Shown here: one piece after another, positions 1 to 64,000 of the stretch | Position numbering within the stretch: position 1 is the first letter of the stretch | Layout of the letters: every line of letters begins with the position of its first letter | From: Spirulina sp. | GTDB taxonomy: Bacteria; Cyanobacteriota; Cyanobacteriia; Phormidesmidales; Phormidesmidaceae | Reading direction: 5' to 3' | DNA length: 64,000 bases | Assembly (NCBI GenBank): GCA_044070495.1 | Contig: JBIPSI010000004.1 | Span: 96,001-160,000 of the forward strand | Notes under the pieces: generated by a model | What the model was told of the DNA's origin: nothing | The model's database searches: none | The model's input: only the letters and a program-made list of their open reading frames with translations | Translations under genes and position numbers: made by a program

Positions 1-176
1 TGGAGGTAGGTACCGATGCCGATGACGTAGCCAATGTCGTCTTTTTCAGCTAGCTTTTCTCCGATATTTTTGCCAGGAAAGGTGCCATCGTTACGGATTA
101 CCTTGAGTACCCGCACGCGATCACCCAAATCAAAAATAGGTGGAGAGTCAATTTCTATGGTGTCAGGAAGTTTCAT
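1..176 (-). CDS. nifZ: NifZ nitrogenase maturation protein (N-terminal part, runs off window)
   Basis: Hand translation from ATG 176: MKLPDTIEIDSPPIFDLGDRVRVLKVIRNDGTFPGKNIGEKLAEKDDIGYVIGIGTYL, with the NifZ RNDGTFPG...GYV..IG motif; lies downstream of nifK. Confidence 0.85.
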   Translation of the reverse strand, partial: MKLPDTIEIDSPPIFDLGDRVRVLKVIRNDGTFPGKNIGEKLAEKDDIGYVIGIGTYL

Positions 177-216
177 CGTAGAAAATGGAATCTATGGTCA
201 ACAAGAATAGGCACTA

Positions 217-263
217 AAACGGGGATGGGCGGATAGATGAAACAGGCATCTACCCGCCCAATC
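217..263 (-). terminator. Hairpin plus T-tract after nifK
   Basis: Minus strand GGGCGGGTAGATG-CCTGTTT-CATCTATCCGCCC followed by GTTTT. Confidence 0.55.
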
Positions 264-266
264 GGG

Positions 267-1838
267 TTAGCGAATCAGGTCGAAGGAGATGTCTTGACCG
301 ACAACGCCAGTCTTGGCATCGGCTTCTTCTAGGAAGGCATTCACCAACCAGGTGATCTGATTCAGGGCACCCTGGTAGCCCAGGGTGGCGTAGCGGTGCA
401 TGTGGTGGCGATCAAAGATCGGATAGCCAATGCGCAGTAGCGGGGTGTTCGTATCGCGGGAAAGGAACTTGCCGTAGGAGTTGCCAATCAGCAAATCCAC
501 AGGTTCCGTGAACAGCAGGGAGCGCAGGTGCCACAGATCTTTGTTGCACCACACCGTGGCATCTTTGCCGTAAGGACTAGCCTCCAAAATGGCGCGGGCT
601 TCCGCTTCAAAGGCATCGTTTTGGGTGCCAATTAAGACATGAACAGGCTCAGCGCCAAATTCCAGCAGCAGGTTGATCAGGGTAATCACATGATCGGGAT
701 CGCCGTAGACCGCCACCCGCTTGCCATGCACCCAGGATTGGGAATCGGTCATGGCATCAATGGCCCGTCCCCGTTCCACTTGTAATTCCTTGGGAATTGG
801 CTTGCCCGTAATGGTGGATAGGTTCATCAAGAACTCATCGGTACCGCGAATGCCAAAGGGCCGGAAATTGTAGGTCTTTTGGCTCCCTTCCTTGGTCAGG
901 AATTCCTGGCTCTTGGGTGTGGTGTACTTCTGGAAGAAGAAGCTACCTTCGGCATTGATGCTATCCGCCGCGTCCTCTAGGGTGGTTAGCCCATTGTACA
1001 TTTTGAATTCGCCCGTATTGGGAGAATCAAAGGCATCGGAGTTGTCGGAGAGAATGGTGTAGTCAATCCCAAAGAGATCCAGAATCCGCTTCAGTTCGCG
1101 AGTGTTGCCCACGTAGGGATCAAAACCCAGGTTGAAGTTGTATTTGCCGTTGGTGGTTTCGGCTTTTTTGTCCTTGGTCAGCGCCACTAAAATGCCCTTC
1201 AGCATATTGTCGTAGCCCGTGATGTGGGAACCCACAAAACTAGGCGTATGGGCAAAGGGCACCGGGAAGTCTTCAGGGATATGTCCCTCATTTTTGGAGG
1301 TCGTAATAAACGCCCCTAGGTCATCCCCAATTACCTCGGCCATGCAGGTGGTGCAGAGGGCGATCATCTTGGGTTTGTAGATGGTGTAGGCGTTTTCTAG
1401 ACCCTGCTTGAGGTTGCTTAATCCCCCAAATACTGCCGCGTCTTCTGTCATGGAAGAGGAAACCGCCTGGAAGGGTTCTTTGTAGTTCCGGGTCAGGTGA
1501 CTACGGAAGTAGGCGACACAACCCTGGGAACCGTGGCTATAGGGGAGGGTTTCTTCAAAGCCAGCGGCCACAAACAGGGCACCCAGCGGTTGGCAGGCTT
1601 TAGCGGGGTTAACCGTGAGGGCTTCACGGGCAAAGTTCTTTTCCCGGTATTCCCAGGTCTTTGTCCATTCCTCAACTTCAGCAATTTTTTCGTGGCTATG
1701 GGCACCTTCAAACTGGCGCTTATAGGCGAACAATTCCTTATATTCTTCGGTTTGGAATAGCTCGAAGTGATCCTTAACTCGGCCTGGGTCTTCGGTGCCG
1801 CAGGGTGTCGGGATAGTGTTGTCAAGATTGTCAGTCAT
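267..1838 (-). CDS. nifK: Nitrogenase MoFe protein beta chain
   Basis: NPAKACQP, HGSQGCVAYFR, CTTCMAEVIGDD, C-terminal SFDLIR; start moved to ATG 1838 behind AAGGAGAG. Confidence 0.97.
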   Translation of the reverse strand: MTDNLDNTIPTPCGTEDPGRVKDHFELFQTEEYKELFAYKRQFEGAHSHEKIAEVEEWTKTWEYREKNFAREALTVNPAKACQPLGALFVAAGFEETLPYSHGSQGCVAYFRSHLTRNYKEPFQAVSSSMTEDAAVFGGLSNLKQGLENAYTIYKPKMIALCTTCMAEVIGDDLGAFITTSKNEGHIPEDFPVPFAHTPSFVGSHITGYDNMLKGILVALTKDKKAETTNGKYNFNLGFDPYVGNTRELKRILDLFGIDYTILSDNSDAFDSPNTGEFKMYNGLTTLEDAADSINAEGSFFFQKYTTPKSQEFLTKEGSQKTYNFRPFGIRGTDEFLMNLSTITGKPIPKELQVERGRAIDAMTDSQSWVHGKRVAVYGDPDHVITLINLLLEFGAEPVHVLIGTQNDAFEAEARAILEASPYGKDATVWCNKDLWHLRSLLFTEPVDLLIGNSYGKFLSRDTNTPLLRIGYPIFDRHHMHRYATLGYQGALNQITWLVNAFLEEADAKTGVVGQDISFDLIR

Positions 1839-1928
1839 GATGCTCTCCTTATGGGGAGGTGGAGATGGGTCGATGGGCTGAGGTTTGGGGGGATAGGGGC
1901 ACAGGGTCATGCACCCCTATCCGTAGGG

Positions 1929-3377
1929 CTAGGCGTTTTCCCAAGGGGTTTTCACCAGACCCCAGGTGGGGTTATTGATGGCCAAATCCATGTCACGGGC
2001 AAAGACTTCAAAGCCTTCATAGCCGTGGTAGGGGCCAGAGTAATCCCAGGAGTGCATTTGGCGGAAGGGAACAGCCATTTTCTGGAAGACGTACTTCTCT
2101 TTCACCCCAGAGGCAATCAAGTCGGGCTTGAGCTGTTTGGCAAATTCTTCAAACTCATAGCCGCTGACATCGTCGTAAATAACGGTGCCGTCTTTCACGT
2201 AATCGAGGGTGCGTTTGTAGTCGTCACCATGGCCAAATTCATAGCCCGTGCCGATCACGTTCATGCCCAGATCTTCAAAGGCAGGAATGACGTGGCGAGG
2301 ACGGAGTCCACCCACCATAATCATCACCGTTTTGCCTTCCAAACGAGGCCGATATTTGGCGATAATTTGATCCATCCGGGCTTGGTTCGCAGCGATCACT
2401 TCTTCCGCTTTGGCCTGAATCGTATCGTCAAATTGTTCGGCAATCTTCCGCAGGGACTTGGCAATTTGGGTGGGGCCGAAGAAGTTGTACTCTAGCCAGC
2501 CAATGCCGTATTTTTCCTCCATGAATCGGCAGATGTAGTTCATCGACCGATAGCAGTGGATCAGGTTCAGTTTGGCCAGGGGGGTCATCACCACTTCGTT
2601 GAAGGTGCCATCTCCAGAGAAGTGACACAGCACCCGTAGGCCCATGGCTTCTAGCAGTTTACGGCTGGGCCAAGCATCTCCACCAATGTTGTAGTCACCG
2701 ATGATGTTGACATCGTAGGGGCCGGGTTCAAAGCCTTCGGGCAGTTTGCGATACTCATCGGCCTTGGGCAGCACCCAGTCGCGCACGGTGTCGTTGGCAA
2801 TGTGGTGGCCGAGGGATTGGGAAACGCCCCGGAATCCTTCACAACGTACCGGAATAACGGGCTTGCCCGTATCCTTAGCCTTGGCGCGGGCGACGGCTTC
2901 AATGTCATCCCCAATCAAACCCACAGGACATTCCGATTCAATCGTAACGCCTTGGTTGAGGGGGAAGAGATCTTCCACTTCATCAATCAGTTGGGCCAGC
3001 TTTTTGTCACCCCCAAAAACGATATCGCGCTCTTGGAAATCAGAGGTGAATTGCATCGTACCAAAGCTATCTACCCCGGTGGTGCCTACATAGTAGTTGC
3101 GGCGACCTGCCCAGGAATAGTAACCACAACCCACAGGCCCATGGCTGAGGTGAACCATGTCTTTAATTGGCCCATAAACTACCCCTTTTGCCCCTGCAAA
3201 AGCGCAGCCACGGGTGGTCATCACACCAGGAACGGATTTTTTGTTGGACTTTGCACCACAGTCAGATTCGCCTTCAGCGTGAACATCGAGGTGCTTTGCC
3301 CGAAGTTTTTTCGCCTTTGCAGGATAGGCTTCTAGAACCTCCTGAATCAGCGCCTTTCTGTCTTCTACGGTAGTCAT
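1929..3377 (-). CDS. nifD: Nitrogenase MoFe protein alpha chain, uninterrupted
   Basis: [43 protein letters not shown]. Confidence 0.98.
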
Positions 3378-3422
3378 GATGCCCTCTCAGATAGGGTGAA
3401 ATGGGTCTTGGGTTGAGTGTGT

Positions 3423-3485
3423 AGATCCCAGGGTTCTGCTGGGGTAAGTCAGGGTTTAGGAGGCTAGACAAGAACCCTGGGATCT
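3423..3485. repeat. AGATCCCAGGGTTCT/AGAACCCTGGGATCT inverted-repeat family (also ~32000-32066, 39227-39259, 40688-40719)
   Basis: Same 15-bp arms at four intergenic sites with variable loops. Confidence 0.85.
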
Positions 3486-3498
3486 GGCTTAAAGGAAC

Positions 3499-4440
<942 letters not shown>

Positions 4441-4536
4441 TCAGGCAAGGGCCTGGAATAAAAGTGAAGCGGGCCGGGGGATCTCGTCCGGCGTGGGGAA
4501 TAGGTAGGGGATACATGGTGGAGGGAGGAGGGGAAT

Positions 4537-4596
4537 AATTCAAAGTTCAAAATTAAAAAGGAAAAATTTTGAACTTTGAACTTTGAACTTTGAATT
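4537..4596. repeat. Heptamer short tandem repeats (TTTGAAC) with inverted copies forming a hairpin between nifU and nifH
   Basis: AATTCAAAGTTCAAAATT ... AATTTTGAACTTTGAACTTTGAACTTTGAATT. Confidence 0.85.
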
Positions 4597-4599
4597 CGA

Positions 4600-5547
4600 C
4601 TAAATTGCTTCAACCACGAGGGTTGGTAACACCAGATCCTTTAATTTCGCCTCAATGGCATACTTCAAGGTGTCGGTGCTACTGGCGCAGGAACCACAGG
4701 CTCCTTGGAGTTTGACCAGGACGCGATCACCGTCTACATCGTGCAGTTGTAAATCGCCGCCATCAGCGATTAGAATCGGACGAATTTCTTGATCCAAAAC
4801 AGTTTGGATCATCATAATTTTCTGCAAATTGGTGAGGACAGGAATTGTGACCGATTCGGGATCGTCTGAAGCTTGAACAGTGAGCACAGGATTAGCGTTA
4901 GGCTGACTCCGTTGTTTCTGTTCAACCGCTAGTTCTGCGGCAGCCTTAACGGTTTCGGCAGACTGTTTGGCATCTGAGATAATGTCTTCAATATTGGCTA
5001 AACAAGATCCACAGCCGCCGCCCGCTTTCACGTAGTTGGTGACTTGTTCAACGGTGTCGAGATCGTTTTCGGCAATGGCGCGACGGATTTTCTTTTCGGT
5101 AATACCGTAGCAGGCGCAAACTAGGCTACCTTCGTCATCATCATGGGCTTCGATGGTAATGCCACGATACTTGTAGATGGCAGCTTCGAGGGCTTCCTGT
5201 CCCATTACTGAACAGTGCATTTTGGCTTCGGGTAATCCGCCCAGGAAATCAGCGATGTCGTGGTTGCTGATGTTCAGGGCTTCGTCCAGGGTTTTGCCCT
5301 TGATGATTTCCGTCAATGCCGAAGAAGAAGCAATGGCGCTGGTGCAACCAAAGGTCTGAAATCGGGCATCCAAAATGCTGTCCGTTGCGGTTTGAATCTT
5401 CAGGTGTAGTCGCAGGGCGTCGCCGCAGGCAATGCTGCCCACCTCCCCAAACACCACTGCCACATCCGGCTGATTCGGGTCTTCAATTGTGCCCTGGTTG
5501 AGGGGGTTGTAGAAGAGTTCGAGTACTTTTTCGGAGTAGTCCCACAT
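4600..5547 (-). CDS. nifU: Fe-S cluster scaffold NifU
   Basis: Start MWDYSEKV at 5547; ACGDAL, FGCTSAIASSS, KMHCSVMG, CxC...GGGCGSC, C-terminal Nfu domain DGGD...GACGSC. Confidence 0.96.
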   Translation of the reverse strand: MWDYSEKVLELFYNPLNQGTIEDPNQPDVAVVFGEVGSIACGDALRLHLKIQTATDSILDARFQTFGCTSAIASSSALTEIIKGKTLDEALNISNHDIADFLGGLPEAKMHCSVMGQEALEAAIYKYRGITIEAHDDDEGSLVCACYGITEKKIRRAIAENDLDTVEQVTNYVKAGGGCGSCLANIEDIISDAKQSAETVKAAAELAVEQKQRSQPNANPVLTVQASDDPESVTIPVLTNLQKIMMIQTVLDQEIRPILIADGGDLQLHDVDGDRVLVKLQGACGSCASSTDTLKYAIEAKLKDLVLPTLVVEAI

Positions 5548-5671
5548 GGCGGTTTCGGGGGGTGAAGGATGGATGGTGAGGCAGGGTGGGGCGGGGTGGT
5601 GGGGTGGTGGGGTGGTGAAGGGGGGCTTTCTGGCCTCGCTATCTCGCCATCTTGCTACCTCACCATCTCCC

Positions 5672-6865
5672 CTAGGTCGCAACAGCCAAATCTCGCTCCT
5701 GCAACCACTCGGCTTGGTCGTTGTTGAAGGGGGACATGGCCCGCAGGCGGTCTACGATGTCGGGCATGACGTTGAGGACTTCGCGGACTTCGGCTTCGGT
5801 GGTGTAGCGGGAGAGGCTAAACCGGATGGAGCCGTGGAGGATGGTGTAGGGCAGGCCCATGGCGGTGAGAACGTGGGAGGGGTCGAGGCTGCCGGAGGTG
5901 CAGGCGGAACCGGAGGAGGCGCAGATGCCGTATTTGTTGAGCATGAACAGGATGGCCTCGCCTTCGATGTATTTGAAGCCGATGTTGGTGGTGTTGGGCA
6001 GTCGGGCCGCGCCGCCGCCGTTGACGACGGTATCGGGGATGGTGGCCAGAATGCCGTATTCCAGCATGTCCCGCAGTTCCGCTTCCCGTTGGGTGTGGGC
6101 GAGGCTGAGTTGGGCCAGTTCCGCCGCTTTGCCCAGGGCCACAATGCCGGGGACGTTGTGGGTGCCTGCCCGACGACTACGCTCTTGGTGTCCGCCCAGG
6201 AGAAAGGGCCGGAAACGGAAGCCTTTCCGCACATAGAGGGCACCGATGCCCTTGGGGGCGTGCAGCTTGTGGCCGGACAGAGTGAGCAGGTCGATGGTGC
6301 TGGTGGCCAGGTCGATGGGGAGTTTGCCCGCCGCTTGGACGGCATCTACATGGAAGGTGGCTCCGTAGGCTTTGGCGATTTCACCGATTTTTTCGACCGG
6401 GAAAATCACCCCGGTTTCGTTGTTGGCCACCATGGTGGTGACGAGGGCCGTTCCCCCGGTCATGGCCGCTTCCAGTTCCGCCAAATCCAGTTCGCCACGC
6501 TCGTTCACCGAGAGGTAGGTGACGGTGTAGCCCTTTTTCTCCAGGTGCTTGCACACTTCCAGGATGGCTGGGTGCTCCACCGCCGTGGTGACGATGTGGC
6601 GCTTGTCGGGCTGGGCTGCGAGGGCGGCATGGATAGCGGTATTGTTGCCTTCACTGCCGCAGCTATTGAAGATAATCTCCGTCGGTTTGGCCCCCAGCAG
6701 GGTCGCCACCTGGTCGCGGGCCTCCTCAATCACCGCCCCCACTTGGCCACCAAAGCTGTGCATGGATGAGGGATTGCCGTACAACTCGCTCAGGTAGGGC
6801 AGCATTGCAGCCAAGACATCGGGGTCGGTGCGGGTGGTTGCGTTGTTGTCGAGATAAATAACCAT
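5672..6865 (-). CDS. nifS: Cysteine desulfurase NifS
   Basis: IYLDNNATT, SGHKLHAPKG, SSGSACTS. Confidence 0.97.
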   Translation of the reverse strand: MVIYLDNNATTRTDPDVLAAMLPYLSELYGNPSSMHSFGGQVGAVIEEARDQVATLLGAKPTEIIFNSCGSEGNNTAIHAALAAQPDKRHIVTTAVEHPAILEVCKHLEKKGYTVTYLSVNERGELDLAELEAAMTGGTALVTTMVANNETGVIFPVEKIGEIAKAYGATFHVDAVQAAGKLPIDLATSTIDLLTLSGHKLHAPKGIGALYVRKGFRFRPFLLGGHQERSRRAGTHNVPGIVALGKAAELAQLSLAHTQREAELRDMLEYGILATIPDTVVNGGGAARLPNTTNIGFKYIEGEAILFMLNKYGICASSGSACTSGSLDPSHVLTAMGLPYTILHGSIRFSLSRYTTEAEVREVLNVMPDIVDRLRAMSPFNNDQAEWLQERDLAVAT

Positions 6866-6882
6866 GGCGGGTAGGGAAGGTG

Positions 6883-6974
6883 GGGAGTCGGGAGTCGGGA
6901 ATCGGGAGTCGGGAATCAGGCGTCGAAACTTTCCGGTTCCCCTCTCCCACGGGGAGAGGGGCTAGGGGTGAGGG
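6883..6974. repeat. GGGA(G/A)TC heptamer tandem repeat plus CCCCTCTCCC/GGGAGAGGGG palindrome (second copy ~41979-42014)
   Basis: Five GGGARTC units, then CCCCTCTCCCACGGGGAGAGGGGCTAGGGGTGAGGG. Confidence 0.8.
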
Positions 6975-8462
6975 CTACCGCTTCAGCACATGCTGGTCAT
7001 AGAAGCGACGGGCGACGGTTTCGATCACGTCGTAGTCTTCCATCACCACCAGACCCGCTTGGTGCAATTGCTTGCTGGGGCAGGGGCCAATTTTGGCGGC
7101 GAGGACGGCTTTGCAATCGGAAATGGTGTCGATGATGCCTTGCAGCATGGCCTCTTCGCCGTAGCCGCCCTGGCAGTAGTCCGCCACTTTGCGGTGGCTA
7201 ACAAAGGTCGCTCCAGCGGCGTCCACTTCGTAAATCATGAATTCCTTGGCATGGCCGAAGTGTTGATTCACAATGCCGCCGCCCTTGGTGGCTACGGCAA
7301 CCAGAACCTTGGGCGAATCCTCCGATAGCGTGCCGGGAACCCGGGCAGCAGATTCCCGCTTGGCGGCCACGGCGGCCCGTTCCTGCTCAATGCTGAGGTG
7401 AACGGCTTGGCGGGTTTCCAGGCTATAGTCCACGGGCATTTCCATGAACTTCTGCTTGGTGAATTCCTGGCTGCGGTCTTCCCCTAGCAGACCCACCGCA
7501 TCGGCGCGGCATTGGCGGCAGTGGCGCATCAGCTTCATGTTGCCCGCACAACTGTCCTGCACCGCTTTCAGTTCCTTCGGTTTGGGGCCGCGCTGCCCGT
7601 TGAGGCCAAAGTAGGTGCCGTGCTCTGGGGCCGAAATCAGGGGCATGATGTTGTGCAAAAAGGCTCCCCGTTCGCGGATAGCGGCGTTCACCTCCGGCAT
7701 GTGTTCGTCGTTGATGCCGGGAATCAGCACCGAGTTCACTTTGCACAGAATGTCCGCGTCCTTCAGGGCTTGCAACCCCTCCATCTGCCGTTCATGCAGA
7801 ATGCGAACCCCTTCAATGCCCCGGTAGCGCTTGCGGCGGAAGTGCACCCAGGGGTAGATTTTGGCCCCAATTTCCGGGTCGATCATATTAATGGTGATCG
7901 TCACGTGGTCGATGTTGAGGGCTTTGATGCGATCCACATAGTCCGGCAGCATCAGGCCATTGGTGGAGAGGCAGAGCTTGATGTCGGGAGCCTGTTCGGC
8001 AATCAGTTCAAAGGTGCGGAAGGTTTTTTCGGGGTTGGCCAGGGGGTCGCCAGGGCCAGCAATGCCCAGCACCGTCATCTGGGGAATCTTGCCCGCCACC
8101 ACTAAGACTTTGTGGGCCGCTTCCTCTGGAGTCAGCAGTTCGCTCACCACTCCGGGGCGGCTTTCGTTGGCGCAGTCATACTTGCGGTTGCAGTAGTTGC
8201 ACTGAATATTGCAGGCTGGGGCCACCGCAACGTGCATCCGGGCATAGTGGTGGTGGGCCGCTTCGCTATAGCAGGGGTGCTGTTCAATCCGGGCTCTCAT
8301 GCTGTCACTGAGGCCATCGGCGGTTTCCGTGGTGCTACATCCAGCGGTGCTAGCGCAACCACCCGCAGATTTCACCACCGTTTTCGTCTTCGTCAGAGTA
8401 ATGTCCAGATCGGGCGTCGCGGAGGGCGCGGAGGTCAGGGCAGAGGCTGGCAGTGGCGTCAT
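6975..8462 (-). CDS. nifB: FeMo-cofactor biosynthesis radical SAM protein NifB
   Basis: [25 protein letters not shown]-terminal NifX-like domain (HFGHA); probable start MTPLP at 8462. Confidence 0.96.
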
Positions 8463-8524
8463 GGGTTTTGGGAGGTAGGGGTGAGTGCGATAGCGGGTGG
8501 TTGGGTGGGTGGATCGGCTAAGTC

Positions 8525-8545
8525 GTAGGGTGGGCACTGCCCACC
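8525..8545 (+). repeat. GTAG-type REP palindrome (related copies ~9482, 23541, 26117/26218, 28028-28113, 35344, 52015)
   Basis: GTAG followed by a GC-rich hairpin, e.g. GTAGGGTGGGCACTGCCCACC; some copies occur as inverted doublets. Confidence 0.75.
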
Positions 8546-8855
8546 AAAGGTTTGACAGGAGGAATTTGACGGCAGGCCAAAACCCTCGATGTTCCGCCAA
8601 TGGCCGATGGGTGGTTCCCAAATCAGGGGAACAGAACCCATCAACCACGGCACCGCTTCGTCGCTCCCGAAAGTGATTTCCTAGGGTGGTTGGGGTGCAG
8701 AAATCGCTTTTGGTCTCAAGATCTGAGGGAGACCTTCTCAGGACTTGGCAAGGCGTCGAGGTAAAGGGGCTTAACTAGCCAGGGTTGACGTTGCCTGTCC
8801 TGGGGAGATGCTCACTTCAGCGCTTGAGTAACGCTGGGTGCTTGGCGTTGAAAGA

Positions 8856-9046
8856 GTTATAGCAACGGGGTTATTACGGACTTGCCACAACGGCCCGCTA
8901 GGGATGATTGAATGATTAGGGCTGTACTCGAAGCCCGGTACCCTTGACTCCGCAAGGGTTAGAATTTTTTTTGAAGATAGAGGTACAGGTCTTTTCCTGC
9001 ACTCGGCCTGACATTAAGGATAGGCAAATCTTTATTTCTGTACTCA
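8856..9046 (-). promoter_or_regulatory. Putative nifB promoter with upstream GAGTACA-type motifs
   Basis: Minus-strand TGCTATAAC (8864-8856, extended -10-like); CGAGTACA (8923-8930), CGAGTGCA (8998-9005), TGAGTACA (9039-9046). Confidence 0.55.
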
Positions 9047-9577
9047 GGTTAAACCTGCATTTTGCCTAGCTTTTGGACAATTTTTATCGCCCAAAAAAAG
9101 GGATTCTGCTGACCACTCAAAAACGCAGATTAGGCATCCTCTGATACAAAATGAGGCGCTACCTTGCCCTAGCCAAATATTAAACTGTATCGGCTCTAGC
9201 GGTTTCAAAGTCGTAAAAGTAGTTCACGTAACAATTATGAATTAAGAAACGTTACAGCCGTCTCCGCGCAACCCTGCAACCCCAAAGCAGCACCACGGTA
9301 GTCTTAGCTGACGAACCACACTGGCGTTGCTAAATCAAGGGATAAATCGGAGATTGACACCCTTCCGATTTCGTTCAGAATTCCGCGAAATCATCCAGCT
9401 ATCCAGCCATGACGCAAAGCTGACCAGACCTCGGATCCATCCAAGGATCAGAGAACCTGCCCCCTACCATATCCACAGGATGTAGGGGCGCGGTTGCCGC
9501 GCCTGGTGCAACATCTTTCGTCAATCAACCAGGGGTGACGATGCTGTTGATTGCGATACCGCTGGGGGCGCTGGCCT

Positions 9578-9853
9578 TTAAAAATCCCCGGTCAAACGCC
9601 GTTCAAATTCTTGGCGTACGCCTTCAACAATCTCCAAGGCTTGGGGATAGATATCGCTATGGGTGTCCTTCAACCAAGCCAGCAGGCGACTGAACTGGGC
9701 ATTGCGTAGGTCCAGATCGGCCTGAAAAATGGTGGCCGTGGCCATGTGCTTGGCGTACTGAATGGGATGCCCCTGGCGCACAAACTCGCTGGTCAACGCC
9801 AGCAGCGCATCCTTGCGAATGTCGTCTTGGTCGGGGGTGGGGGGAAAATTCAT
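9578..9853 (-). CDS. Small hypothetical protein
   Basis: 91-aa ORF with protein-like composition and an upstream GAGG. Confidence 0.7.
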   Translation of the reverse strand: MNFPPTPDQDDIRKDALLALTSEFVRQGHPIQYAKHMATATIFQADLDLRNAQFSRLLAWLKDTHSDIYPQALEIVEGVRQEFERRLTGDF

Positions 9854-10084
9854 GACAAAGCAGCCTCACGGTACATCGGGAGGGGAAAAGGGTCTCGAAT
9901 TGTGTTTAGGATGCCCAAGAGCGACCTAAGGGACGATACCTAGGCCACCCCTGTTACAAAAATCAACCACACCAATCAACGGTGGACTCGCCTAGGCGTT
10001 CGGATACTTTGGATTAGCCGCAAATGAATGAGCCACAATGCAGCCCTGGGGAATCGGGGGATCCAAGCAGGATTTGGTCTTGGG

Positions 10085-10945
10085 CTAGCCGTGCTCCTGG
10101 GATGGTGCTTTAACCAAGGTGATGAGGGTGACTTCTGGCGGGCAGCGCCAGCGCCCTGGGGCATAGGTGCCCAGCCCCCGGTTAACGTAGAGCCAACTGG
10201 GGCCAGTCTGATTTTGGGGCACCGCATGGAGGCCTGAGGCCCATTCCCAATGCTGCAAAGTATGGGCACTCCTGCGCTTGAGGGGGGGCAGGGGCAAGAG
10301 GGTCGCCAATCCTCGCCGGAACCGATCCATCCAAGCGGGCACAATGCCCAGCCCCGGCACCACAATTTGTCCGCCATGGGTGTGGCCAGAAAGCTGAAGA
10401 TCCACCCGCCAGGGCGCAAGCCGCACGGCGCTATCGGGGTTATGGGACAACACCAATCGCGGTGTTTCTGAAGGGATGGATGGGAAAATCTTATCCGGCG
10501 CAAAGTCTCGCGACCACAGTTCTGCCAGCCCCACCACCGGGAAATTTGACCCCAGGGGATAGACCACCTGGTTCCACAGGGCTTGGATGCCGACTCGACC
10601 CAGTTCACGCAGCACCACGGATCGATTCCCAGAGCGATGGTTATCGTGATTACCTAGCACCGCCACCACCCCACATCGGCTCTGCAGTTGACGAAGCTCT
10701 TCCGCTAGGCGAGCCATGGGAGATGGGCTGTGGGTGATGTAGTCGCCGGTGAGGGCAATGAGGTCGGGCTGGAGGGCGTTCACCTGGGCAATGGCCTCCT
10801 GGAGGAGGGGCATGGCCAGACGCTGACCATCGTAGTGAAAGTCGGAAAGCTGGGCAACGCGGCACCCCTCCAGGGCCGAAGGGAGGCCGCGAATGGGCAC
10901 GGTGACGGTTTCGAGGGTGAGGGGGCCAACCCAGAGAGGACGCAT
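10085..10945 (-). CDS. Calcineurin-like metallophosphoesterase
   Basis: SDFH, TGDY, GNHD, SHNPD, SGHTHGGQ. Confidence 0.92.
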   Translation of the reverse strand: MRPLWVGPLTLETVTVPIRGLPSALEGCRVAQLSDFHYDGQRLAMPLLQEAIAQVNALQPDLIALTGDYITHSPSPMARLAEELRQLQSRCGVVAVLGNHDNHRSGNRSVVLRELGRVGIQALWNQVVYPLGSNFPVVGLAELWSRDFAPDKIFPSIPSETPRLVLSHNPDSAVRLAPWRVDLQLSGHTHGGQIVVPGLGIVPAWMDRFRRGLATLLPLPPLKRRSAHTLQHWEWASGLHAVPQNQTGPSWLYVNRGLGTYAPGRWRCPPEVTLITLVKAPSQEHG

Positions 10946-11037
10946 AGAGTATGGGGCCGTAGGGATTTAGGCGATATCCAAGGGCCGCTGATCTGGAGCA
11001 CAAACACCCTGTCCAGGGATGGCCTTGGGCATGGGCA

Positions 11038-12972
11038 TCAGCCGCTCAGCAGGGCTTCAACGAACTCGTAGCTGGAGAAGGGGCGCAGATCTTCGATGCC
11101 CTCCCCGGCACCGATAAAGCGGATGGGCAGGCCCAGTTGCTCCACCACCGCCAGGGCCACGCCGCCCTTGGCCGTACCGTCCAATTTGGTCAGCACCACG
11201 CCGCTGAGGTTGGCGGCTTCAGCGAAAACTTCGGCCTGACGCAGCCCGTTTTGGCCGAGGGTGGCATCCAAAACCAGCAGGGCTTCAATCTTGGCGTTGG
11301 GAGCGTTTTTATCGACGATACGGCGAATTTTAGCCAGTTCGTCCATCAGGTTTTTCTTGTTTTGCAGGCGGCCTGCGGTATCCACCAGCAGCAGGTCAAT
11401 TTGGCGAGAATTGGCGGCGGCGATGGCGTCGTAGACCACGGCGGCGGGGTCGGTGTTCTTGCCCGGATTGGCGATTACCTCCACTTCGCTACGGGCCCCC
11501 CAGGCTTTGACCTGCTCCACGGCGGCGGCCCGGAAGGTATCGGCGGCGGCAATCAGGGTGTTGTAGCCGGATTTCTTCGCCACATGGGCCAACTTACCGA
11601 TGGTGGTGGTTTTCCCGGCCCCGTTCACCCCGGTCATCAGCCAAATGTTGAGGGTTTCTTTTTCGGGCACAAACAGCAGGTTGTGGGAGTCTCCCAGGGG
11701 GGCATCCAACATGTCGCGCAGAATGGTTTTTAGGTAGGCAATGGCCTGATCCGGTGGCAATACCTGGTCGCGCATCCGGTCTTGCAGGGCTTCAATCACC
11801 TTATCCGTCGCCGCCACGCCCACATCCGCCTGGAGCAGCAGCGCCTCAATTTCCATCACCGCATCGTCGTTCAGCGGCCCTTGGCCCACGATGGCCTTCA
11901 GTTGGTTTACCAAACTCAGGCGGGTTTTGCTCAGCCCCTGCCGCAGGCGCTTCAGCCAGGTAATTTCCTCGGCAGAAATCTCGTCCGGTCGCCGCCCCTG
12001 GGCCGCCAACACCTCCGCCGACCACAGGAAGGCTTCGTCCAAATCAATGTCTGGCAGAACCAGCTCTGGCTCGGATACGGTGGCCACAGGCTCCGGTTCC
12101 GGCTCCGGCTCCACGATGGCGGTTTCCTGCAATCGTTCCAACCGCTGCAAGCGTTCTTCCTCGGCCCTCGCCCAAAAGGGAACACTGGCCTGGGGTTCCG
12201 GTTCCGCAACAGGTTCGGCCACGGGTTCAATCACAGAGGCTTCTGCGGCTGCGACGGGTTCGACCACGGACTCAGCGGCCACTTCCGCTGCGGGTTCTTC
12301 AAGGGACTCCGTAACGGGGATTTCTGCCTCAGAGGAAATTTCTGCAACAACAGCAACGGGTTCTTCAGAAGCAACCTCTTCCAGGACAGCAACGTCTACT
12401 TCGGTTGCTTCGGCAGTGGATTCCTCAATGGCAGATTCCTCCGGGATTAAGTCCTCTGAGGTCGTCTCTTCTGGTGCCGCTTCTTCAAAGACGGATTCCT
12501 CCGCCATCGCTGCCGATTCAGAGGCGACTTTTGGCTCAACCTCGGCGGTAACAGCGGATTCCGTCACGGGTTCTACAACAGCCGTTTCGGTGACGGCCTC
12601 TTCGACCAAATTCTCAACGGATTCAGTCGCGACAGATTCAGCCAATTCAGCGGGCGCTTCCACCTCAGGTTCCACCGCTGCGGGTTCTGGGGCTGGCTCG
12701 GTCGGAGTCTCGACCGCTTTGGTTTCAGCTTGTTGTTTTTGAATATCCTGTTGTTTTTGAATATTCTGCGCCGCCGCCTTGGCCCAGGCCAGCTTTTCCT
12801 CTGGGGTCATCTCAGCCAAGGACTTCGGCGCGGCTGAAGGCTCGGCCTCAGATGGCTTGGGGGCGGGTTGATCAGGGGATTTTTCTGACGTTACCGATTC
12901 AGTGGGTTGCGGCTCGGCCTGTTTGGAAGCCTCGGACTTTTCAAAACCACGCCGAAACCAGTTGAACACCAT
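11038..12972 (-). CDS. ftsY: SRP receptor FtsY with long acidic N-terminal region
   Basis: GVNGAGKTTT, DTFRAAA, DTAGR, TKLDGTAKGG. Confidence 0.97.
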   Translation of the reverse strand: MVFNWFRRGFEKSEASKQAEPQPTESVTSEKSPDQPAPKPSEAEPSAAPKSLAEMTPEEKLAWAKAAAQNIQKQQDIQKQQAETKAVETPTEPAPEPAAVEPEVEAPAELAESVATESVENLVEEAVTETAVVEPVTESAVTAEVEPKVASESAAMAEESVFEEAAPEETTSEDLIPEESAIEESTAEATEVDVAVLEEVASEEPVAVVAEISSEAEIPVTESLEEPAAEVAAESVVEPVAAAEASVIEPVAEPVAEPEPQASVPFWARAEEERLQRLERLQETAIVEPEPEPEPVATVSEPELVLPDIDLDEAFLWSAEVLAAQGRRPDEISAEEITWLKRLRQGLSKTRLSLVNQLKAIVGQGPLNDDAVMEIEALLLQADVGVAATDKVIEALQDRMRDQVLPPDQAIAYLKTILRDMLDAPLGDSHNLLFVPEKETLNIWLMTGVNGAGKTTTIGKLAHVAKKSGYNTLIAAADTFRAAAVEQVKAWGARSEVEVIANPGKNTDPAAVVYDAIAAANSRQIDLLLVDTAGRLQNKKNLMDELAKIRRIVDKNAPNAKIEALLVLDATLGQNGLRQAEVFAEAANLSGVVLTKLDGTAKGGVALAVVEQLGLPIRFIGAGEGIEDLRPFSSYEFVEALLSG

Positions 12973-13316
12973 ACCAGCACTACCTTAAGGGACGTTACGC
13001 TTCTTCAATATTGATACTCTATCGCAGCACCGACGGTAGGTATGATGACCGTACCTTTGCCATGGCCTAGGCGAGCCATGCGGGATCCAAGCCAAAGCGG
13101 TAGGCCAGCCACAGCAGGGTCAGCAGCGTAAAACCCAAAATCCATAGAGGCCAGCGAGGGGGCGGTGACGGCGGGGACGACATGGCAACCGTTGGGATAG
13201 ACAGTTGGGATGAATCGGTGCAATGCGGGTAAGAGGGACGGGTTAGGTTGTTACAATTTTTTAAGTCAGAATACCGATATTACGATTAGTCGCATTCAGC
13301 AGGAGAACGAAGCACC

Positions 13317-13520
13317 ATGGCCATTAACTGTGCGGTAGATTGCAAGGACGGCTGCATTTTGGGCGACGACTGCCCCAACCTGAAATACACCGAGGAAGCC
13401 AGCAAATTTATTGCCGACACCTCCCTCGACAAAATGTTAGAAATGGCTGAAGAAGCCGTGCGCCGCAAGATGATGGAACGGGCCTCTCAGCCGCCCAAGT
13501 GGGTGCTTCCTGAGGATTAG
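13317..13520 (+). CDS. Small Cys-rich hypothetical protein
   Basis: 67 aa, NCAVDCKDGCILGDDCPN; AGGAG upstream; hairpin at ~13544-13563 downstream. Confidence 0.75.
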   Translation: MAINCAVDCKDGCILGDDCPNLKYTEEASKFIADTSLDKMLEMAEEAVRRKMMERASQPPKWVLPED

Positions 13521-13580
13521 TCTTGTTCAACACTGCCCAGAGGCAAGGGGCTTAAGCCCTTTGTTTACGGAACCCTTCAC

Positions 13581-13724
13581 CATAGCGAGTCCTAATTTCA
13601 CGGTCTCAAAGGATCCCCCCTGCCCCCCTTGGTAAGGGGGGTATGGAGTAAGTTTGGGCCGCTAGGTACTGGGGGGATCTAGAATTCAGCAACGGTGGAT
13701 CTCATGCTATTGAGAACCACTCTA
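13581..13724 (+). mobile_element. MITE family A, degenerate copy
   Basis: Shares GATCCCCCCTGCCCCCCTTGGTAAGGGGGG core and CTAGGTACTGGGGGGATCTAGAA with the 17796 and 28705 copies. Confidence 0.7.
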
Positions 13725-13743
13725 AACAAACCCTAGGTGATTC

Positions 13744-14199
13744 CTAAAGTTCGCCTCGAATGGCTTCAATAACACCATCGCGGATCAGGATTTCCACCTG
13801 AAGCTTTTGCACCAGGTTATCGCCCACGGCAACATTGAAGAAGCTCTCCACTTTGCCTTGTTCCACTTCCACATCCATCTCCAGGGTTTGCACCTGTTGA
13901 AGTTGCTGAAGGTTTTGGTTTTTTTGCTGAAGTAGCTTGCTCTTATCTTGGTTCAGGCGGTTTTGCACCTCGGCAATTTGTTGCTGAATGCCCGCATTGC
14001 CAGGCTGAGCTTCGGCCTGTTTTTGCAGTTCGCTCAGCACCCGTTGCCCCTGCATTTCTAGCTGTTGCAATTGGCCATCAACCTGGTTGATTTGGCTTTG
14101 CAGTTGCTTTTGGGCCTCTTCTTTCCACAGTGGTGTGACCACTGCTTTGATATTGACAACCCGCTTCAGCAGCAATGATTTACTGTCATCCATAGCCAT
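13744..14199 (-). CDS. YlqD family protein
   Basis: LKRVVNIKAVVTPLWKEE, Q-rich coiled coil, EILIRDGVI. Confidence 0.8.
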   Translation of the reverse strand: MAMDDSKSLLLKRVVNIKAVVTPLWKEEAQKQLQSQINQVDGQLQQLEMQGQRVLSELQKQAEAQPGNAGIQQQIAEVQNRLNQDKSKLLQQKNQNLQQLQQVQTLEMDVEVEQGKVESFFNVAVGDNLVQKLQVEILIRDGVIEAIRGEL

Positions 14200-14295
14200 T
14201 AGACGTACTCAACAAGAATTGTTACCAACTCCGACGGGGGGAACCGCCGCAGGATAGAGCCTGGAAAAACCAGATGCCCCTACCCTCAACCCCAC

Positions 14296-16263
14296 CTATA
14301 CAAACATCGCGTCAATCATATCGCGATACCGTTCAGTCACCACGGGGCGGCGAACTTTTAAGGTTTGCGTAAGCAGACCATTTTCGATGGAGAAGGGCTC
14401 TAGCACCAGGCGGAAGGGGCCAATGCGGTCGTCGGGCCGATATCCGGGGCGATCCTTGACTTGGCGGGTCATTTCGTCGCGCAGCAGCTTTTGAAGCCGG
14501 TCGTCCTCTAGGGTGATGGTACCCATGCCTGCCGGGACGGGGGTTTCGTCCCCAGGAATGGCGATAAAGAGAGACTGACCAGCGGCCCAGGCTTGCAGGG
14601 CATCCACATTGGGCACCACGATGGCACCGAGGGAGCGCTGATCTTGCCCCACCACCATGATTTGGTCAATGTAGGGGCTGCGGATGCAGGCATCTTCGAT
14701 GGGCTGGGGTTCAATGTTTTCGCCGTTGGTGAGGACGATGGTGTCCTTGGCCCGCCCGGTGAGCACCACGTTGCCGTCTTTGCTAATCCAGCCCAGGTCG
14801 CCCGTGTCGAACCAGCCTTCGGGGTCGATGGCCTTTTGGGTAGCTTCGGGGTTGCGGTAGTAGCCCTCCATAATTTGCGGCCCCCGTGCGAGGACGAGGC
14901 CCTGGGCACCCTGGGGCACCTCCTGGCGGGTTTCTAAATCCACCACCTTAATTTCGGTGAAGGGGATGGGTTGTCCGGCGGCACCGCGCAGGTTGCTCCA
15001 GGGGCGGCGGGCGGAGAGCACCGGGGAGGTTTCTGTGAGGCCGTAGCCCACCAGCAGGGGCACGCCAATGATTTCAAAGAAGCTATCGATGTGCCTTGCC
15101 AGGGAACCGCCGCCGCTGATTAGTTGCTTCACCTCGCCCCCGGTGGCTTGGCGCACCTTGCCGTAGACCAGGGCTTTGCCCACCTGGTGCAGGGGCCACA
15201 GGGCCAGGGCCGCAAGGCCAGAGGTCAGCCGCTCCACGGTGGACAGGTTGGGGGCGTCGATTTTCATGTCTTGGTAGCGCCAGAGGTGGGTGACGTAGCG
15301 CTCGCTGAGGCCAAAGCAGGTGAAGATCAGCTTTTGTTTGCCCGCGCTTTGCTCCCGAAACTGCCGCTGCGCCCCTTCGTAGATCGATTCCCACAGGCGG
15401 GGCACGCCAACCATGTACTGGGGCTTGGTGCTCTTCAGGTCGGTTTTGAGGTGGCGAATGTTGCTGTAAATTTGGCTGCACCCATTGGCCAGCAGAAAGT
15501 ATTCCGCCGTGCGCTCAAAGCTGTGCCAGGAGGGCAAAATCCCCACCACCCGATCCCCCGGTTCCGGCTGCACCACCGACCGCAGGGTGTTGATCTGGTG
15601 CAGCAGGTTGCGGTGGCTAAGCATCACCCCCTTGGGCTGGCCCGTGGTGCCGGAGGTGTAGATCAGCGTCGCTAAGTCCTCTGGCTTAATGGTGACGGGG
15701 CTGTAGGAATGCTCCTTCCCTAGGGCCATCAGTTGACTGAAATTCAGGATTTTCAGCCGTTCATCGGCGGCGGGTTCCTCATCGGAAAGCAAAATCACCA
15801 GGGGAATCGGCAGATTGTCCAACCGTTGACGCAGGCGCTTCAGCAGGGCGACGTTTTCCACCACCAGCACTGTGCTTTCGCTGTGTTCGGCGATGTAAAG
15901 CAACTCCTCGGTTTCGGCGGTGCCACTCCGCACAGCGTCCATGCCCCCGGCGGTCATAATCCCCTGGTCGGCAATGAACCAGCGGTGGCTATTATCGGCA
16001 AACAGGGCCACATGGGTACGGTTTTCTATCCCCAACGCCTGCAAGCCACTGGCAAAGGTACGAATGGCCTCCCCCAGTTGCCGATAGGTGAAGGTGGCAG
16101 CGGGTTTGTAGTGGGGGTCGTTCAGGGCCACAATGTCGCCGTACTTTTCCGCTACGATGGGCCAAATTTCGTGGATGGCCTGGAGGTGTTCGTAGGGATT
16201 TTGGGCGGCCAAAAAGGCCCGGTCACGCTGGCGAACCTCATGCAGAGCGTCACTAACGGTCAT
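14296..16263 (-). CDS. aas: Long-chain acyl-ACP/CoA synthetase
   Basis: YTSGTTGQPKG, GYGLTET, GWFDTGDLG, GENIEP. Confidence 0.85.
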   Translation of the reverse strand: MTVSDALHEVRQRDRAFLAAQNPYEHLQAIHEIWPIVAEKYGDIVALNDPHYKPAATFTYRQLGEAIRTFASGLQALGIENRTHVALFADNSHRWFIADQGIMTAGGMDAVRSGTAETEELLYIAEHSESTVLVVENVALLKRLRQRLDNLPIPLVILLSDEEPAADERLKILNFSQLMALGKEHSYSPVTIKPEDLATLIYTSGTTGQPKGVMLSHRNLLHQINTLRSVVQPEPGDRVVGILPSWHSFERTAEYFLLANGCSQIYSNIRHLKTDLKSTKPQYMVGVPRLWESIYEGAQRQFREQSAGKQKLIFTCFGLSERYVTHLWRYQDMKIDAPNLSTVERLTSGLAALALWPLHQVGKALVYGKVRQATGGEVKQLISGGGSLARHIDSFFEIIGVPLLVGYGLTETSPVLSARRPWSNLRGAAGQPIPFTEIKVVDLETRQEVPQGAQGLVLARGPQIMEGYYRNPEATQKAIDPEGWFDTGDLGWISKDGNVVLTGRAKDTIVLTNGENIEPQPIEDACIRSPYIDQIMVVGQDQRSLGAIVVPNVDALQAWAAGQSLFIAIPGDETPVPAGMGTITLEDDRLQKLLRDEMTRQVKDRPGYRPDDRIGPFRLVLEPFSIENGLLTQTLKVRRPVVTERYRDMIDAMFV

Positions 16264-16535
16264 GGGGGGGCACCAATAACAACGATGGAGTCATGATAAA
16301 GAAGTTGGGCTAATCCTACCGCAGGCTAGGGTTAGCGGAGTTAACCGTAGCCTAGCGATCTGGGGTAGCGGCTAGAACCTTGGGAGAACCAGATTTTGAA
16401 CCGGCTAGGCCAGCAGCCCCGCTGCTGATAGGTCATCCGCATTCCGCACTGCCAAGACTCCTCTCCTATCAGCGCCCATATCAGCGGGGAATGGATAGGC
16501 CGGTAGAACAAGTTTGGTAAGCTGACGAGGGCTGA

Positions 16536-17705
<1,170 letters not shown>

Positions 17706-17795
17706 GCTTCCCCAGAGGACTGTCTGAAAACTCGGTTTCTCGTTTGGAATCATGCCCATGACATTGAAGTAGTCGCGAAGAAACCGGGTTTTTGA

Positions 17796-17941
17796 TGTAG
17801 CGGATTTCACTTGTGTGAAGTTTCTTGCGATGATCCCCCCTGCCCCCCTTGGTAAGGGGGGTGTAGAGGGAAACTGAAACAGCTAGGTACTGGGGGGATC
17901 TAGAACTCAGCAATGGTGTATCTTACCCTCTAGAATCCTAT
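17796..17941 (+). mobile_element. MITE family A copy
   Basis: Reverse-complement homologue of 28705-28854. Confidence 0.75.
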
Positions 17942-18018
17942 GGAGTAAGGCTGAAATGACCATAGCTAAAATCGAAATGAGTTAAGCTAACGATATCTGC
18001 GGCAAGGCATGAGAGGCT

Positions 18019-18399
18019 ATGGATATGACTTCCGTATCCCACAACCCAACAGCTATTATTCGTACCGAACGAGGATTGTCAATTTCTGGGACACGCATCA
18101 CCCTATACGATGTGATGGACTACCTGATAGCCCAATATCCACCACAGTTTATTCGTTCCCTGTTCGACTTAACAGAGGATCAGATGACTGCGGCTTTAGC
18201 CTACATTGAGGCAAATCGCGCTGAAGTTGATGCAGAATATCAATCCGTTCTGACCCAAGCGGAGGAAAGCCGACGCTATTGGGAAGATCGAAGTCGTGAG
18301 CACCTAGCCCGTGCTGCCAACATACATCCTAATCCGGATCAAGCCGCGCTTTGGGCGAAACTTCAGGCTCAAAAAGCTAGGCATGGGATTGATGCATGA
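18019..18399 (+). CDS. DUF433 family putative antitoxin
   Basis: GLSISGTRITLYDVMDY...AALAYI; ATGA overlap with next gene. Confidence 0.8.
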   Translation: MDMTSVSHNPTAIIRTERGLSISGTRITLYDVMDYLIAQYPPQFIRSLFDLTEDQMTAALAYIEANRAEVDAEYQSVLTQAEESRRYWEDRSREHLARAANIHPNPDQAALWAKLQAQKARHGIDA

Positions 18400-18791
18400 A
18401 CTTTTTGATTGATCACAACTTGGGAGGACATGCTGAGTTGCTATTGGGTAATATTGCGAGTCAAGGTTGGCTAGAACTAATTCCAATTCGCTTTGTTACT
18501 TTTCAAGAAATTGGTTTGCCGATTGATAGTAGCGATCAAAGAGTCTGGCAATTCGCCCAGTTAAATCAGATGATTTTGCTAACGGCAAACCGAAGCATGA
18601 AAGGAGAAGATTCGCTGGAGAAAGTGCTTCGGGAAGAAAATACTCTGAATTCCTTTCCTGTCGTTACCATTGGAGATGCCAATCGTTTTTTGGCCGACCG
18701 CGTCTACCGAAACCGTTGCGCTGACCGTATCCTCGAAATCCTGTTAGAGATTGAAAACTGGATGGGTGTTGGTCGTCTTTTTGTTCCGTAA
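18396..18791 (+). CDS. DUF5615 / PIN-like putative toxin
   Basis: MNFLIDHNL, SSDQRVW, ILLTAN; coupled to DUF433. Confidence 0.75.
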   Translation: MNFLIDHNLGGHAELLLGNIASQGWLELIPIRFVTFQEIGLPIDSSDQRVWQFAQLNQMILLTANRSMKGEDSLEKVLREENTLNSFPVVTIGDANRFLADRVYRNRCADRILEILLEIENWMGVGRLFVP

Positions 18792-18807
18792 ATAGGGTTA
18801 AACCAAC

Positions 18808-19665
18808 ATGCCATCCTCCTTCCTCACCCTTCAGAGCCAACACGCCTGCTTTGGCGGCACCGTGGGCTACTACAGCCACTTTTCTAGCCAGTGCCAGTGC
18901 GAAATGCGGTTTGCGGTCTTCATTCCGCCCCAGGCCCAGGCTGGCCCGGTACCCGTGTTGTATTACCTATCGGGGCTAACCTGCACCGAGGAAAACTTTA
19001 CCGCCAAGGCCGGAGCCCAGCGCTATGCGGCGGAGCAAGGGCTGATGCTGGTGGCCCCCGATACCAGCCCCCGTGGGGAGGAAATCCCCGACGAAGCCGA
19101 TGCCTGGGACTTTGGCACCGGGGCCGGGTTCTACGTCAACGCAACCCAAGCCCCCTGGAGCCAGCACTACCGCATGTATAGCTACGTGGTGGAGGAACTG
19201 CCGGAACTGATCGCCGCCAACTTTGCCATAAAACCGGATCGCCAGGGGATTTTTGGCCATTCCATGGGCGGGCACGGAGCCTTAGTCTGTGGTCTGCGGA
19301 ATCCCCAGTTGTTTAAGTCGATTTCGGCCTTTGCCCCCATCGCCGCCCCCAGCCAATGCCCCTGGGGGCAAAAAGCTTTTAGCGGATACCTCGGCCCCGA
19401 TCAAACCCTGTGGCATGGCTACGATGCCAGCCACCTAGTGAAAACCCAACCCCAGCCCGACCGGATGATCCTGATTGACCAGGGCAACGCCGATCCTTTT
19501 TTGGGCCAGGGCCAACTCTTGCCGGAGGTGTTTGAAGCGACCTGCAAGGAAGCAGGACAACCCCTAACCCTGCGAATGCAACCGGGCTACGACCACGGCT
19601 ACTACTTCATTGCCACCTTCATGGCCGACCATATTCGCCACCACGGGGCCATCCTTACGACCTAG
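18808..19665 (+). CDS. fghA: S-formylglutathione hydrolase
   Basis: [21 protein letters not shown]. Confidence 0.95.
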
Positions 19666-19803
19666 GACATTGCGCCCCTGCTTGCCCGCCCCATCCCCAA
19701 TCCTGCCCCATCGATGCTGGAAGTTAGGTGCAGCGATAGTCGCTACGGTGCCGTGGTAGCGGCATGAGGCGCGGGCCATGACCGATTTGGCGGTGCCGCG
19801 TCG

Positions 19804-20264
19804 TTCATGGACGATCCCCAGCATCAGGATGTTGAAATGAACCGAGCCAAACGACCCATTCGTGCGGTCGAGACTCAATGTCCAGGGTTGAGGTATCTGG
19901 CTCCAACTCACCATCGTCCGGGCAATATCATCAAAATCCACCGGAAACTCCCGCAAAAACCGGGTCAGACGCTTGTGGCTCGACTCTGGTTTTGCCCGAT
20001 TGGCAAACACCGACGACAGCTTATCCAGGTTCACCGTCTCCACCCGGAATAGGGCCACCAGAAACAGGGCTAGAAACGTCAGACGGGCACCATGCCACGG
20101 CAGATGAGGGCGCAGGGCCGCTTGAAGTCGGTTAATCTGAGTCATGGAGAGGGTCTAGCTAAGGTTGTGCTAATCTCTAGCTCACCTCCCTCTTCCTCAG
20201 TCTGTCAACCCCTCCACAGGGAAGGCTTTCAGCCCCTCACCCCAAGTTTTGTCCCTGTACCGTG
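19804..20264 (-). mobile_element. Truncated IS4-family element: one end plus the first ~114 aa of the transposase (start 20145)
   Basis: LRPHLPWHGARLTFL...LSLDRT...NILMLGIVH resembles cyanobacterial IS4 transposase N-termini, then similarity ends; likely terminus GGTACAGGGACAAAA near 20247-20264. Confidence 0.8.
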
Positions 20265-20379
20265 GCCCACACCTGGGGTGCCCCCTGAACTGCCGCTTCT
20301 TTAGCAACACACCGTGAGTCATGTAGATGAGCGTAATCATTTGTAGGGTTTGTCAGCTTGATCTCGTCACAATCAGGTA

Positions 20380-20408
20380 TTGACATCTAGATTTTTGTAC
20401 ACTAACTT
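20380..20408 (+). promoter_or_regulatory. Sigma70-type promoter of the RNA-NYN-RNase III locus
   Basis: TTGACA (20380-20385), 17-bp spacer, TAACTT (20403-20408). Confidence 0.65.
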
Positions 20409-20414
20409 TATACC

Positions 20415-20660
20415 AAGCTCTACATTAAAGCGCTAGCGCTTCTGGCCAGCTAGGTTTACAAAGCTGCCGCTTCCAAAATTTGCAGGTAAAGCTGTACAGG
20501 GTGGATGCGACAACTTTGTAAGGTTAGCTGAATCGAAAAATAACTAAAAATTCTGTAGTTAAGTCTACGGAAATTTTAGCTATTCTTCAGTTCAGCCACA
20601 TCATCAGCCGCAAGAAACGCTACAGAAGACGTAGAGCCCGTACTTTATTGGAGGCTCTAA
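20415..20660 (+). ncRNA. Candidate structured RNA/leader with nested stems (no known family recognised)
   Basis: Stems 20417-23/20631-37, 20434-46/20610-22, 20456-75/20502-21, 20527-58/20565-96. Confidence 0.55.
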
Positions 20661-20661
20661 C

Positions 20662-21138
20662 ATGAGTGCTCAAGTTGTTTCAATTCACCGCAATTGTCCT
20701 ACGGTAGCGGTAGCTGTTGATGGCCAAAATGTTGGCCTTTTGAAAAATGGTGAGGCTATTTTGAGGTTTGCATCAGGTTTGGGTAATGTTTCTATTCAAT
20801 GGGCTTACTACAATTATCGAAACCTGAAGCCTCGCCATGAAGCCCGACTACAGGAGCAGGAGTGGCAATGTGTAGATGTGGCAGTTTGTACGAAAAACGA
20901 ACTGGATCATCGAATGATGACGGCGGTGAGAAAGTTGTGTTCCTGTCAACCACCTAATATTTTGGTGATCGTCACCAATGACAAAGACTTTGCTCCCCTC
21001 ATTGAGTATGCCTGTAGTCAGGGAATCAAGGTCTTTGTCATTGGTCGGCGTAATGGGATGAGCAAGGATCTCAAGCGTCTTCTCCCCAATGGCATCGTTT
21101 ATATTGAAGACCTGAAACAACTGCCTTTAGCGAGTTAA
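20662..21138 (+). CDS. NYN-domain (LabA/DUF88, PIN-fold) ribonuclease
   Basis: VAVDGQNV, KNELD, IVTNDKDFAPL, GIKVFVIG; GGAGG RBS. Confidence 0.88.
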   Translation: MSAQVVSIHRNCPTVAVAVDGQNVGLLKNGEAILRFASGLGNVSIQWAYYNYRNLKPRHEARLQEQEWQCVDVAVCTKNELDHRMMTAVRKLCSCQPPNILVIVTNDKDFAPLIEYACSQGIKVFVIGRRNGMSKDLKRLLPNGIVYIEDLKQLPLAS

Positions 21139-21235
21139 CGCGACTTTAGAATGGTCTGACTTTGCCCTTGAGAGCTTCTACAAAATAGACTTCATCAAGG
21201 GTAAAGTCTTTCCAAAGCCCTGTTTAGTATTGATC

Positions 21236-22099
21236 ATGAGAATTCCTGACTTCAAAAATAAAGAACTGCTTCAACAAGCACTGACTCATAGCTCCTATGC
21301 TAGGGAAAATGTCACGACTGACAACGAGCGTCTAGAATTTCTCGGTGACAGTATTATTGAGTTTGTAGTACGTTTTTTGCTTTTTACCCAATATCCAAAG
21401 ATGGATGAGGGCGAAATGTCGAAACGCTCTGATTTAATCGTCGATCAATCTCAATTAGCCGACCTTTCAGTAAAGCTAGGTTTGCCAAATCGTCTGCGAT
21501 TGGGAAGTGGCTCCCAGCAGGAACGTGATAACCCTAGCGTCCAGGCTGACGCCTTTGAAGCCCTGATTGGAGCCTATTTTTTAGATTCTGGCATTAATGC
21601 TGCTTACGATTATGCCAAATCCTTATTTAGCCCATTAATTGCTCAATCTATCAATCTCACGCCTACCGATCCAGTCAGTGCTTTTCAAGAGTATGTACAA
21701 GCTCACTTTGCTGGTCAGCTTCCCGACTATCGAGAGCTTAGCGCTATTGGTCCAGATCATGCCAAAACCTTTGAGATTGCGGTTTATATCAATCATGAGC
21801 GTTACGGTACAGGCAAGGGCAATAGTAAGAAAGAAGCACGAAAGCAAGCGGCCTTGGATGCACTCAATCACCTTCAACCCGATCCCGTAAGCAAATTACA
21901 GGAGTTGGTACTGACTCGTTTTGGCGAACCACCCGAATATCGAGAACTCAGTACGGTAGGTTCCGTACCTAATCAAACATTTGAAATTGGGGTGTATATC
22001 AACCACCAATGCTACGGTGTTGGTAAAGGAAAACGTAAAAGGGAAGCCCGCAAGCAAGCCGCATTAGAAGCAATCAGTCGATTAAAGGCTAAAAAGTAG
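21236..22099 (+). CDS. rnc: Ribonuclease III with two tandem dsRBDs
   Basis: ALTHSSY, NERLEFLGDS, ADAFEALIGA; two dsRBDs DPVS..QE...G.G..K.EARKQAAL. Confidence 0.92.
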   Translation: MRIPDFKNKELLQQALTHSSYARENVTTDNERLEFLGDSIIEFVVRFLLFTQYPKMDEGEMSKRSDLIVDQSQLADLSVKLGLPNRLRLGSGSQQERDNPSVQADAFEALIGAYFLDSGINAAYDYAKSLFSPLIAQSINLTPTDPVSAFQEYVQAHFAGQLPDYRELSAIGPDHAKTFEIAVYINHERYGTGKGNSKKEARKQAALDALNHLQPDPVSKLQELVLTRFGEPPEYRELSTVGSVPNQTFEIGVYINHQCYGVGKGKRKREARKQAALEAISRLKAKK

Positions 22100-22176
22100 A
22101 CTAGCGGCTAGATGGCCTAGCGTTCCACTGCTAAGCTGCCTACACTAAAAGAGCCGTATTCAATAGAACTCACTCT

Positions 22177-23544
22177 ATGACCACCTTTAGCGCACCATTG
22201 CACATCAACTGGGATACCTTCGCCAGTGCCCTGGGTGAGATTGAGGTGGTGCGCGAGCCGGGGCAGGTTGAGAAGCTCTCCAAGGACTACTACCACTTCA
22301 GCCCGGTGCTTCAGGGGCAGTTGGCAGACTATAGGGCGGATTTGGTTGTGCGTCCCAAAACGGAGGCCGAGGTGCTGCAAGTGGCCCAGCGCTGTGTGGC
22401 GGAACGGGTGCCGCTGACGGTGCGAGGTGCGGGGACGGGCAACTACGGCCAGTGCATCCCCTTGGCGGGGGGTGTGGTGCTGGATTTGAGCCTGATGAAT
22501 CAGGTGAAGTGGATGAGGCCGGGGGTGGCGTGCGTGGAACCGGGGGCTAAAATGGCTGCCATTGACCGAATTACAAGGGAAACGGGCTGGGAACTGCGGA
22601 TGGCTCCTTCTACCTACCGGACGGCCACCATTGGCGGCTTTATTGGCGGCGGCAGCGGCGGCATGGGGTCAATTACCTACGGCCAACTGCGGGATCGGGG
22701 CAACCTGAATGCCGTGCGGGTGGTGACGATGGAGGATCAGCCTCGCGTCCTTGAACTACGGGGCGATGCGGTGCAGCAGGTGAACCACGCCTACGGCACC
22801 AACGGCATCATCACCGAGTTGGAGGTGCCCCTGGGGCCAGCCTACCCCTGGGCCGAGACCATTGTGGTGTTTGACGACTTCATGACGGCGGCTCGATTTG
22901 GCCAGGTGCTTGGCGAAGCGGACGGGCTGATTAAAAAGCTGATCACCGTGTTTGCATGGCCTGTGCCGAACTACTTTATGGCGCTCAAATCCTATCTGCC
23001 GGAGGGCAAGGCGGCGGTGTTTGGGATGGTAGCCGAGCCGTCCCTAGAACTATTTGGCGAACTGGTGCGGGAATTTGGCGGTGCCGTAACCTACCAAAAA
23101 TCCGCCCAGGAGGCCAGTAAGGGTACCTTGTTGGTGGAGTTTACCTGGAACCACACCACCCTTCATGCCCGCAGTGTGGATCCAACCATCACCTATCTGC
23201 AAACGCTGTTTCCCTACGATGCCGACCTCAAAGGTGTCGAGCATTTCTACCGCCACTTTGGCGATGAGGTGCTGATGCACCTGGAATTTCTACGCATCGG
23301 GGGGCGGGTTTGTCCCGCAGCGCTGCAACTGGTGCGCTACACCACCGAGGAACGGCTGAACGAGATCATCCGCTACCACGAAGACCGTGGGGCCTTCATC
23401 GCCAACCCCCATACCTATCTGCTCGAAGATGGCGGCATGAAGCAGGTGGATCACGCCCAGGTAGACTTTAAGGCCCAGGTGGATCCCTACGGATTACTCA
23501 ACCCCGGCAAAATGCGCGGCTGGCTAGAACGGCAAACACCGTAG
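22177..23544 (+). CDS. FAD-binding oxidoreductase (GlcD-like)
   Basis: RGAGTGNYG, ATIGGFIGGG, DPYGLLNPGK. Confidence 0.85.
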   Translation: MTTFSAPLHINWDTFASALGEIEVVREPGQVEKLSKDYYHFSPVLQGQLADYRADLVVRPKTEAEVLQVAQRCVAERVPLTVRGAGTGNYGQCIPLAGGVVLDLSLMNQVKWMRPGVACVEPGAKMAAIDRITRETGWELRMAPSTYRTATIGGFIGGGSGGMGSITYGQLRDRGNLNAVRVVTMEDQPRVLELRGDAVQQVNHAYGTNGIITELEVPLGPAYPWAETIVVFDDFMTAARFGQVLGEADGLIKKLITVFAWPVPNYFMALKSYLPEGKAAVFGMVAEPSLELFGELVREFGGAVTYQKSAQEASKGTLLVEFTWNHTTLHARSVDPTITYLQTLFPYDADLKGVEHFYRHFGDEVLMHLEFLRIGGRVCPAALQLVRYTTEERLNEIIRYHEDRGAFIANPHTYLLEDGGMKQVDHAQVDFKAQVDPYGLLNPGKMRGWLERQTP

Positions 23545-23839
23545 GGTGGGCACTGCCAGCCCTGTCAAAGGGAGGCAGGTTTTGGGGTCGATCCCTAGGA
23601 TTGGCTGCTGAGCCAAGGACTAGAAGTCCCAGGCTCAATGCAGAAATCCTCTGAAGAGGATTGACAGCCGAGTGCCCCAGTCTGCTTTAGCAGACTTCTG
23701 CGATGAGCCAGGGAGTTTACTCCCTGGTGGTCGTGGCCGGAGTTCCTTATTCTATGGGCATTTGGGGAATGGTTGGCCCACCTTGTCATCCCTTTGGAAA
23801 TCGGGGCTATAGGCTGCGGATCTGTAGGATGCGACGATG

Positions 23840-24583
23840 CTATGGGGTCACCACAGGAGCCGCTACGACGGGATACAGCGGTTCCTGGCCATTTAAGCGC
23901 CAAAGGCTAATGCACAGGGCGGTGGCCACTGTCAGCCATACCAGAGACGGCAGAATGACCCAACCCGCCAAGGGCAACACCTGGAAGTAGCCGATAGTCA
24001 GCGTTACCACCGACAGCAGCGGCCCCCCAATGACCATGGGCACAGCGGCCCCCAGGCGACCCTCCACGGTAAAAATCGTATTCCAGGTGTCGCCCAAGCT
24101 GAGGTGAATGACGTAGAGCACTAGGGGCCAAACCAGAAACGTTTGCCCCAGAGCCGACCAAACTAAATAGGCCGAGGTCACCCGCAGCACCGCAATGCTC
24201 ATCCACACAATGGGGAACGCCAGGGGCGGCGGTGCCCAACCCGGCCTTTGCAGCGATTGGTAGCGACCACTGTTGCGGGTATTATCCAGCCAGGAAAACA
24301 GGCGCGATCTCAGGGTGATAAAGGCGAAAAATCCACAGACCATCGCTGTAATGCCCCAGGGCGGCAGGGCCAATCCTGCCAACAGGGGCATTACTCTATC
24401 CATGCCCCACAATAGCCCCGTCATCACGGCCACCTGGGTCACCGTAGCCGCCAGGTAAGTGAGTGTTCCGGTGATGTCCCAACGGGGGTTGGTCAAATCC
24501 GTCGAAACTTTCGTATCGGTGGCGGTTTCGTTAACACCCATCACGGTGTTAACGCTCTGTTTGACCCAGTTTTTGCGGTTCAT
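23840..24583 (-). CDS. TspO/MBR tryptophan-rich sensory protein
   Basis: YQSLQRPGWAPPPLAFPIVW, multiple TM helices. Confidence 0.82.
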   Translation of the reverse strand: MNRKNWVKQSVNTVMGVNETATDTKVSTDLTNPRWDITGTLTYLAATVTQVAVMTGLLWGMDRVMPLLAGLALPPWGITAMVCGFFAFITLRSRLFSWLDNTRNSGRYQSLQRPGWAPPPLAFPIVWMSIAVLRVTSAYLVWSALGQTFLVWPLVLYVIHLSLGDTWNTIFTVEGRLGAAVPMVIGGPLLSVVTLTIGYFQVLPLAGWVILPSLVWLTVATALCISLWRLNGQEPLYPVVAAPVVTP

Positions 24584-24767
24584 GGTGCTTGGTAGAAAAT
24601 AGGTCTATGGGTGGCTCTGCCTAGGATATACCGCGCCCCTAGCGGATTTCCAGGACAGCAGCTTCCTATGGCTTTGCTAAACCATAGCCTCCAGCCACAA
24701 AAAATGCAGAACTGATGAGCCATTCTGGGTAGTCTAGAGCGAGGTGATGCTTGCAGGCTCAACGGCG

Positions 24768-26111
24768 ATGGCAAATCAAGAACAGGTCGCTTTGCTAAAG
24801 CAGGGAATTAAGGTTTGGAATGCCTGGAGGGATGGAAATCCTGACGTTGAGATAGATCTTAGATTCGCCGACCTAACCGCCGTCGGCCTAATCGCCGCCA
24901 AACTCAGCTACGCCGACCTCAGCTACGCCGACCTCAGCTACGCCAAACTCAGCTACGCTAACCTCAGCGAGGCCGACCTCAGCTACGCCGACCTCAGCTA
25001 CGCCGACCTCAGCTACGCTAACCTCAGTGAGGCCGACCTCAGCTACGCCAAACTCAGATCCGCCAACCTCAGCGAGGCCAACCTCAGCGAGGCCAACCTC
25101 AGCAAGGCCAACCTCAGCGAGGCCGACCTCAGCGAGGCCAACCTCAGCGAGGCCGACCTCAGCTACGCCGACCTCAATGCGTCTCAGGTACTTGGTGCTA
25201 ATTTTACCCAGGCAACACTCACAGGAGCCTGTATAGCCGACTGGCAAATCGGCATCTCAACCATCCTTAAAGATGTCCAATGTGACTATATTTTTCGCAC
25301 CTACAACTATGAGAGTCAACAATTCTCAGGTCGTCTTCCTATGGATCCTGAAAACCCCTTTGCCCTAGATGAATTTAGTCAACGATTTCAAATTATTGCC
25401 AGTGCCCTAGAAACTATCGACATCACCTTCACCGAGGGTATCGACTGGCAAGCCTTTTTCCAGTCTTTCCAGGAATTACGGCAGCGTTATCCCCAACATA
25501 ATATTGGCATTCAAGGCATTGAGGAGAAGGATGGAGCCTTGATAGTGCGCTTGAAAGTAGAAACAGAAGAGACAGGCGCAGCGCTAGAGGAGCTTAAAGG
25601 CCGGATCGAAACCACCGAGAAGCAGTTATATTCAGTTCAACTCTCATTGCGGGAAGCAGAAGGGCAACTGAAGGTGTACCGAGAGATGATGGGAGTAGTT
25701 CAGACGTTAGTGTTAAGACCTATGGGTGACCAAAATTTCTATGCTCCAGTTGGCAATGTGGCGGGTACCAACCAAGGGCAAATGACAGCCTACATCAACC
25801 AAAATAATGAGGCTATCAGCCAACTCATCGCCACACTTCGGTCTACTGTTCAGGCTTTTCCATCCGAGCAAAAAGACGATGTGTTGATGGAGCTAGACGA
25901 CCTAGAAAGCGACCTCAGCAAGACAGAGAAGCCAGAACCAAAGCGCATCGGTAAGCGACTTCAAAGAATCTTGGCCGCAGGAACTGCCGCTGCCACCCTA
26001 GCAGGAGGTGCCGCTACCTTTACAGGCGATCTCAACGAATTCACCCAAAACGTGCTGGAGTTGGGAGAAAAAATTGGTCTAGATCGAGGTTCGATCCAAG
26101 GCAACCCATAA
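24768..26111 (+). CDS. Pentapeptide repeat protein with C-terminal coiled-coil region
   Basis: A(D/N/K)LS(Y/E) repeats encoded by 15-bp units ~24860-25180; start MANQEQ. Confidence 0.9.
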   Translation: MANQEQVALLKQGIKVWNAWRDGNPDVEIDLRFADLTAVGLIAAKLSYADLSYADLSYAKLSYANLSEADLSYADLSYADLSYANLSEADLSYAKLRSANLSEANLSEANLSKANLSEADLSEANLSEADLSYADLNASQVLGANFTQATLTGACIADWQIGISTILKDVQCDYIFRTYNYESQQFSGRLPMDPENPFALDEFSQRFQIIASALETIDITFTEGIDWQAFFQSFQELRQRYPQHNIGIQGIEEKDGALIVRLKVETEETGAALEELKGRIETTEKQLYSVQLSLREAEGQLKVYREMMGVVQTLVLRPMGDQNFYAPVGNVAGTNQGQMTAYINQNNEAISQLIATLRSTVQAFPSEQKDDVLMELDDLESDLSKTEKPEPKRIGKRLQRILAAGTAAATLAGGAATFTGDLNEFTQNVLELGEKIGLDRGSIQGNP

Positions 26112-26233
26112 GTGCTAGTAGGGGGGGCACTGCCCCCCTTGTCATCCTTGTGGAAGTCAGGGCTATGGGATGCGGATGGGTCTTATCCGGCGATGCAGGT
26201 GGGCAGTGCCCACCCTACAACGAGACAACTCCC

Positions 26234-27919
26234 TCACGGCACGGCGGCGTAGGCGATCAGTTGCAGGAGGCGCTGACGCAGGGTATCTAGGCCCAGGCGT
26301 TCGGTGGCGGAGATAAACAGGGCGTGGGGGTACTCTTCCCTGGCTTTGATCAGGACATCGCTGCTGATTTCGTCGGATTTGTTGAACACCAGCAGCATTG
26401 GCCCCGGCGCGATGGGCATTTGGTTGAGGATCCGCATCACCCAGTGGATTTGGTCGGCCCAGGCGGGGTGGGAGATATCCACCACATGGAGTAGGGCGTC
26501 GGCCTCGGTGACCTCCTCTAGGGTGGCCCGAAAGGCGTCCATCAAGGAGGCGGGCAGTTCTTCGATGAAGCCCACGGTGTCGGTGAGTACCAGGTGGGTG
26601 GTGGTGTGGGTGTCGGGATCGGTGATGGCGAGGCGGCGGGTGGTGGGGTCTAGGGTGGCGAAGAGCTGGTCGGCGGCATAGACCTCGGAATTGGTGAGGG
26701 TGTTGACCAGGGTGGATTTTCCGGCGTTGGTGTAGCCCACCACGGCGATGGAGGGCAGGCTGTCGTCCTGGCGACGCTGGCGCAGACGGGCACGGTGGGC
26801 CTGGAGTTGGTTCACCTCTTGTTGGAGTTTGTTGATGCGGCGCTGAATCGCCCGTCGCTCGGTTTCTAGCTTGGTTTCCCCAGGGCCACGGGTGCCAATG
26901 CCGCCCCCCAGCCGCGACATGGCCTTGCCCCGTCCGGTCAGCCTGGGCATTTGGTATTCCAATTGGGCCAGTTCCACTTGCAGCTTGCCAGCTCCGGTTT
27001 TGGCCCGCTGGGCGAAGATGTCGAGGATCAGTTCGGTACGATCTACTACCCGCAAGCCGATTTGAGCTTCTAGGTTCCGCACCTGCACGGGGGATAGATC
27101 TCGGTCAAACACGACCAAATTGGCTCCCACGGTTTGAGCCGCCAGGGCCACCTCATGCACCTTCCCCGAACCCAGCACCGTTTGCGGATGGGGTCGAGGT
27201 CGCCGCTGCACTAGGGTATCCAGCACCTCACCACCCGCACTGTCCACCAGACGCTTGAGTTCCTGTAGGCGTTGTTGAAAATGGTCGGCGTTGTGATCGT
27301 GGGTGTGCAGCCCCACCACCAGCACCCGATCCTGGTCGGTGTCTACCTGACGGGCGGTGAAGGCACGGCGGAAGTCCTCCTCCAGTTCCTCCACCCGTTC
27401 TAGGAAATGCTGATTGGCCAAGTCCTCCACATCCAGCGGTTCCGACACCAGCCAGCGCTGTTCTGGGTGGGGCACCAGATGGGCCAGGTAGGCCGATTGA
27501 ATGTAGCCCGTGGATTGTCCGCCCCGCCGCTTAAAGCCACTGCCCGTCAACACCAGGGAGGCCAGCATATCCAGCCGTTGCAGGGCCATGGTAGTAAGGA
27601 TGGCGTCCGTTGGCGGGTCGGCCTCGGTTTGGGTGGCAATGCAGCGAATGCCGCAGAGGCGATCATCGCCGTAGCGGGGCAGTTCCGTCAGGGGAATTTG
27701 GGTCTGCCGCAGGGTGCCCACCCCCACGCGGATTACCTGTCCGCGCCGATTTACGTAGGCACAAACCGGGTTGCCCACCTCCGTACTGGCCGCCGCCAAC
27801 CGCTGGGCAAACTCCGGCGTGACGATGCAATCCCCCGGTAGCCGCTGGTGATACAATCGCTGCAACTGCTTAAGCTGGCTGGGTTTCAGACCCTTGAGAT
27901 TTCCGTAAACCGTTTCGAT
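26234..27919 (-). CDS. hflX: GTPase HflX, cyanobacterial long form, probable ATC start
   Basis: GIGTRGPGETKLE, GYTNAGKST, LFATLD, DTVGF; frame extends to IETVYGNLKGLKPSQLKQ behind AAAGGA. Confidence 0.93.
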   Translation of the reverse strand: METVYGNLKGLKPSQLKQLQRLYHQRLPGDCIVTPEFAQRLAAASTEVGNPVCAYVNRRGQVIRVGVGTLRQTQIPLTELPRYGDDRLCGIRCIATQTEADPPTDAILTTMALQRLDMLASLVLTGSGFKRRGGQSTGYIQSAYLAHLVPHPEQRWLVSEPLDVEDLANQHFLERVEELEEDFRRAFTARQVDTDQDRVLVVGLHTHDHNADHFQQRLQELKRLVDSAGGEVLDTLVQRRPRPHPQTVLGSGKVHEVALAAQTVGANLVVFDRDLSPVQVRNLEAQIGLRVVDRTELILDIFAQRAKTGAGKLQVELAQLEYQMPRLTGRGKAMSRLGGGIGTRGPGETKLETERRAIQRRINKLQQEVNQLQAHRARLRQRRQDDSLPSIAVVGYTNAGKSTLVNTLTNSEVYAADQLFATLDPTTRRLAITDPDTHTTTHLVLTDTVGFIEELPASLMDAFRATLEEVTEADALLHVVDISHPAWADQIHWVMRILNQMPIAPGPMLLVFNKSDEISSDVLIKAREEYPHALFISATERLGLDTLRQRLLQLIAYAAVP

Positions 27920-28156
27920 AGCGCTAATCCTTTACGTACGTCATTAGTCGGGATATTCATTATAAAAAAACGACTCAGTTTTGTTGATGGGAAGTGGTGT
28001 AGTGCTGATTGCCTGACACCTCTCCCGTGTAGGTTGGGTGCAGCGAAGCGAAACCCAACACTCGCCGAGGATTTCGGGCTTGTTGGGTTCTGCTATCGCG
28101 CCACCCAACCTACGAGTTATGAGGGGTGTTTGGGGATGATGGGGTGAGATTTGCGG

Positions 28157-28636
28157 CTAGACGGGCGCTTGAATCGCGATCTGCCCCACCATGCCTGCCT
28201 CTGCATGGCCCGCAATGGAGCAATGCAGCTCGTAGGTGCCTGGTTTTTGGGGAATAAACGTCCAGTTAGCCACCGCCCCCGGCTTGAGTTCTAGTTCGTG
28301 AATAGCGCCCTTGATCTCAACGTTGCCCGCCTTTACGTTTTGCGTCCACAGGGCATCCGCAAAATCCTTGGCGGTGAAGTAGTGCTTTTCGGGGCTGGGA
28401 TTATCTAGCACGAGGGTATAGCGTTGTCCAGCAATAAAAGTGAATTGATCCGGTTCAAAGCGCAGTTCCCCCGCCGCTGTTCCCAAGTGAACCGTGACGG
28501 TTTCTGCGGGTTGCTGGGTGGGTGCCATGGCCCAGGCTGGACTCATCCACAAAACCACCGTGCAAAGGATGATCCAAAGTCCTAGCCATTGCCATCTTCG
28601 TTGATTCCCGATTTTTTGCGCACCGCCAAATACCAT
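28157..28636 (-). CDS. Secreted cupredoxin (plastocyanin/azurin family)
   Basis: Signal peptide, H...CSIAGHAEAGM copper ligands. Confidence 0.85.
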   Translation of the reverse strand: MVFGGAQKIGNQRRWQWLGLWIILCTVVLWMSPAWAMAPTQQPAETVTVHLGTAAGELRFEPDQFTFIAGQRYTLVLDNPSPEKHYFTAKDFADALWTQNVKAGNVEIKGAIHELELKPGAVANWTFIPQKPGTYELHCSIAGHAEAGMVGQIAIQAPV

Positions 28637-28704
28637 GGTGGTTCTCTCCTTATCACAACCTAGTTTTCCTAATCATTTTCCCTCAGAAGTACCGCCCTTA
28701 GTGA

Positions 28705-28854
28705 TATAGCGGTTCTCGATAACGTGAGGTACACCATGGCTGGGTTCTAGATCCCCCTAATACATAGCTGTCTAAGGTTCACTCTGTATCCCCCTTATTA
28801 AGGGGGGCAGGGGGGATCATCGCAATATACTTCACTCGAGTGAAATCCGCTATA
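28705..28854 (-). mobile_element. MITE family A, best-preserved copy (150 bp)
   Basis: Terminal inverted repeats TATAGCGG...CCGCTATA; GC-rich palindromic core. Confidence 0.8.
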
Positions 28855-28925
28855 GATCAGGCCATCTTAGGAAACGGGCCAAAACCATTTTTCAGAGTAG
28901 CGAATAGGCGAAGATAGCCCTAGAG

Positions 28926-29546
28926 CTAAGCCAGTACACCATTCAGAAAAATATCGGTCAAGCATTCCGCCAGTTCCTTCATAGATTGGGCCGAACCAGC
29001 GGTATCGCCGAGGGTTTCTTGGCTAAAGCCAGCCACCGTAAACATGCCCAAAAACACCCTAGCCACCATGCGCGCATTCATAGGGCGATACACCCCACGA
29101 TCCATCGCCGTTTGGAAAAAGGCTTCGGCCACATCGATCATTTTTCCGATGACTTCGGTTTGAATTTGCTCCCGCAATTCGGGATGAAACTGCGCTTCCA
29201 TAAAACACACCCTCATTAGGGCCGAATTACGCTGTAAGTTTAGCATTCGCCGCTGCATTACCTGCCCGATGGCTTTATAGCTGGCCATCTCGCTGAGTTC
29301 GGTCAGCAAATCCGTTAAAATCTCGACCCAGCCCTGGCTCGCCACCGCCACTAGGATGGCTTTTTTATTTTCAAAATGTCGAAATAACGTACCCTCCGCC
29401 ACCCCCGCCGCCTTAGCTAAGTCGCGGGTGGTGGTGCCACTATAGCCCCGCTGGGCAAAGAGCTTGAGCGCAGCCTGCAAAATTTTGGCTTCGGTGTCAG
29501 TTTCTGTGGCGGCTTTTTCTGCGGCGGCTTTGAAGAACGGCACCAT
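28926..29546 (-). CDS. TetR family regulator
   Basis: ILQAALKLF...TTTRDLAKAAGVAEGTLFRHF. Confidence 0.92.
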   Translation of the reverse strand: MVPFFKAAAEKAATETDTEAKILQAALKLFAQRGYSGTTTRDLAKAAGVAEGTLFRHFENKKAILVAVASQGWVEILTDLLTELSEMASYKAIGQVMQRRMLNLQRNSALMRVCFMEAQFHPELREQIQTEVIGKMIDVAEAFFQTAMDRGVYRPMNARMVARVFLGMFTVAGFSQETLGDTAGSAQSMKELAECLTDIFLNGVLA

Positions 29547-29932
29547 GGCAAATCACCTGCGTTGTGGCGAAAGAGAGACCATGCCCTCAAAAGAAATGGC
29601 ACAATACCCTATTCCGCATTGTGCCCCCTGCAACTATAGAGCGGCGGCAAGATTTACATAACCACACAAAACCTGAAATAACTACTCACTCTTAATCCAT
29701 AAACGCCACAACCCATGGCCAAAGGTCAAAACATCGATTATTGATAGTTGCAATGGACTATTTTCAGAATTATCTTTTTGTCCTATGGCCGTGATCCCTA
29801 GGGTCAGATATATCGTCTATATCGTCGTTGGGTTCTACTGAGCGCGTCGCCCATGGGAGACCCCAAAATGCGTTGTATACTTAACGATGAAAAGAACGAC
29901 ACCATCAGCAGTAGTTGGTCTGCCTCATTCCT

Positions 29933-30679
29933 ATGGTTGTTGCGTCCCCTCAAATCTCACGCCCCTGTCCGCTAAGCATCTCCTGGGAGAAGCTGCCGGA
30001 CGACTTTCAGCTACCCGATGATCCCGTGGATAATGTCAATCAACCAGCCCTAGCAGCGGCCCTCACCGATAGTTTGTATCAAGCGGGCCTGGTCGCAGAA
30101 ACAGCATTTACGATGACCAACTACGGCATCTGTGCCACCATTAACGGTCAAATGGTGGTGAAGGCTCCTGACTGGGCCTATGTGGCTAACATCACGGTGC
30201 CCCGCAGCGACATCGAACGCAGCTACACCCCCAATTTGCAGGGGCCAGTGCCCAGCATCGTGATGGAATTTATCTCAGAAACGCCAGGGGACGAGTATTC
30301 CAGCAAGCCAACCTATCCCCCCGGTAAATGGTTCTACTACGAGTCCATTCTGCAAGTTCCTTACTACGCGATTTTTGAACCCAGTTCAGGGGATTTGGAA
30401 CTGTACCATCTCCAGGAGGAGGGGCGCTACACCCTGCAAACCATGGCCGAAAACGGGTTGTATTGGGTGGATTCCATGCAGCTCTTTTTAGGGGTCTGGC
30501 AGGGGGATCGCGAAAATCGAACCGGGTACTGGCTACGGTGGTGGGATGCCGAGGGCAACCTGCTGCTATGGGGCCTTGAACGAGTACAGCAGGAAGCCCA
30601 ACGCGCCGAGCAGGAGGCCCAAAAAGCTGAACGATTGAGGGCACAACTCCGCGCCGCAGGCATCGAGCCAGAGGATTGA
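29933..30679 (+). CDS. Uma2 family endonuclease
   Basis: APDW, VMEFIS, K..YE, C-terminal E/Q coiled coil. Confidence 0.88.
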   Translation: MVVASPQISRPCPLSISWEKLPDDFQLPDDPVDNVNQPALAAALTDSLYQAGLVAETAFTMTNYGICATINGQMVVKAPDWAYVANITVPRSDIERSYTPNLQGPVPSIVMEFISETPGDEYSSKPTYPPGKWFYYESILQVPYYAIFEPSSGDLELYHLQEEGRYTLQTMAENGLYWVDSMQLFLGVWQGDRENRTGYWLRWWDAEGNLLLWGLERVQQEAQRAEQEAQKAERLRAQLRAAGIEPED

Positions 30680-30703
30680 CTGATTCCCCGACACCTTTAA
30701 CGA

Positions 30704-31798
30704 TTACCGAGCCACCAAATCAGGAAACACGCCCTGCACTGCCGGATGTACTAGCCGTCCCTTGGCCACGTTTAGCCCCGCCTTCAGCCCCGCATCGGTA
30801 ATCAAGGCCCCCATGCCCTGGTTGGCTAGCTTGAGGACGTAGGGAGCGGTGGCGTTGTTGAGGGCTTGGGTGGCCGTCCAGGGCACGGCACCGGGCATAT
30901 TGGGCACCCCAAAGTGAACCACGCCCGACTCGATGTAGGTGGGCTGGCTGTGGGAGGTGGGCCGCAGGGTTTCAATGCAGCCACCCTGGTCTACGGCCAC
31001 GTCGATAATCACGGAACCGGGCTTCATCTGGGCCACCAGTTCCTTCGACACCAGCAGCGGGGCCTTGCGACCGGGCACCAGCACTGCCCCAATCAACAAA
31101 TCCGCCTGGGGTACGGAGATTTCGATGCGGCGGGGGCTGCTGTAGAGCAGTTCCACCCGTGAACCAAACAGGGTTTCTAGGTAGGAAAGGCGATCGACGT
31201 TGATGTCGATGATTTGCACCCTGGCTCCCATACCGACAGCCATCTTGGCGGCCTCGGTGCCCACTACGCCGCCGCCTAAGATCACCACGCACCCAGGGGC
31301 CACGCCAGGAATGCCCCCTAGCAACACGCCCCGCCCGCCCTGTTGTCGTTCTAAATAACGCGCCCCAAACTGCACCGAAAGCCGTCCGGCAATCACGCTC
31401 ATGGGCGTGAGCAAGGGCAGGCGACCGTCGCCCGTAGTCACCGTTTCGTAGGCGATGGCGGCCTGGATGCCGCTGTTGAGAAGGGCTTCGGTGAGGGCAC
31501 GCTCGGCGGCGAGGTGCAGGTAGGTGAACAAAATCAAATCGGGCCGAAAGTAACCATACTCCGAAGGCAGTGGCTCTTTTACCTTCACCACCAACTCCTG
31601 CGCCCAAGCTTCGGCGGCATCCTCAACTAGGGTGGCCCCCGCTGTTTGGTAGGCTTCATCGGTTAGCCCAGACCCCGCCCCGGCCCCCGCTTGCACCACC
31701 ACCTGATGCCCCTGCTGACACAGGGTATAGACCGTCGCTGGGGTAAGCCCTACCCGAAATTCTTGGTCTTTGATTTCCTTAGGGATTCCGATGCGCAT
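30704..31798 (-). CDS. ald: Alanine dehydrogenase
   Basis: MRIGIPKEIK, FTYLHLA, DVAVDQGG, VPNMPGAVP. Confidence 0.96.
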   Translation of the reverse strand: MRIGIPKEIKDQEFRVGLTPATVYTLCQQGHQVVVQAGAGAGSGLTDEAYQTAGATLVEDAAEAWAQELVVKVKEPLPSEYGYFRPDLILFTYLHLAAERALTEALLNSGIQAAIAYETVTTGDGRLPLLTPMSVIAGRLSVQFGARYLERQQGGRGVLLGGIPGVAPGCVVILGGGVVGTEAAKMAVGMGARVQIIDINVDRLSYLETLFGSRVELLYSSPRRIEISVPQADLLIGAVLVPGRKAPLLVSKELVAQMKPGSVIIDVAVDQGGCIETLRPTSHSQPTYIESGVVHFGVPNMPGAVPWTATQALNNATAPYVLKLANQGMGALITDAGLKAGLNVAKGRLVHPAVQGVFPDLVAR

Positions 31799-32065
31799 GG
31801 TCGTGCCTTTTTTGGGTCGGTGGATGGGTGGCAAAGCGAAGGTGCCTACCCCACATCAGCCAGAATAGGCCAGAACCCAACCCTCTGGGACAATTTCCCC
31901 ACAAACCTTGCCCAAGTTCTCCCCAAGAGGCTAGCGGTTCCCCTCTACCAAGGCCCGAAAGCGCGAATTGTTGCGAATAGAATCAAAGTTGGCAACACAG
32001 ATCCCAGGGTTCTACCCCGCTGTGCCCGACAATTGACTGCCAAACCGCCAAAGAACCCTGGGATC

Positions 32066-33352
32066 TTAGCCCAATGACTCTCCCTCTACCAAGGCCCGAA
32101 AACGCTCATCGTGGCGGATGGGATCAAAGTCGGTGTCGGTTTTGGCCATGGTGCGATATTTGGGGTCTAGGTCAATGGCTTTTTGTAGGTAATCAATCGC
32201 GTTTTCAACATTTCCTTGTAAGCCATAGCAACAGGCTTTGTTGTACCTAGGACTCGGATCGTCGGGCTTGAGGGCGAGGGCTTGGTCATAGGCCGCAATC
32301 GCCGCTTCGTACTGCCCCAAGTTAGCCAGCGAAATCCCTTTGTTGTAGAGCGCTTCGTGTTTGTCGGGCTTGATGGCGAGGGCTTGGTCATAGGCCGCAA
32401 TCGCCGCTTCGTACTGCCCTAAATCATCCAGCGCAACCCCTTTGTTATTGAGCGCTTCGTGGTCATTAGAGTTGATGGCGAGGGCTTGATCATAGGCAGC
32501 GATAGCGGCTTCATTTTGGCCTAGCTTTCGCAGCATAATCCCTTTGTTGTAGAGCGCATTGGGGAAGTTGGGTTTGAGAGTGGTAGCTTTATCAAAACAG
32601 ATCACTGAAGCCGAAAAATCTTGGGTGGAAGCAAAGAGAAGACCCTGTTCAAAATACAGGATCGCGCAGGTTTCCGTAGTTGTTTTAGGTTCATCAATTA
32701 GGGTTTGAATATCAAATAGTCTGGCCTTGCGTTCGTCTTCAGACCAAGTACAGTAAGCGTCGTAATCTGAGGCTTCCATGATGCGTTCAGATTCTTGGGC
32801 TAGGGTATCCGCATCGGAGGCATAGTTTACCAATCCAGATCGCCAATCAAAAAAGTCAGGAGCGCGGTGGATGAGGTATTTAATCGCGTATTGGGGCAAC
32901 AGAAAGACAAAGCAGATGGGGAAACTATCACGAAAGCGTTCCCGTTGTTGGTTGAGATTAATGAGAACGGGGGGCACCTCTCGCCAGGTGTAGGCATTAG
33001 CTTTTTCATCGCTCCAGCCCAGGCGTTTTTTGGTTTCTTCGGCATCAAAGAGAGAGTTCTCTAGACCTTGGATGATGAGTATTTCTACAGGATTGTGCTC
33101 GGCCAAAAAAGTTTGGACACGCTTAAATACGTTGCCGTCGATGATGGGTTTTCCAAACTTGAGAACGGCGATTTTCTTGTCAGTAAGAGCAGTTTGAAGG
33201 CGTTCAATCAGTTTGCCGCCGCTGAAGGGGGAGCATTGCACAAAATAAAGCCCAAACCCCTGGGAACGCCGCAGCCCATTCAGCAAAGCCTGATATTCTT
33301 CGGCGGAGTCAGTTTGGAGGTCTTCGTCCGAATCTAGGAGGTTTAGGGTCAT
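32066..33352 (-). CDS. TPR protein with degenerate P-loop-like N-terminal domain
   Basis: RAPDFFDWRSG; TPRs of type ALYNKG..L..LGQYEAAIAAYDQAL. Confidence 0.85.
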   Translation of the reverse strand: MTLNLLDSDEDLQTDSAEEYQALLNGLRRSQGFGLYFVQCSPFSGGKLIERLQTALTDKKIAVLKFGKPIIDGNVFKRVQTFLAEHNPVEILIIQGLENSLFDAEETKKRLGWSDEKANAYTWREVPPVLINLNQQRERFRDSFPICFVFLLPQYAIKYLIHRAPDFFDWRSGLVNYASDADTLAQESERIMEASDYDAYCTWSEDERKARLFDIQTLIDEPKTTTETCAILYFEQGLLFASTQDFSASVICFDKATTLKPNFPNALYNKGIMLRKLGQNEAAIAAYDQALAINSNDHEALNNKGVALDDLGQYEAAIAAYDQALAIKPDKHEALYNKGISLANLGQYEAAIAAYDQALALKPDDPSPRYNKACCYGLQGNVENAIDYLQKAIDLDPKYRTMAKTDTDFDPIRHDERFRALVEGESLG

Positions 33353-34680
33353 GGCGATAGGGCGCTTTGGGCGGCTTGAAATTCTGGGATCGCTTTAATC
33401 AAAGGATGCACATCGTACCAGCATTGGAGATTGCCGTTGTCGTCTAAAAATCGGTATTCCATCAGGCAGCGGCGAAAGAGTAGGTCGCGGTGATCATCGT
33501 CGTTGTCGATGCTGCGATTTTGGGCCACGTTGGCCAAAATAGGCCACTGATTTTCTTCCACCGTGCGGCGATAGGTATCGCGAGTTTCGGCAATGGCACG
33601 GCGCACCGCCCGCGTGGGGATGGGTAGGCTATTGGTGCGGTTGAGGGCTTCTTTCATCAGCAATAGCAGTTCCCGTACATGGCCGCCGCTGGCCAAACAG
33701 ACCTGATGCAACACTGCGGGCGCTTCAAAAATGTCGGTACCGAGGTTTACGTCAGGAAGAAAGGGCGCAATGCGTCGCCGTAGAATTTCCTGGAGTTTTT
33801 CTAGCCCTGGTTTGTGAATGGTGCCATCGGGCAGTTGCACCATAATCATCGGGAGCAGGTTGGGATTGCCGTAGTTTTCCTTCAGGTCGTTGGCTCGGTT
33901 GGAATACACCATGGCAATGGGGACGGTGTAGATCAGATGGCAGTCTAACCCCTTCAGTTGGTCGCAGCGGTCGAGGAAAATTTCATCGTGGTTGCTGCGG
34001 CCATGATCATCGTAGATCGGCACAATGCGATCTAGGTTGTCGGCGATGACCACCAGCTTGGTTTTACCGGGCGGCAGTTTGCGCTGGCCATCGGCAATAA
34101 ATTCGTTCAGCGCCTTCACCAGGGTAACGGTGTGGGGATTCACCAAATCGCGAATTTTCTTGCGTTCGCTGGGTACGGCCCGAATGTTGGCGGTCATGGA
34201 GGCAAACTGGTTGGCCAACAGATTCACATCCACATTTAAGGACTCTAGCTGAATTTCTGTTTTCCCCAGTTCGTAGAGGGTCTTCAACTGATCCTTAAAC
34301 CAATTGCCGAGGGGGGTGGGGTCGGCCTGGGTGAGGGATTCTAGCAGGTGCCGCGCACAGGCCAGCAAAATGTCGGTGTACTGCACATCCTGGGGGTCAA
34401 TGTCGCCATCCTCGCCCACGGCGGCAAAATAGACCACAAAACAGCCCTTCGCTTCCAAATCCGCCTTCAGACGCAGAAGTTCGGTGGATTTTCCGGCTCC
34501 CCGATGCCCCGCATAGAGCTGACAGGTGTAGCGCTCGGAGCGCAGGATTTCTGGCCCCAAATCCACCAGCACGTTGGCATCGCCCCGTTCGGCCTCGCAG
34601 TCCACATAGACCGGATCCCCTGGCTCTAGGGGCTGGAAGGGGTCAACGGCGTTATAAATGCCAGTGATGATGTCGGTCAT
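33349..34680 (-). CDS. P-loop ATPase (AAA/STAND-like)
   Basis: Walker A GHRGAGKST, Walker B LVVIADNLD, SGGHVRELL; 4-bp overlap with TPR gene. Confidence 0.85.
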   Translation of the reverse strand: MTDIITGIYNAVDPFQPLEPGDPVYVDCEAERGDANVLVDLGPEILRSERYTCQLYAGHRGAGKSTELLRLKADLEAKGCFVVYFAAVGEDGDIDPQDVQYTDILLACARHLLESLTQADPTPLGNWFKDQLKTLYELGKTEIQLESLNVDVNLLANQFASMTANIRAVPSERKKIRDLVNPHTVTLVKALNEFIADGQRKLPPGKTKLVVIADNLDRIVPIYDDHGRSNHDEIFLDRCDQLKGLDCHLIYTVPIAMVYSNRANDLKENYGNPNLLPMIMVQLPDGTIHKPGLEKLQEILRRRIAPFLPDVNLGTDIFEAPAVLHQVCLASGGHVRELLLLMKEALNRTNSLPIPTRAVRRAIAETRDTYRRTVEENQWPILANVAQNRSIDNDDDHRDLLFRRCLMEYRFLDDNGNLQCWYDVHPLIKAIPEFQAAQSALSP

Positions 34681-34836
34681 GGGCGCTACCGCAGGAATGA
34701 TTGTATTGTATCGACTCCTTTGGGGGCTACTCAAGGGAGGGTATGGGCATCACCGCCCCTCTGGGGCTATCGCTGTCCAGAATCTCCTATCCACTAAACT
34801 GAGACATATCCTTAGCTCAGAACAAGCGAGGTTTCC

Positions 34837-35082
34837 ATGGTGTCAGAAGCCGCTTTTCAAGTGAATGCGTTTTGGGATAGCGAGGCAGCGGTTTGGGTCG
34901 CCACCAGCGAGACCGTACCTGGACTGGCGACTGAGGCCACATCCTTCGACGAGCTGCAGCACAAACTTCGCCATCTGATTCCAGAGTTGTTAGTGCTCAA
35001 TCAGGTGATTTCAGGGGATTATAAAGGCCCGATTTCCTTTGAATTAATCACCCATACCCAAGAAACCGTTGAAGTAGCCTAG
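34837..35082 (+). CDS. DUF1902 / HicB-like antitoxin
   Basis: WDSEAAVWVATSETVPGLATEA. Confidence 0.8.
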   Translation: MVSEAAFQVNAFWDSEAAVWVATSETVPGLATEATSFDELQHKLRHLIPELLVLNQVISGDYKGPISFELITHTQETVEVA

Positions 35083-35085
35083 GCT

Positions 35086-35283
35086 ATGGCCAAATCCTTA
35101 ACGCCCAAATTGAAAAAGATTCTTATGGAGTCGGGGTGCTATTTTGAGAGACCTGGGAAGGGCGATCATGACATTTGGTATAGCCCAATCACCCAAAGAC
35201 GGTTTGTTGTGGATAGCGCCATCAAGTCACGCCATACTGCGAATGCCGTATTGAAGCAGGCTGGTTTACCCAAGCAATTTTAG
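35086..35283 (+). CDS. HicA-like toxin
   Basis: GKGDHDIW, SRHTANAVLKQAGL. Confidence 0.82.
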   Translation: MAKSLTPKLKKILMESGCYFERPGKGDHDIWYSPITQRRFVVDSAIKSRHTANAVLKQAGLPKQF

Positions 35284-35451
35284 AGATCAAGTCAGGCTAT
35301 CTGGAATTCTAGCCCCAGGATCGGGTTTCGGCCTGTCAAGCGGTAGGGGGCATTCGCGGCTTAAACCTGCTGGGCTGATGTTGGATCAATCCCCTTAGCC
35401 GCAATGCACCGCCTACCCATCGCAACTTTCTTTTGTCCTTCTGGGATGGGT

Positions 35452-38400
35452 TTAGGCTTCGGCGACCCCGGCGATGTTGTCGTCCGGGAGTTTGTCAATC
35501 AGCTTATGCAGGGGGTCAATGCCCGCCCGGATCGGTGGTTGATCGACCATAATGGTCAGCGAGCTTGCGCCATCGGAGAAGGGGTGTTTTTGCAGGTAGA
35601 TCAGATCGCCCTCGGTGTTGTAAATCCCTACATCAATATCCTCCTGGTTCATGGTCGCTGGGGTTTCGTTGCCCACCTCGTCGGAGCGCACCTTGGCGGT
35701 GTTGACGGTGAGGGTGACATCAAACTTGCCATCAGCGCGGGGGCTGACGGTGGCGGCGGTGATGCGGTTGTCGTAGAGGGTGACGGTCTCGAACAGGTCG
35801 GTGAGGAGGTATTGGTACTTTTCGGGGGTGACGGCCCGGAAGGCGGCGACCAGATCGGTTCCGGTGGGGTAGGGGGGTACGGCGGCGTTATCGCGCAAAA
35901 ACTGGGAGAGGGTTTGGTTGACCAAGGCTTCGCCCAGGTAGTCTTGCAGGGCATACATCACCAGGCCGCCCTTTTGGTAGACCAGGTGGTTGTCGCCTTC
36001 GCCTGCTTCGACGAGGGGCACATCGGATCGGTTGCGGTTTTGCAGGTAGAGGTTCAGGTTGTTTCGCAGGGCGGCCCCCAGCCCGGTGGTGCCAAATTCC
36101 TGGGAGTAGACCTGGTTGGCGGTGTATTCCGCGAGGGATTCCGTCAGCACTCGGTCGCCGGGACGTTGGTTAGAGATGTGGATTTGGTGTCCCCACCACT
36201 GGTGAGCGACTTCGTGGGCGGCGATGTGGAAGGCGGAATCCAGGGTACGGGTGCCGTCGTCCTTCACGTTGGCGAGGAAGACCTGGTTTTCGCCCATGAA
36301 GATCAGTCCGCCGGGATAGCTAATCGCTTCGCTGGCGTAGGGAGTTTCCACAATCCGCAGGGAGGTGTGGGGATAGGGGCCAAACTGTTGGGTGGCGTAG
36401 TCTAGGCCCTGTTTGACTCCGGCGAGGATGCGGTCTAGGTTGCGGTCGTGGTCGGGATGATAGTAAATCTCGATGGGAAGGCCCTGCCAGTCGGCCTTCT
36501 GAGCCGCGTACTGCCCAGAAATAAAGGGCACTTGTTTTTTGATAGGCACCTGGCTTTGGTACTCAAAATAGCGGCGGTTGCCCTCCGTCCAGTCCCGCAC
36601 CTGTTCGCCGGAGGTCAGGATGATTTGGTCAGGCGTAGTGCTGAGGATGGCGGAAAACTGGGCCAGATGGGTATCGGGGTGGTTGGCGTTGACTTGGGCG
36701 GCTCTGGCCTGTTCGGCTGCGGGGTCGATTTGGGGCAAACCCGCCTGCTCTCGCATTTCGGGGCTAATCAAAAACCGCAGCCGATCATTAAAGCCCACCT
36801 GGGGCAGAAACTCGTTGGTGCCAAAGTTAGCCCCGTTATCCACGTAGTCGTCAAATGTGCCGCCCGGATCGTTGGTAAAGCCCTCTGGGGGCTGGCGCAC
36901 CAGGTCAAAGCTGGCCTCGACGGTGCCCCCCGGTGGTAGTGGGGTGGGCAGGGTGAAGGCATAGCCCTGGAACGACGGGTGTTCGATGGGCTGGCCCTCC
37001 GGTGCTCCGGCCAGGGCGAGTTGGTTCATCTGAATAGATTTGAAAACCTGGATCAAGATGGTGTCGATGGGCTGCGGGGTTTGGTTTTCCAGGGTGTAGG
37101 TGCCCTTCACCGCAAAACGGGAATCTTCATCGGGGTAGAGATCGCCCTGGAGGTTAATGGCGGTGATTTTGGGCTGGGCATCCCGCAGGTTGCCGTAGGC
37201 TTGTTCGTAGGCCACCAGTTGGGCCACCCCTTCGCCCCTAGCGGTTCCGGCACCGATCAAGTTGGTGTTGTAGTAGATCCAGCCGCCCAGCAGCAGGGCC
37301 GCCACCGCACTGAGGGCCATTACCATTTGCATGGGGCGGGTAAATCGCTGACGGGCAATGCGCCAGCGCTGTTTGGGTTGGGTATCCACGCCGCGCACCC
37401 AAAACAGGGCGGTGACGCAGATCAACAGCAGGGCAATGGCCAGCCAATAGCCTTGATACCAGCGCACGGGTTCCAGCGTGGCCCCATAGCTACTGAGGTC
37501 GCTGTAGTAGGACTTGGGCCGAAAGCCGTACTGAAGCAGACGGGCGTTCCTAAAGACGACATTCCCCCCCGCCGTAAACAGCACCACCAGCAGCGCCGAC
37601 AGCACATAGCCCAAGAATTTCTGATTCACCAGCACCTGCACCGTCATGGCCAACACGGCAATCAGCAGCAAATCCACCAGGGTGATGGTAAACAGTCCAG
37701 CGCCATAGACCCCCAGGTTGTACTGGGTGTAGCCATTGAAGGTTTGGGCCAGGAGCGCCCCGAACACCAGCAGCGGCAGGGCGAGGAAGAGCATCACCGC
37801 TAGCACCAGCAGCTTGCCCACTACAAAGCTCCAACTGCGGGCGGGCAGGGAATCGACCAGGGGATCGATCTTCACCTCCCGCTCTCGCCAGACCAGATCT
37901 CCGGCCAAAAACACGATCAGCAGGGGCGCAACCAGCCCCAACACCAGGCTCATGCCGTCCACCACGCGGTTTGTCGTGGGCAATAGGCTAGGACTGCCGC
38001 CGCTGGCAAACATCAGCACCAGCAGAAACCCGGTGGCAATCAGGCTGATGGCGAGGATGGCCAGGGTGAGCGGATTCCAGATCAGGCGCTTGAGATCGAG
38101 CTTGGCAATGCGCCATGCATGGTTTACCTGGGCACCGAGCCCATAGTGGGCCTGGGTGGCGGGGGCTGGGTCGAGATCCCGCACCAGGGGAGCCGTTGGG
38201 GCCGCTTCGGCCTGGGGTTTGGCTTTCCAAAAGATCAGCCGATCCTCTGCCCAGGCCAGCAGTTGAACTAAACGACCTGGGGAGCCGGACGCCCCACCGG
38301 AAAAACTAAACTGCCGCCACACCCAAACAAAAAACGCCACACTCAGCGCCAGGTAGAGCAAGCGAGACAGCCAAATCACCGGGGCAAAGGGCACATTCAG

Positions 38401-39192
38401 CGTGTTTTGCTCTACCTTCGTCCAAAGCCGCACCGTATAGTCAATCGGGACTGTCCCTAGGGGGTTGATTAACGCCGCGAAAAACGGCCCCGCCCGCAAC
38501 AGCCCCAGAATGCCTTCCAGGAGAATTTGAGCCAACAGAAGAGCCACAAACCCCAGATAGCCCGCCAGGGAGCGACGGGTAAGCAAGCCCAGCCCAAAGC
38601 TGATCAGTCCAAAAATCACAATATTGGGAATGATCAGGTAAACATAGGGCTGAAGGTAGGTCAATAGGTTGAAGGGGGCCATCCGGGCAGTGGCCATCCA
38701 GGGCAACCCCTCGCCCACTATCAGCCCCAAGCCCAGCCCCAAGGACATCACCAGGATGATCACCGTACTGGCGATGAACCGCCCCGCCCCAAACTGCCAC
38801 TCCTTCAGCGGACTGGTGAACAACAGGCCATCCATGCTGCTGGTGAAATCCTTCGTCGCCCGTTCGGCAAAGATGCCAACGGTCAGCAGAATCACCAGCA
38901 TATTCGCCACCCCAAACACCCTCATAATTTGCAGCGGTGCATTGGCGTAGGGCACCAGTTCCCCCGGTCGTGGGTTCATGCCCATCACCTGTCGGATGGT
39001 CGGGAAGAACAGCAAATCGCTGCCCAAGCCGTGCATAGTCACCAGACCAGCCACCAAGAAAAAGCCAAAACCCAGCAGCAAACTCCGGGTACGCAGGCTG
39101 TCCTGTAGCTCAAAGCGCACAATCTCCCAGACGGGTTGCCAGGGGGAGATGGGGGGATGGGTCGATGGATTGGGGGGAGATTGTGTGGTCAT
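35452..39192 (-). CDS. ABC-2 permease - M1 aminopeptidase fusion
   Basis: Two multi-TM permease blocks followed by a soluble domain with HEVAH...E zinc motif. Confidence 0.85.
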   Translation of the reverse strand: MTTQSPPNPSTHPPISPWQPVWEIVRFELQDSLRTRSLLLGFGFFLVAGLVTMHGLGSDLLFFPTIRQVMGMNPRPGELVPYANAPLQIMRVFGVANMLVILLTVGIFAERATKDFTSSMDGLLFTSPLKEWQFGAGRFIASTVIILVMSLGLGLGLIVGEGLPWMATARMAPFNLLTYLQPYVYLIIPNIVIFGLISFGLGLLTRRSLAGYLGFVALLLAQILLEGILGLLRAGPFFAALINPLGTVPIDYTVRLWTKVEQNTLNVPFAPVIWLSRLLYLALSVAFFVWVWRQFSFSGGASGSPGRLVQLLAWAEDRLIFWKAKPQAEAAPTAPLVRDLDPAPATQAHYGLGAQVNHAWRIAKLDLKRLIWNPLTLAILAISLIATGFLLVLMFASGGSPSLLPTTNRVVDGMSLVLGLVAPLLIVFLAGDLVWREREVKIDPLVDSLPARSWSFVVGKLLVLAVMLFLALPLLVFGALLAQTFNGYTQYNLGVYGAGLFTITLVDLLLIAVLAMTVQVLVNQKFLGYVLSALLVVLFTAGGNVVFRNARLLQYGFRPKSYYSDLSSYGATLEPVRWYQGYWLAIALLLICVTALFWVRGVDTQPKQRWRIARQRFTRPMQMVMALSAVAALLLGGWIYYNTNLIGAGTARGEGVAQLVAYEQAYGNLRDAQPKITAINLQGDLYPDEDSRFAVKGTYTLENQTPQPIDTILIQVFKSIQMNQLALAGAPEGQPIEHPSFQGYAFTLPTPLPPGGTVEASFDLVRQPPEGFTNDPGGTFDDYVDNGANFGTNEFLPQVGFNDRLRFLISPEMREQAGLPQIDPAAEQARAAQVNANHPDTHLAQFSAILSTTPDQIILTSGEQVRDWTEGNRRYFEYQSQVPIKKQVPFISGQYAAQKADWQGLPIEIYYHPDHDRNLDRILAGVKQGLDYATQQFGPYPHTSLRIVETPYASEAISYPGGLIFMGENQVFLANVKDDGTRTLDSAFHIAAHEVAHQWWGHQIHISNQRPGDRVLTESLAEYTANQVYSQEFGTTGLGAALRNNLNLYLQNRNRSDVPLVEAGEGDNHLVYQKGGLVMYALQDYLGEALVNQTLSQFLRDNAAVPPYPTGTDLVAAFRAVTPEKYQYLLTDLFETVTLYDNRITAATVSPRADGKFDVTLTVNTAKVRSDEVGNETPATMNQEDIDVGIYNTEGDLIYLQKHPFSDGASSLTIMVDQPPIRAGIDPLHKLIDKLPDDNIAGVAEA

Positions 39193-39272
39193 AGTCAGGA
39201 ATGGATAGATGGTTGTGGGGGGATCGAGATCCCAGGGTTCTTCAAGAACCCTGGGATCTGGGGGAAGACCGA

Positions 39273-39962
39273 TTAACTGCTGCTGCTACTGGTGCTGGGC
39301 TGGGGCAGTTTGGGAATCAGCCAAGCCAGGAATTGATCCTGGGATCGGGTTTGCACCAAGACTTTCCCTGGCCCGGTGAGATCTACCACAAAGCCCTCGC
39401 CGCTAAACAGAAAAGTTTTCATGCCGCCGATGGATCGGGTTTTGAAGGACATGGATTCGCTCAGGGCCACCAGGTGCCCGGTATCTAGGGTGAAGGATTC
39501 TCCAGGGGCCAAGGTCATCTCGTGGATCGCCCCGTAGGAGGACACCACCACCTGCCCCTGCCCCTCGGCCCGCAGCATAAACAAGCCGCCACCTGTGCCA
39601 AAGAAGGACTTGGAACCGCCCCACTTGGTATCCAGGGTAATGCCGACATCCGAGGCCACGTAGGCCCCCGATTGAATCAGCATCGGCTCGGCTAGGGTCA
39701 ACACATTCAAATCCCCCGGTAGAGAGGGGGCCACCCACACCTCGCCGCCCTGGGCTGGAGCGGTGTAGACATTCTGGAAAAAGCTTTCTCCGCCCAAAAA
39801 GGATCGCTTCAGGGCTTGCATAAAGCCGCCCGTTTTGGTTTCCAGAGTCGTCCCGGCAGACATCCCCACCATCGAGGATGCCTCCACCCGCACCTGTTCC
39901 CCGCCCCGCAGTTGGACACGACCGAGGGTAAAGGCGGGCTGATACATCAATTCAACTTGCAT
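39273..39962 (-). CDS. TIGR00266/AIM24 family protein
   Basis: GGESFF, LDTGHLVA, FSGEGFV..LTGPGKV.VQTR. Confidence 0.85.
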   Translation of the reverse strand: MQVELMYQPAFTLGRVQLRGGEQVRVEASSMVGMSAGTTLETKTGGFMQALKRSFLGGESFFQNVYTAPAQGGEVWVAPSLPGDLNVLTLAEPMLIQSGAYVASDVGITLDTKWGGSKSFFGTGGGLFMLRAEGQGQVVVSSYGAIHEMTLAPGESFTLDTGHLVALSESMSFKTRSIGGMKTFLFSGEGFVVDLTGPGKVLVQTRSQDQFLAWLIPKLPQPSTSSSSS

Positions 39963-40086
39963 GGCGCATCATTCCTGAGGTGAATTGGTCATTGCGATCA
40001 TGGCTGGATTAGCGGAATCAGTAGAATAAGAAACATCAACGTCCCTGAAACGCCCCCTGAAAGACCTCTAAACGGAGAGCATTCGG

Positions 40087-40662
40087 ATGAGCCAAACCGT
40101 TTCCCTTCCCCCCCCGATCACCTTTGAGGACTACTTGGCCCACGACGACGGCACCGACCGCCGCTACGAACTGGTGAATGGAGTTTTAGTAGAGATGCCC
40201 CCTGAACGCGACGAAAACCTTGGTATTGCTAGAACCCTGCTGTTGGAATTGATCAAACATCTCCCGGCGGATCGGGTGGTGTGGGGTACTGAGATAGAAG
40301 TCACAGGCCGACGGGCTACCGCACGAATTCCTGATTTGCTGGTGCATTCCGAAGAATCCAAGGCCGCTGTGGCCAGTGCCCCCCGTGCTACCGTCACCCG
40401 CGATATGCCCCCTCCGGCCTTAGTGGTGGAAGTGGTCAGCCCTGGCCAAGCTAACCGAGAACGGGACTATCGCTACAAACACACCGAGTACGCGGCGCGG
40501 GGCATTGCCGAATACTGGATTGTGGATCCCGAAACCCGCCAAGTAACCCTTTGCCAATGGGTAAGCGGCCAGTACGAAGACCAGGTTTACAGCGGCGATG
40601 AGACCCTTCAATCCACCGTGGTACCTGGGTTTGGGTTAACAACCGCCGCGATTTTTGCATAG
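40087..40662 (+). CDS. Uma2 family endonuclease
   Basis: RYELVNG, RIPDL, VVEVVSP, GIAEYWIVDP. Confidence 0.9.
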   Translation: MSQTVSLPPPITFEDYLAHDDGTDRRYELVNGVLVEMPPERDENLGIARTLLLELIKHLPADRVVWGTEIEVTGRRATARIPDLLVHSEESKAAVASAPRATVTRDMPPPALVVEVVSPGQANRERDYRYKHTEYAARGIAEYWIVDPETRQVTLCQWVSGQYEDQVYSGDETLQSTVVPGFGLTTAAIFA

Positions 40663-40730
40663 CTGGGATTGGGTTGCGCTGGGTTCAGATCCCAGGGTTC
40701 TTCAAGAATCCTGGGATCTCGCTTTGGGGG

Positions 40731-41687
40731 CTACGATGCGGGAGATCCGATAGTCGGGGCCGGGGTGGCTCCGTTTTGGCTGGTGGACGGCAAGGCGGGG
40801 ATCTCCTTCATGACGCAGAAGTAGACATCCTCTAGGTCGGGTTCAACCACTTCAAAGCCAGCACCGGGGTCGGTTTCGCTGAAAATTCGCGCAATGATGT
40901 CGCCCATGAAGAAGCGGGTGGAGAGCACCTGGTACTGTTCTTCGTAGGTGGGCAGTTCATCGCGCCGAATTTTGATCCGCCACACCTTGCCTGCGAGTTG
41001 TTGCATCAGGCCCATGGGTTGCCCGGTGGCGCGGATTTGTCCGGCAATCAGCACCGCCATTTGGGGGCACAGTTCGCTCACGTCCTCCACAATGTGGGTG
41101 GAGAGGACAATGGCTGCCCGCTCGGAAATTTCGCTGAGCAAGTTCAAAAAGCGCACCCGTTCGGCGGGGTCGAGGCCAGCGGTGGGTTCGTCCACAATCA
41201 CCAACCGGGGATCGCCGACGAGGGCCTGGGCAATGCCAAACCGCTGCCGCATCCCACCAGAAAATCCGCTGACGGCACGGTCACGGGCCTGGTACAGGTT
41301 CACCTGATTCAGCAAGTGCGTCACCAGTTCCTTGCGCTCCTTGCCGTTGGTGATCCCTTTTAAGGCGGCAAAGTGATCCAGCAGTTTCTCAGCGGAAACC
41401 CCCGGATATACGCCAAAACTCTGGGGCAGATAGCCCAACACCTGGCGCACCCTCACCTTTTCCTCCAGCATGTTGATGTCGCCCCACTGGATGCTGCCCT
41501 CCGTGGGTTCCTGAAGGGTGGAAATGGTACGCATGAGGCTAGATTTCCCGGCTCCGTTTGGCCCCAGCAGACCAAACATGCCCATGGGAATATCGAGATT
41601 GACACCGTTCAGGGCTTTGTAGCCGTTGGGATAGGTTTTAGTTAGCCCCCGAATTTGAATCGGGGTAGCGGTTTGGGTGGCCGTCAT
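40731..41687 (-). CDS. ABC transporter ATP-binding protein
   Basis: GPNGAGKSS, FSGGMRQR, VDEPTAGLD. Confidence 0.93.
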   Translation of the reverse strand: MTATQTATPIQIRGLTKTYPNGYKALNGVNLDIPMGMFGLLGPNGAGKSSLMRTISTLQEPTEGSIQWGDINMLEEKVRVRQVLGYLPQSFGVYPGVSAEKLLDHFAALKGITNGKERKELVTHLLNQVNLYQARDRAVSGFSGGMRQRFGIAQALVGDPRLVIVDEPTAGLDPAERVRFLNLLSEISERAAIVLSTHIVEDVSELCPQMAVLIAGQIRATGQPMGLMQQLAGKVWRIKIRRDELPTYEEQYQVLSTRFFMGDIIARIFSETDPGAGFEVVEPDLEDVYFCVMKEIPALPSTSQNGATPAPTIGSPAS

Positions 41688-41778
41688 GGTGGTTTGCAGT
41701 GGCAGGGAATGCGGAACTAAAGCGGAGTTTATCAGGGGAAGTGGAGTGGCCCTCGCCCTAAATTCCTTTTCCACAGGG

Positions 41779-41943
41779 CTGCTGTTTATACACATCTTGT
41801 TCCCATGTCGTCATGCCTGGAGGATCCCCCTAAATCCCCCTTGGAAAGGGGGACTTTGAATCCGGTTCCCCCCTTTTTAAGGGGGGCTAGGGGGGATCAA
41901 CCCCAGGCATCAAGCCTAATAGGGCCTTATGTATAAGCAGTAG
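41779..41943 (+). mobile_element. MITE family B
   Basis: Ends CTGCTGTTTATACA / TGTATAAGCAGTAG; palindromic CCCCC/GGGGG core; flanked on both sides by CACAGGG. Confidence 0.78.
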
Positions 41944-42067
41944 CTCACAGGGAGAGAGACTTTGAAGGATTGTCCGGCTCCCCTCTCCCACGGGGAGAGG
42001 GGCTGGGGGTGAGGGCGGCGGGGATGATGCGATCTACGAACCCTCCGTAAGCCTGATTTGGATTGCC

Positions 42068-42724
42068 CTAGGGCCGACCTTGCTCGTAGCCGTCGGCATA
42101 GCCACGGGTATATTCCCGCGAGAGGTTCGAGGGCAGACCATGGCTTCCGGCCACGGGGTCGTAGGTGCGTCCGGCCCGACCATCCTCTAGGCCATGCTGG
42201 TAGCCGTCATCGTAGTAGCGCTGGAGGCCAGAGGGGTTGCCCGGTCGTCCGGCAGCATAGCCATCGGCATAGCCACGGGTGTAGGCACGAGAGGCATCCG
42301 CTGGCAGATCGCGACTGCCGCCCACGGGGTCGTAGGTTTGTCCGGCTTGGGCAGCGGCCAACCCGTCTTGATAGCCTGTGTCGTAGTAGGAGCCTGAGGG
42401 CTGAGAATCCCGAATCTTCAGGTATGCGCCAGAGACCCAGCCTTCGGTTTGGGGATAGCCGCTGGTCATGGGCACAATCCGGTACCAACTGTCGGCCCCG
42501 TCGCCATACTGGCCTGTAATGCGTACCACGGCATCGCGGTGAAGCACGTAGAGAACCCGACGATCCGTCCCCGCCCCATCCCGCACATTCAGTTCATTGG
42601 GAATCACGGTGCCGTAGAGTTGCGCCTGGGCAATGAGTTGGGGCGCAGGCTGGGGAACGGCCTGGGCCATTTCTGCCACGGGCCACAGCCCAACCATCAT
42701 CGCCAACGGCCAATATCTCAACAT
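42068..42724 (-). CDS. Secreted SH3b-domain protein with duplicated GYxxG repeats
   Basis: Signal peptide, LNVRDGAGT...WY...GWVSGAYL, two YYDxGYxxG...YTRGYADGY units. Confidence 0.8.
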   Translation of the reverse strand: MLRYWPLAMMVGLWPVAEMAQAVPQPAPQLIAQAQLYGTVIPNELNVRDGAGTDRRVLYVLHRDAVVRITGQYGDGADSWYRIVPMTSGYPQTEGWVSGAYLKIRDSQPSGSYYDTGYQDGLAAAQAGQTYDPVGGSRDLPADASRAYTRGYADGYAAGRPGNPSGLQRYYDDGYQHGLEDGRAGRTYDPVAGSHGLPSNLSREYTRGYADGYEQGRP

Positions 42725-43289
42725 GGGGTGTACCACTCCTTAAAAATCTCGTCAAAAGGCTTTAACTAAAAGGACGTTCACCGCTTATCTGCCAAGCCAT
42801 GTTGGCCTGTCTAAGCATGGTGAATCAAACGTATAATACGCTTCCTTCGCCAATAGTAATAATTAAGATTTCTTTGAAATATAAAGTCATCTTTGGGTAC
42901 TTTTACCGCTCTCCAAAAAAACAGACCTAGCTTCATGTAGGTCTTTAATTTCGTAAAAGTCTTTTGACGTTGTAGGGATAACATTTTTAGAGGGGTCGTC
43001 CTCGGCCTTGTTGGGTAAGGAATCTAGGGGCTGACTGGGTAAAGGATCTGACTAACACGAGGTCTGATGATAGGCGTTGAGATCGGCTTAATCATTGCTA
43101 TTGTTCCCTCAAAACCATGGCGTAATGGGATATAAGTGGCCTAGGGTATGGCCGTCCTTCCTCTGACAAATCATCCGCAATCATGATGCCCCCTAACGTG
43201 TCTTGGCTAGGGATGCCGTCATAGGGCCAATGCCGTCTATCCGTGTAGGTTCATCGTTCAATCGATTCATTGTTCAAACTGTGAAAAGC

Positions 43290-44240
43290 ATGAAATGGTT
43301 TACGTTTGTCCTGTTGTTGGGCCTGTGGACAACGGCCTGCCAGCGGACGCCCCCGGTTTCCCAGGAGCCGGACAATCCAGAGGTGGCCATCACCGAGCCG
43401 GAACCCGATCCGGGCAACCCCATCAAAACGGGTACCGTCCAGTCTCAGCCCTCCCTGCTGGTTCACAGCAGCCCTGGCACCGATACCCCCGTCCTCTACG
43501 ATGCCCCCTACGGCATCCGGCTAGAGATTTTTGCCGAAACCGCCATGGGCGATAGCACCTGGTATCAGGTGAGGAGTGACCTATCCCCCGAATTAGGTTG
43601 GGCCTATGGCGGCAACATTGCCGTGGATGGCGAGGAAAACCTGACTCCGGATCGTCCGCCTAACCCGCCGATTAAATCGGGCACCGTGCAGGCTCAGCCC
43701 TCCCTGCGGATTCACACCGCCCCCGGCACCGATACCCCCGTCATCTATGCGGCCCCCAACGGCACCCGGCTGGAGATTTTTGCCGAAACGGCCATGGGCG
43801 ATAGCACCTGGTACCAGGTGAGCAGCAACCTGTCGCCCCAACTGGGCTGGGCCTATGGCGGCAACATTGTGGTGGATGGCCAGGAAAATCTGACCTCGGA
43901 TCGTCCGCCGCCGCCAGAGCCGTCGCAACCGGATCGTCCACCCCCGACGGATAACCTCTCGATGACCTGCACCGGAACGCTCTCTAACGGGTCAACCTTC
44001 ACCGTCAACTACACCCGCGAGGCAGGCTTTAGCCGCTTTACCCTCAACTCTGGCAATGCTGAGCCCATGACGGCCAGCCTCAGCTATTCCGGCACCACCG
44101 AAGCCCAGCACGGGGTTTGGAAAGGCCAGCTTAGCGAGTCGGAGGTGAGGGTGGATCACCTGTCTAACCAAGCCGCCAAACCAGGGGATGAGATCACGGT
44201 GATCTACAACATCTTTAACGGTCGAACGGTGTGCCGTTAG
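43290..44240 (+). CDS. Lipoprotein with two tandem SH3b domains
   Basis: Signal ending TTAC; two near-identical SL..H..PGTDTPV...WYQV...GWAYGGNI units. Confidence 0.8.
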   Translation: MKWFTFVLLLGLWTTACQRTPPVSQEPDNPEVAITEPEPDPGNPIKTGTVQSQPSLLVHSSPGTDTPVLYDAPYGIRLEIFAETAMGDSTWYQVRSDLSPELGWAYGGNIAVDGEENLTPDRPPNPPIKSGTVQAQPSLRIHTAPGTDTPVIYAAPNGTRLEIFAETAMGDSTWYQVSSNLSPQLGWAYGGNIVVDGQENLTSDRPPPPEPSQPDRPPPTDNLSMTCTGTLSNGSTFTVNYTREAGFSRFTLNSGNAEPMTASLSYSGTTEAQHGVWKGQLSESEVRVDHLSNQAAKPGDEITVIYNIFNGRTVCR

Positions 44241-44467
44241 CGGATTACGTCTCCGGATGGGGCCGCGCCAGAGGACTGCCGCCTACGGGTCGTAGGGATT
44301 GTTCGCCTGGGCATCGCTGGAGCCTCGCAGGTAGCACCCAGGTACCTATACCCTTCACTATCGCCGACAGCCCCATCCGACGCTGGTTTCGGCTCAGCAG
44401 GCTTGGGTGGGTACCTTCTCGCCATTGAGCGCCCAGGTGGGCAAACGGGCCTGAGTGCGACTGTTTC

Positions 44468-46180
44468 CTAGCGAAACTTGATCACTCGCTTAAAGTCAGA
44501 GTCCACGATGCGCGGCTGGCCATCCACTCTCTGCACGATAAAGGTGCGCTCCTCCCGTTGGGTGGTGCCATCGGGGTAAAAATAGGTGTTTTCGCCTAGT
44601 AGTGCCACGAAATCTGGGCCTTGCTCAAGAATTCGGAAGTTTTCTACGGTCACTTGGTCAAACTGCTCGAAGAAGCCCGGATCAAACTGTTCAGCTAAGG
44701 TTGGACTAAACTGGGCGCGGGCGTTTTCCCAGTTGCCGTTCGTAATGTGGTTATACAGTTCCACCACCGTTGACTGAGCCACACCAGGGTCGAGGGGCGG
44801 ACTGGTGTGGCTGGCCTCAGAAAAGTCCGGTGGCGCTGAGGCGCTGTTGGTGGGAGGCGCTTCGGAGGACGCATTCCCTGGGGGAGCCACGGAAGGGGTT
44901 TTGTTCGCTGTTTCAGACGACCTAGGGACAGCGTTAGATGCAGTGGATGAGTCTAGCTGACCGTCATCATTTGAGCTGGGGGAAGCTGTAGGCGTTGCCG
45001 CCTCTGGGTTTGGGGTGTTGGCGACCGGAGCATTCCCCCCATTGCCAGGGTTAGAAAACGCGGTAACGGCTTGCCATCCGACGGCTCCCAACACTCCTAT
45101 CGTTGCCGCCAGCACCATTAGAGCCAAAATCGGTACCCAGGCAGGCTTAGAGGACGGAGATGGCCCAGAGGATCGATGGGAGGCAGCAGGATGGGTGAGG
45201 GGGGTTACGGCGGTGAGAAAACTAGGGTGCCCAGGGGCCACGGCCACCGTCGGAGTCGCTTGGGTAGAACGACCGGGAGAAGACGGGCGAGATCCGATAG
45301 GTACCGCTTCGATGGGGATGTATTGGCTGAGGTTGCGGGGCAGTTGTCGTAGGGCGGCTAGGGCTTCGGCGGCGTGGCTATACCGCGCCCGAAAGTCGTA
45401 GCGCACCAGGCGATCTAAGAGGTCTAATAAATCGGGATAGCGTTGGGACGCATAGCCGCGCCAGTCGAGTTCGCCGCTGTGGGGGTGGGGATGTAAATCG
45501 GTGGGAGCGTAGCCTGTTAGGGCTTGAATGCCTAGGATGCCCACGGCATAGAGATCGCTGCTGAACTGGGGCCGCCCAGCCAGTTGTTCGCTGGGCATAT
45601 AGCCCTGGGTGCCGATGGAAATGGTGTGGCTAAGGCCAGAACGCTGGCTGTGCAGTTGGGTGCTGACCTGTTTCACCGCCCCAAAGTCGATCAACACCAT
45701 CCGATTATCATCCTGGCGACGAATTAGATTAGAGGGTTTGATATCGCGGTGAATCACCCCCTTAGAATGCACAAAGGCCAGCACCCCCAGCAAATCCCCC
45801 AGAAAAGCCACGACCTGCTCCTCAGACCAAGGTTGACCCGACAGTTCCTCGGTCAAAGCGTGTCCTTGGATTAGTTCTTGGGCCAGGTAGAAGTCTTGAT
45901 TCTCCTCAAAGTGGGCTAAAAGACCGGGAATTTGGGGATGGGAACTCAACTGATAGAGTACCTGTGCCTCGGTATCAAACAATCGCCGCGCTACCTGCAA
46001 TTCTTCGGTGCTAGAGACCTGAGGTTTAAGCTGCTTAACCACACAGAGAGGATGCCCCGGCATGTGGAGATCCTGAGCCGTAAAGGTTCGTCCAAAGCCC
46101 CCTTCCCCTAAGGGCTGCACAATGTGGTAACGCCCCCCAAGGGGAGTGGATTCTCGATGAAAGGGGGGATACGTGGTCAT
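44468..46180 (-). CDS. Membrane Ser/Thr protein kinase with extracytoplasmic C-terminal domain
   Basis: LGEGGFG, HRDIKPSN, DFG, GTQGYM, one TM helix. Confidence 0.93.
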   Translation of the reverse strand: MTTYPPFHRESTPLGGRYHIVQPLGEGGFGRTFTAQDLHMPGHPLCVVKQLKPQVSSTEELQVARRLFDTEAQVLYQLSSHPQIPGLLAHFEENQDFYLAQELIQGHALTEELSGQPWSEEQVVAFLGDLLGVLAFVHSKGVIHRDIKPSNLIRRQDDNRMVLIDFGAVKQVSTQLHSQRSGLSHTISIGTQGYMPSEQLAGRPQFSSDLYAVGILGIQALTGYAPTDLHPHPHSGELDWRGYASQRYPDLLDLLDRLVRYDFRARYSHAAEALAALRQLPRNLSQYIPIEAVPIGSRPSSPGRSTQATPTVAVAPGHPSFLTAVTPLTHPAASHRSSGPSPSSKPAWVPILALMVLAATIGVLGAVGWQAVTAFSNPGNGGNAPVANTPNPEAATPTASPSSNDDGQLDSSTASNAVPRSSETANKTPSVAPPGNASSEAPPTNSASAPPDFSEASHTSPPLDPGVAQSTVVELYNHITNGNWENARAQFSPTLAEQFDPGFFEQFDQVTVENFRILEQGPDFVALLGENTYFYPDGTTQREERTFIVQRVDGQPRIVDSDFKRVIKFR

Positions 46181-46305
46181 AGCCAAACCCGCAGGTCAAC
46201 AACGGACAACTGACCACAAAGTATAAATGACCCGCCTTGTCCTGTGGGATGTCTCACCAGGCCGAGATCGGGCGCTGATTTCCCTCAGCGGGAGTCCCCT
46301 ACCTC

Positions 46306-46632
46306 CTACCAAACCACGGTTTCGCCCTGGCCCCAAAAGCCATCGTATTTCGTGACCTTGATATCTCCTAGCACCTGGGTTTGGCAGGCCAGACGGAGAT
46401 TTCGATCCGCCTTGTGGGGGGGCAGGGATCGGCGGGTTTTATCCTTCCAGGTGGGTTCCGAGACCTCGCCCTCAATCTGCACGGCACAGGTACCGCAGGA
46501 ACCCAGCCCCCGGCAGTTAATCACCGCAGATTGACCGTTGTAGAGGTCTATGCCATTGGCGAGGAGGGCCTTTCGCAGGTTGGCCCCAGTTTCGCATTCA
46601 AAGGTTTTTCCTTGGGCAGATACCGTTGGCAT
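46306..46632 (-). CDS. 2Fe-2S ferredoxin-like protein
   Basis: CRGLGSCGTC...RLACQ. Confidence 0.9.
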   Translation of the reverse strand: MPTVSAQGKTFECETGANLRKALLANGIDLYNGQSAVINCRGLGSCGTCAVQIEGEVSEPTWKDKTRRSLPPHKADRNLRLACQTQVLGDIKVTKYDGFWGQGETVVW

Positions 46633-47131
46633 GGATGGCTTCTCCTAGGTAAAGATGACCAAATTTGAACTACCGTTAAAAATATAGAAGATTTTCAGGG
46701 TGAGATTCAAGAAGATCTACGTTTCATAACTTATTTTGTGGAATTGATGCTCAAACAAAGAGCTTAAACTGATGGCCTAACACCGATCTAAAATAGTTGA
46801 ATGACAAGGAATCGAACACCGTTAGCCAATGGCTTCTAGGCCTAGCTTGGCCCGCATCCCCTAAGCTCTTCCCCCTAGGGAGAAGAGGAATCGAAATTTT
46901 ATGTCCCTAGGGTGGGCAACAACGCTGAGATACGCCCCCTTCAAACCTTAAACCTTCATGTATAAATGCCTAAAATTATCGGAGGATTCTATAGTCAAAA
47001 TATCCGTGCAAGTCAGTTTGTTGGTTTTAGGTTGCAGGTTTTCCAGGTTGCAGGTTTTCTAAGTTGTAATTTGGCGATCTTTACTTTCCCTGATTTGAAC
47101 GGGTGATCCCGGCTCAATCGAGGGTTTTACT

Positions 47132-48547
47132 ATGGTTCAGGTGCTCATTAGGGGCGGTCGCATCATCACCGCTGTCGATGACTATATCGGCGATATTTTG
47201 GTGCAAGAGGGCCGCATTGAGGCCATTGGTCGCAGTCTTTCCGTCGAAAATGCCGAGGTGCATGATGCCACGGGGTTGATGGTGTTTCCGGGCGGCATTG
47301 ATGCCCACGTTCACATGGAAACGCCCATGGGCAACGATGTCTACACCTGCGACACCTTTGAATCGGGCACCAAATCAGCGGCCTTTGGCGGCACCACCAC
47401 GATTATCGACTTTGCCCAGCAATTCCATCACGACAGCCCCAAGGCGGCCCTAGATCGACGGCTGGCGGCGGCGGAACCCCAGTGCTCGGTAGACTACGCC
47501 TTCCATGTGATTCTCACCGACGTCAACCGCGACTCCCTAGCAGAACTGCCGGATTTAATTAACCAGGACGGCGTTTCTAGCTACAAGCTCTACATGGCCT
47601 ATCCCGGCGTGTTGATGGTGGATGATGCGGCTATTTTCAAAACCATGCGCCAGGTGGGGGGGCATGGTGGCATGGCCATCCTCCATGCCGAAAATGGGAT
47701 TGTGATTCAAGCGCTAATCGAAGAAGCCCTCGAACAGGGCCACACCTCGCCCCAGTATCACCAACTCACCCGCCCCCGGTTGATGGAGGGGGAAGCCGCC
47801 CACCGGGTGATTCGCATTGCCGAACTGGCGGAGGTACCCTCCTACATCGTTCACCTTTCCGCAAAAGAAGCCCTGGAGGCGGTGGTAGAAGCGCGGGATC
47901 GGGGCGTCCATGCCTTTGCAGAAACCTGCCCCCACTACCTGTTTTTGGATCATTCCGAATACGACGCCCCCGGCTTTGAATCCGCCAAGTATGTGATGAC
48001 CCCGCCCCTGCGCGATCACGACTGCCAACACGCCCTCTGGCGCGGCCTCCAGTTCGACGACCTGCAACTGGTGGCCACCGACCACTGCCCCTTCTGCATG
48101 AACGAAAACCCCCTGGGCATCCTCAAATCCAAGCAGTTTGGCCGCGACAACTTCAACCGCATCCCCAACGGTGCCCCAGGGGTAGAACTGCGCCTGATGC
48201 TGCTCTACGATGGCGGCGTGCGGGCGGGCCGGATTAACCTCAACCGCTTCGTGCAACTCACCGCCACGGCCCCCGCCAAGATGTTTGGCCTCTTCCCTCG
48301 CAAGGGCACCATCGCCGTGGGCAGCGACGCCGACCTGGTGCTGTTCGACCCCAACGAAACCCATACCCTCAGCGCCAGCACCCACCATTCCCTAGTGGAC
48401 TATTCCCTCTTTGAAGGCCGTGAGGTGACGGGCAAGGTGAAAAAAGTGTTCCTACGCGGCCAGTGCATTGTCGATGGCGATCAGTGGCTCGGTCGTCCCG
48501 GCATGGGCCAATACCAACCGCGAGGAGCCTCTGGGCGAGTGCTCTAG
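47132..48547 (+). CDS. hydA: Dihydropyrimidinase/hydantoinase
   Basis: PGGIDAHVH, GGTTT, KLYMAY, HAEN, TDHCPF. Confidence 0.9.
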   Translation: MVQVLIRGGRIITAVDDYIGDILVQEGRIEAIGRSLSVENAEVHDATGLMVFPGGIDAHVHMETPMGNDVYTCDTFESGTKSAAFGGTTTIIDFAQQFHHDSPKAALDRRLAAAEPQCSVDYAFHVILTDVNRDSLAELPDLINQDGVSSYKLYMAYPGVLMVDDAAIFKTMRQVGGHGGMAILHAENGIVIQALIEEALEQGHTSPQYHQLTRPRLMEGEAAHRVIRIAELAEVPSYIVHLSAKEALEAVVEARDRGVHAFAETCPHYLFLDHSEYDAPGFESAKYVMTPPLRDHDCQHALWRGLQFDDLQLVATDHCPFCMNENPLGILKSKQFGRDNFNRIPNGAPGVELRLMLLYDGGVRAGRINLNRFVQLTATAPAKMFGLFPRKGTIAVGSDADLVLFDPNETHTLSASTHHSLVDYSLFEGREVTGKVKKVFLRGQCIVDGDQWLGRPGMGQYQPRGASGRVL

Positions 48548-48570
48548 TCGATCCCACCATACCGTAGGGG

Positions 48571-48761
48571 CTTCCGCTTATACATAGGCCTCTGTTCCGC
48601 TGGTTTCCTTGAAGATCCCCCCTAGCCCCCCTTCACAAGGGGGGAACCGGAAGCCCCCCTTCACAAGGGGGGAACCGGATTCAAAGTCCCCCTTGTCAAG
48701 GGGGATTTAGGGGGATCTCCAAGGACTTACGGTATAAAAACAAGATGTGTATAAGCCGTAA
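48571..48761 (-). mobile_element. MITE family B, second copy with internal 28-bp duplication
   Basis: GCTTATACA...TGTATAAGC ends; reverse-complement homology to 41779-41943. Confidence 0.75.
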
Positions 48762-48862
48762 TCCCAAGGGAGAGGGATTTGGGATGTAGCTTGCTTGCGG
48801 TAAGGGTGGGCTGGATTGCAGCAAAAGAGAGCGTTTTTGACCTCATGAACCCAGATCAGAGC

Positions 48863-49636
48863 TTACTTGAGGGGCGGGTAGGCTTCGATTTCTTGAATCA
48901 CCCTGGCTTTGCTAGCACTCAGGTGGCTGCGAATGGCGGCGACGGCCACCTCGGTATCGCGGGCGGCGATGGCTTGGTAAATTTGGCGATGTTCTAGGCG
49001 AATATCGAGCACATCGGGGTTTTGCTTGAGGGTTTGGATCCGCAGCAAGGCCATGGCATCAAACAGGCCATCGAGCAAGGAAATCAGCCGCCGATTGCCC
49101 GAACTTTCGGCAATTAAATGGTGAAACTGGTAGTCCACATCGAGCAACTGTTGGGGAGAGGGCTGTCCCTCCTTGGCCTTTGTCGCCTGGGATAGGGGAG
49201 CTTTTTTGCGCGGCTGTGCCCCTGAAGTCGGATTTTCTAGGGTTTGATTGACCTGCGCTTCTAGGGAATCGGCTTGCAACACACAGGCTTCGATGCGTCG
49301 AATTTGATCGGCGGTGGCGCTATGGCAGGCCCCAGCTACGGCAAGGCATTCTAGGGCCAAGCGGCAATCGTACAGTTCAGCGGCATCGGCGGCGGTGATG
49401 GTGGTGACCCGCAGCCCACCGCTGACATCGGCGGTGGCCAACCCCTCCTGCTGAAGCTGGCGCAGGGCTTCCCGCAGGGGGGTGCGGCTCACCTGGAGCC
49501 ACTCGGCCAACTGGGTTTCCACCAGGCGATCCCCAGGGGCCAACTGCCCCGTGAGAATGGCCGAACGCAGCGCTTGATACACCTGCTCGTAGAGGGACTT
49601 ACCACGATGGATAGTAGGGGAGGAGGATAGAATCAC
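48863..49636 (-). CDS. GntR family regulator (FCD)
   Basis: LVETQLAEWLQVSRTPLREAL, FHHLI..SGN, EH. Confidence 0.9.
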   Translation of the reverse strand: MILSSSPTIHRGKSLYEQVYQALRSAILTGQLAPGDRLVETQLAEWLQVSRTPLREALRQLQQEGLATADVSGGLRVTTITAADAAELYDCRLALECLAVAGACHSATADQIRRIEACVLQADSLEAQVNQTLENPTSGAQPRKKAPLSQATKAKEGQPSPQQLLDVDYQFHHLIAESSGNRRLISLLDGLFDAMALLRIQTLKQNPDVLDIRLEHRQIYQAIAARDTEVAVAAIRSHLSASKARVIQEIEAYPPLK

Positions 49637-49955
49637 GGCAAATCTACAAAACGGGGCAAGCGGTCAGGAACCAGGGCAGAAAGGGTATCCAGAGGGGTAT
49701 CTGTGGGAGATGGGAACCTTGGGATACGGCGACCTCTGCGACCTTTGGCCTTAGAGACACTTAGACCATTTTTAACCTGATCCGACCAAGATAGGGGGTT
49801 ACAAATGATAAAACATCTTTTTTCGGCCCCTCACCGCATCCTTGGCAACCGATTTTCCGCCATTGCTCGACTTGAGCAGACGCCAGAGCCAGGACGGATT
49901 ATGATTTAGGCCAGCATTTTCCTTGATACAAAGGGAAACCAATTTGGGTAGGGCA

Positions 49956-51980
49956 ATGGCCAAGGCTTGGGTGACACAAATTTGGTGGCATGGGGTGTCC
50001 ATGGTAGTCGCCACGGTGGCGGTGATGCTGCTCCAGGGGATGGCTTTTTCCTCGCCTTGGCCTGCCTTAGCGAGGTTGGAGGGTTCTTCTTGGCCAGCGG
50101 CTCCGACTCAGGACAGGATTTCTGAACTGGTGATTGTAGATGGGAGCTTGCTCCAGGCTGATCTACCCCTCACCCTTGCACCCCATCAGCAACTCGTGGT
50201 TCTAGAGGCTGATCCCGATCACGCCCTAACGGCCATCGCCCAAGCCCTGCGTCCTTATCGCAACCTAGCTGCTGTGCACCTGATCGCCCACGGTCAGCCC
50301 GGACATCTCTACCTGGGGCATACCGATGTCGATAGCCCCTGGCTGCTCCAGCATCGCCCTGAGATCCAAACTTGGCGGCGTGCCCTACGACCCCAGGCCG
50401 ACCTGCTGATCTACGGTTGTGAAGTGGCCCAAGGAACCATCGGGGAGGATTTGCTAAACACTTGGCGCAGGGTGCTGCCCGTGGATGTGGCCGCCGCTGA
50501 TATTCCCATCGGCGGGGTAGCTTTAGGCGGAAGTAGCCAGCTTGAACAACGGCGGGGTTCCATCGAAACTGCTTCCCTGACGGGCCTAGATACCTGGCCC
50601 ATTCTGCTCAAGCAAATCACCGTCACCGCCGCCGCCGACCATGGCCCCGGCACCCTGCGAGAGGCCATCCTCCAGGCCAACCGCACCCCCGAAGACGACC
50701 GCATCTCCCTCGAAACCATCCACGACACCATCGCCCTCGCAGCCCCCCTGCCCCCCATCGCCGGAAACCTAGTTCTGGTGGGCAACGACGACACCGTGAT
50801 CAGCGGCGAAAAGCAACACCGCGTTTTGGTGGTCAATCAGGGAGAGGTCACCCTACAAAATTTAACTATCGCCAACGGGCTGGCCAGCGGCGATGACGGA
50901 CTAGACGGGACGGGCGGCAGCGCCGGACTGGGGGGCGGACTGCTGATCAACGACGGCACCGTTACCCTGTCCACCGTGCGGTTTGTCGATAACCAAGCCA
51001 TTGGCGGCACCAGTCTGCCCCGCCAAGACACCCAAGACACCGCCATTCGCCTAGAGAAGCAGCGCTACACCCTCAATCGGGGGGGCATTGCCGGAGTCAA
51101 CGGCATCGGCATCCATCAGGTCGGTACCTTGCCCGTGGCCCCCAATGGTCTCAGTATCGACGCCCTCGATAACCGAGTCAAGGCCAACCGGGGGGCGATG
51201 GCAGGGGTGAATGGCATTGGCGTGGGCGGCATTGGCACCATTGCCTTTGCGGGGGGCGGTGGCTTTGGCGGCCTGGGCAATGCAGGCAACGGCGGCAACG
51301 GCGGCGATGGCGGCACGGAGGGCGGCAACGGCGGCAACGGTGGCGATGGCGGCAACGGCGGCGTAGGAATCTTTGGCGGCAGCGGCCCCTGGGGCGACCT
51401 AGGAACCCTGGGTACAGCGGCCTTTAGCGGCGGCGGTGGCCTGGGCGGTGTGGGCAATGCGGGCAACGGCGGACGGGGAGGCAAGGCCGAAGCACCCACC
51501 GCCAGCGGCGGCAACGGCGGAGCTGGCGGCAACGGCGGCAATGGCGGCTTTGGCGGCGGCGGTGGGGCCGGGGGCCTTGGCGGCGAGGGCGGCTACTTTG
51601 GCATGGCTGGAAGCCCCGGCATTCCAGGCCAGGGCGGCTTTGGCGGCGGCGATGGGGCCGTGGGGCTGGGTGGCGGGGGCGGGGGCCTCGGTGGGGCCAT
51701 CTTCCTTAAGGCGGGGCGGCTGATCCTACACAACACCGTCTTTGAACACAACGAAGCCATCGGCGGCGATGGGGCCAACCTGGGCCAGGGCAAGGGCGGA
51801 GCGATTTTTGTTAAACCTCAGCCCCAGGTATCAGCCGCCAACCGCCGTCAACAGCCCACCCCCCAAGTCAGAGCCTTCGGCCCACCCCCCACCTTTCGCG
51901 ACAACCACGCCGCCGATGCCGATCAATCCCCCACCGACAACCCCGACCTCTACGGCCTGATCACCCTCAGCCGCCCCTAG
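49956..51980 (+). CDS. DUF4347 domain protein with glycine-rich repeat region
   Basis: VHLIAHG.PG, LLIYGCEVA, GTLREAI..AN, GGNGG repeats; start uncertain. Confidence 0.8.
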   Translation: MAKAWVTQIWWHGVSMVVATVAVMLLQGMAFSSPWPALARLEGSSWPAAPTQDRISELVIVDGSLLQADLPLTLAPHQQLVVLEADPDHALTAIAQALRPYRNLAAVHLIAHGQPGHLYLGHTDVDSPWLLQHRPEIQTWRRALRPQADLLIYGCEVAQGTIGEDLLNTWRRVLPVDVAAADIPIGGVALGGSSQLEQRRGSIETASLTGLDTWPILLKQITVTAAADHGPGTLREAILQANRTPEDDRISLETIHDTIALAAPLPPIAGNLVLVGNDDTVISGEKQHRVLVVNQGEVTLQNLTIANGLASGDDGLDGTGGSAGLGGGLLINDGTVTLSTVRFVDNQAIGGTSLPRQDTQDTAIRLEKQRYTLNRGGIAGVNGIGIHQVGTLPVAPNGLSIDALDNRVKANRGAMAGVNGIGVGGIGTIAFAGGGGFGGLGNAGNGGNGGDGGTEGGNGGNGGDGGNGGVGIFGGSGPWGDLGTLGTAAFSGGGGLGGVGNAGNGGRGGKAEAPTASGGNGGAGGNGGNGGFGGGGGAGGLGGEGGYFGMAGSPGIPGQGGFGGGDGAVGLGGGGGGLGGAIFLKAGRLILHNTVFEHNEAIGGDGANLGQGKGGAIFVKPQPQVSAANRRQQPTPQVRAFGPPPTFRDNHAADADQSPTDNPDLYGLITLSRP

Positions 51981-52117
51981 GCCCCCATCCTCCTAGCATC
52001 TACCCTGTCCAACCGTAGGGGCGAGGTCTCCTCGCCCGTCCAACGAGGTTTCCTCGCCCGCCTCAGTCGGGGACGATCAACCAGGATTTAGGAAAACCAG
52101 GTTAGGAAAACCAGGGT

Positions 52118-52861
52118 TCACAAAATCGTAATTTCAGTGGGTTGGGCCAGCTTGGTTTCGTAGTAGCGGCAGGCCCAATAGCCAACGCTGTAGATCAAGG
52201 TGGTGTCGGTGGCCACATCCACGGCTATCCCCAGGAGAGGGATCAGGTCAAAGAACCCTTGGCCCGCCTTCACCAGCCCCGCCGCCGAGGCCGAGAGCAG
52301 CCAGATGGTAAACACCTCCCCCCGTCGCTCGCTGTCTTCGGGGGAGTAGCCATAGATGGCGGCAATGCGGTAGATCATGTCGGCTTGCAGGGCGGCCAGA
52401 GCACCCAAATCTACCAGGGACAGCAACAGGGTGAGGGGTGGAGCTAGGCGAGTGAGGTGGGTGGCAAGGCTGACCCCGGCGGATTTGAGGCTGGTATCGG
52501 CCATCACCTGACGGGCGAGGGCGCGTTGACTGGCCTGGGGATAGGCGCGGCGCAGGTCATCCACCCCTTGGCGCACCTGGTTCACATCGACCTGGCCCAA
52601 GGCCGCCAGCAGCCATCGCCACCCCGGCACCAGCGTTAGGCCCTGAATGATGGGGTGGGTGGCCACGGGCGTGATGCCTTGGCCCACGGTGGCCGTCAGA
52701 GGCTCTAACCAGGGCTGACAGGGTGCCATCAGCCCATTGCCCACCTGGGCAGCGGCGGCATCCAGGGTTTCCACCATGCCTTGGGCTAAGGCCGCAAGGG
52801 TTTGCAGGGCTTCTTGGGTGGGATCGGATGCGGGGATATCGGAATTGGGGGACGAGGTCAC
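52118..52861 (-). CDS. EcsC-like hypothetical protein
   Basis: LQADMIYRIAAIYG...ERRGEV. Confidence 0.65.
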   Translation of the reverse strand: MTSSPNSDIPASDPTQEALQTLAALAQGMVETLDAAAAQVGNGLMAPCQPWLEPLTATVGQGITPVATHPIIQGLTLVPGWRWLLAALGQVDVNQVRQGVDDLRRAYPQASQRALARQVMADTSLKSAGVSLATHLTRLAPPLTLLLSLVDLGALAALQADMIYRIAAIYGYSPEDSERRGEVFTIWLLSASAAGLVKAGQGFFDLIPLLGIAVDVATDTTLIYSVGYWACRYYETKLAQPTEITIL

Positions 52862-52871
52862 AGAGATAGCC

Positions 52872-54674
52872 TCAACTGGCGGGGTAGACAGGGTCTTTGT
52901 CGATGAGAACGGGGGCTTGGTAGAGCAGGGCGGTGAAGGTCACCGTTGAACCCAAGCCCTCTCCCATACTAATAAAATGAACGGTGCCGCCCATGGCCTC
53001 CACCAAGCGCTGGGAAATGGCCAACCCCAGCCCCGTACCGCCATACTGACGGGTGCGCTCGCCATCCACCTGGCTAAAGGATTGAAACAGCCGATCCTGT
53101 TTTTCTAACGAAACACCAATGCCGGTGTCGATGACGCTGATCTTCACCGTCCCCGGCCAGGTGGTGCCTTGATACTCGGCCTTTTGGGACTTCACCTCGG
53201 CCTGGATGGTAATGCCCCCTTCGTGGGTAAATTTGACGGCGTTGCTCACCAGGTTCAGCAATACCTGGAGCAGCCGTTGATAGTTGCCGTTGATGGTGAT
53301 TTCGTCGCGGGTGGCGGGCAGCAAAATTTGAAAGGATAGCCCCTTTTGTTCCGCCAGGGGACGGGAGAAGTTTTCTACCCCCGCCAGCAGTTCCTTTAGG
53401 TTTACGGGCACCATGTCGATCTGCATTTTGCCCGCTTCAATTTTGGCAATGTCGAGGACATCGTTGATTAAATCCAGCAGGTGAATAGCGGATTTGTGGG
53501 CCTCTTGGATGAACTCCTCCTGTTCCTCCGGGTCGTCGGCCATACCATCGAGCACCAGCTTTAGAAAACCGATGATGCCATTTAGGGGGGTGCGCAGTTC
53601 GTGGGAGGTATTGGCTAGAAATTCGCTCTTCAGCCGTGAGGCTTCCTCCGCCTGCTGGCGGGCTTCCTCCGCTTGGCGACGGGCCTCCTGAAATTCTCGC
53701 TGCTTCTCTAGCAGGCTGGCGTTGGCCTGTTGAAGCTTGATGGCGAGGGCGTGGCTTTCGGCAAAGAGATGGGCGTGGGCCATGGCCGTCCCCACCTGAT
53801 CGGCCAGATCGGTAATCAACGCCAGTTCCACCTCCGTCCACTCGCGGGCAGCGGCGTCGTAGAGGAGGATAAACCCGTTGATCTGTCCCTGGTTGCGGGT
53901 CGCCACCGCCACCGTGCTCTGTCCTGGCGCATCGGGCGACTGAAACCGCACCGCCCCCGGAAACTGCGCGGCCTGCTCCAGGTACGGATATTCCGTGGGG
54001 GGGAGGGGTTGCCCTTGCCAGCGGGGCAGGCTGTGGTCGTTGAGGCATTCTGCAACCACCTGGAAGGGCTGCACCGTGGCGGGTACCACCAGGCAACGAC
54101 TAACCGCAAACAGGTCGCCCAGCCCTTCTACGGTCTGCTGCTGAATGATGTCTAGATCCAGCGTCCAGCGCACATTGCGGGTAATTTGGTTGAGCCGGGG
54201 GGAGTAGGTCTGAAGCTGAGCACAGAGCTGATCGGCCTGGGATAGGACGGTGCTGGTGGCAACCTGGGGGTAGCGATTGGGGTGTGACCGTGACCAGCCC
54301 GATGGAATGGCCCAATAGCCCACGGCACTAATTCCTAGGCGCTGCTGATCGGGGGTAAACAGGGGATGGAGCACCCAACGTACTTCAATGCTGTGGGCAC
54401 CGAGGGCAAACCGCCCAACCAAGGTGAGGGGAGCGGTCTGCTGCGCCAACGTAGCGAGGGCCTGGGGTAAGGCGGGTTCCTCAGCAAAGCAAACCACCTC
54501 AGACAGCAACCGCCCCACCCAGCTTTGGGGCAAGGTTGGAGGGAGGACCTCTGGCCCCAGGGTCTGCACCGCTTGAACCACCCCAACCGGACTCAGCAAC
54601 ACCACCCAAATGGCTGACTCTTCCCCTAGGCTAGGGACTGAATCGGCGGGCTGAGGCGTGGAATTAGCAGCCAT
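52872..54674 (-). CDS. GAF-HisKA-HATPase histidine kinase
   Basis: FLANTSHELRTPLN, NAVKFT, DTGIG, GGTGLGL. Confidence 0.93.
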   Translation of the reverse strand: MAANSTPQPADSVPSLGEESAIWVVLLSPVGVVQAVQTLGPEVLPPTLPQSWVGRLLSEVVCFAEEPALPQALATLAQQTAPLTLVGRFALGAHSIEVRWVLHPLFTPDQQRLGISAVGYWAIPSGWSRSHPNRYPQVATSTVLSQADQLCAQLQTYSPRLNQITRNVRWTLDLDIIQQQTVEGLGDLFAVSRCLVVPATVQPFQVVAECLNDHSLPRWQGQPLPPTEYPYLEQAAQFPGAVRFQSPDAPGQSTVAVATRNQGQINGFILLYDAAAREWTEVELALITDLADQVGTAMAHAHLFAESHALAIKLQQANASLLEKQREFQEARRQAEEARQQAEEASRLKSEFLANTSHELRTPLNGIIGFLKLVLDGMADDPEEQEEFIQEAHKSAIHLLDLINDVLDIAKIEAGKMQIDMVPVNLKELLAGVENFSRPLAEQKGLSFQILLPATRDEITINGNYQRLLQVLLNLVSNAVKFTHEGGITIQAEVKSQKAEYQGTTWPGTVKISVIDTGIGVSLEKQDRLFQSFSQVDGERTRQYGGTGLGLAISQRLVEAMGGTVHFISMGEGLGSTVTFTALLYQAPVLIDKDPVYPAS

Positions 54675-54708
54675 TAGACCATCAAAACGGGAGTCAGGAG
54701 CAGGGGGT

Positions 54709-54942
54709 TCAATCGTTCCATTCGCCCTTGGGGGGCACCGTAGGATTGCGGGGCAGGGTACGCACAAGGTCATCCTCAGAGCGGCGATCCCCTCGCAGCC
54801 ATTGCCGTAGGGCGACTTCAATCACCTTGGCGGGGTCGGAGGTGAGGTGTTTGACCTGATCCAGCAATTCTCGATCGAGCTGTACCGAAAGCTCTACCTT
54901 ATCGCCCTGGGGAGGGGCAGCGGGAGTCGCAACGTCTTCCAT
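54709..54942 (-). CDS. Small ribbon-helix-helix-like protein upstream of the kinase
   Basis: KVELSVQLDRELLDQV...VIEVALRQWL. Confidence 0.7.
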   Translation of the reverse strand: MEDVATPAAPPQGDKVELSVQLDRELLDQVKHLTSDPAKVIEVALRQWLRGDRRSEDDLVRTLPRNPTVPPKGEWND

Positions 54943-55178
54943 AGTTTTGTGTGTAGTGCCGTGGGCTGCAATCGCAATTCATTCTACTGCTTTCAGTTTA
55001 ATCCTTCTCTAGGGGCGGGTGGCAGTGGATGGAGAACCGGGGCGTCTGGGATAGCTTGAGTTAGCCCTGCCTGGGGAAGATATCGTCTCTGGAGAACGTT
55101 GGTTGGATAACCCATTACAATAGGTAAAGTCTTCCCAACGACCTTTTTAGCACCCTTTATCCCCCTGGTAAGCCTTTT

Positions 55179-56984
55179 ATGACAGAGGTTCCCGTCTCTC
55201 AGATTCGTAACTTTTCGATTATTGCCCACATCGACCACGGCAAATCGACCCTGGCGGATCGCCTATTGCAGCGCACCGGCACCGTCAGCGACCGCGAAAT
55301 GAAAGAGCAGTTCCTCGACAGCATGGATCTGGAACGGGAACGGGGCATCACCATCAAGCTCCAGGCCGCCCGCATGAACTACAAAGCCCAGGACGGCAAA
55401 GACTACATTCTTAACCTGATCGACACACCGGGCCACGTCGATTTTTCCTACGAAGTGTCCCGATCCCTAATTGCCTGCGAAGGGGCGCTGCTGGTGGTGG
55501 ATGCCTCCCAGGGCGTGGAGGCCCAAACCCTGGCCAACGTCTACCTGGCCCTAGAGAACGACCTGGAAATTATTCCCGTCCTCAACAAAATTGACCTGCC
55601 CGGTGCCGACCCAGAGCGCATCAAGGCCGAAATTGAGGAAATCATCGGCCTAGATTGCAGCGGCGCGATTCTGGCCTCGGCCAAGGAAGGGATCGGCATT
55701 GATGAGATTCTAGAATCCATCGTCTACCTGGTGCCGCCGCCCCAAGACACCGTGGATCAACCCCTGCGGGCGCTGATTTTTGACAGCTACTACGACCCCT
55801 ATCGCGGCGTGATCGTCTACTTCCGGGTGATGGATGGCAGCATTCGCCACAAGGATAAAGTGCGTCTGATGGCCTCCGGCAAAGAATACGAAATCGACGA
55901 ACTGGGCGTGTTGGCCCCCACCCAAATTAAAGTAGACGAACTCCATGCCGGGGAAGTGGGCTATTTCGCCGCCTCCATCAAGGCCGTTGAAGATGCCCGC
56001 GTGGGCGATACCATCACCCTGGTGCAAAACCCTGCCACCGAAGCCCTGCCCGGCTACGCCGAAGCTAAGCCCATGGTATTCTGTGGCCTCTTCCCCACCT
56101 CGTCCGACCAGTTTGAGGAACTGCGAGAAGCCCTGGAAAAACTGCGCCTCAGCGATGCCGCCCTACAGTACGAGCCGGAAACCTCCAGCGCCATGGGGTT
56201 TGGCTTCCGCTGCGGCTTCTTGGGCCTGCTGCACATGGAAATTGTACAGGAACGCCTAGAGCGGGAATACAACCTGGATCTGATCACCACCGCCCCTTCG
56301 GTAATCTACCGGGTCACCACCATCCAGGGCGAACTGCTGGAAATCGACAACCCCAGCACCCTACCCGACCCCCAGGCCCGCGAAAAAATCGAAGAACCCT
56401 ACGTCCAGCTCGACATGATTACCCCCGAAGAGTACGTGGGGACGCTGATGGAGCTGTGTCAGGGGCGGCGGGGCGAGTTCAAGGACATGAAATACCTGGC
56501 CCAGGGCCGCACGACGCTGATCTACGAAGTGCCCCTGGCCGAAGTGGTAACGGACTTTTTCGACCAAATGAAGTCCCGCACCAAGGGCTACGCCAGCATG
56601 GAATACCACCTGATTGGCTACCGGGAAAATCATCTGGTGCGGCTCGATATTCTAATCAACGGCGATCAGGTCGATTCCCTCGCCTCCATCGTCCACCGCG
56701 ACAAAGCCTACTACGTGGGCAAAGCCCTGGTGGAAAAACTCAAGGAACTGATCCCCCGCCACCAGTTCAAAATTCCCATCCAGGCCGCCATTGGTAGCCG
56801 CGTCGTCGCCAGCGAAAGCATCCCCGCCCTGCGCAAGGATGTGTTGGCCAAGTGCTACGGGGGCGACATTTCCCGGAAGAAAAAACTGCTGCAAAAGCAG
56901 GCTAAGGGTAAGAAGCGCCTGAAGGCCATCGGCACCGTGGATGTGCCCCAAGAAGCCTTCATGGCCGTCCTCAAGCTCTCCTAG
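55179..56984 (+). CDS. lepA: Elongation factor 4
   Basis: [34 protein letters not shown]. Confidence 0.98.
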
Positions 56985-57001
56985 GCCCATCCCCTAGCCC
57001 T

Positions 57002-57030
57002 AAAAAAAGGGTGCAGACACGCTGCACCCT
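57002..57030 (-). terminator. Intrinsic terminator between convergent lepA and ssb-like gene
   Basis: AGGGTGCAG/CTGCACCCT stem with A-tract on the + strand (U-tract on -). Confidence 0.75.
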
Positions 57031-57080
57031 CGCTCTCGTCCACGGCGCTCTCTCCGTGGAAATCTGTGGATTACCTGGCC

Positions 57081-57467
57081 CTAAAACGTCTGTGCCGCAG
57101 TCGCCACAGGGGCCTCGGCGGTTTTGGGGCTAGAGTCCAAAAAGATGTCGTTGGCTTGCAATTTCAGGCCAGCCCGTGCCTGGGCATCGGTTTTGCTCAC
57201 GTAGGGGGAGGCGTCAATGGTACCGCTGGCAATGATGAGCGACCCCTTGCGAATGTGGGAGAGCTTGCGCCAAGCCGCTGATCCTTCCCACACGCTCACA
57301 TCTACCGTAAAGCTGTCGTTCTCCTTGCGGCTAGGGATGCGATCCACATAAATGGTTAGATTAGCGACCTGTAAACTGCCCCCGGCTTTGCGATCAATGC
57401 TGCGAACTTCTGGGTCTGCGGCCACATTACCGGCTAGGGTACAAAGATTTAAACCACGGCTGGACAT
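57081..57467 (-). CDS. Single-stranded DNA-binding protein family paralogue
   Basis: NLCTLAGNVAADPEVR, DVSVW, IRKGSLIIASG; short tail lacking an acidic tip. Confidence 0.8.
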   Translation of the reverse strand: MSSRGLNLCTLAGNVAADPEVRSIDRKAGGSLQVANLTIYVDRIPSRKENDSFTVDVSVWEGSAAWRKLSHIRKGSLIIASGTIDASPYVSKTDAQARAGLKLQANDIFLDSSPKTAEAPVATAAQTF

Positions 57468-57946
57468 AGGGAAAAACTCCTAACGGTTAAACATAACAAT
57501 GGCCATTGCAATGGCCCCTCCAACAACCAGATGACCTAGGTTGCCATCGTCTTAGACGTTAGGGTTTCCTTGTCGTTGACTCGGTGGCATGTGTATCCAT
57601 CGAGCCAACGCAGAGGTGAGATGCACCCTGGTCTAAATCCTCGTTGCTGAGAATAGATAACGAATCGGCAGGCCCATGCTGGTAGGCTCAATATGCACAG
57701 CCCCAGGGGCAAATTTACTAAGGGTAATCACTGAACTTTTCGATTTTCTAATTCCCCATGGGGCACATTACGGCTGATGGAGTCCCTTGGGGTATGGCTG
57801 GGGGAGCTTGCCGTCGCGACGGCAGCCTAGGATTGCGTCCTGCGGGTAAAGGTTCAATGTTCAATGATTTGGCTGAGGGGTGGATTCAGCGATGTACATG
57901 GGGCCGAGGCATTTTTCGTGTCGAAAGGACACTTAAGAAAGGACGC

Positions 57947-58660
57947 CTAAAAGGGGTCAAAAATATAGTTGTCGGCGCAGTGTTGGGCCTTGGCTTGGTC
58001 GGAGGGGTTGCGCACCGTCCAGGTAATCAGCGGTAGGTGAAAAGCGCACTTGGCCACTGTGGTCGATAGCTTGGGCAAGGAACGCAGGTCGTAGGCGATG
58101 AAGTGGGGCTGGCTAGCCCAGTTAAACAGTAGATTACTGTGGGCCATGGCCAGATGCCACGGCGCAGGATCCCAGCCCATTCCGCTGGAGAGTTGCCCCC
58201 GCCGGATGTGGGGAGCATGGTGCTTAAACCACTGCAAGGAGAGAGGATTGAAGGACTGCACCGCAAACTCGCCTTGGTAGTGGCTGAGGGTTTTGAGCAG
58301 GGCATGTTCTAGGGCACCCACGCGACCCTCGTTTTTAATTTCAATCAATACCGGCACCTGGCCTTGGATCAAATCCAGCGCCTCGGCGAGGGAGGGGATG
58401 GTTTGGTCGGTTTGGTAAAGATGGTACTGCTTTAGGCTGGTGAGGGTTTGGGCGTTGATGGTGCCTGGTTGCCCGGTGAGGCGGGTCAGGGTTTTGTCGT
58501 GAAACACCGCCAACTCACCATCGGCCAAAAGCTGGATATCCATCTCAATGGGATACCCCTGGGCAATGGCGTGCTCAAAGGCCCGCAGGGAGTTTTCCGG
58601 CACCGTTTGGCCTCGATGCAGGCCGCGATGGGCAATGGGTCGAGCGGTAATCCAGTCCAT
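57947..58660 (-). CDS. Glycerophosphodiester phosphodiesterase
   Basis: IAHRG, PENS, IEMD, FHD, IEIK, QSF. Confidence 0.9.
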   Translation of the reverse strand: MDWITARPIAHRGLHRGQTVPENSLRAFEHAIAQGYPIEMDIQLLADGELAVFHDKTLTRLTGQPGTINAQTLTSLKQYHLYQTDQTIPSLAEALDLIQGQVPVLIEIKNEGRVGALEHALLKTLSHYQGEFAVQSFNPLSLQWFKHHAPHIRRGQLSSGMGWDPAPWHLAMAHSNLLFNWASQPHFIAYDLRSLPKLSTTVAKCAFHLPLITWTVRNPSDQAKAQHCADNYIFDPF

Positions 58661-58972
58661 GGCTCAGCATTTTAGACCACAATTAAGACCACACTTTAGA
58701 CCACAGGATTCCCCAATCGGGTTAAGGAACCCTTGCCATTTTGGCTGGGAGCCTTAACCTAACCGTCCTGCCCTATCCATGGAAAGCACCACGGGGCCAG
58801 GAACAGGGCGATGTCGCCTGCCTCAAATTGAGGGAACCCCCCACGGTGTGTTTTAAGCTAGTATGGCCGACCCGTTGCGCCGTTGGACATGGGCCGCTGG
58901 TCTAGGTCACGACCGCCCCATTGCACAACCACCGATGGGACGACAACCCCAAACCCCCATTCTAAGGATTCG

Positions 58973-59959
58973 ATGGCCCTCTCTGAAGCGTTTACCCAAG
59001 ATCCATCCTCGGCCCAGGATCCATCCTCGGCTCCATTGGCCCAGCCGCCGCTACGGATTGTATCCCTGATTCCTAGCGCCACCGAAATTGTGGATGCCCT
59101 GGGATTGACCAAAAACTTGGTGGGTCGCAGCCACGAGTGCGACTATCCGCTAGCGGTGAAGGATCTGCCCGTTTGCACCGCCCCCAAGTTCGACCCCGTG
59201 GGCGACAGCGCCACCATTCACCAGCGCGTCACCGATCTGCTGACCTCGGCCCTCAGCGTCTATCGAGTCAACCTAGCGGTGCTGGAATCTCTGCAACCCA
59301 CCCACATCCTCACCCAGGCCCAGTGTGAGGTGTGCGCCGTTAGCCTGGGGGATGTGGAGGCAGCGGTGGCCAAACTCGTCCACAGCCAGCCCCAGATTCT
59401 TTCCCTATCGCCCAACCAGTTAGCCGATGTGTGGGCCGATATTGAGCGGGTGGGGCTGGCCCTGGGGGTAGCGTCTACGGCAACGGTGGTGGGCGACCTG
59501 CAAAACCGAATCCGGGATCTGGCGGATCGGGCGGCGGCCTGTGCGCCCCAACCCACGGTGACCTGCATTGAATGGACAGAACCCCTCATGGCCGCTGGCA
59601 ACTGGGTGCCGGAACTGGTGGCCATGGCGGGGGGTGTCTCGTTGTTTGGCACCGCCGGACAGCATTCGCCCTGGATCACCTGGGAGGATCTGGTGGCCGC
59701 TGACCCCGACAAAATCGTGATTATGCCCTGCGGCTACGACCTCGCCGTCACCCGTCGCGAAACGGAAGCGCTGACCCAGCATCCAGCCTGGGCCACCCTC
59801 AAAGCGGTGCGCCAGGGTGATGTGTATGTCGTCGATGGCAACCAGTATTTCAATCGACCTGGGCCACGCCTGGTGGAATCCCTAGAGATTTTGGCCGAAA
59901 TTTTCCATCCCAACACCTTTGCCCCCCAACACCAAAGCTCAGGCTGGGAACGTTGGTAA
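58973..59959 (+). CDS. BtuF-like (cobalamin-binding family) protein
   Basis: RIVSLIPSATEI, GRSHECDYP, YFNRPGPRL. Confidence 0.82.
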   Translation: MALSEAFTQDPSSAQDPSSAPLAQPPLRIVSLIPSATEIVDALGLTKNLVGRSHECDYPLAVKDLPVCTAPKFDPVGDSATIHQRVTDLLTSALSVYRVNLAVLESLQPTHILTQAQCEVCAVSLGDVEAAVAKLVHSQPQILSLSPNQLADVWADIERVGLALGVASTATVVGDLQNRIRDLADRAAACAPQPTVTCIEWTEPLMAAGNWVPELVAMAGGVSLFGTAGQHSPWITWEDLVAADPDKIVIMPCGYDLAVTRRETEALTQHPAWATLKAVRQGDVYVVDGNQYFNRPGPRLVESLEILAEIFHPNTFAPQHQSSGWERW

Positions 59960-60068
59960 TCCCCAACACCGACCCCAACAGCATGAAAGCCTTGACCGAA
60001 GACAACCTGCGGGCTTGCGGGCCATGCGGCAACGATGTATGGAACCCTGGCCTCTGATTTCCGTCGAA

Positions 60069-60482
60069 CTATGGCACCTGCAACCATTGCCGGACGTGGT
60101 GCAAAATTTGCTCGGCGGCGGCTAGGGCCGATTCAGCTTCCCGTTGGGTGAAGGCTTCCCCAGGGGTAAGTTCGGCCAGGGCATCGGGGTAGCGGGTGGG
60201 GATATAGAGCTTGTCCAGGGCGAGGGCGAGTTCTAGCAGCGGGGAGAACTGGGCGAGGGCGGGTTCTGGTAGATCGCGTAGGAGCCGGGTGCAGGAATGG
60301 CCCCAGGGATCGCCGTCGAGACTAATCCACACGGCCTTGAGGCTTTTTTCGGCGGATTGCTGGGCATAGAAACAGGCCTGGGCAAATTTCTTGGCCGCAA
60401 TCAACGCCTGGGCCGCTTCTAGGTCGTCCAAGCCCTGGCGATACCAGCGGATGGCTTCTTGGTGGAGTTTTTCGCGGCTCAT
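60069..60482 (-). CDS. HEPN domain protein
   Basis: QQSAEKSLKA, GHS, YIPTRYPD. Confidence 0.85.
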   Translation of the reverse strand: MSREKLHQEAIRWYRQGLDDLEAAQALIAAKKFAQACFYAQQSAEKSLKAVWISLDGDPWGHSCTRLLRDLPEPALAQFSPLLELALALDKLYIPTRYPDALAELTPGEAFTQREAESALAAAEQILHHVRQWLQVP

Positions 60483-60829
60483 TGGGGGGCTTGCGGATAT
60501 AGGGTTTTACCTTCGGCTAAGAGTTGACGGATAAAGGGCCGATTGGCCCGCTGGGCTAGTTCCGCTGGGGTGTAGACGATCACCTCTACTGGGGCAGGGG
60601 CATCCACTAACAGGGCCAACACCTGACCCATGCGCTCCAGGGGCGGCAACGTGCAATCCCACACGAGGAAGAGATCAATATCGGAGCGACGGGTGGCACT
60701 GCCCCTGGCCCAAGACCCAAATAAAATAATGCGCTCTGGGGCGATGTGCTGGCAGAGGCGGGCTACGGCGATGGTAAGCCAGTCGGCGAGGGTGGCGGCG
60801 GTGGGGCTGGGCGGCTGGGGGAACGGCAT
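60479..60829 (-). CDS. Minimal nucleotidyltransferase (MNT)
   Basis: LFGSWARG...SDIDL; 4-bp overlap with HEPN gene. Confidence 0.88.
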   Translation of the reverse strand: MPFPQPPSPTAATLADWLTIAVARLCQHIAPERIILFGSWARGSATRRSDIDLFLVWDCTLPPLERMGQVLALLVDAPAPVEVIVYTPAELAQRANRPFIRQLLAEGKTLYPQAPQ

Positions 60830-60872
60830 GGGTTAGGCCTAGTGGGTGGCTGAGATCAAGCGGTCTACCATG

Positions 60873-63800
60873 TTACGGGATGGGCGGATGGTTTTGGAGG
60901 TGGGTGGCGCACTGGGCGCTGAGGTCGGGGTCGGGGCGAACACGCAGGAAGGATTGAATTTGGGTGCAGCCACGGGTAATGAGATCGTCAAGGCCGTTGT
61001 CAATGGGCCAAATGCGGTGGGTGTCATTGTCGAAATAAGTGACGATATATCGCTCATCTGGGGTAACGGAATCATGGCCAACCCTGCCAGGAAACTCAGC
61101 GAGAAGATCACCCCTAGGGCTCCAAATCCGGGTAATGCCATCAGCAGAGTTAGTCATGATATTGCCCATCCTCGGCGTAAAGGCGATGAACTCGCCCTCC
61201 AACAGCACCCCCTCCTGGTCAAGACTATCAAAGCTATACCACCGAGATTGGCCGTTGCTGGAGACGGTAATGAGGCCATCGGGCGTAAAGCCTGTAACCA
61301 TGCCCTCCAACGGCATGCCCTCCCGGTCAAGACTATCAAAGCTATACCACCGAGATTGGCGGTCGCTACGGGAGTAGGTAGCAAAACCATCGGGCGTCAA
61401 GGTGCTGAACGCGCCCTCCAACGGCATGCCCTCCCAGGCAAGACCATCGAAGCTGTACCACCGAAATTGGCCGTCGCTAGGGGAGTAGGTAATCAAGCCA
61501 TCGGGTATAAAGTCTCTGAACTCACCCTCCAGCGGCACGCCCTCCTGGTCAAGACCATCGAGGCTGTACCACCAGGATTGGCCGTCGGAGACGGTAATCA
61601 AACCATCTTTATTGGGTGTAAAGGCCTGGAACCCACCCTCCAACGGCACGCCCTCCTGGTCGAGACCGTTGAGGCTGTACCACCAGGATTGGCCATCGCG
61701 CCAGGAGTAGGTAATCAAGCCATCTTTATTGGGTGTAAAGGCCTGGAACATACCCAAAAGCGGTACGCCCTCCTGGTCGAGACCATCGAGGCTGTACCAC
61801 CAGGATTGGTCATCGCTAGAGGAGTAGGTAATCAAGCCATTGGGCGTAAACTCTCTGAACTCGCCCTTCAACGGGATTCCTTCCTGGTCAAGACCATCCA
61901 GGCTGTACCACCAGGATTGGCCGTCGTTGGAGACAGTAATCAGGCCATTGGGCGTAGATTCTCTGAACGTGCCCTCTAACGGCACACCCTCCCGGTCGAG
62001 ACCATCGAGGCTGTACCACCAGGATTGGGCATCGCTAGAGGAGTAGGTAATCAAGCCATAGGGCGTAAATTCTCTGAACTCGCCCTTCAACGGGATTCCT
62101 TCCTGGTCAAGATCATCCAGGCTGTACCACCGAGATTGGCCGTCGCCACGGGAGTAAGTAATCAGGCCATCGTTATTGGGTGTAAAGTCTCTGAACTCAC
62201 CCTCCAACGGCACGCCCTCCTGGTCAAGACCATCGAGGCTGTACCACCGAGATTGGCCGTCGTTGGAGACGGTAATCAGGCCATCGCCCTTGGGTGTAAA
62301 GGTTCTGACCCTCCCTTTGCCTGGATAAAACGCAGATCGTAAGGATACAAAGTGAGTAATGTCACGAGTGCTGGAAACGGTAATGAAGCCATCGTTCTTG
62401 GGCGTAAATTCTCTGAAGATGCCCACAAAGGACACCCCTTCCTGCTCTTGGCCATCGAAGCTGTACCACCGGGATTGGTGATCAAACAAGGATAAAGTAA
62501 TCAGGCCATCGCCCTCAGGTGTAAAGGCCATAAACTCGCCCACAAATGGCCCCCGTTCCTGCTCTTGGCCATCGAAGCTGTACCACCGATACTGGCCATA
62601 ACCGCTATAGGTAATCAGGCCATCGCCCTTGGGCGTAAATGCCTTAAACTTGCCCTCAAACGTCACTCGTTCCTGCTCTTGACCACCAAGGCTGTACCAC
62701 CAGGATTGGCCATTAGAGGCGGTAATCAGGCCATCGCCCTCAGGTGTAAAGGCCATGAATTCGCCCACAAATGGCACCCCCTCCTGGGAAAGACCATTGA
62801 GGCTGTACCACCGATACTGGCCATCGCTAGGGGAGAAGGTAATCAGGCCATCGCCCTTGGGCGTAAAGGCTCTGAACTCGCCCTCAAACGTCACCCCCTC
62901 CTGCTCTTGGCCATCGAGGCTGTACCACCGGGATTGGCCGTCAGAGTAGGTAATCAGACCATCGCCATTGAGTGTAAAGGCTAGGAACTCACCCTCAAAC
63001 GCCAGTGTCTCCGGTGAACTGTTGAGCACCAGCCTGAGGGCAAGAACAGGGCTATGGGCGGGATAGTTTTGCAGCGTGAGGAAGTGGCTAGGCTGGTCTC
63101 TGAGCAGTCCTTTCAAATCCAGTGCCATCTTTAAAGCCTGCTGCAACCCTTCAAAGGTTCTAATTCTCTCCTCTGGTAGCCGCAGAAAGGCCATACCAGC
63201 TTGCTCTAGGCGGGTTCCTCGTATGGCAATATCCCGCGCACCTGTCGCTGCATCTCTTGCGGCTTCGGCTTCGGCCTTAGCAATTTCTGCCCCATCATAG
63301 GCTCTCTGGGCCGCATCAGCCCGCCGCTCATTTTCATCCGCCAAACGACTAGCTATCAGCCGTTCCTGCTCCGCCTGCTGCCGCTCTCTCTCCGCCACCA
63401 ATTTAGCCTGTCGTGCCGCTGCCGCCGTTTGTTGGGCTGTCGCTGCACCTTGCCTCACTCTCTCCATCTCGCTCTTATTTTCCGCCAACTCTTCCCGGTT
63501 TTGCCGTAGTTCCTGCTTCTGTTCGACTAACTCTGTCTGGGCAGCAGCTAACTCTGTCTCGGCAGCAGCTACTGTTTGGCTAAGTTCTCTGGCCCGTGTA
63601 CTACGTTCTCCTGCCACAGTAAAACTCACTATCGAAGCAACAATGCCCACGACCGAAATACCAGAGGCGATTTTGGCTAACCTAGATCGACTCTTGACCT
63701 TACGGGTCTTGTCCTGAAGCAGTATTTCCGCATCCTGAAGCTTTTTTCCCTGCTCCTGAAGCTGTATCTCAGCATCTTGACTCAGCCGTTCAAATTCCTG

Positions 63801-64000
63801 GCGCTTGGCTTCTGTCTGCTGGGTAATAACTTCCTTTTGCCGTAACGCTTCATCCTTTTGTCGTAATGCTTCATCCTTTTCCTGCAAGGCCAACTGCGCT
63901 TCCCGGTTCTCTAACTCATGACTCGCCCGGAAATAGCGCTGATCCTGATCGCCCAGCGCCCGATCCTTCGCCCACTCCTGGGCATCTGTTAAATCCTGGC
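60873..64000 (-). CDS. Large coiled-coil/TM/beta-propeller repeat protein, 5' end outside window (probably NTPase-WD40 type)
   Basis: Frame stays open to the window edge (DAQEWAKDRALGDQDQRYFRAS); 15 WYS repeats; C-terminal LDDLITRGC. Confidence 0.85.
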   Translation of the reverse strand, partial: QDLTDAQEWAKDRALGDQDQRYFRASHELENREAQLALQEKDEALRQKDEALRQKEVITQQTEAKRQEFERLSQDAEIQLQEQGKKLQDAEILLQDKTRKVKSRSRLAKIASGISVVGIVASIVSFTVAGERSTRARELSQTVAAAETELAAAQTELVEQKQELRQNREELAENKSEMERVRQGAATAQQTAAAARQAKLVAERERQQAEQERLIASRLADENERRADAAQRAYDGAEIAKAEAEAARDAATGARDIAIRGTRLEQAGMAFLRLPEERIRTFEGLQQALKMALDLKGLLRDQPSHFLTLQNYPAHSPVLALRLVLNSSPETLAFEGEFLAFTLNGDGLITYSDGQSRWYSLDGQEQEGVTFEGEFRAFTPKGDGLITFSPSDGQYRWYSLNGLSQEGVPFVGEFMAFTPEGDGLITASNGQSWWYSLGGQEQERVTFEGKFKAFTPKGDGLITYSGYGQYRWYSFDGQEQERGPFVGEFMAFTPEGDGLITLSLFDHQSRWYSFDGQEQEGVSFVGIFREFTPKNDGFITVSSTRDITHFVSLRSAFYPGKGRVRTFTPKGDGLITVSNDGQSRWYSLDGLDQEGVPLEGEFRDFTPNNDGLITYSRGDGQSRWYSLDDLDQEGIPLKGEFREFTPYGLITYSSSDAQSWWYSLDGLDREGVPLEGTFRESTPNGLITVSNDGQSWWYSLDGLDQEGIPLKGEFREFTPNGLITYSSSDDQSWWYSLDGLDQEGVPLLGMFQAFTPNKDGLITYSWRDGQSWWYSLNGLDQEGVPLEGGFQAFTPNKDGLITVSDGQSWWYSLDGLDQEGVPLEGEFRDFIPDGLITYSPSDGQFRWYSFDGLAWEGMPLEGAFSTLTPDGFATYSRSDRQSRWYSFDSLDREGMPLEGMVTGFTPDGLITVSSNGQSRWYSFDSLDQEGVLLEGEFIAFTPRMGNIMTNSADGITRIWSPRGDLLAEFPGRVGHDSVTPDERYIVTYFDNDTHRIWPIDNGLDDLITRGCTQIQSFLRVRPDPDLSAQCATHLQNHPPIP

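Follow-up and report, generated by a model that had tools for sequence, protein, structure and literature searches.

The region from 20380 to 22099 of the Spirulina sp. window (the window being the whole stretch of DNA that was analysed, 64,000 nt in length) carries a cassette in which a predicted promoter, a structured leader of about 220 nt, a gene for an NYN-domain nuclease, a short hairpin and a gene for RNase III (rnc) follow one another on the plus strand. The gene pair is conserved in other genomes, the helices P1 and P2 of the leader covary, the leader hairpin is specific to NYN loci, and the cassette has been exchanged horizontally. Our preferred interpretation, to which we assign an even chance of being correct, is that the cassette would form one transcription unit with a cis-regulatory leader, and that RNase III would cut this leader and thereby gate the expression of both NYN and rnc.

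Architecture of the cassette

A first-pass annotation of this DNA had listed a promoter, a leader, an NYN gene, a hairpin and an RNase III gene in an AT-rich patch beside an IS remnant, and each of these features was recovered in place:

19564..20145, minus strand: remnant of an IS4-family transposase, N-terminal fragment (NF033591, E = 9e-13, profile positions 1-83 of 340)
20380..20408, plus strand: predicted sigma-70-type promoter, at which the conserved cassette begins on its left side (-35 TTGACA at 20380-20385, 17-nt spacer, -10 TAACTT at 20403-20408)
20417..20446, plus strand: 5' strand of the closing helix P1 in the MFE structure, with the core GCUCUAC at 20417-20423 (strand S1)
20447..20530, plus strand: hairpin P2, the proposed RNase III substrate, with a 24-bp lower stem (20447-20470 with 20507-20530) and an upper stem
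20530..20593, plus strand: hairpin P3 in the MFE structure, with an apical stem at 20551-20572 followed by AUUUU, terminator-like
20607..20660, plus strand: 3' strand of P1 at 20607-20637, containing the core GUAGAGC (strand S2), followed by the Shine-Dalgarno region GGAGGCUCU (strand S3)
20662..21138, plus strand: gene for an NYN-domain nuclease of 158 aa (Pfam NYN, PF01936, E = 8e-14, 52.8 bits against a cut-off of 24.2)
21158..21208, plus strand: intercistronic hairpin predicted by folding, 17 bp, no U-tract
21236..22099, plus strand: RNase III gene, 287 aa from the ATG at 21236, with an in-frame TTG at 21230 (287-289 aa)
About 21257-21622, 21671-21874 and 21881-22084, plus strand: catalytic domain, dsRBD1 and dsRBD2 of RNase III, respectively (Pfam and NCBIfam)

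The GC content of the cassette block is 0.436 compared to 0.567 for the genome, which ranks it among the lowest 1.9% when 8670 windows of 1.8 kb are compared. DNA homology with the nearest relative, genome G101, begins exactly at 20380, the first position of the predicted -35 box. The IS4-family remnant to the left of the cassette is context only and is missing at this position in G101 and G071; the genes upstream of the cassette are not the same in the source genome (G000), G101 and G071. A DUF433/DUF5615 pair and the IS remnant adjoin the cassette. The predicted promoter was not called by a consensus scan because of its weak -10 element (TAACTT matches TATAAT at three of six positions), and both hexamers are kept in register in an alignment of 10 related leaders.

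The translated NYN gene contains the motifs DGQN, KNELD and NDKDF. Twelve homologues all share residues D20, Q22, N23, N79, D82, D107 and D109, and in a set of 15 sequences D20, D82, D107 and D109 are likewise invariant. The protein belongs to the LabA-like/COG1432 branch, while its score against TIGR00288 (27.7 bits, cut-off 178) shows that it is not that equivalog. In the AF2 model (pLDDT 86.7), for which the top Foldseek matches were 2QIP and the NYN domain of MARF1 (TM 0.74-0.81), the protein has an NYN fold, a PIN-like alpha/beta arrangement with a conserved acidic cluster. The protein is a putative metal-dependent endoribonuclease. As weak evidence, an NYN profile search found no NYN-RNase III fusion among longer proteins, only NYN proteins of 509-543 aa with unknown C-terminal parts.

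The second gene encodes an RNase III that scores 246.3 bits against the bacterial class 1 family TIGR02191 (cut-off 166.25) and contains the motifs ERLEFLGD and DAFEAL; across 36 sequences there is no variation in the ERLEFLGD block or at the E/D residues of the DAFEAL block, and the catalytic residues are intact in both NYN and RNase III. The protein departs from the class 1 layout with a single dsRBD in having two dsrm stretches, which are 59% identical to each other. Among relatives this two-dsRBD form is restricted to G000, G101, G080 and G074 and is therefore a lineage-specific variant, and it arose separately in the Pseudanabaena proteins P0050 and P0057. The idea that dsRBD2 is a recombination scar of the resident rnc was rejected, because it is dsRBD1 that is orthologous to the single dsRBD of the relatives (70-75% identity), while dsRBD2 is the more divergent, faster-evolving copy (47-60%). 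A bacterial RNase III with two dsRBDs is unusual on its own, though a minor enzymological curiosity. The cassette gene is not the sole RNase III-family gene of the source genome, which has two others, but no other gene there is orthologous to the rnc that occurs throughout the genus. The spacer between the two genes also recurs in structure, with a hairpin of 13-17 bp at the intercistronic position in eight of nine related NYN-rnc spacers.

The leader RNA

The non-coding leader of the predicted transcription unit is about 245 nt long and contains no plus-strand ORF of at least 20 aa between 20380 and 20661. The segment 20405-20675 folds with -85.5 kcal/mol (z = -4.57), and none of 200 shuffled sequences was as stable. 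Two of its helices are supported by compensatory change. In the 24-bp stem of P2, 87.9% of 240 alignment cells are paired as compared to 24-38% when the strands are slid, compensatory changes occur at 13 of the 24 pairs, and the covariation score was not reached by any of 500 shuffles. Likewise, 89.4% of cells in the 7-bp core of P1 are paired (12-54% when slid), with compensatory changes at three of the seven pairs. The covariance model R1 scores P2 at 82.6 bits in the sense and 51.8 bits in the antisense orientation. Related leaders also have a second hairpin, the sequence of which is not conserved. A search of the source genome found the leader with P2 as a single copy, and the leader was therefore rejected as a repeat element. 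Taken as sequence evidence, these measures indicate that the leader is a real RNA element.

Cruder measures were less informative. The longest hairpin in the close group, P2 with 28-41 bp, does not stand out from random genome windows (median 18, 95th percentile 31) or from regions upstream of solo rnc genes (maximum 31), and since this statistic fails to separate P2 from background it was dropped for this window. When the 350 nt preceding NYN were folded, sense was more stable than antisense in only six of 11 close-group loci. The case for P2 rests on covariation and on the covariance model. Three related loci were treated separately in these analyses: L010 (G074), in which the contig end removes the 5' arm, was not used to train R1 and was included in alignment A1; L019 (G076), which lacks upstream sequence, was likewise excluded from the training of R1 and is in neither alignment; and L020 (G104), which has a different hairpin of 50 bp, was left out of alignments A1 and A6. 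The Rfam 15 covariance models yielded only sub-threshold noise from miRNA precursors in the window and in the leaders of 11 related loci.

Inspection by eye showed S2 and S3 to be complementary in 10 of 11 leaders; some of the pairs are changed in G054 and G080, and among the five closest sequences there are wobble changes only. The strand S2 may therefore be able to pair with S3 in place of S1, which would make the leader a three-strand switch.

Conservation of the gene pair and of its leader

The combination of a structured RNA, NYN and RNase III in one co-oriented module, which had been proposed from this single locus, is a linkage conserved across cyanobacteria. Within the order, rnc lies directly 3' of NYN on the same strand at nine of 13 NYN loci. 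This NYN is carried by seven of 52 other genomes of the genus, and the order NYN-rnc is found in all seven. It is also present in six further cyanobacterial genera and at three Planctomycetes loci; in the Planctomycetes the two genes overlap, and no consistent long leader hairpin accompanies their pairs. When 300 evenly drawn cyanobacterial genomes were sampled, the module was present in 20, and rnc followed NYN at 19 of 20 loci within the NYN-subfamily cut-off (NYN-profile E <= 5e-31) compared to none of nine loci with weaker matches. The pair is nearly universal in genus g21 (41 genomes), where all 30 fetched loci have it. On these comparative grounds the module is most plausibly described as a conserved cyanobacterial operon family.

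The leader has the distribution of the NYN gene. Among the 151 genomes of the order, R1 detected a site in 11, exactly one in each, and all 11 carry NYN (64-86 bits sense, 36-56 bits antisense); the model had no match in the 140 genomes of the order without NYN and none in 21 solo-rnc loci. Together with the covariation of P1 and P2, this specificity of R1 for NYN genomes bears out the conserved upstream structure that the reading of the first-pass annotation requires. NYN genes without an adjacent rnc (G047, G033, L106) still have the leader hairpin. The leader hairpin tracks NYN, not rnc, and the absence of the hairpin from solo rnc genes together with its retention at NYN genes lacking rnc argues against a hairpin that serves purely for autoregulation of rnc. 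L063, with an upstream sequence of only 190 nt, was left out of the solo-rnc fold control.

The leaders of other cyanobacteria are more extreme. Their fold z-scores reach -16, unbranched hairpins of 50-116 bp were found in 17 of 26, a conserved hairpin base GUCU(C/U)AG...CU(G/A)AGAC in 18 of 26, and the sense strand was more stable in 20 of 26, while the sequence of the hairpin interior is not conserved. R1 found none of the 26 leaders of this GUCUCAG type and so gave no sign of homology with the leaders of the close group; the two were taken as analogous.

Horizontal exchange and replacement of NYN by a HEPN fusion

The history of the cassette is decoupled from that of its flanks. The rnc genes of G054 and G076 are 94% identical, whereas their flank is only 84% identical, and G062 has retained a 5' remnant of a native rnc. 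The cassette of G000 is not located at the usual recF/rnc site of the genus. Genome comparison indicates that the cassette is exchanged horizontally and has replaced a native rnc. NYN is AT-rich compared to its surroundings at every locus examined; in low-GC cyanobacteria the composition of rnc is that of its flanks. Phage copies of the cassette were not found, and the only plasmid candidates were two remote Vibrio matches, neither of them a real copy; the cassette was consequently rejected as phage or plasmid cargo.

In six genomes of genus g21 the NYN slot is occupied by a HEPN_Swt1-RNase III-dsRBD fusion, and L069 has both NYN and a HEPN-RNase III fusion. NYN-type and HEPN-type rnc are only 56-57% identical in this genus, the rnc alleles going with the upstream partner. 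The leader hairpins of seven HEPN-fusion loci measure only 13-21 bp, with no long one among them.

Proposed mechanism and alternative explanations

The elements of the leader suggest how such a cassette could be controlled. They comprise the closing helix P1, formed by S1 and S2, the long near-perfect helix P2, and the strand S2, whose partner could be S1 or, alternatively, the Shine-Dalgarno/start region S3. With at least 24 bp here and 50-116 bp in other cyanobacteria, P2 would be long enough for an RNase III substrate. In the intact leader S2 would be held in P1, leaving the NYN ribosome-binding site open. A cut by RNase III in P2 would separate S1 from S2, the freed S2 would close the ribosome-binding site, and the new 5' end of the cut leader would expose the mRNA to decay. 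An increase in RNase III activity would then lower the output of NYN and of the co-transcribed rnc, which would amount to rncO-type feedback linked to NYN, and the two nucleases might work as a pair, one for dsRNA and one for ssRNA. Leader cleavage by RNase III appears to be the likeliest mechanism, with NYN and rnc presumably co-transcribed and the switch probably operating in the direction given here.

A role in biological conflict could be built on the same leader. NYN might be a growth-arresting RNase that is silenced by RNase III cleavage of its leader, as in a type V-like toxin-antitoxin or abortive infection system, and loss or inhibition of RNase III, for example by a phage, would allow NYN to be made and growth to stop. 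The regulatory core of this explanation is that of the preferred one, with the conflict role added. We regard it as rather unlikely. It would account for the accessory and patchy occurrence of the module (7/52 other genomes of the genus, 20/300 cyanobacterial genomes), for the AT-richness of NYN, for a cassette history independent of the flanks with a native rnc remnant in G062, for a hairpin that goes with NYN and not with rnc, and for the HEPN_Swt1 fusion in the NYN slot of six g21 genomes and in addition to NYN in L069; the DUF433/DUF5615 pair and the IS remnant alongside would also be in keeping with it. HEPN-RNase III fusions have been interpreted as defence-type 'two-headed RNases' (Anantharaman et al., 2013, PMC3710099), and RNase III of B. 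subtilis is described in a review as essential only for silencing prophage toxin genes (PMC10989914). However, the antiphage reading offered by the first-pass annotation found little echo in databases: PADLOC-DB 2.0 returned one weak partial match for NYN (PDLC01154, E = 1.3e-5, 58 residues, positions 95-152) and none for rnc and three neighbouring proteins, and there is no phage copy and nothing on plasmids beyond the two remote Vibrio matches. Moreover, the near universality of the pair in g21 (30/30 loci, 41 genomes) fits a core function better, the composition of rnc equals that of its flanks in low-GC cyanobacteria, and any cellular RNase III could act as the antidote, which makes linkage unnecessary for addiction. 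A defence or toxin-antitoxin role of the module is possible but unsupported. In a more elaborate version, which we hold at a similarly low level of belief, the module would be a new kind of guard system, in which the housekeeping enzyme RNase III continuously destroys the dsRNA leader of the NYN toxin mRNA. Anything that blocks or titrates RNase III, for instance an inhibitor made by a phage or an excess of viral dsRNA, would then set NYN free and halt the cell. NYN and HEPN heads could replace each other as effectors, and recombination at the rnc locus would carry cassette alleles from one species to another.

It is improbable that NYN and rnc are just ordinary neighbours, that is, housekeeping RNA-processing genes sharing an operon in the manner of mini-III and YacP/Rae1 of Bacillus, with a hairpin that acts as a generic stabiliser, as a terminator of the upstream gene or as a repeat and exerts no RNase III-dependent control. 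The recurrence of the pairing in two phyla, with overlapping genes in Planctomycetes, would be expected of housekeeping enzymes that work together, bacterial NYN genes are tied by neighbourhood to tRNA/rRNA maturation genes in one study (PMC5499597), and P3 resembles a terminator. This explanation, however, leaves aside that the hairpin is covarying, strand-asymmetric, single-copy and present only upstream of NYN, and that it is preceded by a conserved promoter and does not close a preceding gene, the genes on that side being different in G000, G101 and G071. The helix P1 and the alternative pairing at the ribosome-binding site suggest translational control, and the patchy distribution and horizontally exchanged alleles are equally at odds with ordinary neighbours.

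We give very little credence to a selfish cassette in which NYN, as a free-standing homing-endonuclease-like enzyme, would cut the DNA of cassette-less rnc alleles and thereby copy in NYN with its linked, diverged rnc. Such an element would explain why the cassette sits at the rnc locus and has displaced the native gene, leaving the 5' remnant in G062, why rnc alleles follow the upstream partner (56-57% identity between the NYN and HEPN types in one genus) and why rnc is more similar than the flank in G054 and G076 (94% and 84%); on the other hand, the nearest folds are NYN domains acting on RNA, homing would not call for an RNA leader that is conserved and contains G-U pairs, the NYN-rnc pair is ancient and has a native composition in other cyanobacteria, and the G000 cassette lies away from the usual recF/rnc site of the genus. 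It is just as hard to credit that the long leader hairpin is a precursor processed by RNase III and NYN into trans-acting small RNAs. In its favour, the 50-116 bp hairpins are similar enough to microRNA precursors to give weak, sub-threshold Rfam matches and no more, and the hairpin base is conserved in the way expected of a processing signal; against it, the interior lacks sequence conservation and the loci contain no Argonaute-like or other effector gene.

Control of NYN and rnc through cleavage of their common leader, in contrast, would mean that RNase III activity may gate the translation of a second RNase by way of a three-strand switch. The first-pass annotation had not recognised the locus as a described system, and this judgement stands: beyond the weak hits mentioned above there was no match in Rfam or PADLOC, literature searches returned no description, and the 2022 review PMC10989914 does not mention NYN. 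The NYN-RNase III leader module thus appears to be undescribed. It contributes a new candidate regulatory RNA, a large, covarying cis-RNA missing from Rfam, with hairpins among the longest that we have met in bacterial mRNA leaders. Little is understood of how the two or three RNase III homologues of cyanobacteria differ in their roles, and the module gives one of these paralogues a conserved partner nuclease. The interchange of NYN and the HEPN fusion and the horizontal replacement of the resident rnc nevertheless make the defence reading worth attention, and if that reading were true the module would embody a defence strategy in which a core RNA enzyme is guarded.

Comparison with known systems

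Similar to type III toxin-antitoxin systems of the ToxIN kind, to which the first-pass annotation had likened the locus, the locus has a structured non-coding RNA directly ahead of the gene for a putative ribonuclease, both under a single predicted promoter. The analogy fails in other respects, as the RNA here consists of one leader with several helices that is connected with the ribosome-binding site, the modelled NYN fold is not of the ToxN/AbiE type, and Tandem Repeats Finder (minimum score 30) found none of the tandem repeats of type III RNAs between 20200 and 22200. A second likeness is that to the cyanobacterial HEPN-RNase III-dsRBD proteins (PMC3710099), which also join an ssRNA-type nuclease head with RNase III and a dsRBD. 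In the module described here, by contrast, NYN is a separate polypeptide and the leader hairpin is long, as opposed to 13-21 bp in HEPN-fusion loci.

If NYN were a toxin, the arrangement would share with the type V pair GhoT/GhoS that a linked ribonuclease neutralises its partner by cutting the mRNA and not by binding the protein. In the GhoT/GhoS pair the toxin is a small membrane peptide and the antitoxin a dedicated sequence-specific RNase, whereas the candidate antidote here would be a general RNase III, the candidate toxin an NYN RNase, and the candidate toxin gene comes first. Genes for an RNase III-family enzyme and an NYN-domain protein also share an operon in Bacillus, where the partners are mini-III, which has no dsRBD, and YacP/Rae1, a member of the YacP subfamily. 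To our knowledge no long leader hairpin belongs to that operon.

The closest parallel is offered by leaders of the rncO type, in the rnc-era-recO operon of E. coli and at absB of Streptomyces, where RNase III reportedly autoregulates its own operon by cutting a leader hairpin. As in these, a hairpin of at least two helical turns is present in the 5' leader of an RNase III operon (the covarying 24-bp lower stem of P2 exceeds about 20 bp), feedback by self-cleavage is allowed, and the first gene or genes of the operon would be regulated together with rnc. Unlike the rncO type, however, the hairpin here accompanies NYN, being absent from solo rnc genes of the genus and kept by NYN genes without rnc. 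In addition, the helix is far longer in most cyanobacteria (50-116 bp), and at the present locus it is set in a putative three-strand switch over the ribosome-binding site.

Architecture of the locus and its RNase III paralogues

The first-pass annotation had proposed a three-part module of structured RNA, NYN nuclease and RNase III at this locus, and all the features it named are present in the window:

20380-20385, + strand: -35 box TTGACA of the promoter, followed by a 17-nt spacer and the -10 box TAACTT at 20403-20408
20662-21138, + strand: NYN gene (158 aa, above the Pfam cut-off)
21158-21208: intercistronic hairpin of 17 bp, between NYN and the RNase III gene (rnc)

This promoter was not called in a consensus promoter scan because its -10 box fits at only three of six positions, and the non-coding stretch that follows it contains no + strand ORF of at least 20 aa. 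As claimed, the acidic residues of NYN are kept; its predicted structure is an NYN fold (pLDDT 86.7), with 2QIP and the MARF1 NYN domain as best matches. In the RNase III, too, the signature motifs are intact; its two dsRBDs share 59% identity. The block is AT-rich (GC 0.436 versus 0.567 for the genome, within the lowest 1.9% of 1.8-kb windows), and the IS remnant to its left encodes just the N-terminal part of an IS4 transposase. Elsewhere in the window, overlapping small ORFs for a DUF433 protein (126 aa) and a DUF5615 protein with a PIN-like domain (131 aa) lie in a lower-GC patch (18019-18791, + strand), flanked by a putative alcohol dehydrogenase-like ORF (16596-17705) and an esterase gene (18808-19665), and look like a toxin-antitoxin pair. 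Moreover, a 455-aa protein encoded at 24744-26111 (+ strand) contains an extended series of pentapeptide-type repeats (ADLSY/ANLSE), which also produce a mirror repeat ORF on the opposite strand.

The cassette rnc is not the sole RNase III-family gene of its genome (G000), a case that the annotation had considered, since two more were found. One, on contig C21, encodes a full-length enzyme of 233 aa, and the other a 208-aa protein with a Cys-rich C-terminal tail and no dsRBD, which may be a mini-III-like enzyme:

G000:C10:117475-120858 (L002:1324-1950), - strand: third RNase III-family gene, 208 aa

This gene set agrees with the one that PMC10989914 gives as usual for cyanobacteria, and the cassette rnc is the only G000 orthologue of the rnc present in 42 of 52 other genomes of the genus. 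The second dsRBD of the cassette enzyme arose by tandem duplication, occurs only in G000, G101, G080 and G074, and evolves faster than the first. A separate two-dsRBD form occurs in Pseudanabaena: five 295-aa proteins (P0050, P0051, P0057, P0067 and P0071; P0057 is named Pseudanabaena) constitute a second bacterial RNase III lineage with 45-48% identity over 97% of the window's enzyme, and the two that were scanned, P0050 and P0057, have two dsRBDs each. A metagenomic protein of 486 aa (P0075), whose N-terminal part has 52% identity to the RNase III of the window, combines RNase III and a dsRBD with a NACHT C-terminal helical domain (PF22727) in one fusion.

Linkage of NYN and rnc and exchange of the cassette

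NYN has few close homologues (8 clusters in a 5.8-billion-protein collection; among 1.84 billion representatives clustered at 50% identity, 53 clusters at E <= 1e-30), and the linkage to rnc that the proposed module presupposes is conserved. A good homologue was found in 13 of 173 genomes of the window's order, and rnc lies directly 3' of it in nine of these, including all seven other carriers in the genus; three have no adjacent rnc (G047, G033 and G104), and in one more the contig stops short of the region concerned. Of 300 evenly sampled cyanobacterial genomes, 20 had an NYN-profile match at E <= 5e-31 and rnc adjoined 19 of these loci, but none of the nine with weaker matches. The same gene order occurs in six other cyanobacterial genera, in all 30 rnc loci fetched from one other genus (g21), and in three Planctomycetes loci with overlapping genes. 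Two NYN-rnc loci unrelated to each other have a c-di-AMP riboswitch (RF00379) just 3' of rnc (L068:4577-4835, 57.9 bits; L109:3295-3465, 37.3 bits, the match being cut by the locus end).

The usual, native arrangement in the window's genus is recF (- strand), then rnc leading into the gene of an NAD-binding protein, with an rnc GC of 0.52-0.65, while at loci with NYN both NYN and rnc have a GC of 0.38-0.51; in low-GC cyanobacteria the composition of rnc is that of its flanks, and NYN alone is AT-richer. G062 has a 5' remnant of the native rnc, 91% identical to that of G077, and a foreign recF fragment upstream of leader-NYN-rnc; between the full rnc of G062 and the G077 gene identity falls to 68%, compared with 91% for the flanking gene. 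The remnant, the recF fragment and the NYN-rnc cassette lie in a 4.7-kb low-GC island (L138:8500-13200) between glutamate-synthase-like genes and the NAD-binding gene, together with a DnaJ-domain ORF (189 aa) and a 337-aa ORF of no assigned family. Between G054 and G076, rnc is 94% identical and the flank 84%, and G000 and G071 share 90% identity in the flank but only 61% (NYN) and 70% (rnc) in the cassette. Homology between G000 and G101 starts exactly at the -35 box, and the rnc tree requires about four changes of the NYN label, NYN-linked alleles forming two clades within the genus. Taken together, the remnant, the identity contrasts, the homology edge and the tree indicate that promoter, leader, NYN and rnc move as a unit among related species, replacing the resident rnc.

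In six g21 genomes without NYN, rnc shares just 56-57% identity with the NYN-type allele, and a HEPN_Swt1-RNase III-dsRBD fusion of 400-404 aa precedes it. Among the seven such loci fetched (L170-L176; G320, G177, G490, G487, G388, G497 and G477), the fusion is directly upstream of the diverged rnc in six, and the G487 stretch contains the fusion only; it holds the slot that NYN occupies in 30 g21 relatives. An Oscillatoriales MAG (L069:3368-7335) carries three RNase genes in a row on one strand, namely the fusion (404 aa), an NYN gene (509 aa, with a long C-terminal part of no assigned family) and a standard rnc (228 aa). Such fusions were termed 'two-headed RNases' by Anantharaman et al. (2013, PMC3710099).

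The leader RNA and its proposed function

The window leader, single-copy in G000, folds at -85.5 kcal/mol (z = -4.57 versus shuffled sequence), and the upstream structure proved to be conserved and covarying. A 24-bp stem (P2) is common to ten related leaders, with 87.9% of cells paired versus 24-38% when the partner was slid, compensatory changes at 13 of 24 pairs, and a covariation score reached by none of 500 shuffles. A long-range helix (P1) joins the predicted transcript 5' end (strand S1) with a second strand (S2) that closely precedes the ribosome-binding site; its 7-bp core is 89% paired versus 12-54% slid, with three compensatory pairs. Inspection by eye also showed that S2 complements the Shine-Dalgarno/start region; this holds for 10 of the 11 leaders, and the pairs differ in G054 and G080. 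When 151 genomes of the order were searched with a covariance model built on P2 (R1), 11 gave a hit, each at a single site, and all 11 carry NYN. Among them is G076, which was outside the training set and has its NYN divided between the ends of two contigs; sense scores exceeded antisense scores by about 30 bits. By a longest-hairpin measure the close-group stems (28-41 bp) are not separated from background (95th percentile 31 bp). An Rfam search matched no family to the leader, and the suggested analogy to type III toxin-antitoxin systems is not supported, the leader having no tandem repeats.

In other cyanobacteria, unbranched hairpins of 50-116 bp precede NYN in 17 of 26 loci (fold z down to -16), 18 of the 26 leaders share the hairpin base GUCU(C/U)AG...CU(G/A)AGAC, and sequence before the NYN start codon is conserved. 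R1 detected none of these leaders, which are therefore called analogous, not homologous, to that of the close group. The hairpin is kept where NYN lacks an adjacent rnc (G047, G033, L106); R1 found nothing in 21 loci with rnc but no NYN, where in the genus rnc lies about 70 nt from divergent recF without an NYN-type leader element, and no long leader hairpin was found at HEPN-fusion loci. The hairpin thus goes with NYN, not with rnc.

In the best-supported reading, P2 would be an RNase III substrate, and P1 with the anti-Shine-Dalgarno strand a switch. Beyond anatomy and covariation, we infer that the intact leader would hold the NYN ribosome-binding site open, and that cleavage of P2 by RNase III would cut S1 away from S2, closing the site and exposing the mRNA to decay. 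Output of NYN and co-transcribed rnc would then be inversely proportional to RNase III activity.

The module may serve either in RNA turnover or as a guard or toxin-antitoxin-like conflict device. Conflict is favored by the patchy, exchanged and AT-rich character of the module, in which NYN and HEPN heads stand in for each other; however, the NYN-rnc pair is nearly universal in g21, PADLOC matched the locus to no described defence system, and the module was absent from the phages and plasmids searched. No description of the operon or leader was found in the freely searchable literature, and accessible sections of the PIN-superfamily catalogue (PMC5499597) give other NYN neighbourhoods, rnc not among them. 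What would be new here is the joining of RNase III leader feedback to a two-nuclease RNA module, each being of a known kind. Such feedback is exemplified by rncO of E. coli and Streptomyces, which the window module would resemble in the control of its leader by RNase III and from which it differs in that the leader is tied to NYN.

Follow-up and report, generated by a model that had tools for sequence, protein, structure and literature searches.

What is the structured stretch of DNA in front of a putative NYN-domain nuclease gene, and does it control that gene? This question is raised by a 64,000-nt stretch of a Spirulina sp. contig, referred to here as the window. In it, a 516-nt intergenic gap separates an IS4-family transposase remnant from the gene for the NYN protein, and the structured stretch lies within this gap. 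The coordinates of all features are collected in Table 1. A gene for RNase III (rnc) follows and starts 92 nt past the NYN stop codon. A terminator scan of 19900-21300 predicted no terminator between the two genes, and NYN and rnc are probably co-transcribed. Beyond this locus, the genome contains two RNase III-like genes, one of full length and another that is mini-III-like, and three more NYN genes.

Several properties of the neighboring genes were recorded. As a rule, bacterial RNase III carries one dsRNA-binding domain. The RNase III in the window (289 aa) has two such domains in tandem, each matched by Pfam dsrm. Among the relatives, this duplicated form was confined to the closest ones (L021, L022, and L023), and one dsrm domain was matched in the more distant NYN-linked RNase III of L024, L025, L026, L029, and L031. 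With the PADLOC defense-system models, RNase III gave no match and NYN gave one weak partial match of 22.7 bits. The open frame of the IS4 remnant extends into the 3' end of an esterase gene on the opposite strand (18808-19665). Further upstream, two small overlapping genes, DUF433 and DUF5615, lie at 18019-18791 (+) in a toxin-antitoxin-like arrangement. Downstream, the translation of 24744-26111 (+) has a long run of ADLSY/ANLSE five-residue repeats and resembles a pentapeptide-repeat protein.

The best explanation for the region is a 5' untranslated leader of about 245 nt belonging to a + strand mRNA for the NYN nuclease and, in the majority of genomes, an RNase III. The spacing of a putative sigma-70-type promoter would place the transcription start just before the first stem, P1. 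The -10 element at 20403-08 was missed by the promoter scan because TAACTT fits TATAAT at only 3/6 positions. A leader peptide was also looked for, and there is no + strand open reading frame of 20 aa or longer in 20400-20661. The original prediction, made from the sequence of this one copy, described four nested stems and an alternative pairing over the ribosome binding site (RBS), and these were borne out by the sequence or by its minimum free energy (MFE) fold. P1 is paired at 7/7 positions and P2 at 11/13. The core of P3 (20456-75/20502-21) is paired at 17/20 positions, with two C.A mismatches and one T.T mismatch, and the predicted TGCAG/CTGTA inner stem is present. P3 also has an inner hairpin at 20482-20497. 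When P3 is extended to arms of 29 nt (20447-75 and 20502-30), the arms are 79% complementary. The lower part of this stem has the conserved arms CTAGG...TACAnAGC and GCTnTGTA...CTAG plus a G.U-rich patch. P4 is present in the MFE fold as a long hairpin with a 6-nt loop, and its base, GCTGAA/TTCAGC, is a competitor of the P3 base. The alternative pairing joins AGAGCC (20633-38) to GGCTCT (20653-58) and covers the GGAGG RBS.

Two repeats overlap these elements. The 14-bp palindrome that had been pointed out is present in the window, but alignment showed that it is not kept in relatives and, therefore, it is probably incidental. An 18-nt direct repeat, 20405-20422 and 20642-20659, is 78% identical, which is explained by the likeness between the sequences that compete for the P1 3' strand (..GCTCTA of the 5' end and ..GGCTCTA of the RBS).

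Table 1. Features of the NYN-rnc locus and its leader. Positions are those of the window; the last row concerns loci in distant cyanobacteria.
Feature	Coordinates	Strand	Basis or remark
IS4-family transposase remnant	19564-20145	-	NCBIfam NF033591, 48 bits; match covers the N-terminal ~80 residues only
Putative sigma-70-type promoter: -35 TTGACA (20380-85), 17-nt spacer, -10 TAACTT (20403-08)	20380-20408	+	Sequence reading; layout shared with relatives
Putative transcription start, just before the P1 5' strand	20415-20416	+	Promoter spacing
P1 5' strand, GCTCTAC	20417-20423	+	Pairs with GTAGAGC, 20631-20637
14-bp palindrome AAGCGCTAGCGCTT; overlaps the P2 5' strand	20428-20441	.	Sequence
P2 5' strand, TAGCGCTTCTGGC	20434-20446	+	11/13 paired with GCAAGAAACGCTA; mismatches C.A and G.A
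P3 long hairpin	20447-20530	+	MFE fold; inverted repeat
P4 long hairpin, 6-nt loop at 20559-64	20530-20596	+	MFE fold
P2 3' strand, GCAAGAAACGCTA	20610-20622	+	Sequence
P1 3' strand, GTAGAGC(C) (switch strand GTAGAGCC)	20631-20638	+	Pairs with the 5' end or the RBS region
Shine-Dalgarno GGAGG (20650-54), overlapping GGCTCTA (20653-59; 3' arm of the RBS-hiding hairpin)	20650-20659	+	Sequence; RNAalifold
NYN-domain (PIN-like) putative ribonuclease gene, 158 aa	20662-21138	+	Pfam PF01936, E 8.1e-14; ATG at 20662
RNase III gene (rnc), 289 aa	21230-22099	+	Pfam Ribonuclease_3 and two dsrm; TIGR02191, 246 bits
Second-type leaders upstream of NYN (L034, L036, L037, L048, L080, L083, L084, L085, L090, L091)			

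The original prediction called for both strands to be folded against shuffled controls, and each strand folds far better than its shuffles. The + strand reaches -80.4 kcal/mol compared to -59.96 +/- 4.4 for the shuffles (z -4.65), and the - strand reaches -97.6 kcal/mol compared to -60.49 +/- 4.64 (z -8.0). None of the 200 shuffles was as good in either case. It had also been proposed that a dispersed repeat would speak against a regulatory role. By BLAST against its own 5.3-Mb genome, the leader has no further copy and matches only the locus itself; the nine remaining matches are 15-32 nt long with E values of at least 0.19. A covariance model of P3 likewise found the locus as its sole match in this genome. 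A dispersed repeat or MITE is, thus, ruled out by the single copy. In other genera, three DNA matches of 25-42 nt were seen (G116, G146, and G010).

Orthologues of the NYN gene were found in 13/173 family genomes, including the window's own, which represent 4/19 genera and 7/52 genomes of the genus. The search at the 'order' level covered the identical 173 genomes. Upstream of the orthologues there is a shared promoter layout, consisting of TTGACA or TTGACG, a 17-nt spacer, and a -10 element of the form TAnnnT (TAACTT, TAGCTT, TAATCT, TACCTT, TACTTT, TATACT, or TATAGT). In these relatives, the -10 element is followed after 6-7 nt by AAGCTC-like bases, which are the 5' strand of P1. The position of the leader relative to both the + strand promoter and the ATG is fixed in all relatives.

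The nested architecture is also conserved. The leaders were trimmed just past the P1 3' strand before MFE folding, and all 10 full-length orthologous leaders fold into P1, with P2, enclosing two long hairpins, so the arrangement described from the window copy recurs in every one of them. Across these 10 leaders, the outer stem of P1 plus the variable P2 has 7-29 pairs, P3 is 79-131 nt long, and P4 is 47-72 nt long; most leaders have 29-34 pairs in P3 and 20-28 in P4. A scan of metagenomes added a single locus, L100, on a contig whose NYN is 70% identical and whose P1 is GCTCTAC/GTGGAGC, with a + strand G-U pair. Among 151 family genomes, the P3 covariance model gave one match outside its training set, in G076. 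This leader lies at a contig end and appears to abut a contig with a truncated NYN gene.

Whole-leader alignments were of little use for measuring covariation. MAFFT misaligned the variable hairpins when all 11 leaders were used, and RNAalifold on the five closest leaders lost P1 and P2 because one row was truncated at its 5' end. For this reason, the stems were analyzed one by one. P1 covaries across clades. Each P1 5' strand pairs with its own partner at a mean of -12.9 kcal/mol, compared to a cross-clade mean of -6.7 (sd 2.7), and only 2/74 cross-clade pairs attain the self mean. At least five sequence variants of P1 were found: GCTCTAC/GTAGAGC, GCCCTAC/GTAGGGT, GCTCGG/CCGAGC, GCTCTGATG/CATCAGAGC, and GCCTAGC/GCTGGGC. 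The lower stem of P3 was aligned from 10 sequences over 23 pairs. In this alignment, 87.7% of the cells are paired, and 12/23 pairs have changed on both sides. Its covariation score was equaled by 0/500 shuffles, and slid controls pair at 24-40%.

Comparison, thus, backs P1 and the lower part of P3 as they had been drawn in the original prediction. P4 was also drawn correctly as a long hairpin, and it is kept as a shape rather than a sequence. A hairpin of 16-28 pairs is present at this position in 10/10 leaders (z -3.5 to -11.1), and the median pairwise identity over 45 pairs is 53%, which should be near the level for unrelated sequences under lenient scoring. The outcome was mixed for P2. 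Its 11/13 pairing in the window copy stands, but comparative support is weak: self pairing has a mean of -11.9 compared to -8.85 for cross pairing, and 21/88 cross pairs match the self mean.

The 3' strand of P1 has a second possible partner. A hairpin between this strand and a GGCTC-type sequence in the RBS or start region, which had been proposed for the window copy, is predicted in 9/11 leaders, and RNAalifold, run on the five closest leaders, selects the RBS-hiding hairpin. In L025, L026, L027, and L117, this hairpin is absent or lies elsewhere; in L025, the partner of the shared strand lies at or just past the start codon. To compare the two conformers, pairing of the shared strand was constrained to its upstream or its downstream side. 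The energies obtained for the P1 form and the RBS-hiding form agree within +/-3.3 kcal/mol in 7/10 leaders, and the energy gap in the window copy is 0.0. In L023, the shared strand has changed to GTAGGGTC and the 5' strand compensates as GCCCTAC. The RBS strand of this leader is still GGCTCTAC, and its pairing is kept through two G-U pairs. Therefore, both pairings are maintained in L023, and on the + strand. A switch of this design needs two mutually exclusive helices that are both kept, one of them over the RBS, and this is what is seen in the covariation of P1, in the hairpin of 9/11 leaders, and in L023. The leader is apparently a translational RNA switch, supported by this comparison.

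Such a switch could in principle respond to a ligand or to temperature. The leader would then be a riboswitch or an RNA thermometer in which such a signal tips the balance from one of the two helices, P1 and the RBS hairpin, to the other. The near-isoenergetic conformers in 7/10 leaders would suit a sensor of this kind, as would the three-way junction and the conserved internal-loop patch of P3. We regard this explanation as highly improbable since the conserved nucleotides lie inside a regular stem and not in junction loops of the ligand-pocket type. The long perfect hairpins would also be superfluous in a sensor, and no Rfam riboswitch matched.

The next question is which strand is functional. 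The original prediction warned that an antisense RNA would fold at least as well, citing six A-C mismatches that become G-U pairs on the - strand. The mismatches are there, with 6 A.C and 2 G.U counted in the window copy when G-U pairs are disallowed. The warning itself is correct for the window copy (-97.6 versus -80.4 kcal/mol), but it is not borne out by the relatives. The + strand has the better z-score in 7/12 leaders and the - strand in 5/12. A strand-neutral count was made by folding without G-U pairs and then classing the symmetric mismatches. In the long stems over the family, this count is a tie of 35 G.U and 35 A.C. A single transition yields either an A.C or a G.U, and the equal counts fit weak selection on the single pairs of long duplexes.

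Equal counts are also what the neutral decay of a palindrome would give. The region could accordingly be a palindrome at the DNA level or what is left of a mobile element, with no RNA function, and there is an IS4-family remnant 270 nt upstream. This reading is hardly credible since the element is single-copy, occupies the same site before NYN in 13 genomes of four genera, and has undergone compensatory changes. The IS fragment also lies outside the conserved block.

Another possible explanation is a functional RNA of about 230 nt on the - strand, running from ~20660 to ~20425. It could be antisense or independent, would overlap the leader of NYN, and may trigger its co-degradation by RNase III. 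The better fold of this strand in the window copy (z -8.0 compared to -4.65) would favor it, along with the 6 A.C versus 2 G.U of that copy and the tied family count. A weak terminator-like site was also found on this strand at 20450-20432, but it is inside the non-conserved palindrome, and no conserved - strand promoter was seen among the leaders. The G-U pairs found on the + strand in P1 of L024, L027, and L100 and in the RBS hairpin of L023 would become A.C mismatches on the - strand. The same is true of the G.U-rich patch of P3, which is kept in columns 7-9 with 13 G.U versus 2 A.C. The P3 covariance model favors the + strand, with 70.4 bits compared to 54.5 bits for the - strand. In all relatives, moreover, the element is fixed in position with respect to both the ATG and the + strand promoter, and, taken together, these observations make a functional - strand RNA very unlikely. 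The element is, with good probability, real and conserved and belongs to the sense strand; we consider it very likely to be a functional cis-acting leader of that strand.

How might a sense-strand leader of this kind work? Transcription would begin near 20415, at the 5' strand of P1, from the + strand promoter. P1, with the weaker P2, would close a junction that bears the nearly double-stranded P3 and P4. During transcription P1 would form first, leaving the RBS free, and the intact leader would be translated. A duplex-specific nuclease, most likely RNase III (the enzyme encoded downstream or a paralogue), would then cut P3 or P4 and separate the P1 5' strand from the message. The freed P1 3' strand could fold onto the GGCTCTA sequence at the RBS, which would lower the translation of NYN and rnc. 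The outcome would be negative feedback on the operon. This full mechanism, in which cleavage triggers closure of the RBS and feeds back on NYN-rnc, is a model that we think stands an even chance of being right.

The association with RNase III fits part of this model. An autoregulatory RNase III leader is expected to lie in the 5' UTR of an rnc-encoding transcript and to have duplexes of about two helical turns or more. The duplexes are long enough (29-34 pairs in P3 and 20-28 in P4), and the leader here precedes rnc, which lies directly downstream of NYN in 9/13 family loci. However, the transcript would not encode rnc in L028, L030, and L032, where the leader comes before NYN and is followed by a convergent gene instead of rnc. 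The genomes of these three have RNase III genes elsewhere, with 38-45% identity, and no leader was present upstream of those genes in the three examined. The leader is kept there without an adjacent rnc and, therefore, goes with NYN. RNase III, if it is the effector, would have to act in trans in these genomes.

This distribution raises the possibility that the NYN protein itself is the effector. It would bind or cut the lower stem of P3 and regulate its own synthesis, with RNase III as a passenger or helper. Eukaryotic NYN/PIN-like nucleases such as Regnase-1 (MCPIP1) cut stem-loops, including one in their own mRNA. The leader in the window is similar in that a putative nuclease of the NYN type has a structured element in its own transcript; it differs in that the Regnase-1 system belongs to eukaryotes, acts on a stem-loop in the 3' UTR, and works without RNase III. 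An NYN effector would account for the retention of the leader with a solitary NYN in L028, L030, and L032, where the RNase III genes elsewhere lack one. The sequence conservation of the lower P3 stem (CTAGG..TACAnAGC) exceeds what a generic dsRNA substrate needs, and the G.U-rich patch (G.U 13 versus A.C 2 in columns 7-9) is kept as well. On the other hand, the variable P4 and the hairpins of about 90 bp in distant loci, described below, resemble generic dsRNA, the classic substrate of RNase III, and rnc is adjacent in most loci. We, therefore, think it rather unlikely that NYN is the effector.

The hairpins could also be precursors of stable, trans-acting small RNAs that are cut out by the nucleases of the operon, with control of NYN being secondary. 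Two hairpins with 25-34 bp next to a pair of nucleases, and an RNase III with two dsRNA-binding domains, could be read in this way. With Rfam 15, a search of 19500-21500 (E <= 1) matched only microRNA-precursor models, at 19.8-29 bits compared to gathering thresholds of 80-200. These weak matches are microRNA-precursor-like and reflect shape alone, and they score far under threshold (29 bits versus 100). In a second Rfam 15 search of 16 related loci (58,468 bases, E <= 0.01), no leader had a match. A guide made from P4 would have no conserved target since the sequence of P4 is unconserved, and no extra copy or target-like match was found in the genome. These observations make a small-RNA precursor improbable.

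A further speculation about cleavage by RNase III is that NYN is a harmful effector, curbed by continual cutting of its leader, in a guard-type defense or a stress switch. If so, whenever RNase III is swamped or blocked, as by a surge of foreign dsRNA in phage infection, leaders would remain intact, P1 would persist, the RBS would not be covered, and NYN would be made. The long hairpins would then gauge the dsRNA-processing capacity of the cell. The guard reading fits the patchy, accessory-like distribution of the module (13/173 in the family and 7/52 in the genus), its place beside an IS remnant, and the persistence of the leader with NYN alone. Excerpts of PMC3531473 describe how RNase III of B. 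subtilis silences prophage toxin mRNAs. The parallel is that RNase III would curb a potentially harmful gene by cutting dsRNA here as well, but the duplexes in the window's leader are intramolecular whereas those in B. subtilis are formed by sense and antisense between two RNAs (PMC3531473). We consider the guard reading a long shot.

How does the proposed switch compare to known systems? Cyanobacteria have two or three RNase III paralogues. To our knowledge, the specific roles and the regulation of these paralogues are largely unknown. In E. coli, the leader of the rnc operon is the Rfam family rncO. Unlike rncO, to which there is no sequence or structure match with Rfam 15, the leader described here has NYN as its first gene and carries two hairpins within a closing P1. 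It also differs from the E. coli rnc leader in that its proposed output is occlusion of the RBS, not loss of a stabilizing 5' hairpin, and in that it persists without an adjacent rnc. In the phage lambda N leader and the T7 early mRNAs, processing by RNase III opens the RBS and activates translation. As in those phage RNAs, a cut in a long hairpin would alter the accessibility of a downstream RBS, but the geometry of the leader here predicts that cleavage closes it.

According to excerpts of PMC5829567, the RNase III enzymes of E. coli, S. aureus, and S. coelicolor are each autoregulated through cleavage of their own 5' UTR. The E. coli rnc, S. aureus rnc, and S. coelicolor absB leaders have in common with ours a long 5' UTR stem-loop in an rnc operon, and the feedback that we propose would likewise act through cleavage by the encoded enzyme (PMC5829567). 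The pnp leader, in which a cut by RNase III is followed by autocontrol by PNPase, also puts a ribonuclease gene under a double-stranded leader (cited in PMC5829567); compared by description, it has another downstream enzyme and another logic of degradation. In Synechococcus PCC 7002, autoregulation of RNase III was not observed by the authors of the work excerpted from PMC5829567. The excerpts of a review on cyanobacterial RNA decay (PMC10989914) do not mention such autoregulation. A study of RNA structures in 202 cyanobacterial genomes (PMC12873609) does not name NYN, rnc, or ribonuclease III in its main text; its supplement may list the element. No description of an NYN-rnc leader was found in the full-text literature searched. 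We take the new aspects to be the NYN partner and the design of the switch, which sets this leader apart from other leaders of ribonuclease operons. The leader family, along with the unrelated long hairpins before NYN-rnc pairs in other cyanobacteria (described below), ties one RNase III paralogue to an NYN nuclease partner. Both are also natural RNA parts, and their output should follow the dsRNA-cleaving activity of the cell. The leader family is, in addition, a well-defined candidate for inclusion in RNA family databases.

Finally, NYN-rnc pairs were sought in more distant cyanobacteria. Among 401 genomes sampled from the class, 12 further genomes have distant NYN genes, and a contig search with the NYN alignment gave one close relative, apparently the same contig as one in the family set, and distant NYN genes among the matches listed. 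RNase III adjoins the distant NYN gene in 16/18 cyanobacterial loci, counting the class sample and the named records among the matches listed. A second type of leader, which consists of one very long hairpin (58-255 nt) bounded by GTCTCA...TGAGAC, was found in 10/17 distant upstream regions, which belong to other families of cyanobacteria (Table 1). Its stems reach about 90 bp in L083 and L090. The sense strand of this hairpin folds better in 8/10 cases, and the mismatch count is 42 G.U versus 15 A.C. By eye, several loci have a conserved GATGCTGTCC motif after the second-type hairpin, and several have an RBS-proximal hairpin, CTGTCCTG...CAGGAG, after it. No Rfam family matched the second-type leader. 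Since different hairpins stand before distant NYN-rnc pairs, a long duplex is, thus, a recurrent cyanobacterial theme built from unrelated sequences. The leader family and these unrelated distant hairpins make up a concrete and testable control element.

Three minor observations concern the arrangement of individual relatives. In L037, a c-di-AMP riboswitch (RF00379, 57.9 bits) lies at 3908-4166 (+), downstream of the NYN-rnc pair. L038 has RNase III genes at 881-1579 and 3658-4329, one on each side of NYN. In L025, an RNase III fragment (residues 3-68, 56% identity) lies upstream of the leader at 729-932, and the full gene is also present downstream.
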